A stretch of 64,000 nt of DNA from an uncultured Gemmatimonadaceae bacterium (GTDB taxonomy: Bacteria > Gemmatimonadota > Gemmatimonadetes > Gemmatimonadales > Gemmatimonadaceae), in contig OY970320.1 of the NCBI GenBank assembly GCA_963716745.1, positions 2,720,001 through 2,784,000 on the forward strand. The letters run 5' to 3'. Positions 1 to 64,000 of the stretch are shown here, piece by piece. Position 1 is the first letter of the stretch; each line of letters starts with the position of its first letter. Both the position numbers and the translations under genes were made by a program. A model generated the notes under the pieces. It had not been told where the DNA came from and did not search any database. It was given only the letters and a program-made list of their open reading frames with translations.

Positions 1-1794
1 CTTGTAGCGCGTGTCCACCACGCGCCGCTTCACCTTGAGCGTGGGCGTGAGCTCGCCGCTCTCGATGGTGAAGTCGTGGTCGAGCAGCCCGAACTTCTTC
101 GGCTGTTCGAAGTGCGCGAGGCCGTGGATGTTCGCGAGCACCTCCTTCTCCATCTTCGCCTTCACCGCCGGGTCGTTCACCATGGCGGCGTGGTCGGGGA
201 AGGTGAGTCCCTCGCCCGCCGCCCACTTCTCGAGCTGCGCGAAGTCGGGCACCACCAGCATCACGGGGAACTTGCGCTTGTCGCCGATCATCACGGCCTG
301 CAGCACGAACTTGTTGGTCTTCACCTGATTCTCGATCGGCTGCGGCGCGATCTTCTTGCCGCCGGCGGTCACGATGATGTCCTTCTTGCGGTCGGTGATG
401 CGCAGGTAGCCATCGTTGAATTCGCCGATGTCGCCGGTGTGGAACCATCCCTCGGCATCGATCGCCTCCTTCGTCGCCTCGGGGCGGTTGTAGTAGCCCT
501 TCATCACGTGCGGTCCGCGCGTGAGGATCTCGCCGTCGGGAGCGATCATGGTTTCGATGCCGGAGATCGGCTTGCCCACGGTGCCAATGCGATTGAACTC
601 GGGCGTGTTCACGGCGATCACCGGCGACGTCTCGGTGAGCCCGTAGCCTTCGAGAATGAGAAGTCCCGCGGCATAGAAGAAGCTGTTGATCTCGGGGGCC
701 AGCGGCGCGCCGCCGCTCACGAAGTACCTCAGCCGTCCGCCGACGCGCTCGCGCAGCTTGGAGAACACGAGCTTGTCGGCGACCTGGTATTGGAACGCGA
801 GGAAACCCTTGGGCGCGCGCCCTGCCTGCATCTCGGCGGCCCACCGGTCGCCCACGCCGCGCGCCCAGAGGAAGATCGTCTTCTTGGCCCAGCCGCCGGC
901 GAGCGCCTTCTCGAGCACGGCCGCGTAGATCTTCTCGTAGATGCGCGGCACCGACACGACGAGCGTCGGTTTGATCTCGCCAATGTTCTCGAGGATCGTG
1001 TTCATCGACTCGACGTACGCGATCGACACGCCCACGTAGAACATCAGGAAGTCGAACATCCGCTCCAGGATGTGCGAGAGCGGCAGGAAACTGAGCGAGA
1101 CGTCGGTGCTGCGGAACGGGATCGCGTTCGCCACCGCGAGCACGTTCGACGTGATGTTGCCGTGCGAGAGCATCGCGCCCTTGGGCGCGCCGGTGGTGCC
1201 GGACGTGTAGATGATCGTCGCGAGATCATCGGGACGCACCGACAGCGCGTCGGCGCGGTACTGCGCGAGCGTCGCGGCGTTCTCCGCCGCCGCGCCGCGC
1301 GCTTCGAGCGCCGCGAGCGAGAGTTCCACGCCCGGCAAGCGCTCGTCGGAGAACGAGATCACATGCTGCAGCGCCGGCAGCTCGCCGCGCACCTCCGCGA
1401 TCTTCGCCGCCTGCTCCGCCGTCGAGACGAAGAGCGCGACCGCGCCCGAATCCTTCAGGATGAACGCGATCTGCTCGGGCGGCAGCGTCGGATAGAGCGG
1501 CACGTTCGTGACGCCGCTCGTGAGGCAGGCGAAGTCGGCGATCGCCCATTCGGGACGGTTCTCCGAGAGCAGCGCCACGCGCGCGCCGCGCGTCACGCCC
1601 AGCGTGCGCAGGCCGAGCGCGGCGCGGCGCACGCGCTCCGCGAGCACGCGGTGCGAGATCGGGCGGAACACGCCGTTCACTTTCGCTTGCAGCGCGTTGT
1701 CGCGGTCGTGCCGCTCCACGGCGTCGAAGAACAGTTGGTTCAGTGTGCCGGGCGCCGTGCGCATCGAGCCGGATGGGCTTGCGGGAGCGATCAT
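1..1794 (-). CDS. Long-chain fatty acid--CoA ligase (AMP-dependent synthetase), 3' end outside window
   Basis: Manual minus-strand translation from ATG 1794: MIAPAS...ALLSENRPEW...TIIYTSGTTGAPKGAMLSHGN (AMP-binding motif), EGYGLTETSP, GWFHTGDIG, ITDRKKD. Confidence 0.92.
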   Translation of the reverse strand, partial: MIAPASPSGSMRTAPGTLNQLFFDAVERHDRDNALQAKVNGVFRPISHRVLAERVRRAALGLRTLGVTRGARVALLSENRPEWAIADFACLTSGVTNVPLYPTLPPEQIAFILKDSGAVALFVSTAEQAAKIAEVRGELPALQHVISFSDERLPGVELSLAALEARGAAAENAATLAQYRADALSVRPDDLATIIYTSGTTGAPKGAMLSHGNITSNVLAVANAIPFRSTDVSLSFLPLSHILERMFDFLMFYVGVSIAYVESMNTILENIGEIKPTLVVSVPRIYEKIYAAVLEKALAGGWAKKTIFLWARGVGDRWAAEMQAGRAPKGFLAFQYQVADKLVFSKLRERVGGRLRYFVSGGAPLAPEINSFFYAAGLLILEGYGLTETSPVIAVNTPEFNRIGTVGKPISGIETMIAPDGEILTRGPHVMKGYYNRPEATKEAIDAEGWFHTGDIGEFNDGYLRITDRKKDIIVTAGGKKIAPQPIENQVKTNKFVLQAVMIGDKRKFPVMLVVPDFAQLEKWAAGEGLTFPDHAAMVNDPAVKAKMEKEVLANIHGLAHFEQPKKFGLLDHDFTIESGELTPTLKVKRRVVDTRYK

Positions 1795-1808
1795 GGGGAT
1801 CCCGTCGG

Positions 1809-2592
1809 TCAGTGGATATGCAGACTTGAGCGTGAAATGCACCGGACTGCCCGGCACCGCGGTGTGATTCTGTTCGTACGCGAACACGCTCACGCCCACG
1901 GAATCGGTGAGCGTGTCGGCGAGCAGCGTGAGGCGGAGCTGCAGCGTCGATTGTCCGCCGGCCACCGTGGTATCGATGAGCTGCGGGACGAGCGTGCTGT
2001 TCACGATCTGCGGTTTCGCCGGATCGACATTGGTGTTCGTGGACGGATACGTGATCACGTATTGGAGACGGTATGGCGCGAGGCCCGTGGTGTCGAGCGC
2101 AGTGATATGCGACAGCACCGTCCGCAGCGGGATGAGCGTATCGCGCCCGTTCGCCTTGTTGAAATCGATCGCGTAGTGCGTGCTGTCAAGAGGATACAGG
2201 CTGTCGGGATGGAGCAGCACGATGATCGAGATCGGCAGCGTCTGGATCCCGCCGGCGGCCGCCAGCACGCGCGCGCTGCCGGTGTCGGTCGCGAACAGTT
2301 TGCCGGTGATCGAGTCCGCGCTCACGTTCTCGCGGCCGGTGAGCACGAGAAAGCGGATCGGCGCGCCGGGGATCGACTCGCCCTGGTTGTTGAACGCGGT
2401 CGCCACGAGCGGCACGACGTTCCCCAGGGTGTCGTGCAGCGAGTCGCCCACCACCATCGACGGCAGCTGCGGCGGGAAGAGCTGCAGCGAGAGCACGGCC
2501 AGCGGATCGGTGGGCACGTGGGTGCACGCGAGCGCCACGGTGTACGCGATCAGTGCGACGCCGAGCGCGGCGCGCGTGCGCCGGCGCCTCAT
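1809..2592 (-). CDS. Hypothetical lipoprotein, beta-rich (Ig-like?)
   Basis: MRRRRTRAALGVALIAYTVALAC signal/lipobox; start overlaps the parA stop. As sequenced it reads through in frame into the ligase; a TGA at 1809-1811 lies one base out of frame. Confidence 0.6.
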
Positions 2593-3356
2593 GCGAGCCG
2601 CGAAGCGAGGAGCGTGGCGAGGTTCACGTACGCCTGCGACGCGGGGTCGGCGGGATCGCGAAGCACCACCGGCTGCCCGGCGGCGAACGCCTCCATGGCG
2701 CCGGCGCTGCGCGGGATGGTCTGTTCGAGCACCATGTCCTTGGGCAGATGCGCGCGGGCGTACTCGGCCACCTTCATGCTGATCGGATTCGCGGCGTCGG
2801 TCATCGTCAACACTATACCGTCGAACACCAGCTTTGGGTTCGCGGCCGCGATCGCCTGGATGCCGCGCAGGATCTGCGGCGTGGTCTGCAGCGCGAGCGG
2901 CTCGCACTGGAGCGGCACCAGCACGTGCTGGCTGAGCTGGAGCACGCGGTGCGAGATCGGTCCGAGGCCGGGCGGCGTATCGACGAGCACCACGTCGCAG
3001 CGCTCGCGCGCGAGTGCGACCACTTCGGCGAGCGCCTGGTCGCGCTCGATGTGCTCGTGGAAGCTCGAGTGGTCCGATTCGCCCGACACCGAGCCCGCGA
3101 GGATCACGCGCAGCCAGGGCAGGGCGGTGGGCAGGATCACGTCGCGCAGCGCCTTGGAGCCGTTCAGGTAATCGGAGATGCCGTGCGGCGCGTGGCCGCG
3201 GCGCAGACCCACGCCGAAGCGCACGGCGCCCTGCGGGTCGGCATCGATGAGCAGCGTCTTGAGTCCGCGGCGCGCGAAGGCGGCGGAGAGATTCACCGCC
3301 GTGGTCGTCTTGCCGACGCCGCCCTTCTGGCTGACGATCGCGAGGACAGGTCCCAC
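2589..3356 (-). CDS. ParA/Soj family ATPase
   Basis: Deviant Walker A SQKGGVGKTT, IDADPQG, DTPPGLG; GTG start at 3356. Confidence 0.9.
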   Translation of the reverse strand: MGPVLAIVSQKGGVGKTTTAVNLSAAFARRGLKTLLIDADPQGAVRFGVGLRRGHAPHGISDYLNGSKALRDVILPTALPWLRVILAGSVSGESDHSSFHEHIERDQALAEVVALARERCDVVLVDTPPGLGPISHRVLQLSQHVLVPLQCEPLALQTTPQILRGIQAIAAANPKLVFDGIVLTMTDAANPISMKVAEYARAHLPKDMVLEQTIPRSAGAMEAFAAGQPVVLRDPADPASQAYVNLATLLASRLA

Positions 3357-3358
3357 GG

Positions 3359-3814
3359 CTATTCGGGCTCGCGCAGATCGCCCACGCCGCCGCCCGACTG
3401 GATCTTCTCGAGCGTCGATTGCGCGTGCGCGATCCACTGGGCGGCCTCGTCGCCGCGCGGCGGATGATCGAGGAAGGCCCGCAGATGCTGCTCCGCGCCG
3501 GGCGCGTCGCCGCGCTTGAGGAGCAGGAACGCGAGCCCGTAGTGCGCGCCCGAGAGTTTGCCGTCGAGCTCGAGCGCGCGCCGGTAGCTGCGCAGCGCCT
3601 CGTCATAGCGCCCGGTCTTCGTGCAGGCGATCGCGAGGTTGGTCACGATCTTGGGATCGTTGGGGAAATCGCGCATCGCGAGACGGTACGACGTCAGGGC
3701 CGCGTCGTAGTTGCCCTGGCGCTCGAGCGCGAGCGCCTCGCCGAGGTAATCGAGACGCGGCGGCCGCGCCGGACGGCCGGAAGCCAGCCCGAGGAGTCGG
3801 CGCCACCAGGACAT
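3359..3814 (-). CDS. Tetratricopeptide repeat protein
   Basis: TPR-like repeats (GNYDAALTSY, GRYDEALRSYRRAL, AHYGLAFLL). Confidence 0.85.
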   Translation of the reverse strand: MSWWRRLLGLASGRPARPPRLDYLGEALALERQGNYDAALTSYRLAMRDFPNDPKIVTNLAIACTKTGRYDEALRSYRRALELDGKLSGAHYGLAFLLLKRGDAPGAEQHLRAFLDHPPRGDEAAQWIAHAQSTLEKIQSGGGVGDLREPE

Positions 3815-4000
3815 GCGTTCTTGAGTCAGGAGGTCATCGGTGGTGGTCGTCGGTTGAGCGTGGACGCCGGCGCAACGTGCTCTCGCTGCGCAAAGTTACC
3901 GACTCGTGGCGAGGGGAGCAACACGCTGTTGCCATCGAGGGCCCGCGGGTAAGTTCCGTGTCCGGCCGCGGTGCGCCGGGTCCCCGAGCAGGGAGGGCGT

Positions 4001-4517
4001 ATGTCGCCTCGACGAAAGACCGTGGACCAGGCGCGCGGCGTGATGGAAGTGGACTGGCCGCTGTTCGGCGAGTTGTCGCGCGCGCTCGCGCTCAAGGTGG
4101 CGCGCTCGTACGACCCCGAGATCGTCGTGGGCATCGCGACGGCGGGCGTCGTGCCCGGCGCGGTGATCGCCGCGATCCTCGACCGCGAATTCCATTCGAT
4201 CGTCGTGAGCCGCCGCATCCGCAGCACCGTCGTGCGCGACACACCGGCGATCTTCGGCGCGGCGCCGGCCGAAGTGCGCGACCGTCGCGTCCTGCTGGTG
4301 GACGAGACCTGCGACAGCGGTGACACGATGCGTCTGGCCGTGGCCGCGATCGTGAACGCCGGCGCGCGCGACATTCCGCACCGCGGTGGGATTCCGCACC
4401 GGCGCCTACGCGCCCGATTTCGCGGGGCTGGAGACGGAGAGCACGATCGTTCTTCCGTGGGACAAAGAGATTCTCGTGAACGGAGAACTCGTCGTGAAAC
4501 CTGACTATCGAGTCTGA
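4001..4517 (+). CDS. Phosphoribosyltransferase family protein (frameshift near 4375)
   Basis: PRPP-binding loop VLLVDETCDSGDT; the C-terminus (IVLPWDKE) continues in another frame. Confidence 0.85.
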
Positions 4518-4525
4518 ACGGCAGA

Positions 4526-4627
4526 CCTAGACGCTAGACCTAGACGTTAGAATACAAAAGCGGCCGCCCGAATAGGGCGGCCGCCTTTTGCGTAGCCGTA
4601 TTCTAGCGTCTAGGTCTAGCGTCTAGG
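4526..4627. repeat. Heptamer-period (CTAGACG/CTAGACC) 30-bp inverted repeat enclosing a terminator
   Basis: cctagacgctagacctagacgttagaatac (4526-4555) pairs with gtattctagcgtctaggtctagcgtctagg (4598-4627). Confidence 0.85.
4555..4590. terminator. Bidirectional intrinsic terminator between convergent genes
   Basis: caaaag-cggccgccc-gaata-gggcggccg-ccttttg, with A and T tails on either side. Confidence 0.8.
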
Positions 4628-5198
4628 CCTGCAGTTGCGACGCCGCACTCTCATAGCTCGCGCCGCGATCCATTTCCGAGAATATGAACCCGAGCACCTC
4701 ACTGCTCCCCAGCAGGAAACGGCAGCGAGACGCCCCCATCGACCGGCATTCCACCTCGAGCACCGCGAGTGGGGCGTCGGAGAGGCGGCCGAAGAAATCG
4801 GCGAACATGCCGGTCGTGAAGTGGCATGCGGGGTGGTCGAGCTTGCTGTCGGGATCGGCCTCGTGCCAGTCGCTCGAGTCCACCGCGACCACGGAATCGT
4901 TGAGCGCGCTCACCGCGATCTTCCCCCAGCCCGTCGCCTGGAAGTACAGCGACGCCCGATGCTGGAACTCGGCCATCTCGAGCTCGTCGGGGCTCGCCTT
5001 GCCTTGCGCGCGCAGCCACGCGCGGAACGATTCGAACACGTTGTCGCCGCCGGCGTAGCCAGCTTCCTGCAACCAGGAGGCGGCCGCCGGTCCTGCCTCG
5101 CGCACGATGGCGGCGCGCAGCGCGGCGAGCGCGGAGCGGCTCACCGCGAGCATCCGGTGGTCGGTGAGGTCGATCGGTTGGATCATCGCGGTTCCCAT
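4623..5198 (-). CDS. Stand-alone V4R (4-vinyl reductase-like) domain protein
   Basis: ATGWGKI...PACHFTTGMFA...EVECRSMGASRCRF, the V4R Cys/Glu pattern. Confidence 0.8.
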   Translation of the reverse strand: MGTAMIQPIDLTDHRMLAVSRSALAALRAAIVREAGPAAASWLQEAGYAGGDNVFESFRAWLRAQGKASPDELEMAEFQHRASLYFQATGWGKIAVSALNDSVVAVDSSDWHEADPDSKLDHPACHFTTGMFADFFGRLSDAPLAVLEVECRSMGASRCRFLLGSSEVLGFIFSEMDRGASYESAASQLQA

Positions 5199-5199
5199 A

Positions 5200-7243
<2,044 letters not shown>

Positions 7244-7276
7244 CTACACGTCAACGACCAGACGCGCCGTCGCAGA

Positions 7277-8081
7277 TCAGCCCTTTGCTTCCTCGCTGAT
7301 CACTTCCATGGCCACCGACACGAGCCGCTCCAGCTCCTCGTCCGCGTGCGTCGCCAGCAGCGTCTCCGCCCACATGTGGTCCTCGGCATTCGTGTACCGG
7401 TCGATCAACCGGCGCACGAAGGCGATCAGCGCGATGCGCTGCGAGTTCGCCGCGGCGCGACGTCACCTGCGCCTCCTGCTCGTCGCGCACCGCCGCCTCG
7501 AACCGGTGCGCGTTGCGCAGCGCGTTGGCCGTGAGCGACGCGACCACCTGGCAGAAGCGCACGTCGCGCTCGTCGAACGGCGCCGCATCGCGCTCGGTGC
7601 GCAGGAAGATCGCGCCGATCGTGGTGCCCCTCCAGCGGATCGGCACCACGACGATGGACCGCACGTTGCGCAGCGCGAGCATCATCTGCACGCCCTGGAA
7701 CATCGGGTCGTTCGCCGCGTCGGGGATGAACACCGTCTCGCCGCTCGCGAAGGCGCGCTTGAGTTCGGGATAGCGGTCGAGGTCGACGATGAGGTTGCTG
7801 AGCGACGGATCCTCGTACGTCGCCATGAGCCGCACGTCCTGGCTCTCACCGGCGAGATAGATCGAGCAGCGGTCGAGGCCGAAGGTCTGGCCGAGCTTCT
7901 TCGCGATCGTCTGCAGGATGTCCACGAAATGCAGCGACGCGGAGATCTCGGTGAGGATGTCCACCACGGCCACGAGATGCTCGCGCTCCCGCTCGAGTTC
8001 GGCGACGCGCGCGGCGAGCCGGCTGCGCTCGTCGACGGGGGCGGCATTGAGACTCATGGGCGTGAGGCGGGCGTGGGTCAT
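7277..8081 (-). CDS. GAF domain protein with short helical C-terminal domain (frameshift near 7460)
   Basis: Coiled-coil N-terminus, GAF signature (DRCSIYL...RSIVVVPI...IGAIFL...F...DVRF); C-terminus VDRYTNAEDHMWAETLL...EEAKG* in a shifted frame. Confidence 0.75.
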
Positions 8082-8205
8082 GCGGTCAGGTAGAGGGGTC
8101 GTGGAACGCGACAGCCGCGCCCCGGATGCGGCACCCGGAGCGGCGGTCCATCGCCTCACCTCTGGGACGCCTCCGTCCCGGCGATGGTCACGCCGGGCGG
8201 GCGCG

Positions 8206-8979
8206 CTACTTGTTCAGCTTCGCGAGCAGGTCCTGCGCCTGCTGTTTGTAGTGCGGATCGTTGTACTCGGTCGGCTTGAGCTCGATCACCATGTTCAGTT
8301 GCTGCTTGGCCAGCGCCTTGTCGCCGTCGTGGTTGCGGTCCATGTAGATCTCGCCGAGATCGAGGTGATGCACGATGCGCGTCGGATCGATCTTCACGGC
8401 CTTGTTCATGTAGAACACGGCGGAATCCCAGCTCGCTTGGTCGAACACTTTGCCGCCCAGGAATGTTTTCGCGAAGAAGCGCGACATGCCGCTGAGGCGC
8501 ATGATCTCGGCGTTCCAGCGGCCCATCACGTGCAGGGAGCCAGCGTTCATCGAATCGAGTTTGAGCGATTCGAGCGCGTCATTGCGGATCTCGCCCGCGT
8601 AGTGCACGCGCTCCTTCTTGCTGAGCGTGAGCGACGTGCGGCCCAGCGCGCGCGCGAGCACGAACCATCCATCGGTGCCCGCGGGATTCACTCGCGTGGC
8701 GCGGCGCGCGTAGTCCTCGCCCTCGGTGTAGTACGCTTTCTGCTGCACCTTCGACGTGTCGAATTCGCCGAGCGACACCGCCTCGCGCGATGCCTTCCAC
8801 AGCGCCGCGTAATCGTTGGAGTCGAGCGCGATCGCGGCCTTGTAGTGATTGTACGCGGCGGGCGCGTTCATCGCGGCGCTCGCACTGTCGCCTTCGGCGA
8901 CGTGCATGGCGGCGGACTGCGCGGCGGCGCCGGCGGCGACGAAGAGCGCGGCGGCGGCCGCGAGGTGGCGCGTGAGCAT
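8206..8979 (-). CDS. Secreted TPR-like protein
   Basis: Signal peptide (AAAALFVAAGAAAQ) followed by TPR-like helices. Confidence 0.75.
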   Translation of the reverse strand: MLTRHLAAAAALFVAAGAAAQSAAMHVAEGDSASAAMNAPAAYNHYKAAIALDSNDYAALWKASREAVSLGEFDTSKVQQKAYYTEGEDYARRATRVNPAGTDGWFVLARALGRTSLTLSKKERVHYAGEIRNDALESLKLDSMNAGSLHVMGRWNAEIMRLSGMSRFFAKTFLGGKVFDQASWDSAVFYMNKAVKIDPTRIVHHLDLGEIYMDRNHDGDKALAKQQLNMVIELKPTEYNDPHYKQQAQDLLAKLNK

Positions 8980-9037
8980 GGAATCTCCGACATTGGGGGT
9001 TGGCGTCTCAAGCTAGGACTACCCCACACCGCGGTCA

Positions 9038-10369
9038 ATGATCGTCACCCGGCTCCTCGAGCGGAAACGCGATGGCTTGCGACTCGATGACGCCGAATGG
9101 CGCGCATTCATCGCAGCGTACGCCGACGGCGACGTGCCCGACTATCAGATGGCCGCGTTCCTGATGGCGGTGTTCGTGCGCGGACTCGACGCCGGCGAGA
9201 CCGCCGCGCTCACCGAGGCGATGCTCGCAAGCGGCGCGAGCCTCGATCTCTCGCAGCTGAAAGTGAAGCGCGTGGACAAGCACTCCACCGGCGGCGTGGG
9301 CGACAAGGTGTCGCTCGTGCTCGCGCCGCTCGTCGCATCGCTCGGCGTCGCGGTGCCGATGATGTCCGGGCGCGGACTCGGCCACACCGGCGGCACGCTC
9401 GACAAACTCGAGGCGATCCCGGGATTCCGCACCGCGCTCACGCTCGCCGAAGCGCGCGCCCAGGTGGAAAGCATCGGGTGCGCGCTCATCGGCCAGACGC
9501 CGGAGATCGCGCCGGCCGACCAGAAGATGTACGCGCTCCGCGACGCGACGGGAACGATCGAGAGCATCCCGCTCATCGCGGCGAGCATCATGAGCAAGAA
9601 GCTGGCGGAGGGGCTCAACGGCCTCGTGATCGACATCAAGCGCGGCTCGGGCTCGTTCCTCCCGGAGCTCGAGCGCGGCGTGGAGCTCGCGCGCGTAATG
9701 ATCGCGCTCGGCGCGGCGCATCAGTGCGAGGTGATCGCACTCGTGACCGCCATGGACCGCCCGCTCGGCCGCGCGTGCGGCGGCGCGCTCGAGACCGAGG
9801 AAGCGTGCCTCGCGCTGCGCGGCGAGGGGCCGACGGATCTGATGGAGGTGACGTACGCGCTGGGCGCCGAGATGCTCGTGCTGGGCGGCGTCGCCGCGAA
9901 CGGCGATCAGGCACGGCGGCAGATGGAGATCGCGATCTCGTCGGGGAAGGCGGCCGAGAAATTCCAGGCCGTGATCGAAGCGCAGGGCGGGAATCCCGCG
10001 GTGGTGGACGATCCCGCGCTCCTGCCGCAGGCCGAGGCGTGCGAACTCTTCGAGGCGCCGCGCCGCGGATTCGTCGCGCGCATCGAACCGCGCGCGGTGG
10101 GGCGGGGCATCACCGCGCTCGGCGGCGGCCGCGTGACGATGAGCGACGAGGTGGACCCGGCGGTGGGATTCGTGATCAGCGCGAAGCCGGGCGATTGGGT
10201 GGAGGCTGGCGAGCCACTCGCGACGATCTTCGCGCGGGATGCGGCGGGGGTACAGGCGGGGCGGGCGGCGTTGCGGGAGGCGATCGTCGTGGCTGATGAG
10301 GCGGAACCGCCGTTGCCGCTGATCTCACACCGGGTGACCAGCGCGGGATTGGAGAATTACGAACACTGA
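9038..10369 (+). CDS. pdp: Pyrimidine-nucleoside/thymidine phosphorylase
   Basis: DKHSTGGVGDK, MSGRGLGHTGGTLDKLE, SIMSKK motifs. Confidence 0.95.
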   Translation: MIVTRLLERKRDGLRLDDAEWRAFIAAYADGDVPDYQMAAFLMAVFVRGLDAGETAALTEAMLASGASLDLSQLKVKRVDKHSTGGVGDKVSLVLAPLVASLGVAVPMMSGRGLGHTGGTLDKLEAIPGFRTALTLAEARAQVESIGCALIGQTPEIAPADQKMYALRDATGTIESIPLIAASIMSKKLAEGLNGLVIDIKRGSGSFLPELERGVELARVMIALGAAHQCEVIALVTAMDRPLGRACGGALETEEACLALRGEGPTDLMEVTYALGAEMLVLGGVAANGDQARRQMEIAISSGKAAEKFQAVIEAQGGNPAVVDDPALLPQAEACELFEAPRRGFVARIEPRAVGRGITALGGGRVTMSDEVDPAVGFVISAKPGDWVEAGEPLATIFARDAAGVQAGRAALREAIVVADEAEPPLPLISHRVTSAGLENYEH

Positions 10370-10378
10370 ACCACTGAC

Positions 10379-10662
10379 GGCGTGAGTCGCACCCCGCACG
10401 CCGTGACTCGCACCCCGAACGTCGTGAGTACCAAGTCGTGCGTCGAACTGACTTTGGGGCGTCATTGGTAACCCGATCGCCGTGAGTCGAGGCCCGCACT
10501 CCGTCCGTCGTGAGTCACTCACGGTGTTCGGGGCGCGACTCACGCTGTTGGTGGTCCACGACGCATGACTCGGTACTCACGCCGTCAGTGGTCCACGACG
10601 CACGACTCGTCACTCACGGCGTTCGGGGTACGAGTCACGGCGTGCGGGGTGCGACTCACGCC
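10379..10662. repeat. Palindromic element A with about 67-bp terminal inverted repeats built of 21-bp units
   Basis: ggcgtgagtcgcaccccgcacgccgtgactcgcaccccgaacg... is mirrored by ...cgttcggggtacgagtcacggcgtgcggggtgcgactcacgcc. Confidence 0.85.
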
Positions 10663-10663
10663 C

Positions 10664-12120
10664 TTAGGCCGTTGCCCCAATATCCACGCGGATCCCTCGC
10701 CATTTCCCCTGCCGAAACCTGATCATGCTCAGCGCGCATCGCGTCGCATGCCCCGTGAGTATCGCCAGCCAAATGTTCATCGGCTGTAACGTGCCCGTAT
10801 GCTGGATCACGAAGCAGATCCCGAGTGGCACCGCCACTTGCGAGATGATCGAGATGTAAAGCGGGCTGCGCGTGTCGCCCGTGCCCTGCAATCCGCCCGT
10901 GTATGTGAGCGCGACGGCGATGAACAATCCCGACACGCTGAGCACGCGCAGCAGCTGCGTGCCGATCGCGACGACGTCCGGCGAGTTGAGGCCGAATATC
11001 GCGAGCAGCTGTGCCGGGAAGAAGTAGAAGAACAGTCCGAGGAACGACGCGCCGGCGAGCGCGATGCGGGCTGCGACGTGCACGGCGTGCTCCGCGCGGT
11101 CGGGATTGCCGGCGCCCAGGTTCTGCCCCGCGACGGCGGCCGCGGCGCCCATCAGTCCCGACGGAGGTCCACGTCACGAGCGAGAACAGCTCCGAGTACG
11201 ACACCGCGAACGCCGCCTGAGACGCGGCGCTCTGCGCGAGCGAACCGATGTACGACAGCATGAACACGCCGCCGATGTTCATCGCGATCCCCTGGATGCC
11301 GGTGGGCAATCCGAACCGGAAGAGCGACCGGATGATGTCCCAGTCGGGCGCGAAGCCGCTCTTCCGCGGGAATGACACCACCCAGCCGCCCGTCCATAGC
11401 TTGTACAGCGCGTACAGCGCGACGAGCCAACTCGACGTGCACGTGCCGATCGCCGCGCCCATGGTGCCGAACGCGGGGATCGGTCCCATGCCCGCGGATG
11501 AGAATCACGTTGAGGCCGATGTTGAGCGCCGTCATCACGATGCCGAGCACCATCGGCGTGCGCGCGTCGCCGGCGGAGCGCAGCGCCACGCCGAGCATGA
11601 AGAAGATCAGCATGCCCGTGCTGAACGAGAACATGATGCGCAGGAACGGGAGCGCCTGCGCCTTCACCGCGGGCGCGGCGTTCACGAGGTCCAGCAGCCA
11701 AGGCGACGCGAAATAACCAACCGGCGCCATGATCACGAGCGAGATCATCACCGCCGTGAGGAACGCCTGGTACACCGTGCGGTCCACCTTGTCGACGGCG
11801 CCCGCGCCGGCGAAGCGCGAGACGAGCACGCTCATGCCCGTGAAGAGCGACGAGATGAACACGATCACGACGAGGAAGATCTGCCAGGAGACGCCGATGG
11901 CCGCGTTGCCCGCGAAGCCCACGTAATGGCCGACCATGATGTGGTCGATGATCCCCTGCAGTCCGCCGATGATGTTCTGGATCATCGTCGGCCACGCGAT
12001 CTTCCACACCGCGCTCGGCAGCGGCCCCTCGACGATGGAGCGGTCGTACTTCCGCGCCACCGGTGGCGCGGGCGGCAGCTCCGTCACATCGAGATCGGCG
12101 GCGGGTGTGGGGTCGGCCAT
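10664..12120 (-). CDS. MATE family efflux transporter (two frameshifts)
   Basis: WKIAWP, VSRFAGAG, LRSAGDARTPM, GQNLGAG, LQGTGDTRSPL across three ORFs. Confidence 0.9.
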
Positions 12121-12136
12121 GCGGTGAACTATAGCG

Positions 12137-12241
12137 GCGCGGGACGCGGAACGTGGGATGCGGCGCGGGGCGCGAGAACGAATGGAGACGTCCCATTAGT
12201 TGTCGCATCCCGCGGCGCATCCCGCGTGCCGCGTCCCGCGC
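12137..12241. repeat. Heptamer-period (GGGACGC) inverted repeat
   Basis: gcgcgggacgcggaacgtgggatgcggcgcggggcgcga pairs with tcgcatcccgcggcgcatcccgcgtgccgcgtcccgcgc. Confidence 0.7.
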
Positions 12242-12244
12242 AGT

Positions 12245-14272
<2,028 letters not shown>

Positions 14273-14285
14273 TCATTTCAACGGC

Positions 14286-14594
14286 TTAGCGCATCAATTG
14301 CCAGTGGATGCGAGCGATCCGCGTGCGGCCTTCTTTCGCGTTCAACGCGGAGAGCAATTGCGGCTCCATCAATGACAGCTCGTTCATCCATGCGTTGGTG
14401 CGCACGGCCACGAACAGCGTGCCATCGCGCGCGATGTGATGCGGATCGGTGACCGCCGCGATCTGCTTTCCCACGAGCGCCGGCCACTCGGGAATGATCC
14501 CGGCTTGCTCGACGCGCGCCGCGAGCCCGGCGGTGCCCAAGAACTTCGCGAGCGTCTCGCCCACACGCTGCGGCTTTCCCTTGCGGTCGCTCAT
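14286..14594 (-). CDS. dciA: DciA / DUF721 family protein
   Basis: MSDRKGKPQRVG...WPALVGKQIAAVT...LFVAVRTNAWMNELS; lies between recF and gyrB. Confidence 0.85.
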   Translation of the reverse strand: MSDRKGKPQRVGETLAKFLGTAGLAARVEQAGIIPEWPALVGKQIAAVTDPHHIARDGTLFVAVRTNAWMNELSLMEPQLLSALNAKEGRTRIARIHWQLMR

Positions 14595-15751
14595 GCGCGC
14601 TCCGGCGAGAGCACGCCGTCGGTGACGCGCCAGCGTTCCAGGCGCGTGAGGCCCGGCGGAATGTCGGTGGCGCGCGGCACGGCGAGCAGCGTCTGTCCGC
14701 GCCCCTCGGCGCCGAGCAGCTCGAGGATGCGTGACGCGCGATGCGCATCGAGCTCGGCGAAGGGATCGTCGAGCAGCACGAGCGGTTCGCTCGCGTCGGC
14801 GTCGCGCAGCGTCGCGCTCTCGAGCAGACGCAACACGATGGCGGCGGTGCGGTGCTGGCCCGCGGAGCCGAAGGAGCGCAGGTCGCGGCCGCCGAGATCG
14901 AGCGCGAGGTCGTCGCGATGCGGGCCCACGGTGGTGATCCCGCGCCGCAGATCCAGGGCGCGCGAGCGCGCGAGCGCCGCGGCGATCGCATGCGCATCGC
15001 CCGCGCCGGCCTCGAGCGGCGATGCATAGCGCATCGCGGCCGCGCCGCGCTCGCCGATAGCGGCGCACAGTTCGCCGTAGCGCGCGGCGTGCGCTTCCAC
15101 CCAGGCGCGCCGCGCCGCGCCGAGGATGGCGCCATGTTCGGCGAGCGCCGGCTCCCACGCAGCGGCGCGAGCGTCCGCGTGCGCCGTCGCACTGCGCGGG
15201 GCGCGCAACGCGGCGTTGCGCTGCGCCAGCGCCGCGCGGTAGGTCGTGAGCGCCGCGAGATACGGCGGCGACGTGAGCGCGAGCGTCACGTCGAGATAGC
15301 GGCGCCGCAGCGCCGGTGCGCCGGCCACGATCTCGCCGTCGGCGGGGGAGAACATCACGGCGGGGAAGGCGCCGAGCGCACCGGCGAGCTTCGGCGCGTC
15401 GCTGCCGTCGATCGCCACGCGCTTGCGCCGCGTCGGCGCATCGAAACCCACCTCCACCGAGCGGGCGCGCGCACCGTGAAGCTCGGCGTCGAGATGGAAT
15501 CCCGGGCCGCCGAACATCGCGAGCTCGCTGTCGCGCGCGCCGCGCACGGAGCGAAGCAGGCGCAGATAATACACGGCCTCGAGGAGATTCGTCTTCCCGT
15601 GTCCGTTGTCGCCGATCACGACGAGCCCGTCGGGCGGCGGTGCGATCGTCACGCGCGCCAGGTTCCGGAAATCGCGGATCGCGAGGCGATGCAGCCACGC
15701 GGTGTTCGCGGCGTCCGCGCGATGCGGCGCCGCGGAGGCGGTGCGGGTCAC
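14591..15751 (-). CDS. recF: DNA replication/repair protein RecF
   Basis: DFRNL, GDNGHGKTNLLEA, GPHRDDL, GSAGQ, LLDDPFAELD. Confidence 0.95.
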   Translation of the reverse strand: MTRTASAAPHRADAANTAWLHRLAIRDFRNLARVTIAPPPDGLVVIGDNGHGKTNLLEAVYYLRLLRSVRGARDSELAMFGGPGFHLDAELHGARARSVEVGFDAPTRRKRVAIDGSDAPKLAGALGAFPAVMFSPADGEIVAGAPALRRRYLDVTLALTSPPYLAALTTYRAALAQRNAALRAPRSATAHADARAAAWEPALAEHGAILGAARRAWVEAHAARYGELCAAIGERGAAAMRYASPLEAGAGDAHAIAAALARSRALDLRRGITTVGPHRDDLALDLGGRDLRSFGSAGQHRTAAIVLRLLESATLRDADASEPLVLLDDPFAELDAHRASRILELLGAEGRGQTLLAVPRATDIPPGLTRLERWRVTDGVLSPERA

Positions 15752-16530
15752 TTGCCGGTGAAGCGGGCCGGCCGCTTCTCGAGGAACGCCTGCATCCCCT
15801 CGCGCATGTCGTGCGTGGACGCGAGCAGTCCGAAGTGATTCGCCTCGATCATCAGGCCATCGTCGAGCGTGCCATCGAGCCCGCGGTTCACGGCTTCGAT
15901 GCAGAGTGCCACCGCCAGCGGTCCCTGGGCGAGGATCTGGCGCAGCATCGCTTCGGCCGCCGCGAGCAGTTCGTTGGGCGCGGTCACCTTGTTCACGAGG
16001 CCGATGCGATAGGCCTCCGCGGCATCGATCATTTCGCCCGTGAGGATCAGCTGCAGCGCGCGCCCTTTGCCTACGATGCGCGGCAGGCGCTGCGTGCCGC
16101 CATAGCCTGGACCGATCCCGAGCTTCACTTCGGGCAGCGCGAACTTCGCACTCTCGGAGGCGATGCGAATGTGGCACGCGAGCGCGAGTTCGCATCCGCC
16201 GCCGAGCGCGAATCCGTTCACCGCCGCGATCACCGGCTTGGGCGAGCGCTCGATACGCGACAGCACCGCCTGGCCCGCGAGCGCGCGCGCGCGGCCATCG
16301 AACGGTCCCTGCGTCGCCAGCTCCGCGATGTCCGCGCCCGCGACGAACGCGCGCGAGCCCGAGCCCGTGACGATCGCGCCGCCGATGTCATCGCGCGCGA
16401 GCACCTCCCCGATGGCGCGATCGAGTTCCGCGATCGTCGCGTCGTTCAGCGCATTGAGCTTGTCGGGGCGGTTGACCGTCACCGTCGCGACGCGGTCGCG
16501 GACGTCGAAGGTGAGTGCGGTGTAGGACAT
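15748..16530 (-). CDS. Enoyl-CoA hydratase/crotonase
   Basis: NRPDKLNAL, AFVAGADI, GFALGGGCELALACH, PEVKLG, GGTQRL. Confidence 0.93.
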   Translation of the reverse strand: MSYTALTFDVRDRVATVTVNRPDKLNALNDATIAELDRAIGEVLARDDIGGAIVTGSGSRAFVAGADIAELATQGPFDGRARALAGQAVLSRIERSPKPVIAAVNGFALGGGCELALACHIRIASESAKFALPEVKLGIGPGYGGTQRLPRIVGKGRALQLILTGEMIDAAEAYRIGLVNKVTAPNELLAAAEAMLRQILAQGPLAVALCIEAVNRGLDGTLDDGLMIEANHFGLLASTHDMREGMQAFLEKRPARFTGK

Positions 16531-16630
16531 GATCGGCGCTCTGGCCAAGGGGGAACGCGTGCGGGCCGGAGAAGAATCTAACCGCCGCCGCGCGCTCCCG
16601 CCGCACGCCGCGGCGCGATACGTTATGCCC

Positions 16631-18124
16631 ATGCCGCCCATCGGACAGGTGCTCGCGATCGACGAAGGCACCACCGGCTGCACCGCGCTCATGGTGGCCG
16701 CCGACGGGCGCGTCACCGGACGCGGATACCGCGAGATCGCGCAATTCTATCCGCAGCCCGGTTGGGTGGAGCACGATCCGGTCGACATCCTCGATCGCAC
16801 GCTCGAGGCGGCGCGCGATGCGGTCGCGCAGTCGGGCGCGGCGCCCGTTGCGATCGGCATCACGAACCAGCGCGAGACGGTTGTGCTCTGGGAGCGCGCG
16901 ACCGGCAAGCCGGTGGCACGCGCGATCGTGTGGCAGGACCGCCGCACCGCCGCGCGCTGCATCGAACTCGCGCCGCGCGCCGCCGAGATCGCGCAGCGCA
17001 CCGGTCTCGTGCTCGATCCGTACTTCTCAGCCACGAAGCTCGAATGGCTCCTCGCGCGCGATGGCCTGGCCGCACGCGCCGCGCGCGGCGAACTCGCGTT
17101 CGGCACGATCGACTCGTGGCTCATCTGGCAACTCACCGGCGGCCGCGTTCACGCCACTGATTTCACCAACGCGTCGCGCACGATGCTGTTCGACATCGAG
17201 CGCCGAGCCTGGAGCCCGGAGCTCGGCAAACTCTTCGGCGTGCCGTCGTCGCTCCTGCCGGAGGTGCGCGCGTCTGCCGGCGACTTCGGCGCCGCGAACG
17301 GCGCACTCTTCGGCGTGACCGGTACGATCCCCATTCGCGGCGTCGCGGGCGACCAACAGGCCGCGCTCTTCGGACAGGGATGCTGGCGCGCCGGAGAGGG
17401 GAAGAACACGTACGGCACCGGTGCATTCCTTTTGATGAACGCGGGGACGCGGCGCCCCGAGGGCGGAGCCGGTCTCCTCACGACGCTCGCGTGCGATGCG
17501 GCGGGCCACCCGGTGTTCGCGCTCGAAGCATCCATATTCATCGCCGGCGCCGCGGTGCAATGGCTGCGCGATGGACTCGGCCTCGTATCCAACGCGCGGG
17601 AGACGGAGGCGCTCGCGCGATCGCTCGCGTCGAACGACGGCGTGTACTTCGTGCCCGCGCTCTCGGGTCTCGGCGCGCCGCACTGGGAATCGGCGGCGCG
17701 CGGCACGATCGTGGGGCTCACGCGCGGCACCACGCGCGCGCACTTCGCGCGGGCCGCCCTCGAGGCGATGGCCTTCGGCACATCGGAAGTGCTCACCGTG
17801 ATGCGCGAGCGCAGCGGCGCGGCGTTCGATGTCTTGCGCGTGGATGGCGGCGCGAGCGCGAACGGATGGTTGATGCAATTCCAGGCCGACGTGCTCGGCG
17901 TGCCGGTGGAGCGCGCGCACATCGTGGAGTCCACGGCGTTGGGCGCCGCCGGGCTCGCCGGCGTCGCGGCCGGTGTGTGGCCCGATGCGGCGGCATTCCT
18001 CGCGACGCGGCGGTTCGATCGATTCGTGCCGGGGGAGGGCGCGGCGGCCGCTCAGGCTTCGGTGGCAGGGTGGGGCCGGGCGGTGCGCGCGGCACTGTCC
18101 TGGGCGCGGGACGGCGCTCCGTGA
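16631..18124 (+). CDS. glpK: Glycerol kinase
   Basis: AIDEGTT, GWVEHDP, ITNQRET, VWQDRRT, GDQQAAL, KNTYGTG, VDGGA. Confidence 0.95.
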   Translation: MPPIGQVLAIDEGTTGCTALMVAADGRVTGRGYREIAQFYPQPGWVEHDPVDILDRTLEAARDAVAQSGAAPVAIGITNQRETVVLWERATGKPVARAIVWQDRRTAARCIELAPRAAEIAQRTGLVLDPYFSATKLEWLLARDGLAARAARGELAFGTIDSWLIWQLTGGRVHATDFTNASRTMLFDIERRAWSPELGKLFGVPSSLLPEVRASAGDFGAANGALFGVTGTIPIRGVAGDQQAALFGQGCWRAGEGKNTYGTGAFLLMNAGTRRPEGGAGLLTTLACDAAGHPVFALEASIFIAGAAVQWLRDGLGLVSNARETEALARSLASNDGVYFVPALSGLGAPHWESAARGTIVGLTRGTTRAHFARAALEAMAFGTSEVLTVMRERSGAAFDVLRVDGGASANGWLMQFQADVLGVPVERAHIVESTALGAAGLAGVAAGVWPDAAAFLATRRFDRFVPGEGAAAAQASVAGWGRAVRAALSWARDGAP

Positions 18125-18233
18125 CGCCGCCCGCCGCGTTCTCGTCGTTCAGCGGTGCCTCTTGCCGCCTTTCCTTCGGGCATGGCGCCGGCCGGCGAGG
18201 TTGCTGGCCACTCGAACCGGGACCGCACTACGC

Positions 18234-18479
18234 ATGGCTGAATCCACGAGGAAAGCTCCTGCGTCGAAGGAACCGACCACCGACCGGCGCATCGCCGCGG
18301 ACCGCCGTTCCAATGAAGTGTTGCGCACGCTCGTGGGCGAAATGCTCGAGCGCGTTCGCGATCTCAGCCGCCGCACCGCGGCGTGGAGCCCCGAAGAGCG
18401 GGCGCAGGCGGAGGCCGAGCTCGAGGCTATTATGGCCAGCGTGCGCCGTGAGGCCACGAGCGAGCGCGATCACTCGTAG
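18234..18479 (+). CDS. Small helical hypothetical protein
   Basis: MAESTRK...DRRSNEVLRTLVGEMLERVRDL...; fills the gap and looks coding. Confidence 0.65.
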   Translation: MAESTRKAPASKEPTTDRRIAADRRSNEVLRTLVGEMLERVRDLSRRTAAWSPEERAQAEAELEAIMASVRREATSERDHS

Positions 18480-18506
18480 TCATTCGACCGTGCAGGACGG
18501 GCGCCA

Positions 18507-19706
18507 ATGACGGCGGCCGGAGAACTCGCGCTGTGGGCCGCGCTCCTGATCGCGGCGTGGGGCTCGGTCGCTGGATCCGCACTGCTCGCCGCGCCAGGCC
18601 GCGCGGGAGGGTCCGGATTCGCTGAGAGTTCGCGGCGCGCGCTGTGGGCCGCCGCACTCCTGCTCGCTGTCGCCGTCGCCGGCGTCGTTGCCATGCTCCT
18701 GGCGCCGGACCCCGCGTTCGCGTTCGCCGCCTCCTCCGTCACCACGCGCATGCCCGCGCTCTATCGGCTGGCCGCCATCGTGACCCGCGTGCGCGGTGAG
18801 TTGCTCGTGCTGGCGGCGCTCAGCGCGCTGCTCGGCGCGTTCGCGATGCGGGGCGCGCGCAACACGGTGCTGTGCGCCGTGGTGCTGGCGCTCGCCGCGT
18901 TGCCGCTCATCGTCGGCGCGAATCCCTATGCGCGCGCCGCCGGCGCAGGCGCGATGATCGTGCCGTCGTGGGAGCTGCCCTATACGCCATTCGCGCGCGT
19001 TGCCCTTCTCCTGGTCCTCGCGATCGCGATCGTCGCCGCTTCTCTCAGCGCGAACGGACGCGCCGCGCGCCGTTGGTGGATCGCGGCGTGGGGAACCGGT
19101 GCGCTCGCGCTCGTGATCTCAGTGCGGGCGGCGCTCACTGGAAAAGCATGGGACTGGTCCGACTGGATCGTGTGCGTCCTGTGGCTCGCGCTTGGCGTAT
19201 GGCTATTCCGTCGTCGCGCCGCGTCCCGGCTCGCCACGCGCCTCGCGCTCGCCGGCGCGCTCGTGGCGGTCGCCGCGCTCGCGGGATGGTTCCTTCGCGC
19301 CGAACATCGCATCGTGCTCGAAACGGCGGAGAGCGCGGAGTTGAACGATCCGTTCGGCTCGGAATGGCGCTTCACGAGTGAAGGGCTTTCCGTGTTCGAT
19401 GAACTCGATCGCCAAGCGGCCGTCGTGCTCGTAAGTGTGCGGCACGGCGCGCGCGTGCAGAAAGGGCGCGTGGAGTTGCGCCAATTCATCAATGAGGACG
19501 GCGCGCCCGTGGGTCGTGAGGTGCCGGTCGCCGCCTTCTTCCCGCGCTTCATCGTATCGTCCGTCGTGGCGTTCGCCGCGCCGCCCGACAATGGCAGCGT
19601 CACCCTCTTCGTGCGCTTCGTGCCGTTGTTCACATGGTGGTGGGCCGCAGCCGCATTGTTTGCTGCGAGCGCCGGAGTGCTCTTGAGGACAGAGCCCGCC
19701 GCATGA
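18507..19706 (+). CDS. Degenerate CcmF/NrfE-like membrane protein
   Basis: N-terminus (GELALWAALL...FAFAASS...P..YRLAA) and C-terminal soluble domain (DPFGSEWRFTSEGLS...RQF...FVPLFTWWW) resemble CcmF; no WGGxWxWD motif. Confidence 0.55.
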   Translation: MTAAGELALWAALLIAAWGSVAGSALLAAPGRAGGSGFAESSRRALWAAALLLAVAVAGVVAMLLAPDPAFAFAASSVTTRMPALYRLAAIVTRVRGELLVLAALSALLGAFAMRGARNTVLCAVVLALAALPLIVGANPYARAAGAGAMIVPSWELPYTPFARVALLLVLAIAIVAASLSANGRAARRWWIAAWGTGALALVISVRAALTGKAWDWSDWIVCVLWLALGVWLFRRRAASRLATRLALAGALVAVAALAGWFLRAEHRIVLETAESAELNDPFGSEWRFTSEGLSVFDELDRQAAVVLVSVRHGARVQKGRVELRQFINEDGAPVGREVPVAAFFPRFIVSSVVAFAAPPDNGSVTLFVRFVPLFTWWWAAAALFAASAGVLLRTEPAA

Positions 19707-19876
19707 TCGCGATCATCGCGGGATTCGTGATATCGCTCGGCGCCACACTATGGGTGCTGCAGCCCGTCATCGCGCACGCGCCGCGCGCCACATCGCGCAT
19801 TTGCCCGACCTGCGGTCCGCGCCCCGAGTCCGACGCGCGCTACTGCTCGAATTGTGGAGCGGCGCTTCCGGGCTAG
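19703..19876 (+). CDS. Membrane-anchored zinc-ribbon protein
   Basis: TM helix then CPTCG...YCSNCG. Confidence 0.75.
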   Translation: MIAIIAGFVISLGATLWVLQPVIAHAPRATSRICPTCGPRPESDARYCSNCGAALPG

Positions 19877-21693
19877 AGCTCGGTCGTCTCCAGCCGACGC
19901 AGCGCGACAGTGAGCGGCACGAACGTCGCGACGAGGCAGAGCAGCGCGGCCAGCCCGAACCCCCAGTACATCGAGACCGTGTCGAGCGGCTGGATGAGCG
20001 CCTTCGCGCGCAGATACCCCAGCACCGGCCGCGCCTCGAGCACCACGACGCTCGTCACCAGCAGCAGCGACAGGATCATGAACACGAGTCCGCCGAACGA
20101 CGTCGGGATCTGCGCGGCGTTCTCGGTCTCGTACTGCGGGAACACCGTGCCGAGCCCGAGCGCCAGGCCGGCCACCGCGAACGTGAGGAACGTGATCGAG
20201 AAGATCGACACGACGAAAATGAATTCTGTGACCTGCAGCAGCGCGTCGGTCACGCCCACGATCGCGAGTGCGATGATCAGCAGCGGCAGCGTGCCGGTCC
20301 AGAACTTCGCCCAGAGCAGTTGGCGCATCTGCAACGGGCTCGACTTGAGCAACCAGAGCGTGCGCCCCTCCATGCTCACCGCGGGGAAGATGAAGCGCGC
20401 GGCGATCGATGCGAGCACGAAGCCCGCGAGCCCGAGATTGCCCCATGGGATCACGTTCACGATGAGCAGCGTCATCCCATTCCCCGAGAGCGGCAGCAAC
20501 TTCACGTTGATCACGTACACCACCACCAGCACGGCGATCAGGATCAACTGCGACCACTGCGTGGGATCGCGGAAGAAGACGCGGACCTCTTTCAGCACGA
20601 GCTCCCGGCGGAGCGGACCGAACGGGTTCAGCACGCCCTGCATCGCCGTGCGGAGCCGCGTGCCGCGCACCCAGCGCTGCGCGCTCTCCTGCGCCTTGGA
20701 GAATCCCTCCGGGTACATGCGCCAGTGCACCAGCGCGCCGAGCACGAGCGCCGCGCCGGCCGTGGTCCAGAGCAGGTAGAAGGGCAGGGGATCGAAGCCT
20801 CCGTCGAGCCACGTCATCACGCCGCGCGCGCCCCATTCGCTCGGCAGATACGGCGACGAAGGCGTGCGCAGCAGCGCGATGAAGTCCACCAGGGAGCGCA
20901 CGCCCTCAGGCCGCGCGAGCAGCTCGGGACGCATCAGCCGGAAGAGCAGCACGACGCCGGCCGCCGACAGCACTGCCACCACGCTCAGGATGTCGCGCGT
21001 GCGGCGTGCCGGGAACGCGTTCACGAGCACGTTCGTGGTCGCCGCGCCGATCACCGCGGGGATGATCATGAACGGGATCCACACGGCGAACGCGATGAAC
21101 ACGAAGCTCCATCCGGCGCGGTACACGTAGCCGTACGCGCCGAAGATCGGGATGGCCATGCCGCTCACCATCCAGCTCGAATGGCCCATGCTCTCGGTGA
21201 GCTTCGCCGCGTATAGCGTGAGCCAGTCCACGGGCGCGGAGACGAGCAGGTCGAGGTCGCGCGCCAGGAAGAACGTCGAGAGCGACGTGATCACGTTGGA
21301 CAGCACGAGGATCATGAAGAAGCTGACGAAGGCGAGGCTCAGCAGCTTACCCGCGATGAGCGAACCGATCTCCGGCGTCTGTTTGAGCGCGAACAGCACC
21401 TTCACGCCCAGGAGCAGCACGAAGATCCAGAAGAGCAGTCCGATCGCGCCCACGATCGTCCAGCGCCATCCATGCGCCGCTTCGCCGCGGAGCATGCGCG
21501 CGCGCACGGTCTGCAGTTTGGGGCGCATGACCTGCACGAAGCTGGGGTGCGGGACCGCCGCGTCCGCCGCGTCATCGAGGAGCAGCGGATCGCCGAGCGC
21601 CTTCTGCACGGCGAGCCGCGTCGTTGAACGGCGGGGCATCGTGATCTCCCGCTCGCTCGCACTCTCGCGCGGGCGGAAGGTCTCGTCAGGCAT
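19873..21693 (-). CDS. ABC exporter permease (multi-TM; start uncertain)
   Basis: Many TM helices, DLDLLVSAPV, SMEGRTLWLLKSSP; adjacent to an ABC ATPase. Confidence 0.85.
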   Translation of the reverse strand: MPDETFRPRESASEREITMPRRSTTRLAVQKALGDPLLLDDAADAAVPHPSFVQVMRPKLQTVRARMLRGEAAHGWRWTIVGAIGLLFWIFVLLLGVKVLFALKQTPEIGSLIAGKLLSLAFVSFFMILVLSNVITSLSTFFLARDLDLLVSAPVDWLTLYAAKLTESMGHSSWMVSGMAIPIFGAYGYVYRAGWSFVFIAFAVWIPFMIIPAVIGAATTNVLVNAFPARRTRDILSVVAVLSAAGVVLLFRLMRPELLARPEGVRSLVDFIALLRTPSSPYLPSEWGARGVMTWLDGGFDPLPFYLLWTTAGAALVLGALVHWRMYPEGFSKAQESAQRWVRGTRLRTAMQGVLNPFGPLRRELVLKEVRVFFRDPTQWSQLILIAVLVVVYVINVKLLPLSGNGMTLLIVNVIPWGNLGLAGFVLASIAARFIFPAVSMEGRTLWLLKSSPLQMRQLLWAKFWTGTLPLLIIALAIVGVTDALLQVTEFIFVVSIFSITFLTFAVAGLALGLGTVFPQYETENAAQIPTSFGGLVFMILSLLLVTSVVVLEARPVLGYLRAKALIQPLDTVSMYWGFGLAALLCLVATFVPLTVALRRLETTEL

Positions 21694-22453
21694 CCAGCAC
21701 CTCGACCGTCTCGCGCGCCGCGTTCTCGCCAGTGAGCCGCAGGAAGAGCTCCTCCAGTCCGCGCGCGCCCGCCTCCACGCTCGCGTACAGCTCACCCATC
21801 GTGCCGGCCGCGCGAATGCGTCCGCCGTGGATGATCGCGATGCGATCGCACACGCTCTCGGCCACCTCCATCGTGTGCGTCGACATCATGATCGTATTGC
21901 CCCGCCCCACGTACTCGCGGAACAGGTCCTTCAGGATGCGCGCGGCCTTCGGGTCGAGCCCGACCATCGGCTCGTCCACCACGATCACCTGCGGCCGGTG
22001 CAGGAACGCGCTCGAGATGATCAGCTTCTGCCGCATCCCGTGGCTGTAGCTCTCCACCAGCTCATCGCGCCACTCGAGCAGATCGAACAGCGCGAGCAGT
22101 TCGTGTGCGCGGCGCTCCACCACCTCGCCCGCCTGTCCATACAATCCCGCCACGAATCGCAGGAACTCGGCGCCCGTCAATTTCTCGTAGATGAACGGCC
22201 GGTCGGGGATGTAGCCCATCATCGCCTTCGCTTCCGCCGGCTGCGTCACGACATCGATGCCGTTGATCTTCACCGCGCCCGCGGTGGGCCGCAGGATCCC
22301 CGCGATCATGCGCAGCGTGGTGGTCTTCCCGGCGCCATTGGGCCCCAGGAAGCCGACGATCTGGCCGCGCGGCACATCGAGATCGATGTTGTCCACCGCG
22401 GTGAAGGAGCCATACTTCTTCGTGAGTCCCTTGATCTGGATCATCGATTCCAT
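21686..22453 (-). CDS. ABC transporter ATP-binding protein
   Basis: GPNGAGKTT, YSHGMRQK, IVVDEP, STH. Confidence 0.95.
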   Translation of the reverse strand: MESMIQIKGLTKKYGSFTAVDNIDLDVPRGQIVGFLGPNGAGKTTTLRMIAGILRPTAGAVKINGIDVVTQPAEAKAMMGYIPDRPFIYEKLTGAEFLRFVAGLYGQAGEVVERRAHELLALFDLLEWRDELVESYSHGMRQKLIISSAFLHRPQVIVVDEPMVGLDPKAARILKDLFREYVGRGNTIMMSTHTMEVAESVCDRIAIIHGGRIRAAGTMGELYASVEAGARGLEELFLRLTGENAARETVEVLDA

Positions 22454-22478
22454 CGGGGGTCCCGGCAGAGTGACGAGG

Positions 22479-23375
22479 TCAGTCGCGGCGCGCCGCGGTG
22501 CCGGCTTTCGGCGGCGGCGCTCCGGGAGCCGGCAGGATCACCGGCGGATTCTCTTTGTTGTTCAGGCTCCAGTTCTGGAAGGCCATCTCGTACGCCGAGC
22601 GACGCAGCGTGAACTGCCCCATCGGCGACGCTTGCACCATGCGCCCTTTCTCATCCACCCAGCCATTCACCATCCCGCCCTCGGCCTGCTCCAGCCGCCA
22701 GGCGCGCACCGTGTCCTGGTGCACGGGGAGCCAGCGCAGCGTCACGGCGTCCAGCGACGCGCTGTCGGTGACGACGAACAGCGACTCCGCTTTCACCGTG
22801 ACCGTCGCCTCTCCGATCGTGCCGCTCATCGGATCGTACACGGTGTAGGTGAACCGTTTGCCCACGTGCGGCCGCTGCTCGAGCACGAGCGCGAGCGGCA
22901 CCGTGGTCGGCAGCATCAGCGGCCCGCGCAATGGCACCGTCGTCGAGTCGGGGCGCGCCGTCCCGGCGGTCACCACCAGCAGCACCGCGCTGTCATGCTC
23001 CACGCGGCCGAATACCGCGTACGGCGTGTAGCTCCCGCCGAGTTCGAAATTGAAGTTCACGAGCTTCATCGCGCGCGAGAGATTCACCACCGAGCGCGCC
23101 GTGAGGCGCCGCACTCCCTGGGGCGCGGGAAGGTCCGCGATGAGCAATTCGTTCAAATGGATGCCGGTGGCCGACGTGTCGAGCGTCGATGACGCATAGC
23201 CGACCCGCAGGCTGTCCAGCGTCAACGCGTAGTACTCGGCGCCCGGCGCCAGCAACAGCGCGGCCTGCGCGAGGCGCTCGGTATCGCCGCGATAGAGCTC
23301 GCGCTTCGCAAGCAGGATCATTCCCGACGCCCACGCCGCGATCACGCCGGCGGCCACAGCCGCGCGAGCGTTCAC
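22479..23375 (-). CDS. Membrane-anchored hypothetical protein, co-oriented with the ABC genes
   Basis: N-terminal TM helix then a beta-rich domain; GTG at 23375. Confidence 0.7.
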
Positions 23376-23588
23376 GGCGCGAACTCCGCGTTCGCGACCG
23401 TGGTCGGCACGACCAGGGTTTCGGTGTGGGGCATTCGTCTCGGGCAGGGTGTTGAGGAGCGGGAGTCGCCAATCTACGCTTCCACGGGGCGCCGCGGGCA
23501 ATCTATAGACGAGCCACTCCCCCCCAGGCAAGCCGGCGAAGGCGGGGCGGCTTGTCTTGGCCCCGCCTCCCGGCCACCTTTACAGATT

Positions 23589-26453
23589 ATGCCTGAAGAA
23601 CGGCTGATCGTTCGCGGTGCCCGCGAGCACAACCTTCAGAACATCGACGTCGAGATCCCCCGCGACCGCCTCACGGTGATCACGGGGCTCTCCGGCTCGG
23701 GCAAGAGTTCGCTCGCCTTCGACACGATCTACGCGGAGGGCCAGCGCCGCTATGTCGAGTCGCTCTCGGCGTACGCGCGCCAGTTCCTGGGCCTCATGGA
23801 GAAGCCGGACGTCGACGCGATCGAGGGGCTCTCGCCCGCGATCTCGATCGAGCAGAAGACCGCCGGCCACAATCCGCGGTCCACGGTCGGCACGGTCACG
23901 GAGATCTACGATTACCTGCGCCTCCTGTACGCGCGCGCCGGCACGCCGCACTGCCCCAACTGCGGCCGGCCCGTCGAGCGGCAGAGCGCCACGCAGATCG
24001 CCGAGCACGTGCTCGCCTGGCCCGACGGCACGAAGATCGAGGTGCTCGCTCCGCTCGTGCGCGGCCGCAAGGGAGAGTTCCGCGATCTCCTCGCGAACGC
24101 GCGCCAGCAGGGCTTCGTGCGCGCGGTGGTGGACGGCGCCGTCATCGAGCTCGCGTCGCCGCCCAAACTGAACAAGCAGCAGAATCACAGTATCTCGGTC
24201 GTGGTGGACCGGCTGGTCGCGCGCGAATCCGATCGCGGCCGACTCACGGACTCGCTCGAGACCGCGCTCAAGCTCGCCGACGGCCTCGTGGACGTGAAGC
24301 GCGCCGACACCGGCGAGACGCAGCTCTTCTCCGAGCGCTATGGGTGCGCCGTGTGCGGCATCTCGCTGCCCGAGCTCGAGCCGCGCCAGTTCTCGTTCAA
24401 TTCGCCGTTCGGTGCATGTCCGCGCTGCGGCGGACTCGGCACGGAACGCAACGTGAGCGAAGAACTCATCCTCGGCGATCCGAGCATCTCGATCCTCGAA
24501 GGCGTGATCCTGCCATGGGGCGAGCCCGCGGGGCATCTCCGCAAGACGATCCTGCCCGCGCTCGCCAAGCAGTACAAGTTCGATCTCAACGATGCATGGG
24601 GCTCGCTCGCGCCCAAGGTGCGCGAGGTGCTGCTCTACGGTACCGGCGGGAAGAAGACCACATTCCACGTGGACTCGGCTGCCTTCAAGGGCGATTACCA
24701 GGGCGCGTGGGAAGGCGTGATCGCGAATGTGCAGCGGCGCTACGCCGAGACGAGTTCCGATTCCGTGCGCGCGGAACTGCAGGAGTACATGGTGCAGGCC
24801 GCGTGCGGCACCTGCGGAGGCCGCCGGCTCAAGCCTGAATCGCTGGCGGTGACGGTGGCGGGCAAGAACATCGGCGAACTCGTGGAACTCTCGGTGGTGG
24901 AAGCGCGCACCTTCTTCGAGAGCGTGCCGGTGCGCGAGAAGGGGCGTCCCGGCCTCGACCCCGACATCGCCGGCCCCATCCTGAAGGAAGTGCGCGACCG
25001 ACTGCGCTTCCTCGTGGACGTCGGCCTCGACTATCTCACCATGGGCCGCAGTGCGGAATCGCTCTCGGGCGGCGAAGCGCAGCGCATTCGCCTCGCGACG
25101 CAGATCGGATCGCGGCTCGTCGGCGTGCTCTATATCCTCGACGAACCGAGCATCGGCCTCCACCAGCGCGACAATGCGCGCCTTCTCGGCACGCTGCGGC
25201 AGCTGCGCGATCTCGGCAACACGGTGATCGTCGTCGAGCACGACGAAGAGACGATGCGCGCTGCGGACCATCTCATCGATCTCGGGCCGGGCGCCGGCCG
25301 CCACGGCGGACACGTGATCGCCGCCGGCACGGTGGATGAAGTGGAGCGGAACGCATCATCGCTCACGGGTCGTTATCTCAGCGGCGCGCTGCGCATCGAG
25401 GTGCCCGCCGAGCGGCGCGCGCCGCGCAAGGGTTACGCGCTGCGCGTGGAGCACGCGCGCCAGCACAATCTGCGGGATCTCACGGTGGAATTCCCGCTCG
25501 GCCTGTTCGTCGCCGTCACCGGCGTGTCGGGCTCGGGGAAGTCCACGCTCGTGGAAGACATTCTGCAGCGCGCGCTCGCGCGCCATTTCTATCGCGCACG
25601 CGTCATCCCCGGCCAGCACGGCGCGGTGACGGGGCTCGAACATATCGACAAGGTCATCGACATCGACCAGAGCCCGATCGGCCGCACACCGCGCTCGAAT
25701 CCCGCGACGTACACCGGGCTCTTCACGCCGATCCGCGAACTGTTCGCCGAACTCCCCGACGCGAAGATCCGCGGCTACGGGCCCGGCCGCTTCTCGTTCA
25801 ACGTGAAGGGCGGCCGCTGCGAGGCGTGCCAGGGCGATGGACTCGTGAAGATCGAGATGCACTTCCTGCCCGATGTGTACGTGCCCTGCGAGGTGTGCAA
25901 GGGCAAGCGCTACAATCGCGAGACGCTCGAGGTGCGCTTCCGCGGCGCGAACATCGCCGAGGTGCTCGATCTCACGGTGGAAGATGCCGCGCAGTTCTTC
26001 GAGAACCAGCCGCGCATCCGCCAGAAGCTCGAGACGCTCGTGGACGTCGGACTCGGCTACGTGCACCTCGGCCAGAGCGCCACGACGCTCTCCGGCGGCG
26101 AAGCGCAGCGCGTGAAGCTCGCGACCGAACTCTCCAAGCGCGACACTGGACGCACCTTGTACATTCTCGATGAGCCCACCACCGGGCTCCATTTCGAGGA
26201 TGTGCGCATGCTGCTGCAGGTGCTGCACCGGTTGGTCGACCGCGGCAATTCGGTGCTCGTGATCGAGCACAATCTGGACGTGATAAAAACGGCGGACTGG
26301 ATCATCGATCTCGGTCCCGATGGCGGCGCGCGCGGTGGCCAGATCGTCGCTGCCGGCACGCCGGAGGATGTGGCGCGCGTGGATGCGTCGTACACCGGGC
26401 GCTATCTCAAGCCGATGCTGGCGCCCGCGCGCCGCACCGCGAAGGCGGGCTGA
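23589..26453 (+). CDS. uvrA: Excinuclease ABC subunit A
   Basis: GAREHNL, two Walker A motifs ([18 protein letters not shown]), LSGGEAQR twice, zinc fingers. Confidence 0.97.
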
Positions 26454-26457
26454 CCGC

Positions 26458-27126
26458 ATGGTCTCGCTGCTCGACATCATCGGCCCCGTCATGGTGGGCC
26501 CATCCAGTTCCCACACCGCGGGCGCATGCCGCATCGGTCTGCTCGCGCGCGGGCTCGTGCGCGGCACGCCGCAGTCGGCGCGCATCGAGTTGCACGGGTC
26601 GTTCGCGCGCACCGGCGAGGGGCATGGCACGGACAAGGCGATCGCCGCGGGGCTCCTCGGCTTCCGCCCCGACGACGCGCGCATCCGCGATGCCCTCGAC
26701 ATCGCTGAGCGTGAGGGTCTTGCCTATCGCTTCGAGAAGACCACGCTCGCCGACGATGCGCATCCGAACACCGTGCGCCTCACGGTCACGCGCGGCGACG
26801 AGACGCACGTCGTGACCGCGTCCTCGATCGGCGCCGGCCGCATCGTGCTCAGTGAAGTGGACGGCTATCCGGTGGAAGTGAACGGCAACCTCCACACGAT
26901 CGTGGTGGTGGCCGAGGACCGCCCTGGCTCGGTGGCGCGCATCGCCGGGATCCTCGCCGAGGAGAAAGTGAACCTCGCGACGATGCGACTCACGCGCCTC
27001 GCGCGCGGCGGCGACGCGTTCATGGTGCTCGAGTGCGACGACGCCGCGAGCGACCACGCGATCGCCGCGATCGAGAAGCTCGAGTGGGTGCGCTGGGCGC
27101 GCCGCCTCGACAAAGTGGGCGGCTGA
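26458..27126 (+). CDS. sdaAB: L-serine dehydratase beta subunit (with ACT domain)
   Basis: IGPVMVGPSSSHTAGA, GHGTDKA, HPNT. Confidence 0.93.
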   Translation: MVSLLDIIGPVMVGPSSSHTAGACRIGLLARGLVRGTPQSARIELHGSFARTGEGHGTDKAIAAGLLGFRPDDARIRDALDIAEREGLAYRFEKTTLADDAHPNTVRLTVTRGDETHVVTASSIGAGRIVLSEVDGYPVEVNGNLHTIVVVAEDRPGSVARIAGILAEEKVNLATMRLTRLARGGDAFMVLECDDAASDHAIAAIEKLEWVRWARRLDKVGG

Positions 27127-27127
27127 C

Positions 27128-28012
27128 ATGTATAAGTCGCTCGCCGACGCCATTCGCGACGCCGAATCGCGCCACGTGCCGCTCTCGCGCGTCGCGCTCG
27201 ACGCCGAAGCGAAGGACCAGGGACGCCCGGTCGCCGAGATCCGCGATGCCCTTCGTCGCGCGCTCGAGGTGATGCGCGGCGCCGTGGATCGCGGCATGGT
27301 CGGCGACCTGTACTCGGCATCCGGCCTCGTGGGCGGCGACGCGGCCAAGCTCCGCACCGGCCCGAAAGGCCCGCTCGGCGACACGCTCTTCCGCGACGTG
27401 CTCGCGCGCGCCCTCTCGGTGCAGGAAGTGAACGCCGCCATGGGCGTGATCGTCGCCGCACCCACGGCGGGCGGCGCGGGCGTCGTGCCCGCGGTGCTCA
27501 CCGGCGTCGCCTCCGCGCGCGATCTGGATGATGAGAAACTCATCGATGCCCTCGCCACCGCCGGCCTCATCGGCGCGGTGGTGGCCGAGCGCGCGTCGCT
27601 CTCGGGCGCGGAGGGCGGCTGTCAGGCCGAGACCGGCGCCGCCGCCGCGATGGCCGCCGGCGCCACGGTCGAGATGATCGGCGGCACGCCGTCGCAATCG
27701 GGACACGCGGTCGCGCTCACGATGCAGGGCATGCTCGGTCTCATCTGCGATCCGCTCGGCGGCCTCGTCGAGCTCCCCTGCGTCTATCGCAACGCGACCG
27801 GTTCGGCCATCGCGCTCGCCGGGATCGAGATGGCGATGGCCGGCGTCACCTTCGCGATCCCGGTGGACGAAGTGATCGACGTGATGGGCGAAGTCGGCCG
27901 CGGCATGGACGTGCGCTACCGCGAGACCGCGGGCGGCGGCCTGGCCGCGACGCCCACTGGGCGCCGCCTCGCGCGCGAGCGCCTCGTGCAGCTCAAGCGC
28001 GCGGGCGACTAG
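27128..28012 (+). CDS. sdaAA: L-serine dehydratase alpha subunit (Fe-S)
   Basis: APTAGGAG, GAEGGCQAE, LGLICDP, PCVYRN, YRETAGGGLA. Confidence 0.93.
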   Translation: MYKSLADAIRDAESRHVPLSRVALDAEAKDQGRPVAEIRDALRRALEVMRGAVDRGMVGDLYSASGLVGGDAAKLRTGPKGPLGDTLFRDVLARALSVQEVNAAMGVIVAAPTAGGAGVVPAVLTGVASARDLDDEKLIDALATAGLIGAVVAERASLSGAEGGCQAETGAAAAMAAGATVEMIGGTPSQSGHAVALTMQGMLGLICDPLGGLVELPCVYRNATGSAIALAGIEMAMAGVTFAIPVDEVIDVMGEVGRGMDVRYRETAGGGLAATPTGRRLARERLVQLKRAGD

Positions 28013-28136
28013 CGGCGCGTCCGCTGTCGTTATCCGCCGGCCCGCGCTATCTTCGAAACACGGGCCCGGGCCCGGTCGTACAGGCAAAGAGAGTCTCCCG
28101 TTCCACCCGACGCACCACCGAAACCACGGAACATCC

Positions 28137-28541
28137 ATGGTATCGAAAGAGGACCTCGAAGGATTCCTCGAACGTCTCGCCAACGAAGGCGCGAGCCACA
28201 ACGAGATCAATCCCGGCATGTGGATCGTCAAGCCGAGCGGTGCGCTCGACGCGGACGTGGTCGTCCATTATTCGCCGCCGGTCGTCCTGTTGCGGCTGAA
28301 GGTCATGGAGGTCCCGAAGGACAAGAAGTCGCACGAGAAGCTCTATCGCCGTCTGCTCGAGTTCAACGCGAGCGAACTGGTGCACGGCTCCTATGGCATC
28401 GAGGGCGATGCCGTGGTGCTCACCGAGGCGCTCGAGCTTGGACATCTCGACTATGAAGAATTCCTCGCCAGCTTCGAATCAATGACGCTCTCCCTCACCG
28501 CGCACATGCGGGAGCTGGCGCAGTTCCGCGAGGTACGCTGA
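28137..28541 (+). CDS. YbjN / type III chaperone-like (CesT fold) protein
   Basis: Small acidic protein, LYRRLLEFNASELVHGSYGI; directly upstream of pspA. Confidence 0.7.
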   Translation: MVSKEDLEGFLERLANEGASHNEINPGMWIVKPSGALDADVVVHYSPPVVLLRLKVMEVPKDKKSHEKLYRRLLEFNASELVHGSYGIEGDAVVLTEALELGHLDYEEFLASFESMTLSLTAHMRELAQFREVR

Positions 28542-28543
28542 CC

Positions 28544-29332
28544 ATGGGCATCTTCGACCGTTTGTCCTCATTGCTGAGGTCGAACATCAACGATCTCATC
28601 TCCCGGGCCGAAGACCCGGAGAAGATGCTGCATCAGATCATCATCGACATGCGCACGCAGCTCGCGAAGGCCAAGCAGCAGGTGGCCGGCGCGATCGCGG
28701 ACGAGAAGCGTCTGAAGGACCAGGTGGACGCCGAGTACAAGCTCGCCGCCGAATGGGAATCGCGCGCGATGCTCGCGGTGAAGGAAGGCCGCGACGATCT
28801 CGCGAAGCAGGCGCTCATGCGCAACAACGAGCACACGACGCACGCGCAGACGCTCGACGCCACGTGGCAGCAGCATCAGGCCGAGACCGAGAAGCTCAAG
28901 AACTCGCTGCGCGACCTGAACGACAAGATCGAAGAGGCGCGCCGCAAGAAGAACCTGCTCATCGCGCGCCAGAAGCGCTCGGAGGCGCAGAAGCGGATCG
29001 CTGAGACGATGTCGTCGATGTCCGAGAAGTCGGCGTTCGAGGCGTTCTCGCGCATGGAGGCGCGCATCGAGGACAACGAGCGCCGCGTGATCGCGAACGT
29101 CGAGATCGATGAAGAGTTCAGCGGAGACCGGCTCGCCAAGGACTTCAAGGTGCTCGAAAAGGGCGCGGGTGCCGCGAGCGCCGAGGCGCAGCTGCTCGCG
29201 CTCAAGCAGAAGATGGGCATGCTCGGCGCGGGATCGAGCGCGCCAGCCAAGCGCATCGGAGCCGGTGAGAAGGACGCCGAGACCGTGCACGCCGAGATCG
29301 AGGACGCTTCCGGGGAGAAGAAGAAGGCGTGA
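28544..29332 (+). CDS. pspA: PspA/IM30 family protein
   Basis: MGIFDRLSSLLRSNINDLISRAEDPEKML, GRDDLAKQAL, coiled coil. Confidence 0.93.
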   Translation: MGIFDRLSSLLRSNINDLISRAEDPEKMLHQIIIDMRTQLAKAKQQVAGAIADEKRLKDQVDAEYKLAAEWESRAMLAVKEGRDDLAKQALMRNNEHTTHAQTLDATWQQHQAETEKLKNSLRDLNDKIEEARRKKNLLIARQKRSEAQKRIAETMSSMSEKSAFEAFSRMEARIEDNERRVIANVEIDEEFSGDRLAKDFKVLEKGAGAASAEAQLLALKQKMGMLGAGSSAPAKRIGAGEKDAETVHAEIEDASGEKKKA

Positions 29333-30429
29333 GCGCAGTGCCCGCGGAACGTGATCTGAAGTTCGTGATCCTCGTCGAAGGCCAGTTCGGTCCGCTCACT
29401 TCCAAGACCGCGAATTCGTGCATCCGGTACACGCCGGAGCGCGTGAGCGCGGTGATCGATTCGCGCCGCGCCGGCAAGACCTCGCAGCAGATCCTCGGCT
29501 TCGGCGGCGCGATCCCGGTCGTCGCGAGCGTCGAGGCCGCGATGGCGGTGAAACCGACGCCGAACGCGCTCCTCATCGGCGTCGCGCCAATGGGCGGCAA
29601 GCTGCCCGCCGAGTGGCGCGCGATGGTGTTCGCCGCGCTCGACCGCCGGCTCGAGATCTGGAGCGGGCTGCACACGTTCATCGGCGACGATCCGGAGTTC
29701 GCGGCGCGCGCGCGCGAGCGCGGCGTGGCGATCCACGATCTGCGGAAGCCGCCGGCCGATCTGCCTGTCGCCGGCGGGCGCGTGCGCGGCGTGGATGCGA
29801 CGGTGGTGCTCACCGTCGGCACCGATTGCAACATCGGCAAGATGACCGCGGCGCTGCAGGTGCGCGACGCACTGCGCGCGCGCGATCTGCGCGTGCGCTT
29901 CGCCGGCACGGGACAGACCGGCATCCTCATCGAAGGGTGGGGCACCGCGGTGGACGCCGTGATCGCCGACTTCATCGCGGGTGCGGCCGAGCGCCTCGTG
30001 GTCGAAGCGGCGAATGGCGCGGACATCGTGCTCGTCGAGGGGCAGGGGTCGGTGATCCACCCGGGCTACTCGGGCGTCACGATGGGTCTCATCCACGGCT
30101 CGCTGCCGCACGCGATGGTGATGTGCCACCAACCGTCGCGCAAACACATCGGCAACAACACGTGGGTCACGATCCCGCCGCTGCCGGCGTTCATCAAGCT
30201 GCACGAGGCGATCGTGGCGCATCTGCGCCCTGCGCCGGTGATCGCGGTGTCGCTCAACACGTACGATCTGTCGCTGCGCGCGGCGAAGGCGGCCATCGCG
30301 AAGACGGAGCGGTCCACAGGACTGCCGACGACCGATCCCGTGCGCTTCGATCCGGCTCCCATCGCGGACGCGATCGACCGCTTCCACCGCCGGCGCACGA
30401 AGCGCCCCGCGAAGAAGCGCTCTCGCTAG
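29329..30429 (+). CDS. DUF1611 family P-loop protein (DgcN-like)
   Basis: VGTDCNIGKMT, TGQTGILI, DFIAGA, VEGQGS. Confidence 0.88.
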   Translation: MSAVPAERDLKFVILVEGQFGPLTSKTANSCIRYTPERVSAVIDSRRAGKTSQQILGFGGAIPVVASVEAAMAVKPTPNALLIGVAPMGGKLPAEWRAMVFAALDRRLEIWSGLHTFIGDDPEFAARARERGVAIHDLRKPPADLPVAGGRVRGVDATVVLTVGTDCNIGKMTAALQVRDALRARDLRVRFAGTGQTGILIEGWGTAVDAVIADFIAGAAERLVVEAANGADIVLVEGQGSVIHPGYSGVTMGLIHGSLPHAMVMCHQPSRKHIGNNTWVTIPPLPAFIKLHEAIVAHLRPAPVIAVSLNTYDLSLRAAKAAIAKTERSTGLPTTDPVRFDPAPIADAIDRFHRRRTKRPAKKRSR

Positions 30430-30694
30430 CCGCCGGATCGCGCGCGCGAATGGGTGCGCGTGCAATGATCGGATGACGGTCTTCTGACCGTCCCCATATA
30501 TGCTCTCGTCACGATCCCAGCGGTGCGCTGCCGAGTGCGCTGTTGGCGACCCCACCACCGGTGGCGTGTCGCGTCGTGGCGCCCGTAGTCGCGCCGACGC
30601 CCGCCGCTGGGACGCGAGCCCGAGCGCCCGCGCCAGGTCGAGGTCGGGCAGGGCATCTCCCGCGGCCGCGCGGGAACAGCACGTGGAGTCACCA

Positions 30695-31624
30695 ATGCGT
30701 CTTGCGACAATCGGCGGCGCCGCCGCCTTCGTTCTTGCGAGTGTGGTCGTCGCATGCTCGGATCAGCCAGGGAGTCCGAGCGCCGCCATCACCGCGCCGC
30801 GTTCGGGAATGCTCGAGGGCTCGCGGTTCCGGTTGCAGGGGATGGGCAGCGTGAATATCCGGACCGCCAACGGCGTCATCGCGCGCGCGCTGCCCGGGTG
30901 GACGGCCACCGGCACCGCGCGCGGCGGCGTGGTGAGCGACGAGAGCGGATCCTCGCCGCTCGGTGTGATCGCGATCTCGGCCTCGCTCGTGAGGCCGAAT
31001 GGCGGCGACCGCCAGACAACGCTCACCGATGCTGAAGGAAATCATCTCACCGTCGCATTCTATGGCGGCACGAACGGCTCGCCGGTGCGCGCGGTGCGAT
31101 TCTATAAGAACGGCGCGCTCGAGTACGCGACGGACTACGAATGGGCGAGCGCCGCAGGCGGCTGGGTGCTCCGCTCGGTGACACGCGTCGTGATGCGCGA
31201 TGGGCAGGTCGCGGCGAGGATCCACGTGAGCGCTTCCGGTGCGGTCCAGATGGCATCTCGCGGCGTCGCGGGCGACATGCTCGCACAACTCGGAGCGTCG
31301 GCGATGCGCGCCGTCGCGCCTCACGATCTCGCGGCGCAGGACATCCTCTCGGGGCAGTGCCGCAAACAAGCGCTCGACTATTACGCCGCCCAGGCTGCCC
31401 TCTCGGCCGCAATCATCGCGTTCGAAACGAATCCGAACTATGTGACCGCATTGCTCGTCGCGGCTGCGTCCGCGAAGGCGACGACCGCCGAAATGACCTA
31501 CTGGCTGTGTCTCGAGAACCAGCAGAGCAAACAGAACCCGATCGGCACGCCGCCTCCGGGTCCGGTCATTTGCAACAATTCGCCAACTGTCGACCCGTTC
31601 TGTTCACCGCCGGATCAGCAGTGA
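30695..31624 (+). CDS. Hypothetical lipoprotein with Cys-flanked hydrophobic C-terminal hairpin
   Basis: Lipobox VVAC after a hydrophobic leader; C-terminal QCRK...AALSAAIIAF...ALLVAAASAKA...WLCLE. Confidence 0.7.
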   Translation: MRLATIGGAAAFVLASVVVACSDQPGSPSAAITAPRSGMLEGSRFRLQGMGSVNIRTANGVIARALPGWTATGTARGGVVSDESGSSPLGVIAISASLVRPNGGDRQTTLTDAEGNHLTVAFYGGTNGSPVRAVRFYKNGALEYATDYEWASAAGGWVLRSVTRVVMRDGQVAARIHVSASGAVQMASRGVAGDMLAQLGASAMRAVAPHDLAAQDILSGQCRKQALDYYAAQAALSAAIIAFETNPNYVTALLVAAASAKATTAEMTYWLCLENQQSKQNPIGTPPPGPVICNNSPTVDPFCSPPDQQ

Positions 31625-31698
31625 TGCGTTCCAACGTTGTGCGGCGCCGGCGATCTGTCCGGCGCCGCGCAACGCCTCTTCAACCAGACGGAGGACCC

Positions 31699-32076
31699 AT
31701 GTCTCGATCGTGGATCACTGGGGCGATCATCATCGTTGCCAGCTTGCTCGCCCTCATCGTCGCGTCGCCGCTGGGCGTCCGATTCGGCTCCGAGTGGATG
31801 CCCGCGATCGATTTCGCGGTCGGCTCGACGCTCGTGTTGGTCGCGTTCCTCGAGGGCGCGCGCGCGTTCGGCGCGTGGTTCAACCGCCGCGCGTCGCTCG
31901 CGTGGATCGCGGGCGGGCTTGTCACGGCGGCCGCGATGTTCGCAGCGGGCACGTCGTTCATGATCCACGCGCGCCACATGGAGAATGATTCGATCGTCAC
32001 GATCGGCATCATCGTCGCTTTGCTCGGAACGCAGTGGCAGGCGCGCGCCGCTCGGCGGAGCGCGTCGCCGGCGTGA
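31699..32076 (+). CDS. Small 4-TM membrane protein
   Basis: RBS ggagga then ATG; four hydrophobic segments. Confidence 0.7.
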   Translation: MSRSWITGAIIIVASLLALIVASPLGVRFGSEWMPAIDFAVGSTLVLVAFLEGARAFGAWFNRRASLAWIAGGLVTAAAMFAAGTSFMIHARHMENDSIVTIGIIVALLGTQWQARAARRSASPA

Positions 32077-32576
32077 GACCTGCGTCGCCGGCGCGGCGGT
32101 GGACCGGCACCGCGCCGGCGAGACTGCGGTTCGATTGGGTGCACAAGTCCTACGTGGCAGGCGTGCCCGGATGTTCCGCGCGCGTTCGCGTGTTGTGTGG
32201 CGTGAGATTGTCGGTTCGACCTGGCGAGCTCGTCGCGATCGCGGGCAATGCTGGGTCGGGCAAGAGCACCTTGTTGCTCTGCGCTGAGGGGCTCATGCGC
32301 CCGGATCTCGGATCGGTGCGCCGCAGTCGCGGGGAGTTGTTGTGCGTCGATGATGCGCCTGATCTTGCCGCACTCGCCCGCGCGGCCGCGCGGGGCGCCG
32401 CAGTGCTCGCCGCCGTGCGCGATCCGGCGCGTGCCGTCGAGATCGGCGCGCGGGTGCTCGTGCTGCACGATGGCCGGCTCACACCCTTCGCTGCGCCTGC
32501 GGCGGCGCGCGATGCGGCGCGCCGTGTCGCCGAGCGTGTGCGCCGGTCCGTTGACCGTGTCGCACGAGGGGCCTAG
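32073..32576 (+). CDS. Truncated ABC-type ATPase domain protein
   Basis: Walker A GNAGSGKST, Walker B-like LLCVDD, C-terminal RVLVLHDGRL; no signature motif. Confidence 0.6.
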   Translation: MRPASPARRWTGTAPARLRFDWVHKSYVAGVPGCSARVRVLCGVRLSVRPGELVAIAGNAGSGKSTLLLCAEGLMRPDLGSVRRSRGELLCVDDAPDLAALARAAARGAAVLAAVRDPARAVEIGARVLVLHDGRLTPFAAPAAARDAARRVAERVRRSVDRVARGA

Positions 32577-32579
32577 CTT
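32551..32579 (+). promoter_or_regulatory. Sigma70-type promoter of cysS
   Basis: TTGACC-N17-TAGCTT. Confidence 0.55.
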
Positions 32580-32619
32580 CCGAATCGCCTCCGCCGATCG
32601 CAATCCCGCCGCCGCGCCG

Positions 32620-34032
32620 ATGACCGAATTCCGTCTCTACAACACGCTCACGAGGCGCGTCGAACCCTTCGCGCCCGCCGATGGCCGCACGGTGCGCATG
32701 TACACGTGCGGACCCACCGTGTACAACCCGGCGCACCTCGGCAATTTCCGCACGTTCCTGTTCGAGGATCTGCTGCGGCGCGCGCTGCGGCTGCACGGGT
32801 GGAGCGTGATGCAGGTGATGAACCTCACCGATGTGGATGACAAGATCATCGCGCGCGCGACCGAACGCGGGCTCACGATCACGCAGGTCACCGCGTCGCC
32901 CACCGAGGCGTTCCATCGCGACCGCGAGTTCCTGCGCATCGAGAGCGCCGAGATCTATCCGAAGGCGACCGACCACATCCCCGAGATGATCGCGATGGTG
33001 CAGGCGCTCGAGGCGAAGGGATTGGCGTACAAGGCCGAGGACGGCTCGGTGTATTTCGCGATCGCCAAGTTCCCGGAGTACGGGCGGCTGTCGCGTCTCG
33101 ATACGCGCGAGATCCGCGCCGGTGCGCGCGTCGCGGCGGATGACTACAACAAAGAGGACGTGCGCGATTTCGCACTCTGGAAGGCCGCGAAACCCGAGGA
33201 TGAGAAAGCGGGCGCGGCCTGGGATTCTCCCTGGGGACGCGGACGTCCCGGCTGGCATCTCGAGTGCTCGGCGATGGCCAAGCGCTACCTGGGCGAGACG
33301 CTCGACCTGCATGCCGGCGGCGTGGACCTGATCTTCCCGCATCATGAGGACGAGATCGCTCAGAGCGAGGGTGCGAACGGCGTGACGTTCGCGCGCTGCT
33401 GGTGCCATGGTGAGTTCCTCCTCACCGAGGGCGCGAAGATGGCGAAGCGGGTGGGGAACGTCGCGAACGTGGAGGACATTCGCGAGCGCGGGATCTCGCC
33501 GGCGGCGGTGCGGCATTTCATGTTCAACGTGCACTATCGCAAGCAGCTGAACCTCACGGACGAGGCGCTCGAGGCGAGCATCGTAGCGGTGCGCCGCATC
33601 GGGGAATTCGCCGCGCGATTGGCCGCCGCGGAGTCGGGAACGCCGGCGATGGCGAAGGCGGCGGAGGAGTTAGAGCAGGATGCGAGCGCGGCGCTCTTCG
33701 AGGACTTGAACGCGCCGGAGGCGCTGGGTGCATTGTTCAAGTTCCTGAACCGAATGAACGCGGAATTGGATGCCGGCGGGATCGACACGGCCGGTCTCGA
33801 GCGCGCGCGCGCGGCGTTCGCGAAGGTGAATGGCGTGCTGGACCTCGTGCCCGAGGCGGCGCGGGTGGACACCGAGTTGGCGGCGTGGGTGGACGATCGT
33901 TTAGCGGCCCGGGTGGCGGCCCGAGCGGCGCGCGATTTCGCGACCGCAGACGCGGTGCGGAAGGAGCTGGAAGGGCGCGGGATCGCGATCGAGGACACGC
34001 CTCAGGGGACACGGTGGAAGAAGCTGCGGTAG
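32620..34032 (+). CDS. cysS: Cysteine--tRNA ligase
   Basis: YTCGPTVY, HLGN, TDVDDK, GRPGWHLECS, DLIFPHHEDE, KMAKR. Confidence 0.96.
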   Translation: MTEFRLYNTLTRRVEPFAPADGRTVRMYTCGPTVYNPAHLGNFRTFLFEDLLRRALRLHGWSVMQVMNLTDVDDKIIARATERGLTITQVTASPTEAFHRDREFLRIESAEIYPKATDHIPEMIAMVQALEAKGLAYKAEDGSVYFAIAKFPEYGRLSRLDTREIRAGARVAADDYNKEDVRDFALWKAAKPEDEKAGAAWDSPWGRGRPGWHLECSAMAKRYLGETLDLHAGGVDLIFPHHEDEIAQSEGANGVTFARCWCHGEFLLTEGAKMAKRVGNVANVEDIRERGISPAAVRHFMFNVHYRKQLNLTDEALEASIVAVRRIGEFAARLAAAESGTPAMAKAAEELEQDASAALFEDLNAPEALGALFKFLNRMNAELDAGGIDTAGLERARAAFAKVNGVLDLVPEAARVDTELAAWVDDRLAARVAARAARDFATADAVRKELEGRGIAIEDTPQGTRWKKLR

Positions 34033-34056
34033 CGAGAGATAGGGCACTTCGCGGTC

Positions 34057-34085
34057 TTGACGGTTGCGCACCATTTGTTTAGTTT
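34057..34085 (+). promoter_or_regulatory. Sigma70-type promoter of the tRNA-tuf operon
   Basis: TTGACG-N17-TAGTTT, 26 nt upstream of tRNA-Thr. Confidence 0.7.
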
Positions 34086-34111
34086 GCAAGTCTCGCGCAA
34101 AACGGCCGTCT

Positions 34112-34184
34112 GCTGACGTAGCTCAATTGGCAGAGCACCTGATTTGTAATCAGGCGGTTGCGAGTTCGATTCTCGCCGTCAGCT
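34112..34184 (+). tRNA. tRNA-Thr (UGU)
   Basis: Cloverleaf GCTGACG...CGTCAGC, anticodon arm cctga-tt-TGT-aa-tcagg, TTCGA loop. Confidence 0.95.
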
Positions 34185-34241
34185 CTGGTGCAAGCTCGCG
34201 TCGCGTAGAGTACGTCCGGCGGTCGGCCGTTTGCGTAACAC

Positions 34242-34324
34242 GGTGGGGTACCCAAGCGGCCAACGGGAGCAGACTGTAAATCTGCCGGCTCACGCCTTCG
34301 AAGGTTCGAATCCTTCCCCCACCA
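34242..34324 (+). tRNA. tRNA-Tyr (GUA)
   Basis: GGTGGGG/CCCCACC acceptor stem, gcaga-ct-GTA-aa-tctgc, long variable arm. Confidence 0.95.
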
Positions 34325-34390
34325 TTCTAGAAGGGACCGGGGCAGAAGACGTGTCCCGGCAGGAGACGGTACTCGAAGTCGGCAACTCGT

Positions 34391-34463
34391 GCGGGAGTAG
34401 CTCAGTTGGTAGAGCGCAAGCCTTCCAAGCTTGATGTCGCGGGTTCGAGCCCCGTCTCCCGCT
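34391..34463 (+). tRNA. tRNA-Gly (UCC)
   Basis: GCGGGAG/CTCCCGC, caagc-ct-TCC-aa-gcttg. Confidence 0.95.
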
Positions 34464-34502
34464 TGTGATGCGTACGAGGGTGGCAGCTGAGCAGGTGAAC
34501 TC

Positions 34503-34575
34503 GCTCGCGTAGCTCAGTTGGTAGAGCACACCCTTGGTAAGGGTGAGGTCATCGGTTCAATCCCGATCGCGAGCT
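34503..34575 (+). tRNA. tRNA-Thr (GGU)
   Basis: GCTCGCG/CGCGAGC, caccc-tt-GGT-aa-gggtg. Confidence 0.95.
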
Positions 34576-34586
34576 TGGCACGACGC

Positions 34587-34648
34587 GGGAAGCGGCAAGC
34601 GGGAAGCGCGATCGGGAGAGCGGTTTCGCTTCCCTCTTCCCGCTTCCC
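34587..34648. repeat. Heptamer-period (GGGAAGC) hairpin before tuf
   Basis: gggaagcggcaagcgggaagcg ... cgcttccctcttcccgcttccc. Confidence 0.7.
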
Positions 34649-34685
34649 TGTAACATGGGACTTTCAACTACTAGGGATCTAGAAG

Positions 34686-35879
<1,194 letters not shown>

Positions 35880-35884
35880 CCACG

Positions 35885-35947
35885 CGGGACTCGGGACTCG
35901 GGACTGGGGCTCTCCAACTGAGCCCGAGTCCCGAGTCCCGAATCCCG
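35885..35947. repeat. Heptamer-period (GGGACTC) hairpin after tuf
   Basis: cgggactcgggactcgggactggggctc ... gagcccgagtcccgagtcccgaatcccg. Confidence 0.85.
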
Positions 35948-35970
35948 AAGACTTTCAATAGGGATCTTGA

Positions 35971-36123
35971 ATGCCCCGCGAAAAGATCATTCTGGCCTGC
36001 AACGACTGTAAGAACCGCAACTACTTCACCGACAAGAACCGCCGGACGCATCCGGAGCGGGTCGAGTGGAAGAAGTATTGCCCGCGTTGCAACACGCACA
36101 CGCTGCACAAGGAAACCAAGTGA
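35971..36123 (+). CDS. rpmG: 50S ribosomal protein L33 (Cys-containing form)
   Basis: [50 protein letters not shown] (not in the ORF track). Confidence 0.95.
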
Positions 36124-36356
36124 GCCTGTCCACCAGCCTCGCGTCGGTCGGCACCGCCGTGAAGGGGACGCCGGAGTTCCTGCGTGAAGTGCGCAAGGAG
36201 CTCGAGAAGGTGACGTGGCCCGACCGGGAACAGCTCCAGCAGGCAACGGTCACCATCATCATCTTCGTGCTGGTGATCGCGGCCTTCATCGCGGTCATGG
36301 ACGTCTCGCTGCAAGCGATCCTCGTGAAGGGCATCCCGAGTCTGTTCGGAGCATGA
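36120..36356 (+). CDS. secE: Preprotein translocase SecE
   Basis: [15 protein letters not shown] plus one TM helix; GTG overlaps the rpmG stop. Confidence 0.93.
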
Positions 36357-36907
36357 ACACCGTGGAAGCACACCGGTTCTACGCCATTCAAACGACGGCG
36401 GGGCACGAGAACAAAGTGCGCTCGCTCATCCAGCGGCGGATCGATGCGGATCCGCTCCCGCCGGAGGAGCGTCCCATCCGTCAGGCGCTCGTGCCGGTAC
36501 AGGAAGTGGTGGAGATCAAGAACGGCAAGAAGGTCAACGTCGAGCGGAAGATCTATCCGGGCTACGTGCTCGTGGAGATGACGGTCGACCAGGAAACGCT
36601 GCACGCGATCAACGGCATCCAGGGCGTGATCAAGTTCGTCGGCAAGGAACGCTTCCCCCAGGCGCTGCGCCCGGAAGAGGTGAACCGCCTGCTGGGCATC
36701 GCCGACGAGCAGGAACAGGAAGAGCCGCAGGAGGAGATCCCGTTCCTCGTCGGCCAGGCCGTGGCGATCACGGAAGGACCGTTCACCGATTTCAACGGCA
36801 CGGTGGAAGAGGTCTTCCCGGATAAAGGGAAGGTCCGTGTCTCGGTCTCCTTGTTCGGACGGCCGACGAGTGTCGAGCTGGATTATTTGCAACTGAAGGG
36901 ACATTGA
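36353..36907 (+). CDS. nusG: Transcription termination/antitermination factor NusG
   Basis: GHENKV, IYPGYVLVEM, KOW GPFTDFNG, LFGRPTSVEL. Confidence 0.96.
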   Translation: MNTVEAHRFYAIQTTAGHENKVRSLIQRRIDADPLPPEERPIRQALVPVQEVVEIKNGKKVNVERKIYPGYVLVEMTVDQETLHAINGIQGVIKFVGKERFPQALRPEEVNRLLGIADEQEQEEPQEEIPFLVGQAVAITEGPFTDFNGTVEEVFPDKGKVRVSVSLFGRPTSVELDYLQLKGH

Positions 36908-36908
36908 A

Positions 36909-36990
36909 CGAGAGACTTAGACGTTAGACTGAGACGTTAGAAGGCAACGGCAACTGCAACGCTACAGCAACTGCAACCGCTACAGCAACA
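36909..36990. repeat. Tandem heptamer (AGACGTT-like) and hexamer (GCAACn) repeats
   Basis: gagacttagacgttagactgagacgttagaaggcaacggcaactgcaacgctacagcaactgcaac. Confidence 0.7.
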
Positions 36991-37145
36991 CGGCGTTCGT
37001 TCTCGCGCCGCCGGGCAGAGTGCTTCGCCTGGCCGTCGGGTACCACGACGACGTAAAACCGAACTGTGGGAGTTCACCGCGCGGCGGTGATCGTGCTGGT
37101 GCATCGGCGCCAGTTGGTCTGCCGCGGTAACGCTAGGGATGGAGC

Positions 37146-37571
37146 ATGGCAAAGAAGGCGACGGGCTTCGTCAAGCTGCAGGTCGTCGCCGGACGCGCGA
37201 ATCCCGCGCCTCCGGTCGGCACCGCGCTGGGGCCCCACGGCATCAACATCATGGCGTTCTGTAAAGAGTTCAACGCCAGGACGCAGTCCCAGGATGGCAT
37301 GATCCTCCCCGTGGAGGTCACCATCTTCTCGGACAAATCGTTCACGTTCATCCTCAAGACCCCGCCGGCGGCGATCCTCCTCAAGAAGGAAGCCGGCATC
37401 GAGAAGGGCTCGGGCGTTCCCAACCGCAACAAGGTCGGGAAGGTCACCCGCGCCCAAGTGCGCAAGATCGCGGAGATCAAGCTGCCCGACCTCAACACGG
37501 ACAACATCGATTCCGCGATGGCGATGATCGCCGGCGCGGCGCGCTCGATGGGGATCGAGGTGGAAGGCTAA
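37146..37571 (+). CDS. rplK: 50S ribosomal protein L11
   Basis: [24 protein letters not shown]. Confidence 0.98.
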
Positions 37572-38263
37572 TGGCGCACACTCACGGCAAGAAATACCGG
37601 AGCGCCGCCGAGAAGCGCGAGCTCGCCAAGGGCTACGCGCCCAAGCAGGCGATCGACATCGTGAAGGGCGGCGCCTTCGCCAAGTTCGATGAAACAGTCG
37701 AGATCGCGGTGCGACTCGGCGTCGATCCGCGCCACGCCGACCAGGTCGTGCGCGGCACGGTGGTCCTCCCCGCCGGCACCGGCAAAACGGTGCGCGTCGC
37801 GGTGATCGCCGTCGGCGAGAAGGCGCGTGAAGCGGAAGCCGCCGGAGCCGATTTCGTCGGCCCCGAGCTGCTGCCGAAGATCAAGGAAGGCTGGATGGAA
37901 TTCGATGTGCTCATCGCCACGCCCGACCAGATGGGTCAGGTCGGCCAGCTGGGACGCGTGCTCGGTCCCCGCGGGCTCATGCCGAACCCGAAGGCCGGCA
38001 CGGTCACGATGGATGTGACGCGCGCGGTGAAGGAAGTGAAGGGCGGCAAGATCGAGTTCCGCGTGGACAAGAGCGGCAACGTCCACGCGCCGATCGGCAA
38101 AGTGTCGTTCAGCGCCGACGCGCTCAACGAGAATTTCACGGCGTTCATGGACCAGATCATGCGCGCGAAGCCCGCGGCCTCGAAGGGCGTTTACGTCCGG
38201 AACGTCGCGGTCTCCAGCACGATGGGACCCGGCGTCACGATCGACACCACTCCGTACCGGTAA
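37571..38263 (+). CDS. rplA: 50S ribosomal protein L1
   Basis: [34 protein letters not shown]. Confidence 0.98.
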
Positions 38264-38269
38264 CCGACC

Positions 38270-38788
38270 ATGAATCGCACGGAGAAAGAGCAGCTCCAGT
38301 CCGAGCTGACCGAGAAGATCAAGGGCGCGAAGGCCTTCTACTATACTGATTTCACGGGCCTGAACGTCAAATCCATGACGGACCTCCGCCGCCGGTTCCG
38401 CCGCGCGGGCGTCGAGTACGTCGTGATCAAGAACTCGCTGGCGCTGCGCTCGGTGAAGGAGATCGGGCTCACGGCGCAGGCGCTGAAGGGCCCGACCGGC
38501 ATCGTCATCGGGAAGGATCCGGTGGCCGCCGCGAAGGTGCTCGCGGATTTCGCGAAGGAACACGAGCAGAAGCCGTCGGTGAAGGGCGGCATGCTCGATG
38601 GCAAGCAGATCGGCGTGGCCGAAGTGAAGAAGCTCGCGACGCTCCCCTCACGGGAGCAGATGCTGGCCGAACTGGCTGCCGGACTGCAGTCGCCGCTCGC
38701 AGCGTTCGCGGGTGCGATGAACGGAATGCTCACGATGATGGTCGGTGCACTCGAGGCCCTGCGCACGCAGCGCGAAGGCTCGAACTAA
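38270..38788 (+). CDS. rplJ: 50S ribosomal protein L10
   Basis: [24 protein letters not shown]. Confidence 0.96.
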
Positions 38789-38855
38789 TCCAGGCGGATC
38801 GCCTGACTTTTCACGCCCCAGGACGACGCCTGGGCTACGCTCTAGGAGAATCACA

Positions 38856-39251
38856 ATGGCACACACGAAGCTGAGCAACGACGAGATCCTCGAATCGATC
38901 GGTAACCTGTCGGTGTTCGAACTCGCCGAGCTCATCGAGGCGTTCAAGACCAAGTTCAACGTGACGATCTCGGCCGCTCCGGCGGCCGCGGCGCCCGCGG
39001 CCGGCGGTGGCGCCGGTGCGGCGGCGGCGAAGGAAGAGCAGACGGAGTTCACGCTCATGCTCAAGGACGCCGGCGCGAAGAAGATCCAGGTCATCAAGGT
39101 CGTGCGCGAGCTCACGGGTCTCGGACTCAAGGAAGCGAAGGACCTCGTCGATGGCGCCCCGAGCACGGTGAAGGCCGCCGTGACGAAGGACGAAGCGGCA
39201 GCGATGAAGGCCAAGCTCGAAGAGCAGGGCGCGACGGTCGAGGTCAAGTAA
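38856..39251 (+). CDS. rplL: 50S ribosomal protein L7/L12
   Basis: Ala-rich hinge, [24 protein letters not shown]. Confidence 0.98.
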
Positions 39252-39396
39252 CGACCACGGGACCCGGGCGGGGATCCTCCCGCCCGGGAACTGCCGTGAG
39301 GCAAGCCGGTTCCACCGGCCCCCGCCTCCGGTCGACACTTGATCCCGGCACGAATGGCTCTTCACCACGTTCTGTTGCACACAATCAGTTCAGTCG

Positions 39397-39451
39397 GGCC
39401 CTCCACCCCGTTCCCGCGAAATCCTTCGCGGATCCGGGGAGGGGCTCTTTC
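39397..39451 (+). terminator. Possible attenuator hairpin in the rplL-rpoB spacer
   Basis: gggccctccaccccg...cgcgaaatccttcgcg...ccggggaggggctc followed by TTT. Confidence 0.4.
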
Positions 39452-39470
39452 GTCTGCGCGCGAGTAATCC

Positions 39471-44102
<4,632 letters not shown>

Positions 44103-44105
44103 ACC

Positions 44106-48431
<4,326 letters not shown>

Positions 48432-48453
48432 TTCTTCGCGCCGAGCGAGAATC

Positions 48454-48493
48454 GAACGGCCCGCGGGAATCTCCCGCGGGCCGTTCTGCTTTC
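48454..48493 (+). terminator. Intrinsic terminator after rpoC
   Basis: gaacggcccgcggga-atc-tcccgcgggccgttc followed by tgctttc. Confidence 0.8.
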
Positions 48494-48498
48494 TACTC

Positions 48499-48673
48499 CG
48501 TGAGTCGCACCCCCAACTCCGTACTTGGTCACCCGGACTCCGCGTGTGGCGCCTGACGTGTGGTACCCGCGAAAGCGGGGCTGGTACGAACCCCGCCGTC
48601 CGTGCAGTACCACACGTCATACGCCACACGCGGCGTTCGGGTGACCAATGCGGAGTTCGGGGTGCCGCTCGCG
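48499..48673. repeat. Palindromic element B (same family as element A)
   Basis: cgtgagtcgcacccccaactccgtacttggtcacccgg...gtgtggtac pairs with gtaccacacgtca...gttcgggtgaccaatgcggagttcggggtgccgctcgcg. Confidence 0.8.
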
Positions 48674-48684
48674 CCCCTCAGTAG

Positions 48685-50560
48685 TCATGCCGGCTCAATC
48701 GAGTCGAGGATCAATGGATGTCCTCATACTCCGCTGGTTTCACCAGATGATGATTGAACCCGGCTTCGCGCGAGATCCGGCTGTCGCGCTCCTGCCCGTA
48801 TCCCGTCACCGCGACGAGGATCGTGTGCTTGAGCTCGGGGAGCTGGCGCATGCGCCGCGCCACTTCGTGGCCGCTCATCCCCGGCAAGCCGATGTCCAGC
48901 AGCACGGCGTGGGGCAGGTAGTCGAGCGCCACCTGCAGCGCGCTCGCGCCGTCGTACGCGGTGCGCACATCGTGCCCCGCTGTCGCGCAGGATGAGTCGC
49001 GGTGCTCTCGCGCCATGTCCACATCATCATCCACCACGAGCACGCGGACATGCTTGCGCGCCGGCTCGAGTCGCGCCGCTCACGCTGGCGCGCTGGCTTG
49101 CGCCGCGGGCGTCCGACTCGACCGGCAGACGCACGACGAACTCGCTGCCTTGCCCACACGCACTGTAGCGCCTCGACCGTCCCCCCGTGCATTTCCACCA
49201 GCCGTTGCACCAGACGCACAGCCCGATGCCCAGCCCGCCTTGCGAGCGGTCGGGCGACCGTTCCGCCTGCGTGAACAGGTCGAAGATGCGCGGCAGCAGT
49301 TCGGGGGCGATGCCGACGCCCGTATCCCGCACGCTCGACCACGCACTCCTCGTGCTCCTGCCGCACGGTCAGCCAGATGTGGCCGCCTTCGTCGGTGTAC
49401 TTGGCGGCGTTGGTGAGCAGGTTCACCACCACCTGTTCCAGCCGGCGGCGTCGGCGTGCAGCCAGATCGGTTGCGGTCGGCAGCGACACCGTGAGCTCAT
49501 GCCTGCGTTGTTCGATCAGCGGGCGGACCGTCTCCACCGCACGTTCCACGATGCCGCTCACGGCGACCCGTTCCTGGCGCAGCTGGATCCTGCCGGTGGT
49601 GATGCGGGAGACTTCCAGCAGGTCATCGACGAGATGCGTCAGTTGCCCCACCTGACGCTCGATGATGCGTGCGGGCTTGCTGCTGGATCGGGTTCTCGCT
49701 CGCTTCTGGAGCCGGAGCAGATGCACGGCGTTGAGGATGGGGGCGAGGGGTTGCGAAGTTCGTGGACTGAGCATCGCCAGGAACTCGTCCTTGCGGCGGT
49801 GCAGGTCGGCCAACGCCGCCGCCTGCTCCTGCGTCTGTCCGCTCCAAGCGGCTGCGTTCGCTGATGTCCCGGATGTTGCACTGGGCGACGTGCCGCTGGT
49901 CCACCTGATAGACGTTGCTGACGAACTCGACTTCGACCTGCTCGCCGCTCTTGGTTTCGAGCGGCAGGTGGTCGTAGCGGATGTAGCCCTTCTCTTGCAG
50001 TTCTCGGTAGGCGGCTTCGTTCGCCGCCTTGTCTCCGAACAGGCCGATCTCCCAGAGTTCCTTGCCCAGGAACTCGTCGTGCGCGTAGCCCAGCAGTCCG
50101 TCATGAACGGGTTGGCGTCGATGATCTTCCCGGTGTCGGCGTCGAGGATCAGGATGCCGTCCTTGGCCGTCTGGAACAGCCGCCGATACCGGACTTCGGA
50201 GTCTGCATCGGCGACTTCCGCCCGCCTGCGTTCGGTGATGTCCTCGATGGCAAGCAGGATCAGTTCCGGCTGGCTGTCGGCGACGACTCGAAGCGGCGGG
50301 CGTTGAGCAGCATGACCTTCGCCCGATCGCCGGGAAGTCGTGTTCGACCTCGAAGTCGTGGAACGGACTGCTTCTGCGGCAGGACTTCCTCCAGCAGCGT
50401 CCGCAGGCGCGGGATGTCCCACTGGCCGGTTGCCCAGGTCGTAGACGAAGCGGCCTTCCGTCTCCTCCTTCGAGACGTGGAACGTCTCGTAGAAGGCGGC
50501 GTTCGCCGTCTGGACCCGCAGGCTCTTGTCGAGGACGAGGAACGGCTCGCGCGTGCGGGC
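48685..50560 (-). pseudogene. 5'-truncated, heavily frameshifted PAS-PAS-histidine kinase-receiver hybrid
   Basis: QWDIPRLRTLLEEVLP PAS, YRRLFQTAKDGILILDA, RKDEFLAMLxHELRNP, NLLTNAAKYT, RDTGVGI, LLDIGLPGMSG; no start, begins at the edge of element C. Confidence 0.75.
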
Positions 50561-50580
50561 ATACTGGCGTACGCGAGCGA

Positions 50581-50671
50581 CCGCGTGGCGCTGCGTTTAC
50601 GACACGGATGATGTGACGCCACGCGGGAGTTCGGGTGACGTCACGTACGGAGTTCAGGGTGCGACTCACGC
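50581..50671. repeat. Palindromic element C (inner hairpin plus right arm only)
   Basis: ccgcgtggcg...cgccacgcgg, then gagttcgggtgacgtcacgtacggagttcagggtgcgactcacgc. Confidence 0.75.
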
Positions 50672-50707
50672 AATTCGGGGATTAGCTTGTGGAATAGGAG
50701 GTAGCGT

Positions 50708-51409
50708 ATGCCCGAAGAAATGAAGATCGTGATCCGCAAGGATTCTTCTCTCCTCGTCACCGGCGAAGTTCCGCTGGCCATTCAGATCATCGTCCCCAAC
50801 GAGGACGGCCTCTCCTGGCAATGGAAGGAAGGCCACAAGTTCGAGGACAAGCCCAAGTATTCCCTCTGCCGCTGCGGCCATTCCAAGAACAAGCCGTACT
50901 GCGACACGTCGCACAAGGAATTCGGCTTCGACGGCACCGAGACCGCCGACCGCACGCCGATCTCGGAAAAGTCCGAAGTGTTCGACGGCCCCGAGCTGAG
51001 ACTCGAAGACGATGAGGACCTCTGCGCCTTCGCGCGATTCTGCGATCCGGGCGGCAAGATCTGGTCGCTCATGGAGAACACCGGCGATCCCAAAGTGCGC
51101 GACCTCGCGATCCGTGAAGCAATGCATTGTCCCGCCGGCCGCCTCGTGATGGTGGACAAGGCGAAGGACGAAGCGCTCGAGCCCGATCTCCCGCCGTCCA
51201 TCGGCGTCGTCGAAGACCCCGTGCTCGGCGCCAGCGGCCCGCTCTGGGTGCGCGGCGGCATTCCCATTGAATCGCACGACGGCACCAAGTACGAAGTGCG
51301 CAATCGCGTGACCCTCTGCCGCTGCGGCGCCTCGCAGAACAAACCGTTCTGCAACGGCAGCCACGCGACCATCAAGTTCAAGGACGGCTTCCTGACGGAA
51401 AAGGCGTGA
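50708..51409 (+). CDS. CDGSH iron-sulfur domain protein (two CDGSH motifs around a central Fe-S-like domain)
   Basis: LCRCGHSKNKPYCDTSH, CAFARFC...CPAGRL, LCRCGASQNKPFCNGSH. Confidence 0.92.
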   Translation: MPEEMKIVIRKDSSLLVTGEVPLAIQIIVPNEDGLSWQWKEGHKFEDKPKYSLCRCGHSKNKPYCDTSHKEFGFDGTETADRTPISEKSEVFDGPELRLEDDEDLCAFARFCDPGGKIWSLMENTGDPKVRDLAIREAMHCPAGRLVMVDKAKDEALEPDLPPSIGVVEDPVLGASGPLWVRGGIPIESHDGTKYEVRNRVTLCRCGASQNKPFCNGSHATIKFKDGFLTEKA

Positions 51410-51846
51410 CGCTACGTCGAGCCGTCGCGCGAAGCACAGTACAAGCTGATGGACGAAGCGCGCACCATCGCGATGGTCGGCGCGTCGTCCAATCAGGAGC
51501 GCGACTCGTACCACATCTTCGGCCGCCTGCTCAAAGTCGGCTACCACGTGATCCCGGTGAACCCGCGCGAAACGGTCGTACTCGGCCAGAAGGCGTACGC
51601 GATCGCTCGAGGACATCCCCGAGAAGGTGGATATCGTCGACGTGTTCCGGAAAGCCGAGGAGACTCCCGCGATCGCCGAGAGCGCCGTGAAGATCGGCGC
51701 GAAAGCGCTCTGGCTGCAGCAGGGGATCGCGAATGACGAGGCGGCCCGGATCGCCACCGAAGGCGGCCTTACTATAGTAATGGACAAATGCCTCGCGCAC
51801 CGCGCACACCCTGCTCGGCGTCCCGAAGCGCGACCGAACCACCTGA
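51406..51846 (+). CDS. CoA-binding protein (YccU-like), frameshifted
   Basis: TIAMVGAS, GYHVIPVNP, VDIVDVFR, LWLQQGI, VMDKC. Confidence 0.85.
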
Positions 51847-51856
51847 GGCGTCGCCC

Positions 51857-52319
51857 ATGGAGTGGTTCATCAAGGCGTTCATCCGCGCGAGCCTGCTCTG
51901 GTTCACCCTCGGCATCGCGCTCGGCGTCGCGATGAGCGCGCATCCTGGAGTGGGTGGTGTATCGCCCGGCGCACGCGCACATGAATGTCGTGGGCTTCCT
52001 GACGATGATGCTGTTCGGTGTGGGCTATCAATTGTTGCCGCGGTTGTTCGGTGGTCCGCTCTGGAGTGCGAAGCTTGCGATCGCGCATCTGTGGCTCGCG
52101 AACCTCGGACTCGCCGGCATGGTCGCCGGCTGGATGCTCGCGCCGCACATCGGCGCGGCGGGCAGCATGATCACCACCGTCGGCGGCTCGTTGTTCACGC
52201 TCGGCGCGGTGCTCTTCGTGATCAACTTGTGGCAGACATTCGACTCCGCCGACGCGCGCCACCGTCCACCGCCCGGCGCCGCCGCCCCGCCGCGCAAGCT
52301 GCCCACTATCGGGGAATGA
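51857..52319 (+). CDS. Small membrane protein resembling a heme-copper oxidase (cbb3 subunit I) fragment, frameshifted
   Basis: MEWFIKAFIRASLLW...YRPAHAHMNVVGF...G.GYQLLPR...HLWLANLG. Confidence 0.7.
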
Positions 52320-52867
52320 CCGTTTACACGATCGGGCACAGCACGCGTTCGATCGAGGAGTTCGTGGCTCTGTTGAAGCAGGTGGACGTCACACTCTTGG
52401 TGGACGTGCGCTCCATCCCGCGATCGCGCGCCGTGCCGCAATTCAACGGCGACGCATTGCCTGTCTCGCTCGCCGAGCACGGCATTGCGTACCAGCACCT
52501 CGCCGCACTCGGCGGCCGCCGCCATCACAAGAAAGGCGCGCCGCGTTCGCTCAACACCTATTGGAAGGTGGACGCCTTCCGCAATTACGCCGACTACGCC
52601 GAGACCGCCGAATTCCGCGCGGGCCTCGCCGAGCTGCGCACGCTCGCTGCAACTCAGCGCACCGCCATCATGTGCGCCGAAGCAGTCTGGTGGCGCTGCC
52701 ACCGCCGCATCATCACCGACTACCTCCTCGCCGCCGGCGACCAGGTGCAGCACATTATGGGGCAGGGCAGCGTTGTGCCCGCGTCACTGACCCCGGGCGC
52801 CGAGCCACTTCCGAACGGAGCGATTCGATATCCAGGCCCACCCGAACTATCTCTCGAAAGCTCCTAA
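52316..52867 (+). CDS. DUF488 family protein
   Basis: YTIGHSTR, LVDVRSIP, LGGRR, MCAEAVWWRCHRRII. Confidence 0.9.
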   Translation: MTVYTIGHSTRSIEEFVALLKQVDVTLLVDVRSIPRSRAVPQFNGDALPVSLAEHGIAYQHLAALGGRRHHKKGAPRSLNTYWKVDAFRNYADYAETAEFRAGLAELRTLAATQRTAIMCAEAVWWRCHRRIITDYLLAAGDQVQHIMGQGSVVPASLTPGAEPLPNGAIRYPGPPELSLESS

Positions 52868-52878
52868 CGCGTGGTTCT

Positions 52879-52917
52879 CGAATCCCGCGGCGAGTCCCGA
52901 GCCCCGCGTCCCGAACA
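52879..52917 (+). repeat. 39-bp direct repeat, copy 1 (upstream of nirK)
   Basis: cgaatcccgcggcgagtcccgagccccgcgtcccgaaca, identical at 53959-53997. Confidence 0.9.
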
Positions 52918-52927
52918 AGGATCAAGC

Positions 52928-53943
52928 ATGAGCCCCACAATTCGCACAACACTCTGCGTCGCCAGCGGACTCGTACTCGCCGCATGCTCGCAGCCCCCGA
53001 AGCCGCCAGTCGCCGAACAGCAGACCGCCGCTCCCACGTCGACCCCCGCGAATGTCTCGCACGGCGAGGCCGCCGTCGGCAACGCCGCAACGCCTCCGCC
53101 CGTCGATCCGAACGCTCCGCCTCCGGCCAAGTCGAAGCTCGTGCGCGTGCGCATCGAGATCAAGAACGCGCAGCTGACGCTCGATTCCGGCGTGGTGTAC
53201 GACGGCTGGACGTTCGACGGCCGGAGTCCCGGCCCGGTGATCCGCGCGACGCAGGGCGACACCGTGGACTTCACGCTCGTGAACAAGGCGCCGATGCCGC
53301 ACAGCATGGATTTCCACGCGGCCGAGATCGCGCCGAGCAAGTATTACACGAACGTGATGCCGAACGATTCCATTCATTACAGGTTCGTCGCTCACGTGCC
53401 GGGCGCGTTCTTGTATCACTGCGGCACCGCGCCGGTGGCCGCGCACATCGCGAACGGCATGGTGGGCGCGATCATCGTCGATCCCGCGCAGCCGCGCCCG
53501 GCCGCGCGCGAGTTCGTCTTCGTGCAGAGCGAATTCTACGCCGCGCCGCCGGCCGCGCCGGGCGGCATGCACTCGCTGGACTGGGAGAAGGTGCTGAACC
53601 AGGCGCCCGACTACGTGGTCTTCAACGGCCGCGTGGCGCAGTACGCGAAGCACCCGATCAAGGTGCCCGTGGGCGCGTTGCTGCGGTTGTATGTCGTGAA
53701 TGCCGGCCCGAACCGCGATCTCATCGTTCCATATCGTGGGCGCGATCTTCGAGAAGGCATATCCTCGACGGCAGCACCACCAATCCGCTCCAGGGTGTGC
53801 AGACCGTGAACGTCCCCGTCGGCGGCGGAGCGATATTCGAGGTCCGCCTAAGAGAAGCCGGCACCTACCCATTCGTGACTCACGCCTTCGCCGACGCCAC
53901 GAAGGGAGCGGTGGGAATGTTCGAAGCCGAGCCAGTAAACTGA
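52928..53943 (+). CDS. nirK: Copper-containing nitrite reductase-like lipoprotein (frameshifts near 53720 and 53760)
   Basis: Lipobox LAAC; HSMDFH, YHCGTAPVAAHIANGM, SSFHIVG, YPFVTHAF copper ligands. Confidence 0.8.
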
Positions 53944-53958
53944 CGCGCATTGGCATCC

Positions 53959-53997
53959 CGAATCCCGCGGCGAGTCCCGAGCCCCGCGTCCCGAACA
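53959..53997 (+). repeat. 39-bp direct repeat, copy 2 (downstream of nirK)
   Basis: Identical to 52879-52917. Confidence 0.9.
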
Positions 53998-54001
53998 TAG
54001 G

Positions 54002-55469
54002 ATGAGCTTGGGCTCGACACCGCGCACCGCCCTCGAAGTCCTCATTGCACTGACTCTCGGAGCAGTCGCGTGGGCGATTGGCGGCTCGCTTCGCTCGCCG
54101 GAGCTCCCGCCGAGCGCTGAGACGCTTCAAAGCCCGCGTCAACCGATTCAAACTCACGCGCAAGCCGTACATCCGCACCACGCTGCTCGCCGACTCCGCG
54201 ATCGAGATGCGCCGTGAAGTCGCACGCCGCCGAGCACGGCGAGCCCGTCGAGAGAACCTGGCAGCGCGTCGACGCGTACATCGACGAGATCGTCCCTCAC
54301 TTCAATATTTTCGCGTACTACCGCGCCGGCTACGTCGCGAGCCGCGCGGTGCTGAACTTCCTGTACAAGGTGAGCCTCGACTACGAGGATCTCCCGGCGC
54401 TCGACGCGCTGCCCGACGATTCCGTGGTCATTTACCTCATCAATCACAAGTCCAACGCGGACTACGTGCTGCTCGCGTACGTGCTCGCGGGCGACGTGTC
54501 CATCTCGTACGCCGTGGGCGAGTGGGCGCGCGCGTTCCCGCTGGAGTGGGTGTTCAAGAGTTTCGGCGCGTATTTCATTCGCCGTCACTATCGCGAGCCG
54601 CTCTATCACACCGTGCTCGAGCGCTACGTGCAGCTCATCACGCGGAACGGCGTGACGCAGGGGATCTTTCCCGAGGGCGGCCTGTCGCGCGACGGGCGGC
54701 TCAAGCCGGCGAAGATCGGGCTGCTCGACTACGCGCTGGGCGTCGCGAAGGATCCGGATGTCGCGAAGCGCATGGTGCTCATCCCGGTGGCGCTCAACTA
54801 CGACCGTGTGCTGGAGGACCGCACACTCATTCGCGAACTGCGCGCGAAGGAGGGCGGGGAACGGGTGGGCCGCGTGCGGCAGGCGCGCGAAGTGCTGCGG
54901 TACATCGGCTGGAACGTGGCGCGCACGCTCACCGGGCAAATGGAAGCGCTACGGCCGGGCGGCGGTGACCGTGGGGCGGCCGATGCGCATCGAGCCGTGG
55001 CTCGCGCGGCATCCGGGCATGCTGTCATTGCCGCGTGAGCAGCGGTTGCCGGTGGTGCAGGAGTTATGCGACGAGGTGATGGCGCGCATCGGCGCGATCG
55101 TGCCGGTGACGTCCGTGGCGCTCGCGTGCGCCGCGATCCAGAGCTTCGACCGGGATTTCATTCCGCGCGCGGAGCTGCTCGCGCGCATGGCGGAGATGCG
55201 CGATGTGCTCGTGGAACTCAACGCGCGAGTGCTGCGCGCCGACCGCGACATCGCCGAGACCTTCGACCGCGCCTGGCGGATGCTCGAAATGCGGCGCATG
55301 CTTGCGGAGACGGGCGGCGGGTACTCGGTGCTGCCGGGGAGCCGGGAGTTGATCAGTTACTACGCGAATGGCATCGCGCACTTGCTTGGCGATTTCGAGG
55401 CCGGGCATGCGTGCGAGGGATGCGCTGCCCATGGAACGCGTGACCGGGGGCGTGGCCGCGGCGCGCTGA
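54002..55469 (+). CDS. Glycerol-3-phosphate/lysophospholipid acyltransferase (PlsB/PlsC-like), frameshifted
   Basis: NHKSNADY (HX4D), GAYFIRR, FPEGGLSRDG, IPVALNYD. Confidence 0.85.
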
Positions 55470-55545
55470 GCGCGATCGGATCGCGTACAGTCGCGATTCA
55501 ATCGATGATGCTGGCCGCCGGCGGCGCGGCATTATGCATCTCGGC

Positions 55546-56658
55546 ATGCCCACCCCGCAAAAGCTGCTCGATGTGGTGCGCGAGCGACTGCAATTGCGCC
55601 GCGCGAGCCCGAACACGATCGAGGCTTACACCGGTTGGATCCGCCGCTACGTGCGTTTCCACGGCGGCCGCCATCCGCGCGCACTCGGCGAGCCCGAGGT
55701 GACCGCCTTCCTCTCCGAGCTGGCCACCCGGCGGCGCGTCGCCGCGTCCACGCAGAACCAGGCGCTCGCCGCGCTGCTCTTCCTGTATCAGGAAGTGCTC
55801 GGCGTCCCGGTCGGGAATCGCTCAAGGATGTCGTGCGCGCCAAGCGTCCGGCGCGCCGTCCGACCGTGATGTCGCGCGATGAGGTGCGCAGCCGTGCTCG
55901 GCGCAATGGATGGCGCGCCGCGGTTGATCGGCATGCTGATGTACGGTGCCGGGCTCCGGCTGCACGAGGCCTGTTCGCTGCGGGTGAAGGATCTCGACTT
56001 CGCGCGCGGCGAGATCATCGTGCGTCACGGCAAAGGCGGCCGCGATCGTCTCACCATGTTGCCACTTACCGCGCTCGACCCGCTCCACGAGCATCTCGAG
56101 CGCGTGCGGCGGCTGCATCAGCGCGAGTTGGCGGCGCGGCGCGGCTACGTCGCGCTCCCCGACGCCTTCGCGTTCGAAGTCGCCGGCGGCCGCGCGCAGC
56201 CTGGCCATGGCAGTGGGCCTTCCCCGCCACGCGCGGCTATCGCGACCCGGCCACCGGCAACTGGCTCCGTCATCATCTGCACGACACCGTCGTGCAGCGC
56301 GCCGTCGTCGCGGCCGCGCACCGCGCGGGACTGAGCAAACGAGTCACCACCCATACCTTCCGCCATTCGTTCGCGACCCACCTGCTCGAGAATCGGCTAC
56401 GATATCCGCACCGTGCAAGAACTGCTGGGCCACAAGGATGTGAGCACCACCATGATTTACACCCACGTCCTGAACAAGGGCGCGCGCGGCGTGCGCAGCC
56501 CCGCTGACCTGCTGGACGGGTCCCCTCCGAGCGAACCTCCCTCTGCGGAAGCTCAGCCCGGCGCCGGCGCTATGCGGACCGGCTCCGTCGGCATATTCAG
56601 GGGGCGAATCATCGATGGCAGAGGAGTCAAGTCACCATGGCGGCATGGGATGCGGTGA
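55546..56658 (+). CDS. intI: Integron integrase (several frameshifts)
   Basis: [37 protein letters not shown], IntI-specific insertion (VALPDA...WQWAFPA...RHHLHD), [33 protein letters not shown]. Confidence 0.95.
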
Positions 56659-56734
56659 GAAATCCCCAATGCGTCGAGTTGACTATGCGGACCCGTGGCT
56701 GCAAGGTTGATGGGGAAGGGATGCACTTCACGTT

Positions 56735-56752
56735 GCATAATCCTAGTTAGGC
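56735..56752 (+). other. Candidate attI site
   Basis: GCATAAT-ccta-GTTAGGC; the GTTAGGC complements the GCCTAAC that opens attC1. Confidence 0.7.
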
Positions 56753-56775
56753 CGCTCACCTGATTAGAGGCTGCC

Positions 56776-57354
56776 TTGTTGTCATTGAGTCGTAGCGCTC
56801 TCGACGCACTGCGGTTCTCGACTGATGTCGAGGGTCTGCTCCGTGGGGTGACCGCCATGACTCAGCCGACTTCGGTCTGCACGATTCGTGTCGATGACTG
56901 GTTTGACAGCAAGTGGTTGGGGTTCTCTGGCAAACTTGTCGGCGCGGTCGGCGTTTGGAATACCGAACTTACAGTACCCCCGTTCAATCCGAACCGAATT
57001 CGGGAGGAACGCTGGTTTGATGTTGGACGAGACGCTGCGGCCAGCGAGCCTGGAAGGAGGCCCGCCATTCATCGTACGATGCGTAGCGACAGCAATACGA
57101 CTCGCCAGATAGCGACCGTTGCGCCGCACGTGCTCTGCGGCTGGTATACGGCGAACTCGGCGGAGATTGGCCGCGGTGCTTTGATGGTCTACGCGCCGGT
57201 GGCCGAGGGCTATTGGGCTTGGTACGTCGCAGCGAGGAAGGGTGAGCCGTGGAAGGTGACTCGAAGTAAGGGCATCTCGACGCATAAGCTGGATACGCTC
57301 GTCGATCAAACTTGCCGCCAAGACGGCCTAACTGCCGTTGCAGCCGACGGGTGA
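56776..57354 (+). CDS. Cassette 1: hypothetical protein
   Basis: ORF fills the space between attI and attC1 (VDDWFDSKWLGFSGK...VPPFNPNR); ends inside attC1. Confidence 0.7.
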   Translation: MLSLSRSALDALRFSTDVEGLLRGVTAMTQPTSVCTIRVDDWFDSKWLGFSGKLVGAVGVWNTELTVPPFNPNRIREERWFDVGRDAAASEPGRRPAIHRTMRSDSNTTRQIATVAPHVLCGWYTANSAEIGRGALMVYAPVAEGYWAWYVAARKGEPWKVTRSKGISTHKLDTLVDQTCRQDGLTAVAADG

Positions 57355-57418
57355 GCCATGGAGCGCTCGCTTCGCTCGCACTATTGTATCACCCGCGGCT
57401 GAACGCACTTCGTTAGGC
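57326..57418 (+). other. attC site 1
   Basis: GCCTAAC...TTGCAGC...GCTGAAC...GTTAGGC, imperfect palindrome. Confidence 0.92.
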
Positions 57419-57445
57419 CGCAACCGAACTCTTTGTCAAGGTGAA

Positions 57446-58045
57446 ATGGGTACAGCAACTGAGGACGGCTCGAACGGATATGAGGCGGTCGCGAACATCT
57501 ACATTGCTGGACGAGGTACCCGTTCCCGCGTCGGCGACTCGATGGGTGCCGCGGTCGTCAAGGCCTGGGCAGATGCCTTTCCCCTTGGCGCGACGGTGCT
57601 CGAGGCGGCTCGGGTCCCGGTGAACCGAGCACGCGGATCCTCCAAGAGGCCGGGCTCACGACCTACGCAGTCGACGCGTCGCCGACCATGGTCGCAGCGT
57701 TCCGCGAACGATTTCCGGGGGTGCCGATCGAGAGAAATACAGTTGAGGTTCGGAGTTCTTCAACCGGACCTTTCGTGGCGTACTTGCCTGGGGGCTGTTG
57801 TTCTTACTCGACCGGCAGCGCAAGCGCTCGTCATCAGAAAGGTGGTGCGCGCACTTGCGCCCGGGGCGCTCTCTCTTCACTGCACAGCGGCAGCCCTTGG
57901 AATGGTTGGACGCCATGACCTAGCGCCGGTCGCGATCCCTCGGCGAGCACACGTATGAGCGATTGCTGCACGATGATGGCCTGGAGTGGGTCGACGGCGC
58001 CAGGACGAGGGCGAGAACCACTACTACTTCGTCGAGAAGGTGTAG
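57446..58045 (+). CDS. Cassette 2: class I SAM-dependent methyltransferase (frameshifted)
   Basis: ATVLE.GSGPG, YAVDASPTMV, VLAWGLLF, ALAPG, DEGENHYYF across frames. Confidence 0.75.
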
Positions 58046-58158
58046 GCAGATGTCTGCTTGGACAGGCTACGACGACCGAACCAACGTCCGACACTGGAAA
58101 TGGGTTGTCCAAGGCGCTCGGATCGATCTAACCGCCACTGAGTTTGACGCGCATTGCG

Positions 58159-58257
58159 GCCTAATCTATGTTTGCAGCCGACGAACGATTTAAGGATTGC
58201 GCATGCTGCGCATGCGCTTCTATTTGACTCGTTCGCAGCTGAACTGGGGCGTTAGGC
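58159..58257 (+). other. attC site 2 (divergent type)
   Basis: GCCTAAT...TTGCAGCCGACGAACGA...TCGTTCGCAGCTGAAC...GTTAGGC. Confidence 0.85.
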
Positions 58258-58290
58258 GTCCCCAATCACAAGAGCCGGTGCGAGAGAGAG

Positions 58291-58715
58291 ATGACAGCAA
58301 CTAAAGAGATTCGAAAGCGCAGAGAGGAACTCGCCGGCCTGGCTCAGCGGGTCGCCAGGGAAGCGTACGGTCTGGAGCTGGAGTACTCAGTGGAGTCGAT
58401 TCACAAAGTCGAGACTATTCTCGGTCAACTGCATAAGGAGTTCCGGCGCACTAAAGACGATGACGGCATGAATGGCTTGGCTCTCTAGTTCTGGCGCCGG
58501 CATCATCAGAGTCATTGAGCTCCACTTCGGCGCTGGCACTTGGGCTCGCAATCACGCCTCGCTTGGGCCAGATACGTTTCCGTACAAATGGCAAGGCCGG
58601 GGCGTTCTTCCAATACGTATGGGTGCCAGAAGCGCATCTTCGACGGCTGGCCGACGACGTTTGGGCCAAGTTCCAGACTCTGGTGGTTCAGAAGGCCTCG
58701 CAGGGCTCCGCCTAA
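58291..58715 (+). CDS. Cassette 3: hypothetical protein (in-frame stop and frameshifts)
   Basis: LEYSVESIHKVETIL...KRIFDG...DVWAKF; stop TAA lies within the attC3 R'' box. Confidence 0.65.
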
Positions 58716-58802
58716 CTGCCGTTGCAGCCGACGGGTGAGCTATCGAATGCTCGCTTCGCTCGCATTATTGTATCACCCGCAGCTGAACGCACTTCGTTAA
58801 AG
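58710..58802 (+). other. attC site 3
   Basis: GCCTAAC...GTTAAAG, near-identical to attC1. Confidence 0.92.
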
Positions 58803-58878
58803 CGCGAAGCGACTGCTCACTTGAGGCAGAAACGCCCTACGAAACAGTCATCGACGTCGCCCGCGAAGGATTTGGCTC

Positions 58879-59330
58879 ATGGCGGTTCTCGGCAACGGGA
58901 TGTCGGCATCGCGATTGGCATTGATGTTCGACTACTTTCATCGGCATCCGACCCCCGTCGACGGCAAGTACCGGCCCGCTGTCGGCAAATTGACTGCCTC
59001 GTGCAGCGTCTGGTGGACGTCAGAGGCTTCGGTAGCACACACGTTGAGTACGCTCGCATGAGGGAAGCGTTGCGGACCGGCAAGTTCGTTGTCGTTGAGG
59101 GCGTGGTGTGGGACTACAAACCGGCGCCGGCCGAGGGGCATGCTTACGAAGAGTTCGACGTTGCGGGTCATCAGTATTCGTTTTCGGATTACGTGACCAT
59201 TGCCGGATACCACAAGTCACAATCGCACGGAGGATTGATCCACGAGGGGCTGCAAGTTAGAACGACGACGTCGGGGGGCAGATTGCCCGACTGGAGATCG
59301 GCGGAGCGGAGAGAATATGCCCGCTCCCTA
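58879..59330 (+). CDS. Cassette 4: hypothetical protein, probably membrane-anchored (frameshifted, ends approximate)
   Basis: VVEGVVWDYKPAP..GH.YEEFDVAG..FSDY...GGLIHEGLQVR...IARLEI. Confidence 0.6.
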
Positions 59331-59396
59331 GCAGAGCGTTGCCAATCGCGGAGCAAATCAGGGAGGCTTCCTTTCCTCTTAGGCGTTCACGGCGCG

Positions 59397-59489
59397 CCGT
59401 AACTGCCGTTGGAGCTGACGGGTGAGGTATCGAATGCTCGCTCCGCTCGCATTACTGGATCACCCGCAGCACAACGCACTTCGTTAGCC
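59397..59489 (+). other. attC site 4
   Basis: CCGTAAC...TTGGAGC...GCACAAC...GTTAGCC, same family as attC1 and attC3. Confidence 0.88.
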
Positions 59490-59515
59490 CGAGCCACAGG
59501 GATCGTTGAGGAGCC

Positions 59516-59724
59516 ATGTTCGCGATACTCTTGACCGTCCTTTGGTACGCGATTTGGATCCCCGTCATGTTCCTCTGCTTGGTCGTGACCATCATTGGTC
59601 TCGTGGTAGGATCGAGGGCTCCATTCGAGCGAATGCCGCTCCTGACAAACTATTCAGAGGGTTGCTCGAGGTGTTCCGGGCCGCTCTTTGTGTCGTCCAG
59701 CGCCTATTCGACCGCTGGCCCTAA
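59516..59724 (+). CDS. Cassette 5: small hydrophobic protein (frameshifted)
   Basis: RBS gaggag, MFAILLTVLWYAIWIPVMFLCLVVTIIGLVVG; TAA in the attC5 R'' box. Confidence 0.55.
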
Positions 59725-59813
59725 CCGCCGTTGCAGCCGACAGGTGAGATCTCGAAGCTCGCTTCGCTCGCACTATTTGTTGATCACCCGCAGGTAAACG
59801 CACTTCGTTGTGC
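59719..59813 (+). other. attC site 5
   Basis: CCCTAAC...TTGCAGC...GGTAAAC...GTTGTGC, same family. Confidence 0.85.
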
Positions 59814-60330
59814 AGACAACCGGTTCACAGACGAGGTGAAGAGATCATGCAGAACTTCCTGTCAGAAGCTATCAGACCTTAGCATAGTTCTGGCGCTGAT
59901 CTGTGTCCCGCTCGGTACGGGTGCGATCTTCATCCCCCTTGGACGAGGATCGCGGAGCGGTTTCGAGCAACAGGAGATCTCTTTGGCCTTGGTGCGAATT
60001 TGCACTTGAATCGGGCGGTCTTCGCGCGTTTCGATGGTATCGAAGCGACGTGGGCGAACTTGCGGCGGCGCTTGAACGAAACGCTGATCAGCAGCGAATG
60101 CTCATTGCGACCCTCCGTGAGCAGGGGCGAATCGATCCTGCTCGAGGCGCGGATACGAGCGAGGGGCAGGATTACCACCCCTCATGCACCAGATTTGGCG
60201 CACGTCCGTTTGTGCGTGCGTGAAGAACAGCGCGCTTCGCAGAGACGTCACGGGATTCATCGCAAGCACACTGAGTTTCGACGGCCGATATCTCGTTAGC
60301 TGGAGACTGAAGATCAGAGGAGACGAACAG

Positions 60331-60787
60331 ATGACCAAAGTGACACCTTTCTGATGTTCAACGATCAGCTCGAAGCTGCCATGGCGTTCTACGCCAGCAC
60401 GTTCCCGGATTCTGAGATGAAGAACGTCGCCCGCACCGGCAAGGACGTCGCATCACTTCCGCCGAATTCGTCATTGGTGGTCAGTCCCTCATGGGCTATA
60501 ACTGGTGGCCGGTATTCAAATTCTCCGAAGGCATCTCGCTTCTTGTCGACTGCAAAGACCAAGAAGAAGTTGATTAGCTATTGGAGCAAGCTCATCAGCG
60601 GCGGCGCAACGCCATGCAGTGTGGCTGGATCGCCGTCCGATTCGGCATCACTTGGCAGATCGTCCCAAGGCGTTTCATGGAGCAGATGCAGAGACAAGAA
60701 CCCGAGGAGCAACAGGCGGTGATGGAACGATGATGAAGATGGCAAGCTCGACGGACGGCAATGGAAAGAGCATACGAGGACGCATAG
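60331..60787 (+). CDS. VOC/PhnB-like (3-demethylubiquinone-9 3-methyltransferase family) protein, frameshifted
   Basis: MTKVTPFLMFNDQLEAAMAFY, FSEGISL, YWSKL, QCGW, FGITWQIVP; preceded by GTTAGCT at 60295. Confidence 0.8.
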
Positions 60788-60946
60788 TGCTGTCCGACAT
60801 TATCTGCGGCGGGAAGCGGTTCTTCGAGGGCGCCCTGGCCACCGCTCCGCATCATGCGAGCGATCGGATTGGCGAGGACGCGGTGCGGGCGTTACAACTC
60901 TACGTCATCGCGCGACGCGAGTTCGCCGCCCGGCTCATCGACCGCG

Positions 60947-61044
60947 GGATGACCCCCCCCCGTTGCAGCGCGCTCATGCTCACGATGCATTTGCAGGTGC
61001 TTGGCCAGCGCGAGCCGACCCGCGGCTGAGCTGGCGGCTTCGGT
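60947..61044 (+). other. Degenerate attC-like site
   Basis: ...tgac-ccccccc-cgTTGCAGC...cccgcgGCTGAGC-tggcgg-cttcggt retains the L boxes, but the R boxes are corrupted. Confidence 0.45.
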
Positions 61045-62377
61045 GCTGCCCTGCGTGCGAGAGATGCGCTGCGGCTACAGCGCGCGACAGGGGGAGTGGG
61101 TGCTCTGCGATGAGTATTAGTGCGACGACTCGCATGTAGCACGGCCACTGCGCGATCGAGCACGGAGTCGGCCGCGGGTGTTGGCGCGGATCCTGGAGTC
61201 GCCGCGACGGGCATGAGCGCATCCAACGCGAGCGCGTAGTCCAAGCAGAGCTGGTAGGCGCTGGACGAGAGCGACACGGTCATGTCTGAATACGGCCAAA
61301 CGGCGCCGAGGCTCGAATCGGGACCGCGAATGTGCTCCATCGGACGTCCCGACGGCCGCACGAAGGCGAAGGTCGTGATCTAGACTCGCTGATGCCCATC
61401 GCCATAGGGAACATTTCCTGGCCGTGCCCCTTCCCCATGACCGGTATTTTTTACCACCACGGCGCGGCGATTGTCCTGCAGGCTCGCGGCGACGAGTTCG
61501 CGACCGACTGCGTATATCCATCGATGAGCAGCGCCACGGGGAGCCTCGTGGTCATTCCTCGTTGTGCTGGGATGACCTGTATCGAATCATGGTAGCGAAA
61601 GGAGAAGACGGTGCCGGAATCGAGGAATCGATCGGCGACATTGAGGGCGGCGCGCACCAGCCCGCCGCGATTGACCCGCAGATCGAGCACGAGTGCCACC
61701 GCACCGGCCCTATCCACAGCGGCGATCGCGCTGTCCTACTCAACGGGCGTGCTGGCGGCGAAATGTTCGATGCGAACTTTTTCGATCCGTTGTTTGGCAT
61801 TGGCCATGTAGTCCCAATCGCCTGAATTTGAGGCGCCGAATGCCCCTGACGGTTGGCAGCGGAATCACCGCCCTCCGCACCGACACGCGAAGGTCTGCCT
61901 TGGCCAACGGGCGCGCGAGGGTGAGTCGCTACGGTCGTGCCACCAGGCCTCGGGAGACGCTCGTGATATCGTCCATTGATCGGGACGCCACGGCCCTGTC
62001 ATGGACCTCGAGCAGAACGTGGTTCACGCGGATACCGCCTTTGAGCGCTGGAGAGTTCTTGAAGACGCCGGTCACGCGTACTGTTGCGGATGCACTGTCG
62101 ATGGCGAGGCGCAGGCCGACCCCGGCGAACGAGCCCGAAACCGTACCATTGAGCTCGGCCCATTCCGCCGGTTCGAGATACTTGGGATATGCATCGAACG
62201 ATCTGATTATTCCATTGCGTGCAGCGACGCGCGGCTCTCATGGGTGATCGGCCGGACGTATTGCTTCCCGATGGTCGTGAGCAACTCCTCCATGGGCGGC
62301 CTCGGCGCTTCCAGTGGCCGGAGTTTGGCCGTTGCCGTGGCTGGGAGGCGCGTGACTACCAGTCAGAGGAGGATCAT
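61026..62377 (-). pseudogene. S41 family C-terminal processing peptidase (PDZ plus protease), heavily disrupted
   Basis: GSFAGVGL, NSPALKGGI, LVLDLRVNRGGLV, ADRFL, LPVALLIDG, ELVAASLQDN across frames. Confidence 0.7.
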
Positions 62378-62491
62378 GGTGCGCAGCGACCATCGGTTCG
62401 CTTCAATGGAAAACGCCTCGGTCGAGAGCGTTAATGATGGACCCGCAGGAGGGCCGTCCTGCGCCCTCTGCGTACTGCGTGGCGCCTTCGC

Positions 62492-62754
62492 TCAGCGATA
62501 GACGTCCCGGCGATGGCCGATCTTGACGACAATCACGACCACCAGAGCATCGTATGGATCTCATAGAGGATGCGGTAATTGCCCTTGGCGGACGCGGTAC
62601 CGCTCCTGGCCGGACAACGTCTTCGGCCCCCGGTGGGCGAGGGTCGGTGGCGAAGAGACTGGATGCGGCTGGCGACGCGGGCGCGGTCCTTCGGCGGGAG
62701 CTGCTCGAGTTCCTTGGCAGCCGAGCGCTTGATCTCGACCTTATAGCTTGCCAC
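62492..62754 (-). CDS. relE: RelE/ParE family toxin (frameshifted)
   Basis: YKVEIKRSAAKEL...DPRPPGA...RYRVRQGNYRILYEI...VKIGHRRDVYR. Confidence 0.88.
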
Positions 62755-62972
62755 GACGCTTCAGATCTTTGAGCACCGCTTCAAAGGCGAGGGTCGGCTC
62801 CTTGGCACGTGCATCGTACGCTGCCAGGTCCTCAGCATCCTCGGCCAGGCTGGTCCGGATCGCCTGGTTCACGAGCTCGGAAATGCTCCGCTCGGTCGAG
62901 GCCGACCTTCACCGGCAGGGCCTTATGAAGGCTCGGGTCGAAATAGACGGTGGCGCGTTTCTGGCTCGGCAT
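62741..62972 (-). CDS. Ribbon-helix-helix (CopG-like) antitoxin (frameshifted)
   Basis: MPSQKRATVYFDPSLHKAL...SISELVNQAIRTSLAEDAEDLAAYDARAKEPTLAFEAVLKDLKRRGKL; overlaps the toxin start. Confidence 0.85.
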
Positions 62973-62978
62973 GCACGA

Positions 62979-63007
62979 AAGATAACGTTATGACGTCATG
63001 ACGTCAA
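62979..63007 (-). promoter_or_regulatory. Toxin-antitoxin promoter with overlapping operator palindromes
   Basis: TTGACG-N17-TATCTT, 6 nt before the ATG; contains TAACGTTA/TGACGTCA/TGACGTCA in tandem. Confidence 0.75.
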
Positions 63008-63052
63008 GGAGGAGTCGGCGAGTGAGCTGGTCAATGCCTCGCTTGGTTTGAT

Positions 63053-63355
<303 letters not shown>

Positions 63356-63656
63356 CAGGAGCGGTGCAACGATGACCGCCCGGCATCGTTCTAATTAATT
63401 TCGGGATACCCAGACTGGAGGACGGCATCGAGTGCATGGGCTTCGCAGCAGGACCGCCTGCGCTGCCCGAACGTTGTCAAGAGGGCGCCGACGTGTGTTC
63501 AGGTCGAATTCTACCGCCGCCATTTTTTTTTTATTATTTTATTATTATAATATTATAATAATAATATAATAATAATAATATAATAATAATAAAAACGCAG
63601 CTGCCGATCGGCTGAGCGAGTTCGCGCGGCACCCAGGCCGCGCTGCATATTCCCGC

Positions 63657-64000
63657 ATGCCCGTCGTCACCAGCGTCGAAGACCTGCGCCGTCTCGCCGA
63701 GCGGCGCGTGCCGCGCATGTTCTATGACTACTGCGCCGCCGCAGCTGGACGGAGTCGACGCTCCGCGCGAACACGATGACCTGAACCGCATCAGCTCCGC
63801 CAGCGCGTCGGCGTCGACATCGAGCATCGCAGCACGTCCCACGATGTGCGGCACCGGCGTCGCGATGCCGGTCGCGCTCCGCTCACCGGACTCGCCGGCA
63901 TGATGCACGCAACGGCGAGATCCTCGCTGCGCGCGCGGCCGAGCGCTTCGGCGTGCCTTCACGCTCAGCACGATCAGCATTTGTGCGATCGAGGACGTCG
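63657..64000 (+). CDS. FMN-dependent alpha-hydroxy acid dehydrogenase (LldD-like), partial and frameshifted
   Basis: MPVVTSVEDLRRLAERRVPRMFYDY...TGLAGMMH.NGEILAARAAERFGVPFTLST. Confidence 0.8.

Follow-up and report, generated by a model that had tools for sequence, protein, structure and literature searches.

The window, a 64,000-nt stretch of DNA from an uncultured Gemmatimonadaceae bacterium, contains a gene (intI) for an integron integrase, which is followed on the same strand by an attI site, five gene cassettes and a distal region of gene remnants, with a copy of a short direct repeat on either side. The features are listed below; each attC site was delimited by its boxes, fold and covariance-model scores.

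55408..55470, + strand: direct repeat copy 1, the native 3' end and stop codon of a PF01553 acyltransferase gene, 63 nt before intI
55534..56658, + strand: intI, integron integrase gene (start set by the same-genus ortholog; stop TGA 56656-56658)
56659..56752, + strand: intI-attI spacer and attI, placed by the homology breakpoint with the same-genus genome G425 and by conserved boxes
56747..57412, + strand: cassette 1, 666 bp, with attC1; ORF 56776/56857-57354 without family match
57326-57418, + strand: attC1
57413..58251, + strand: cassette 2, 839 bp, with attC2; frameshifted ORF with sub-threshold methyltransferase-domain matches
58159-58257, + strand: attC2, the divergent member
58252..58796, + strand: cassette 3, 545 bp, with attC3; ORF pieces in three frames, without family match
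58710-58802, + strand: attC3
58797..59483, + strand: cassette 4, 687 bp, with attC4; ORF pieces without family match
59397-59489, + strand: attC4
59484..59807, + strand: cassette 5, 324 bp, with attC5; small ORF 59516-59797 without family match
59719-59813, + strand: attC5
59814..60317, + strand: stretch of about 500 bp without recognised attC, absent from G425 at the matching place
60354..60733, + strand: frameshifted PF06983 (3-dmu-9_3-mt / PhnB-like) gene (37.9 and 21.2 bits in two frames)
60803..61011, + strand: fragment patchwork (repeat copies and a paralog fragment)
61052..61114, + strand: direct repeat copy 2, a diverged copy of the last ~21 codons of the acyltransferase, with the stop in register

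As assembled, the intI gene does not form one open frame and is broken by five insertion events (AT at 55817-55818, A at 55890, G at 56176, C at 56200 and T at 56393), and alignment to the intact 373-residue gene of G425, whose rpoB is 99% identical to that of the window genome, showed that all five differences of this kind are insertions in the present assembly. A TIGR02249 search of this region gave five frame pieces on the + strand from 55546, the position of an alternative ATG start, to 56520. Four of these matched profile positions 1-92, 108-201, 212-275 and 277-314 (96, 85.5, 81.9 and 61.7 bits, respectively), and the 23-residue linker piece had no TIGR02249 match. Every single piece is below the cut-off of 265 bits, as was the best single stretch in a six-frame search (184 bits), in which nothing exceeded that cut-off. 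The pieces also match PF13495 and PF00589, and the catalytic R, K, H-x-x-R, H and Y are all visible in them; R141, K166, H272, R275, H298 and Y307 are invariant across 30 aligned IntI proteins. IntI has an additional domain between patches II and III that XerC and XerD lack. The corresponding piece, at 56202-56402 (profile positions 212-275), scores 81.9 bits with TIGR02249 versus 36 bits with XerD and aligns, by way of the G425 ortholog, with the matching stretch of the solved Vibrio integron integrase (2A3V). Hence, the integron-specific insertion that had been predicted is present. The G425 ortholog itself gave 414 bits with the integron model (cut-off 265) against only 146-152 bits with the XerC and XerD models, and aligned with 2A3V from end to end (E 3e-78).

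The frame breaks could be taken at face value, in which case the five insertions would be real, intI would be a true pseudogene, and recombination of the array, by now a frozen relic, would have ceased in this strain. The breaks are indeed in the sequence of intI, the cassette ORFs are also broken, the array is short with a ragged end, and intI pseudogenes beside attC clusters are known, as a passage of PMC4889954 records. We nevertheless consider decay unlikely, as the essential rpoC gene 7 kb upstream is broken in the same way, into at least seven frame pieces, in a genome of 89.8% completeness on a single contig. A poly(A) run of about 320 nt at 63050-63370 suggests an unpolished assembly, the catalytic residues are all retained and the G425 ortholog is intact. 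Given the shattered rpoC, we infer that assembly indels are the most likely cause of the breaks in both intI and the cassette ORFs, and thus that the cell probably has an intact element.

The attI site was located by comparison with G425. Synteny between the two genomes begins at 50754 (84% identity) and ends at 56752, the last base of the GTTAGGC core, which lies 88 nt past the intI stop where about 90 bp had been predicted. The simple site comprises an L box (GCATAAT, 56735-56741), the spacer CCTA and an R box (GTTAGGC, 56746-56752) at which the cassettes begin, the inverted L box lying 4 bp upstream; recombination is predicted to occur there, with the crossover falling between G56746 and T56747. 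Both boxes and the TTGACT of the intI-attI spacer are kept in G425, and an attI layout with L and R boxes 4-5 bp apart appears in a section of PMC12614218. The spacer contains a candidate promoter, TTGACT-17 nt-CAAGGT (56679-56707), and nothing in it passed a sigma-70-like promoter scan. Past the attI core the cassettes of G425 are different ones, although their attC sites belong to the same family (52.7-88.7 bits), a sequence comparison that indicates cassette turnover at the site. Apart from the attC sites, all that G425 has in common with the window there is the PF06983 gene and two short pieces at 60806-61011. G425, in which the element occupies the same locus, was the only other genome of the genus searched, and comparison of the flanks with those of 20 long-contig relatives gave just low-complexity noise below 50 bits.

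An attC site is expected to have R'', L'', L' and R' boxes and to fold, over ~57-141 nt, into an imperfect hairpin that has extrahelical bases, a central spacer left unpaired and a variable terminal loop. Judged by folds, pair counts, compensatory changes and strand-specific scores, all five sites have this anatomy. Each is 93-99 nt long, starts with an RYYYAAC-like box, ends with a GTTRRRY-like box and folds as an imperfect hairpin (-32.8 kcal/mol for the attC1 bottom strand). In the structural alignment 86% of cells are paired, versus 26-38% when the partners are slid, and seven pairs are changed on both sides. Two covariance models scored the sites at 64-112 bits on the + strand and at no more than 29 bits on the - strand. 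As these sites and related ones served to build both models, the scores are no independent test of the window's sites. With 150 candidates scored per model, these five were the only sites found genome-wide by either model; an Rfam scan of 54000-64000 returned no attC family, just two unrelated weak matches. The family had been called homogeneous. This holds for four sites, which are 83-92% alike, and fails for attC2, whose L boxes are different and show compensatory changes. The claim of at least five ORF-attC units on the intI strand proved correct, as there are five attC sites and five cassettes, all on the + strand.

The cargo is largely uncharacterised, as had been anticipated. Pfam searches of 19 and then 17 ORF pieces matched only PF06983 and, below cut-off, the methyltransferase families PF13649 (17.7 bits) and PF08241 (17.2 bits) in the cassette 2 ORF. 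A search of the ESM Atlas with cassette 1 gave no usable match, and no resistance gene was recognised by Pfam among the ORF pieces. The cassette 5 ORF (59516-59797) appears hydrophobic by eye.

Only five attC sites were found, and neither covariance model detected a + strand attC between 59813 and 61044, the position given as the end of the element; hence 61044 is not an attC, and the intervening DNA holds the PF06983 gene and gene fragments. The sole model match past 59813 was weak and on the - strand (60837-60954, 16.9 bits, E 0.036), and folding of 60150-60310 and 60740-61060 gave no attC-like hairpin. The ~500-bp stretch at 59814..60317 may represent either a cassette whose attC has decayed or DNA that is not part of a cassette. 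The PF06983 gene, which is 73% identical to its G425 homolog (C14, 131762-131296), is either a last cassette without attC or the first flanking gene; in G425 it comes directly after the last attC of that stretch. In the patchwork that follows, an 88-nt repeat (60803-60889) recurs twice elsewhere in the genome, and a 121-nt fragment (60891-61011) shares 80% identity with an internal part of an FMN-dependent dehydrogenase gene 3 kb downstream (FMN_dh match weak, 17.1 bits). A similarity to CCGTTGCAGC near 60950 was considered as a degenerate attC and rejected because the stretch is this paralog fragment. Farther on, a toxin-antitoxin reading of 62533-62872 made by eye found no Pfam support.

The two repeat copies flank the integron on opposite sides, are 75% alike over 63 nt, and both read ...RARDAL...TGGV...R-stop in register; their 42.8-bit alignment compares with a maximum of 33.7 bits among 200 simulated sequences. 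The copies could be junction repeats left when a single island comprising the whole platform (55471-61051) was inserted at the acyltransferase 3' end, an improbable history that could hold together with the reading of the locus as an integron. The closeness of the integrase gene to copy 1 (63 nt) would fit such an insertion, as would the finding of intI after the acyltransferase in the same-genus genome only and in none of 10 other-genus loci. However, a search for the empty site did not find it: neither the integron nor 61040-66500 had any counterpart in 10 short and seven extended acyltransferase loci of other genera, and the seven share nothing downstream of the acyltransferase. A comparable flanking repeat was present in none of 19 relatives within 3-9 kb, and a patchwork far flank with a fragment of another nearby gene also fits local rearrangement. 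Moreover, we know of no case in which IntI moves a whole platform.

Two further readings fare worse. That intI and the array were joined only by misassembly of a metagenome bin might be suspected from the indel errors and odd poly(A) tract, but is very hard to credit given that G425 homology stops on the exact base expected of attI, that in G425, too, a cassette follows intI, that another contig of that genome carries the same attC family, and that independent genomes repeat the layout. That the repeats, which are GC-rich hairpins after ORFs, are ordinary REP-like palindromes or terminators beside a Xer-type recombinase is scarcely conceivable given the profile scores of the G425 integrase, the absence of the repeats elsewhere in the genome among the 150 candidates scored per model, the R'' and R' core boxes and the GTTAGGC attI at the first boundary.

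A complete integron is defined as intI plus at least one attC (Cury et al. 2016). The locus very probably represents an inverted integrase integron of chromosomal location, a type named in parts of PMC13323075, PMC4889954 and PMC3607928, in a genome of the Gemmatimonadota (Gemmatimonadales). The original prediction was right about the setting: the element sits on a single 3.29-Mb contig adjoining rpoB and rpoC, and rpoB is 83-90% identical to those of genomes titled Gemmatimonadetes, Gemmatimonadaceae and Gemmatimonadales versus 60-62% to that of an Eisenbacteria genome. It was also right that intI is co-oriented with the cassettes and has attI at its 3' end, as intI, attI and all five attC sites are on the + strand with the array past the intI 3' end.

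In such an integron IntI would act as a tyrosine recombinase with the integron-specific extra domain, binding double-stranded attI and the folded bottom (-) strand of attC hairpins. Circular cassettes would be inserted at G|TT of attI (56746/56747) and excised through attC x attC recombination. As intI is directed towards attI and stops 88 nt short of it, cassette transcription could proceed by read-through from the intI promoter, from a promoter in the spacer, or from both. A GC-skew minimum at 1.90 Mb, in a weak and noisy skew, together with dnaA at 1.92 Mb, makes the + strand at 2.78 Mb the leading strand. The recombinogenic attC strands would thus lie on the leading-strand template, an orientation reported to limit excision in sedentary chromosomal integrons, 25 of 30 of which have the same orientation relative to replication according to part of PMC5371416. 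Sedentary chromosomal integrons are recognised, in the portion of PMC4889954 that treats them, by presence in all genomes of a species or by more than 19 attC sites; with only five, the present array does not reach that size.

The original prediction implied that the co-oriented layout is rare. In this phylum it is the arrangement wherever one can be judged. IntI above cut-off was found in 164 of 401 sampled Gemmatimonadota genomes (~41% of species genomes); by comparison, a 2016 survey found complete integrons in ~6% of complete genomes overall and in 20% of Gammaproteobacteria (a passage of PMC4889954). Among 20 long-contig Gemmatimonadota loci, same-strand attC sites lay downstream of intI in 15 at E<=0.01, three had only weak matches, in the same arrangement, and two had none; the opposite arrangement was seen in none of the 20 at that threshold. 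Moreover, of the 150 intI genes listed, 39 began or ended no more than 1.5 kb from a contig start, and all but two of the 39 (37) were on the - strand with the 3' end facing that start. In a control set of 80 named loci the canonical arrangement was recovered in 10 (mostly Pseudomonadota) and the inverted one in 19, so the attC model can detect canonical loci.

A quick IQ-TREE analysis of 100 IntI rows, with SH-aLRT support only and an unsure root on the Xer outgroup, gave one change of orientation among 47 labelled rows, the nine canonical rows forming one clade (SH-aLRT 91). The G425 protein, standing in for that of the window, grouped with Gemmatimonadota IntI proteins (SH-aLRT 94) and with inverted ones, a group called paraphyletic in a passage of PMC4889954.

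The locus is a real gene-capture element. As its co-oriented layout is already known and usual in the phylum, it is a good example rather than a new kind of system, and the survey of the phylum is of more interest than the locus itself. Although ordinary for its clade, it is a clean reference case, with attI defined to the base by comparative evidence, a homogeneous attC family common within the genus and entirely different cassettes in two genomes whose rpoB genes are 99% identical. Integrons are already listed for Gemmatimonadota in a part of PMC8618304, and our literature search found no paper studying them. Hence, the phylum offers for study a cassette pool that is largely unannotated and a coupling between integrase and cassette expression that may be of a different kind. 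Two bolder conjectures, to which we give little credence, are that the whole platform entered this lineage in one step by insertion into the 3' end of the acyltransferase, a housekeeping gene, leaving diverged end copies on both sides, and that the co-oriented layout is original and dominant across Gemmatimonadota and allied soil phyla, the divergent layout having arisen from it once. Were the first true, site-specific insertion would make the integron platforms of soil phyla mobile in their own right.

Compared with class 1 mobile integrons, the element has the same recombination logic, an attI simple site with two inverted boxes around GTTRRRY, and cassettes ending in attC. Class 1 elements are carried on transposons and plasmids with a divergent intI and resistance cargo, whereas this one is chromosomal and co-oriented with no resistance gene recognised. 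With the sedentary chromosomal integron of Vibrio cholerae (VchIntIA, PDB 2A3V) it shares the integrase fold and family, including the integron-specific region, a homogeneous attC family, cassettes that vary between close relatives at a fixed locus and attC bottom strands predicted on the leading-strand template. The Vibrio intI is divergent from an array of at least 100 cassettes (a section of PMC5371416), in contrast to the co-oriented intI and five attC sites of the window. The classic inverted integrase integrons are those of Treponema (T. denticola type), which belongs to another phylum and whose Treponema sp. IntI is 46% identical to the G425 stand-in. Like the present element, they are chromosomal with cargo mostly of unknown function, and in our tree the Treponema sp. 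IntI, from a locus without an orientation label, falls in the same grade as the inverted IntI proteins of Gemmatimonadota, Acidobacteriota and Actinomycetota.

The integrase gene of the window lies on a genome assembled as a single contig of 3.29 Mb (66.9% G+C), and its reading frame is broken into five pieces. Upon search with TIGR02249, the integron-integrase profile, these pieces covered profile positions 1-92, 108-201, 212-275 and 277-314 (scores of 96, 85.5, 81.9 and 61.7 bits), the 23-aa linker piece giving no match, and Pfam assigned them PF13495 (96 bits) and three pieces of PF00589. The integron-specific insertion that had been predicted was recovered as the piece matching positions 212-275, the score of which is more than twice that for XerD; other TIGR02249 matches in the same genome are partial and Xer-like only. 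All catalytic residues are retained. The protein also has a C-terminal tail of ~45 residues past the family profile (56503-56655), which is weakly conserved both in the same-genus genome G425 and at L056, a locus from another genus (31% over 48 aa for L056).

Integrase gene and its frame breaks, as placed by alignment to the intI gene of G425
55534-56658, + strand, intI, ending in stop codon TGA 56656-56658
55817-18, + strand, inserted AT
55890, + strand, inserted A
56176, + strand, inserted G
56200, + strand, inserted C
56393, + strand, inserted T

The G425 intI is a single open frame of 373 codons, the product of which scores 414 bits against TIGR02249 (cut-off 265) and aligns end to end with 2A3V, the solved Vibrio integron integrase. 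Relative to this gene the window intI has five insertions and zero deletions. We infer that the frame breaks are assembly indels, because the essential rpoC gene (44247-48286) 7 kb upstream of intI falls into seven or more successive frame pieces, the cassette ORFs are likewise interrupted, the single-contig genome is only 89.8% complete, and a poly(A) run of ~320 nt lies at 63050-63370 in a 67% G+C genome. Local indel errors are probably present in the assembly and also break many ORFs in 52000-61000; rpoB (39486-44048), which adjoins rpoC, is one open frame. The poly(A) run, beyond which lies low-complexity DNA of the ATT/ATA type (63530-63560), is probably an assembly or read-end artefact.

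Downstream of intI and on the same strand lie an attI core and five attC sites. The attI core, GTTAGGC, is found 88 nt past the intI stop codon, and each attC is 93-99 nt long with an RYYYAAC-like box at its start and a GTTRRRY-like box at its end.

Recombination sites of the cassette array
57326-57418, + strand, attC1
58159-58257, + strand, attC2
58710-58802, + strand, attC3
59397-59489, + strand, attC4
59719-59813, + strand, attC5

The bottom (-) strand of each attC folds into an imperfect hairpin with a variable loop, an unpaired 4-nt spacer beside the R box and single-base bulges on the R''-L'' arm. In this structure 86% of cells are paired, versus 26-38% with slid partners, and seven pairs are changed on both sides; in attC2, GGGTGA/TCACCC is replaced by GAACGA/TCGTTC. 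A covariance model built from the window's own five sites (R1) scored them at 64-112 bits on the + strand and at no more than 29 bits on the - strand; a broader model built from 105 sites of relatives (R2) recovered the same five. Neither model found further attCs elsewhere in the genome among the 150 candidates scored per model. The original prediction of a candidate attI about 90 bp past the intI stop, followed by at least five ORF-attC units on the intI strand, therefore holds. Cutting at G|TT yields cassettes of 666, 839, 545, 687 and 324 bp.

The cumulative GC skew, which is weak, is lowest at 1.90 Mb, with dnaA at 1.92 Mb, which makes the + strand leading at 2.78 Mb and so would place the attC bottom strands on the leading-strand template. 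The same attC orientation was reported for 25 of 30 sedentary chromosomal integrons (PMC5371416).

Comparison with G425, whose RpoB protein is 99% identical to that of the window, located the boundary between conserved and exchanged DNA. Synteny extends over 50754-56752 at 84% DNA identity and homology ends at the final base of GTTAGGC (56752), with GCATAAT, a 4-bp spacer and GTTAGGC kept in both genomes; attI simple sites consist of two inverted boxes 4 bp apart (PMC12614218), as found here. Beyond the attI core G425 has a different ORF, and its array resumes on a separate contig, which carries four attCs belonging to the same family (52.7-88.7 bits) and, ~8 kb further on, a weaker fifth (40.1 bits). 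The DNA that the two genomes share beyond the attCs is a PF06983 gene, which in G425 directly follows an attC, plus two short pieces at 60806-61011. An unchanged platform whose cassettes differ between near relatives is the trace that an active integron would leave.

The first G425 cassette ends in a 19-nt palindrome, GCCTAAC-CCGTC-GTTAGGC (positions 11391-11409 of locus L071 on contig C9), which consists of R'' and R' boxes without L boxes or loop and scores 15 bits with R2 (E 0.058). The palindrome may represent an attC that is minimal or has collapsed, or else the assembly itself may be collapsed here. Genes downstream of the window's array (63624-71666, counted in window coordinates beyond its end) are common to G425 contig C14 in a different order, with one more G425 attC (C14 123327-123418) between two shared blocks. 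The changed gene order and the additional attC suggest rearrangement around the array end.

The cargo matched few known families, and frame errors reduce the sensitivity of these searches. Pfam gave no match for cassettes 1, 3, 4 and 5 or for 59814-60317 and only sub-threshold methyltransferase matches for cassette 2, and the ESM Atlas returned nothing for cassette 1; the last gene of the array region was assigned to PF06983. Past 59813 no attC was found by R1, R2 or folding, and the far flank of the array (60803-61011) is a patchwork.

Distal end of the array and flanking repeat
59814-60317, ~500 bp without counterpart at that place in G425
60354-60733, PF06983 gene, frameshifted (Pfam)
60803-60889, 88-nt repeat, with two other genome copies at ~1119335 and 1123207, 3.9 kb apart
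60891-61011, 121-nt fragment, an 80% copy of 64026-64143 (window coordinates, past its end), which lies inside the FMN-dependent dehydrogenase gene 3 kb downstream
61052-61114, 75% copy of the acyltransferase gene's terminal ~21 codons with the stop; this gene ends just ahead of intI

A direct repeat of 63 nt, imperfect (75%), lies on either side of the integron, at 55408-55470 and 61052-61114, and both of its copies encode the C-terminus of the acyltransferase (PF01553) with the stop in register. With a score of 42.8 bits, against at most 33.7 among 200 simulated sequences, the repeat is beyond chance. Orthologs end in ...LLGPFEAGVRERDALP..., which identifies the copy at 55408-55470 as the native C-terminus. 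An intI gene follows the acyltransferase gene only in G425 and in none of 10 other-genus loci; no empty site was found among the other-genus acyltransferase loci, the seven that were extended have nothing downstream in common with the window, and a comparable flanking repeat was present in none of 19 relatives. The segment 61012-63623 has no counterpart in G425.

RpoB from the window shares 83-90% identity with those of genomes titled Gemmatimonadetes, Gemmatimonadaceae or Gemmatimonadales bacterium, versus 60-62% with that of a Candidatus Eisenbacteria genome. Of 401 genomes sampled from the phylum, 164 had an IntI above the cut-off, and in the two largest families the counts were 62/93 (the window's family) and 103/166; these tallies take in three unpublished genomes (G097, G182 and G157). 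Several genomes have two to four IntI matches. This frequency is far above the ~6% of genomes with complete integrons in a 2016 survey (PMC4889954, which also defines complete and sedentary integrons), although the two are not strictly comparable, IntI alone being counted here.

Twenty phylum loci on long contigs were scanned with R1. At E<=0.01, attCs lay beyond the 3' end of intI and on the same strand in 15 loci and in the opposite arrangement in none; three others had only weak hits in the co-oriented position, one had no attC hits and one contig stopped right after intI. Among the 150 IntI matches listed, 39 lie within 1.5 kb of the first base of a contig and 37 of these are on the - strand; hence, assemblies break just past the intI 3' end, where repeated attCs would start. 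As a wider control, 80 named loci from many phyla were scanned with R2, giving 19 co-oriented, 10 canonical and 51 without a hit. The co-oriented loci (one of which, L140, is from the unpublished genome G458) came from Gemmatimonadota, Acidobacteriota, Eisenbacteria, Planctomycetia, Actinomycetota and one MAG titled Proteobacteria; the canonical loci were mostly from Pseudomonadota, plus Microcystis and an Anaerolineae.

In a quick tree of 100 IntIs, from which rows with an aligned segment below ~270 residues were left out and in which G425 IntI represented the window, the orientation label requires one change among 47 labelled rows. By SH-aLRT, the only support computed, the nine canonical rows fall into a single clade (91) and the G425 stand-in groups with Gemmatimonadota IntIs (94). 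With Xer as root, the canonical integrons are nested as a single clade within a grade of co-oriented ones, the root being unsure and sitting on long branches. Gemmatimonadota IntIs are scattered among those of Acidobacteriota, Planctomycetota and Eisenbacteria, a distribution that hints at exchange between soil phyla.

Gemmatimonadota are among the phyla listed with integrons in PMC8618304 and go unmentioned in the main text of PMC9024848. Among the papers searched, none was devoted to integrons of this phylum; supplements may list such loci. The predicted reverse-type integron in a probable Gemmatimonadota agrees with the RpoB identities and the five co-oriented attCs, and the element is a genuine and well-formed integron that belongs to the known inverted-integrase type and is typical of the phylum. 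The "inverted integrase integron" is one of two known structures (PMC13323075), the inverted group being paraphyletic and known from Treponema (PMC4889954). In Treponema intI is transcribed toward attI (PMC3607928), and the window's intI likewise points toward its attI, which lies just past the stop codon.
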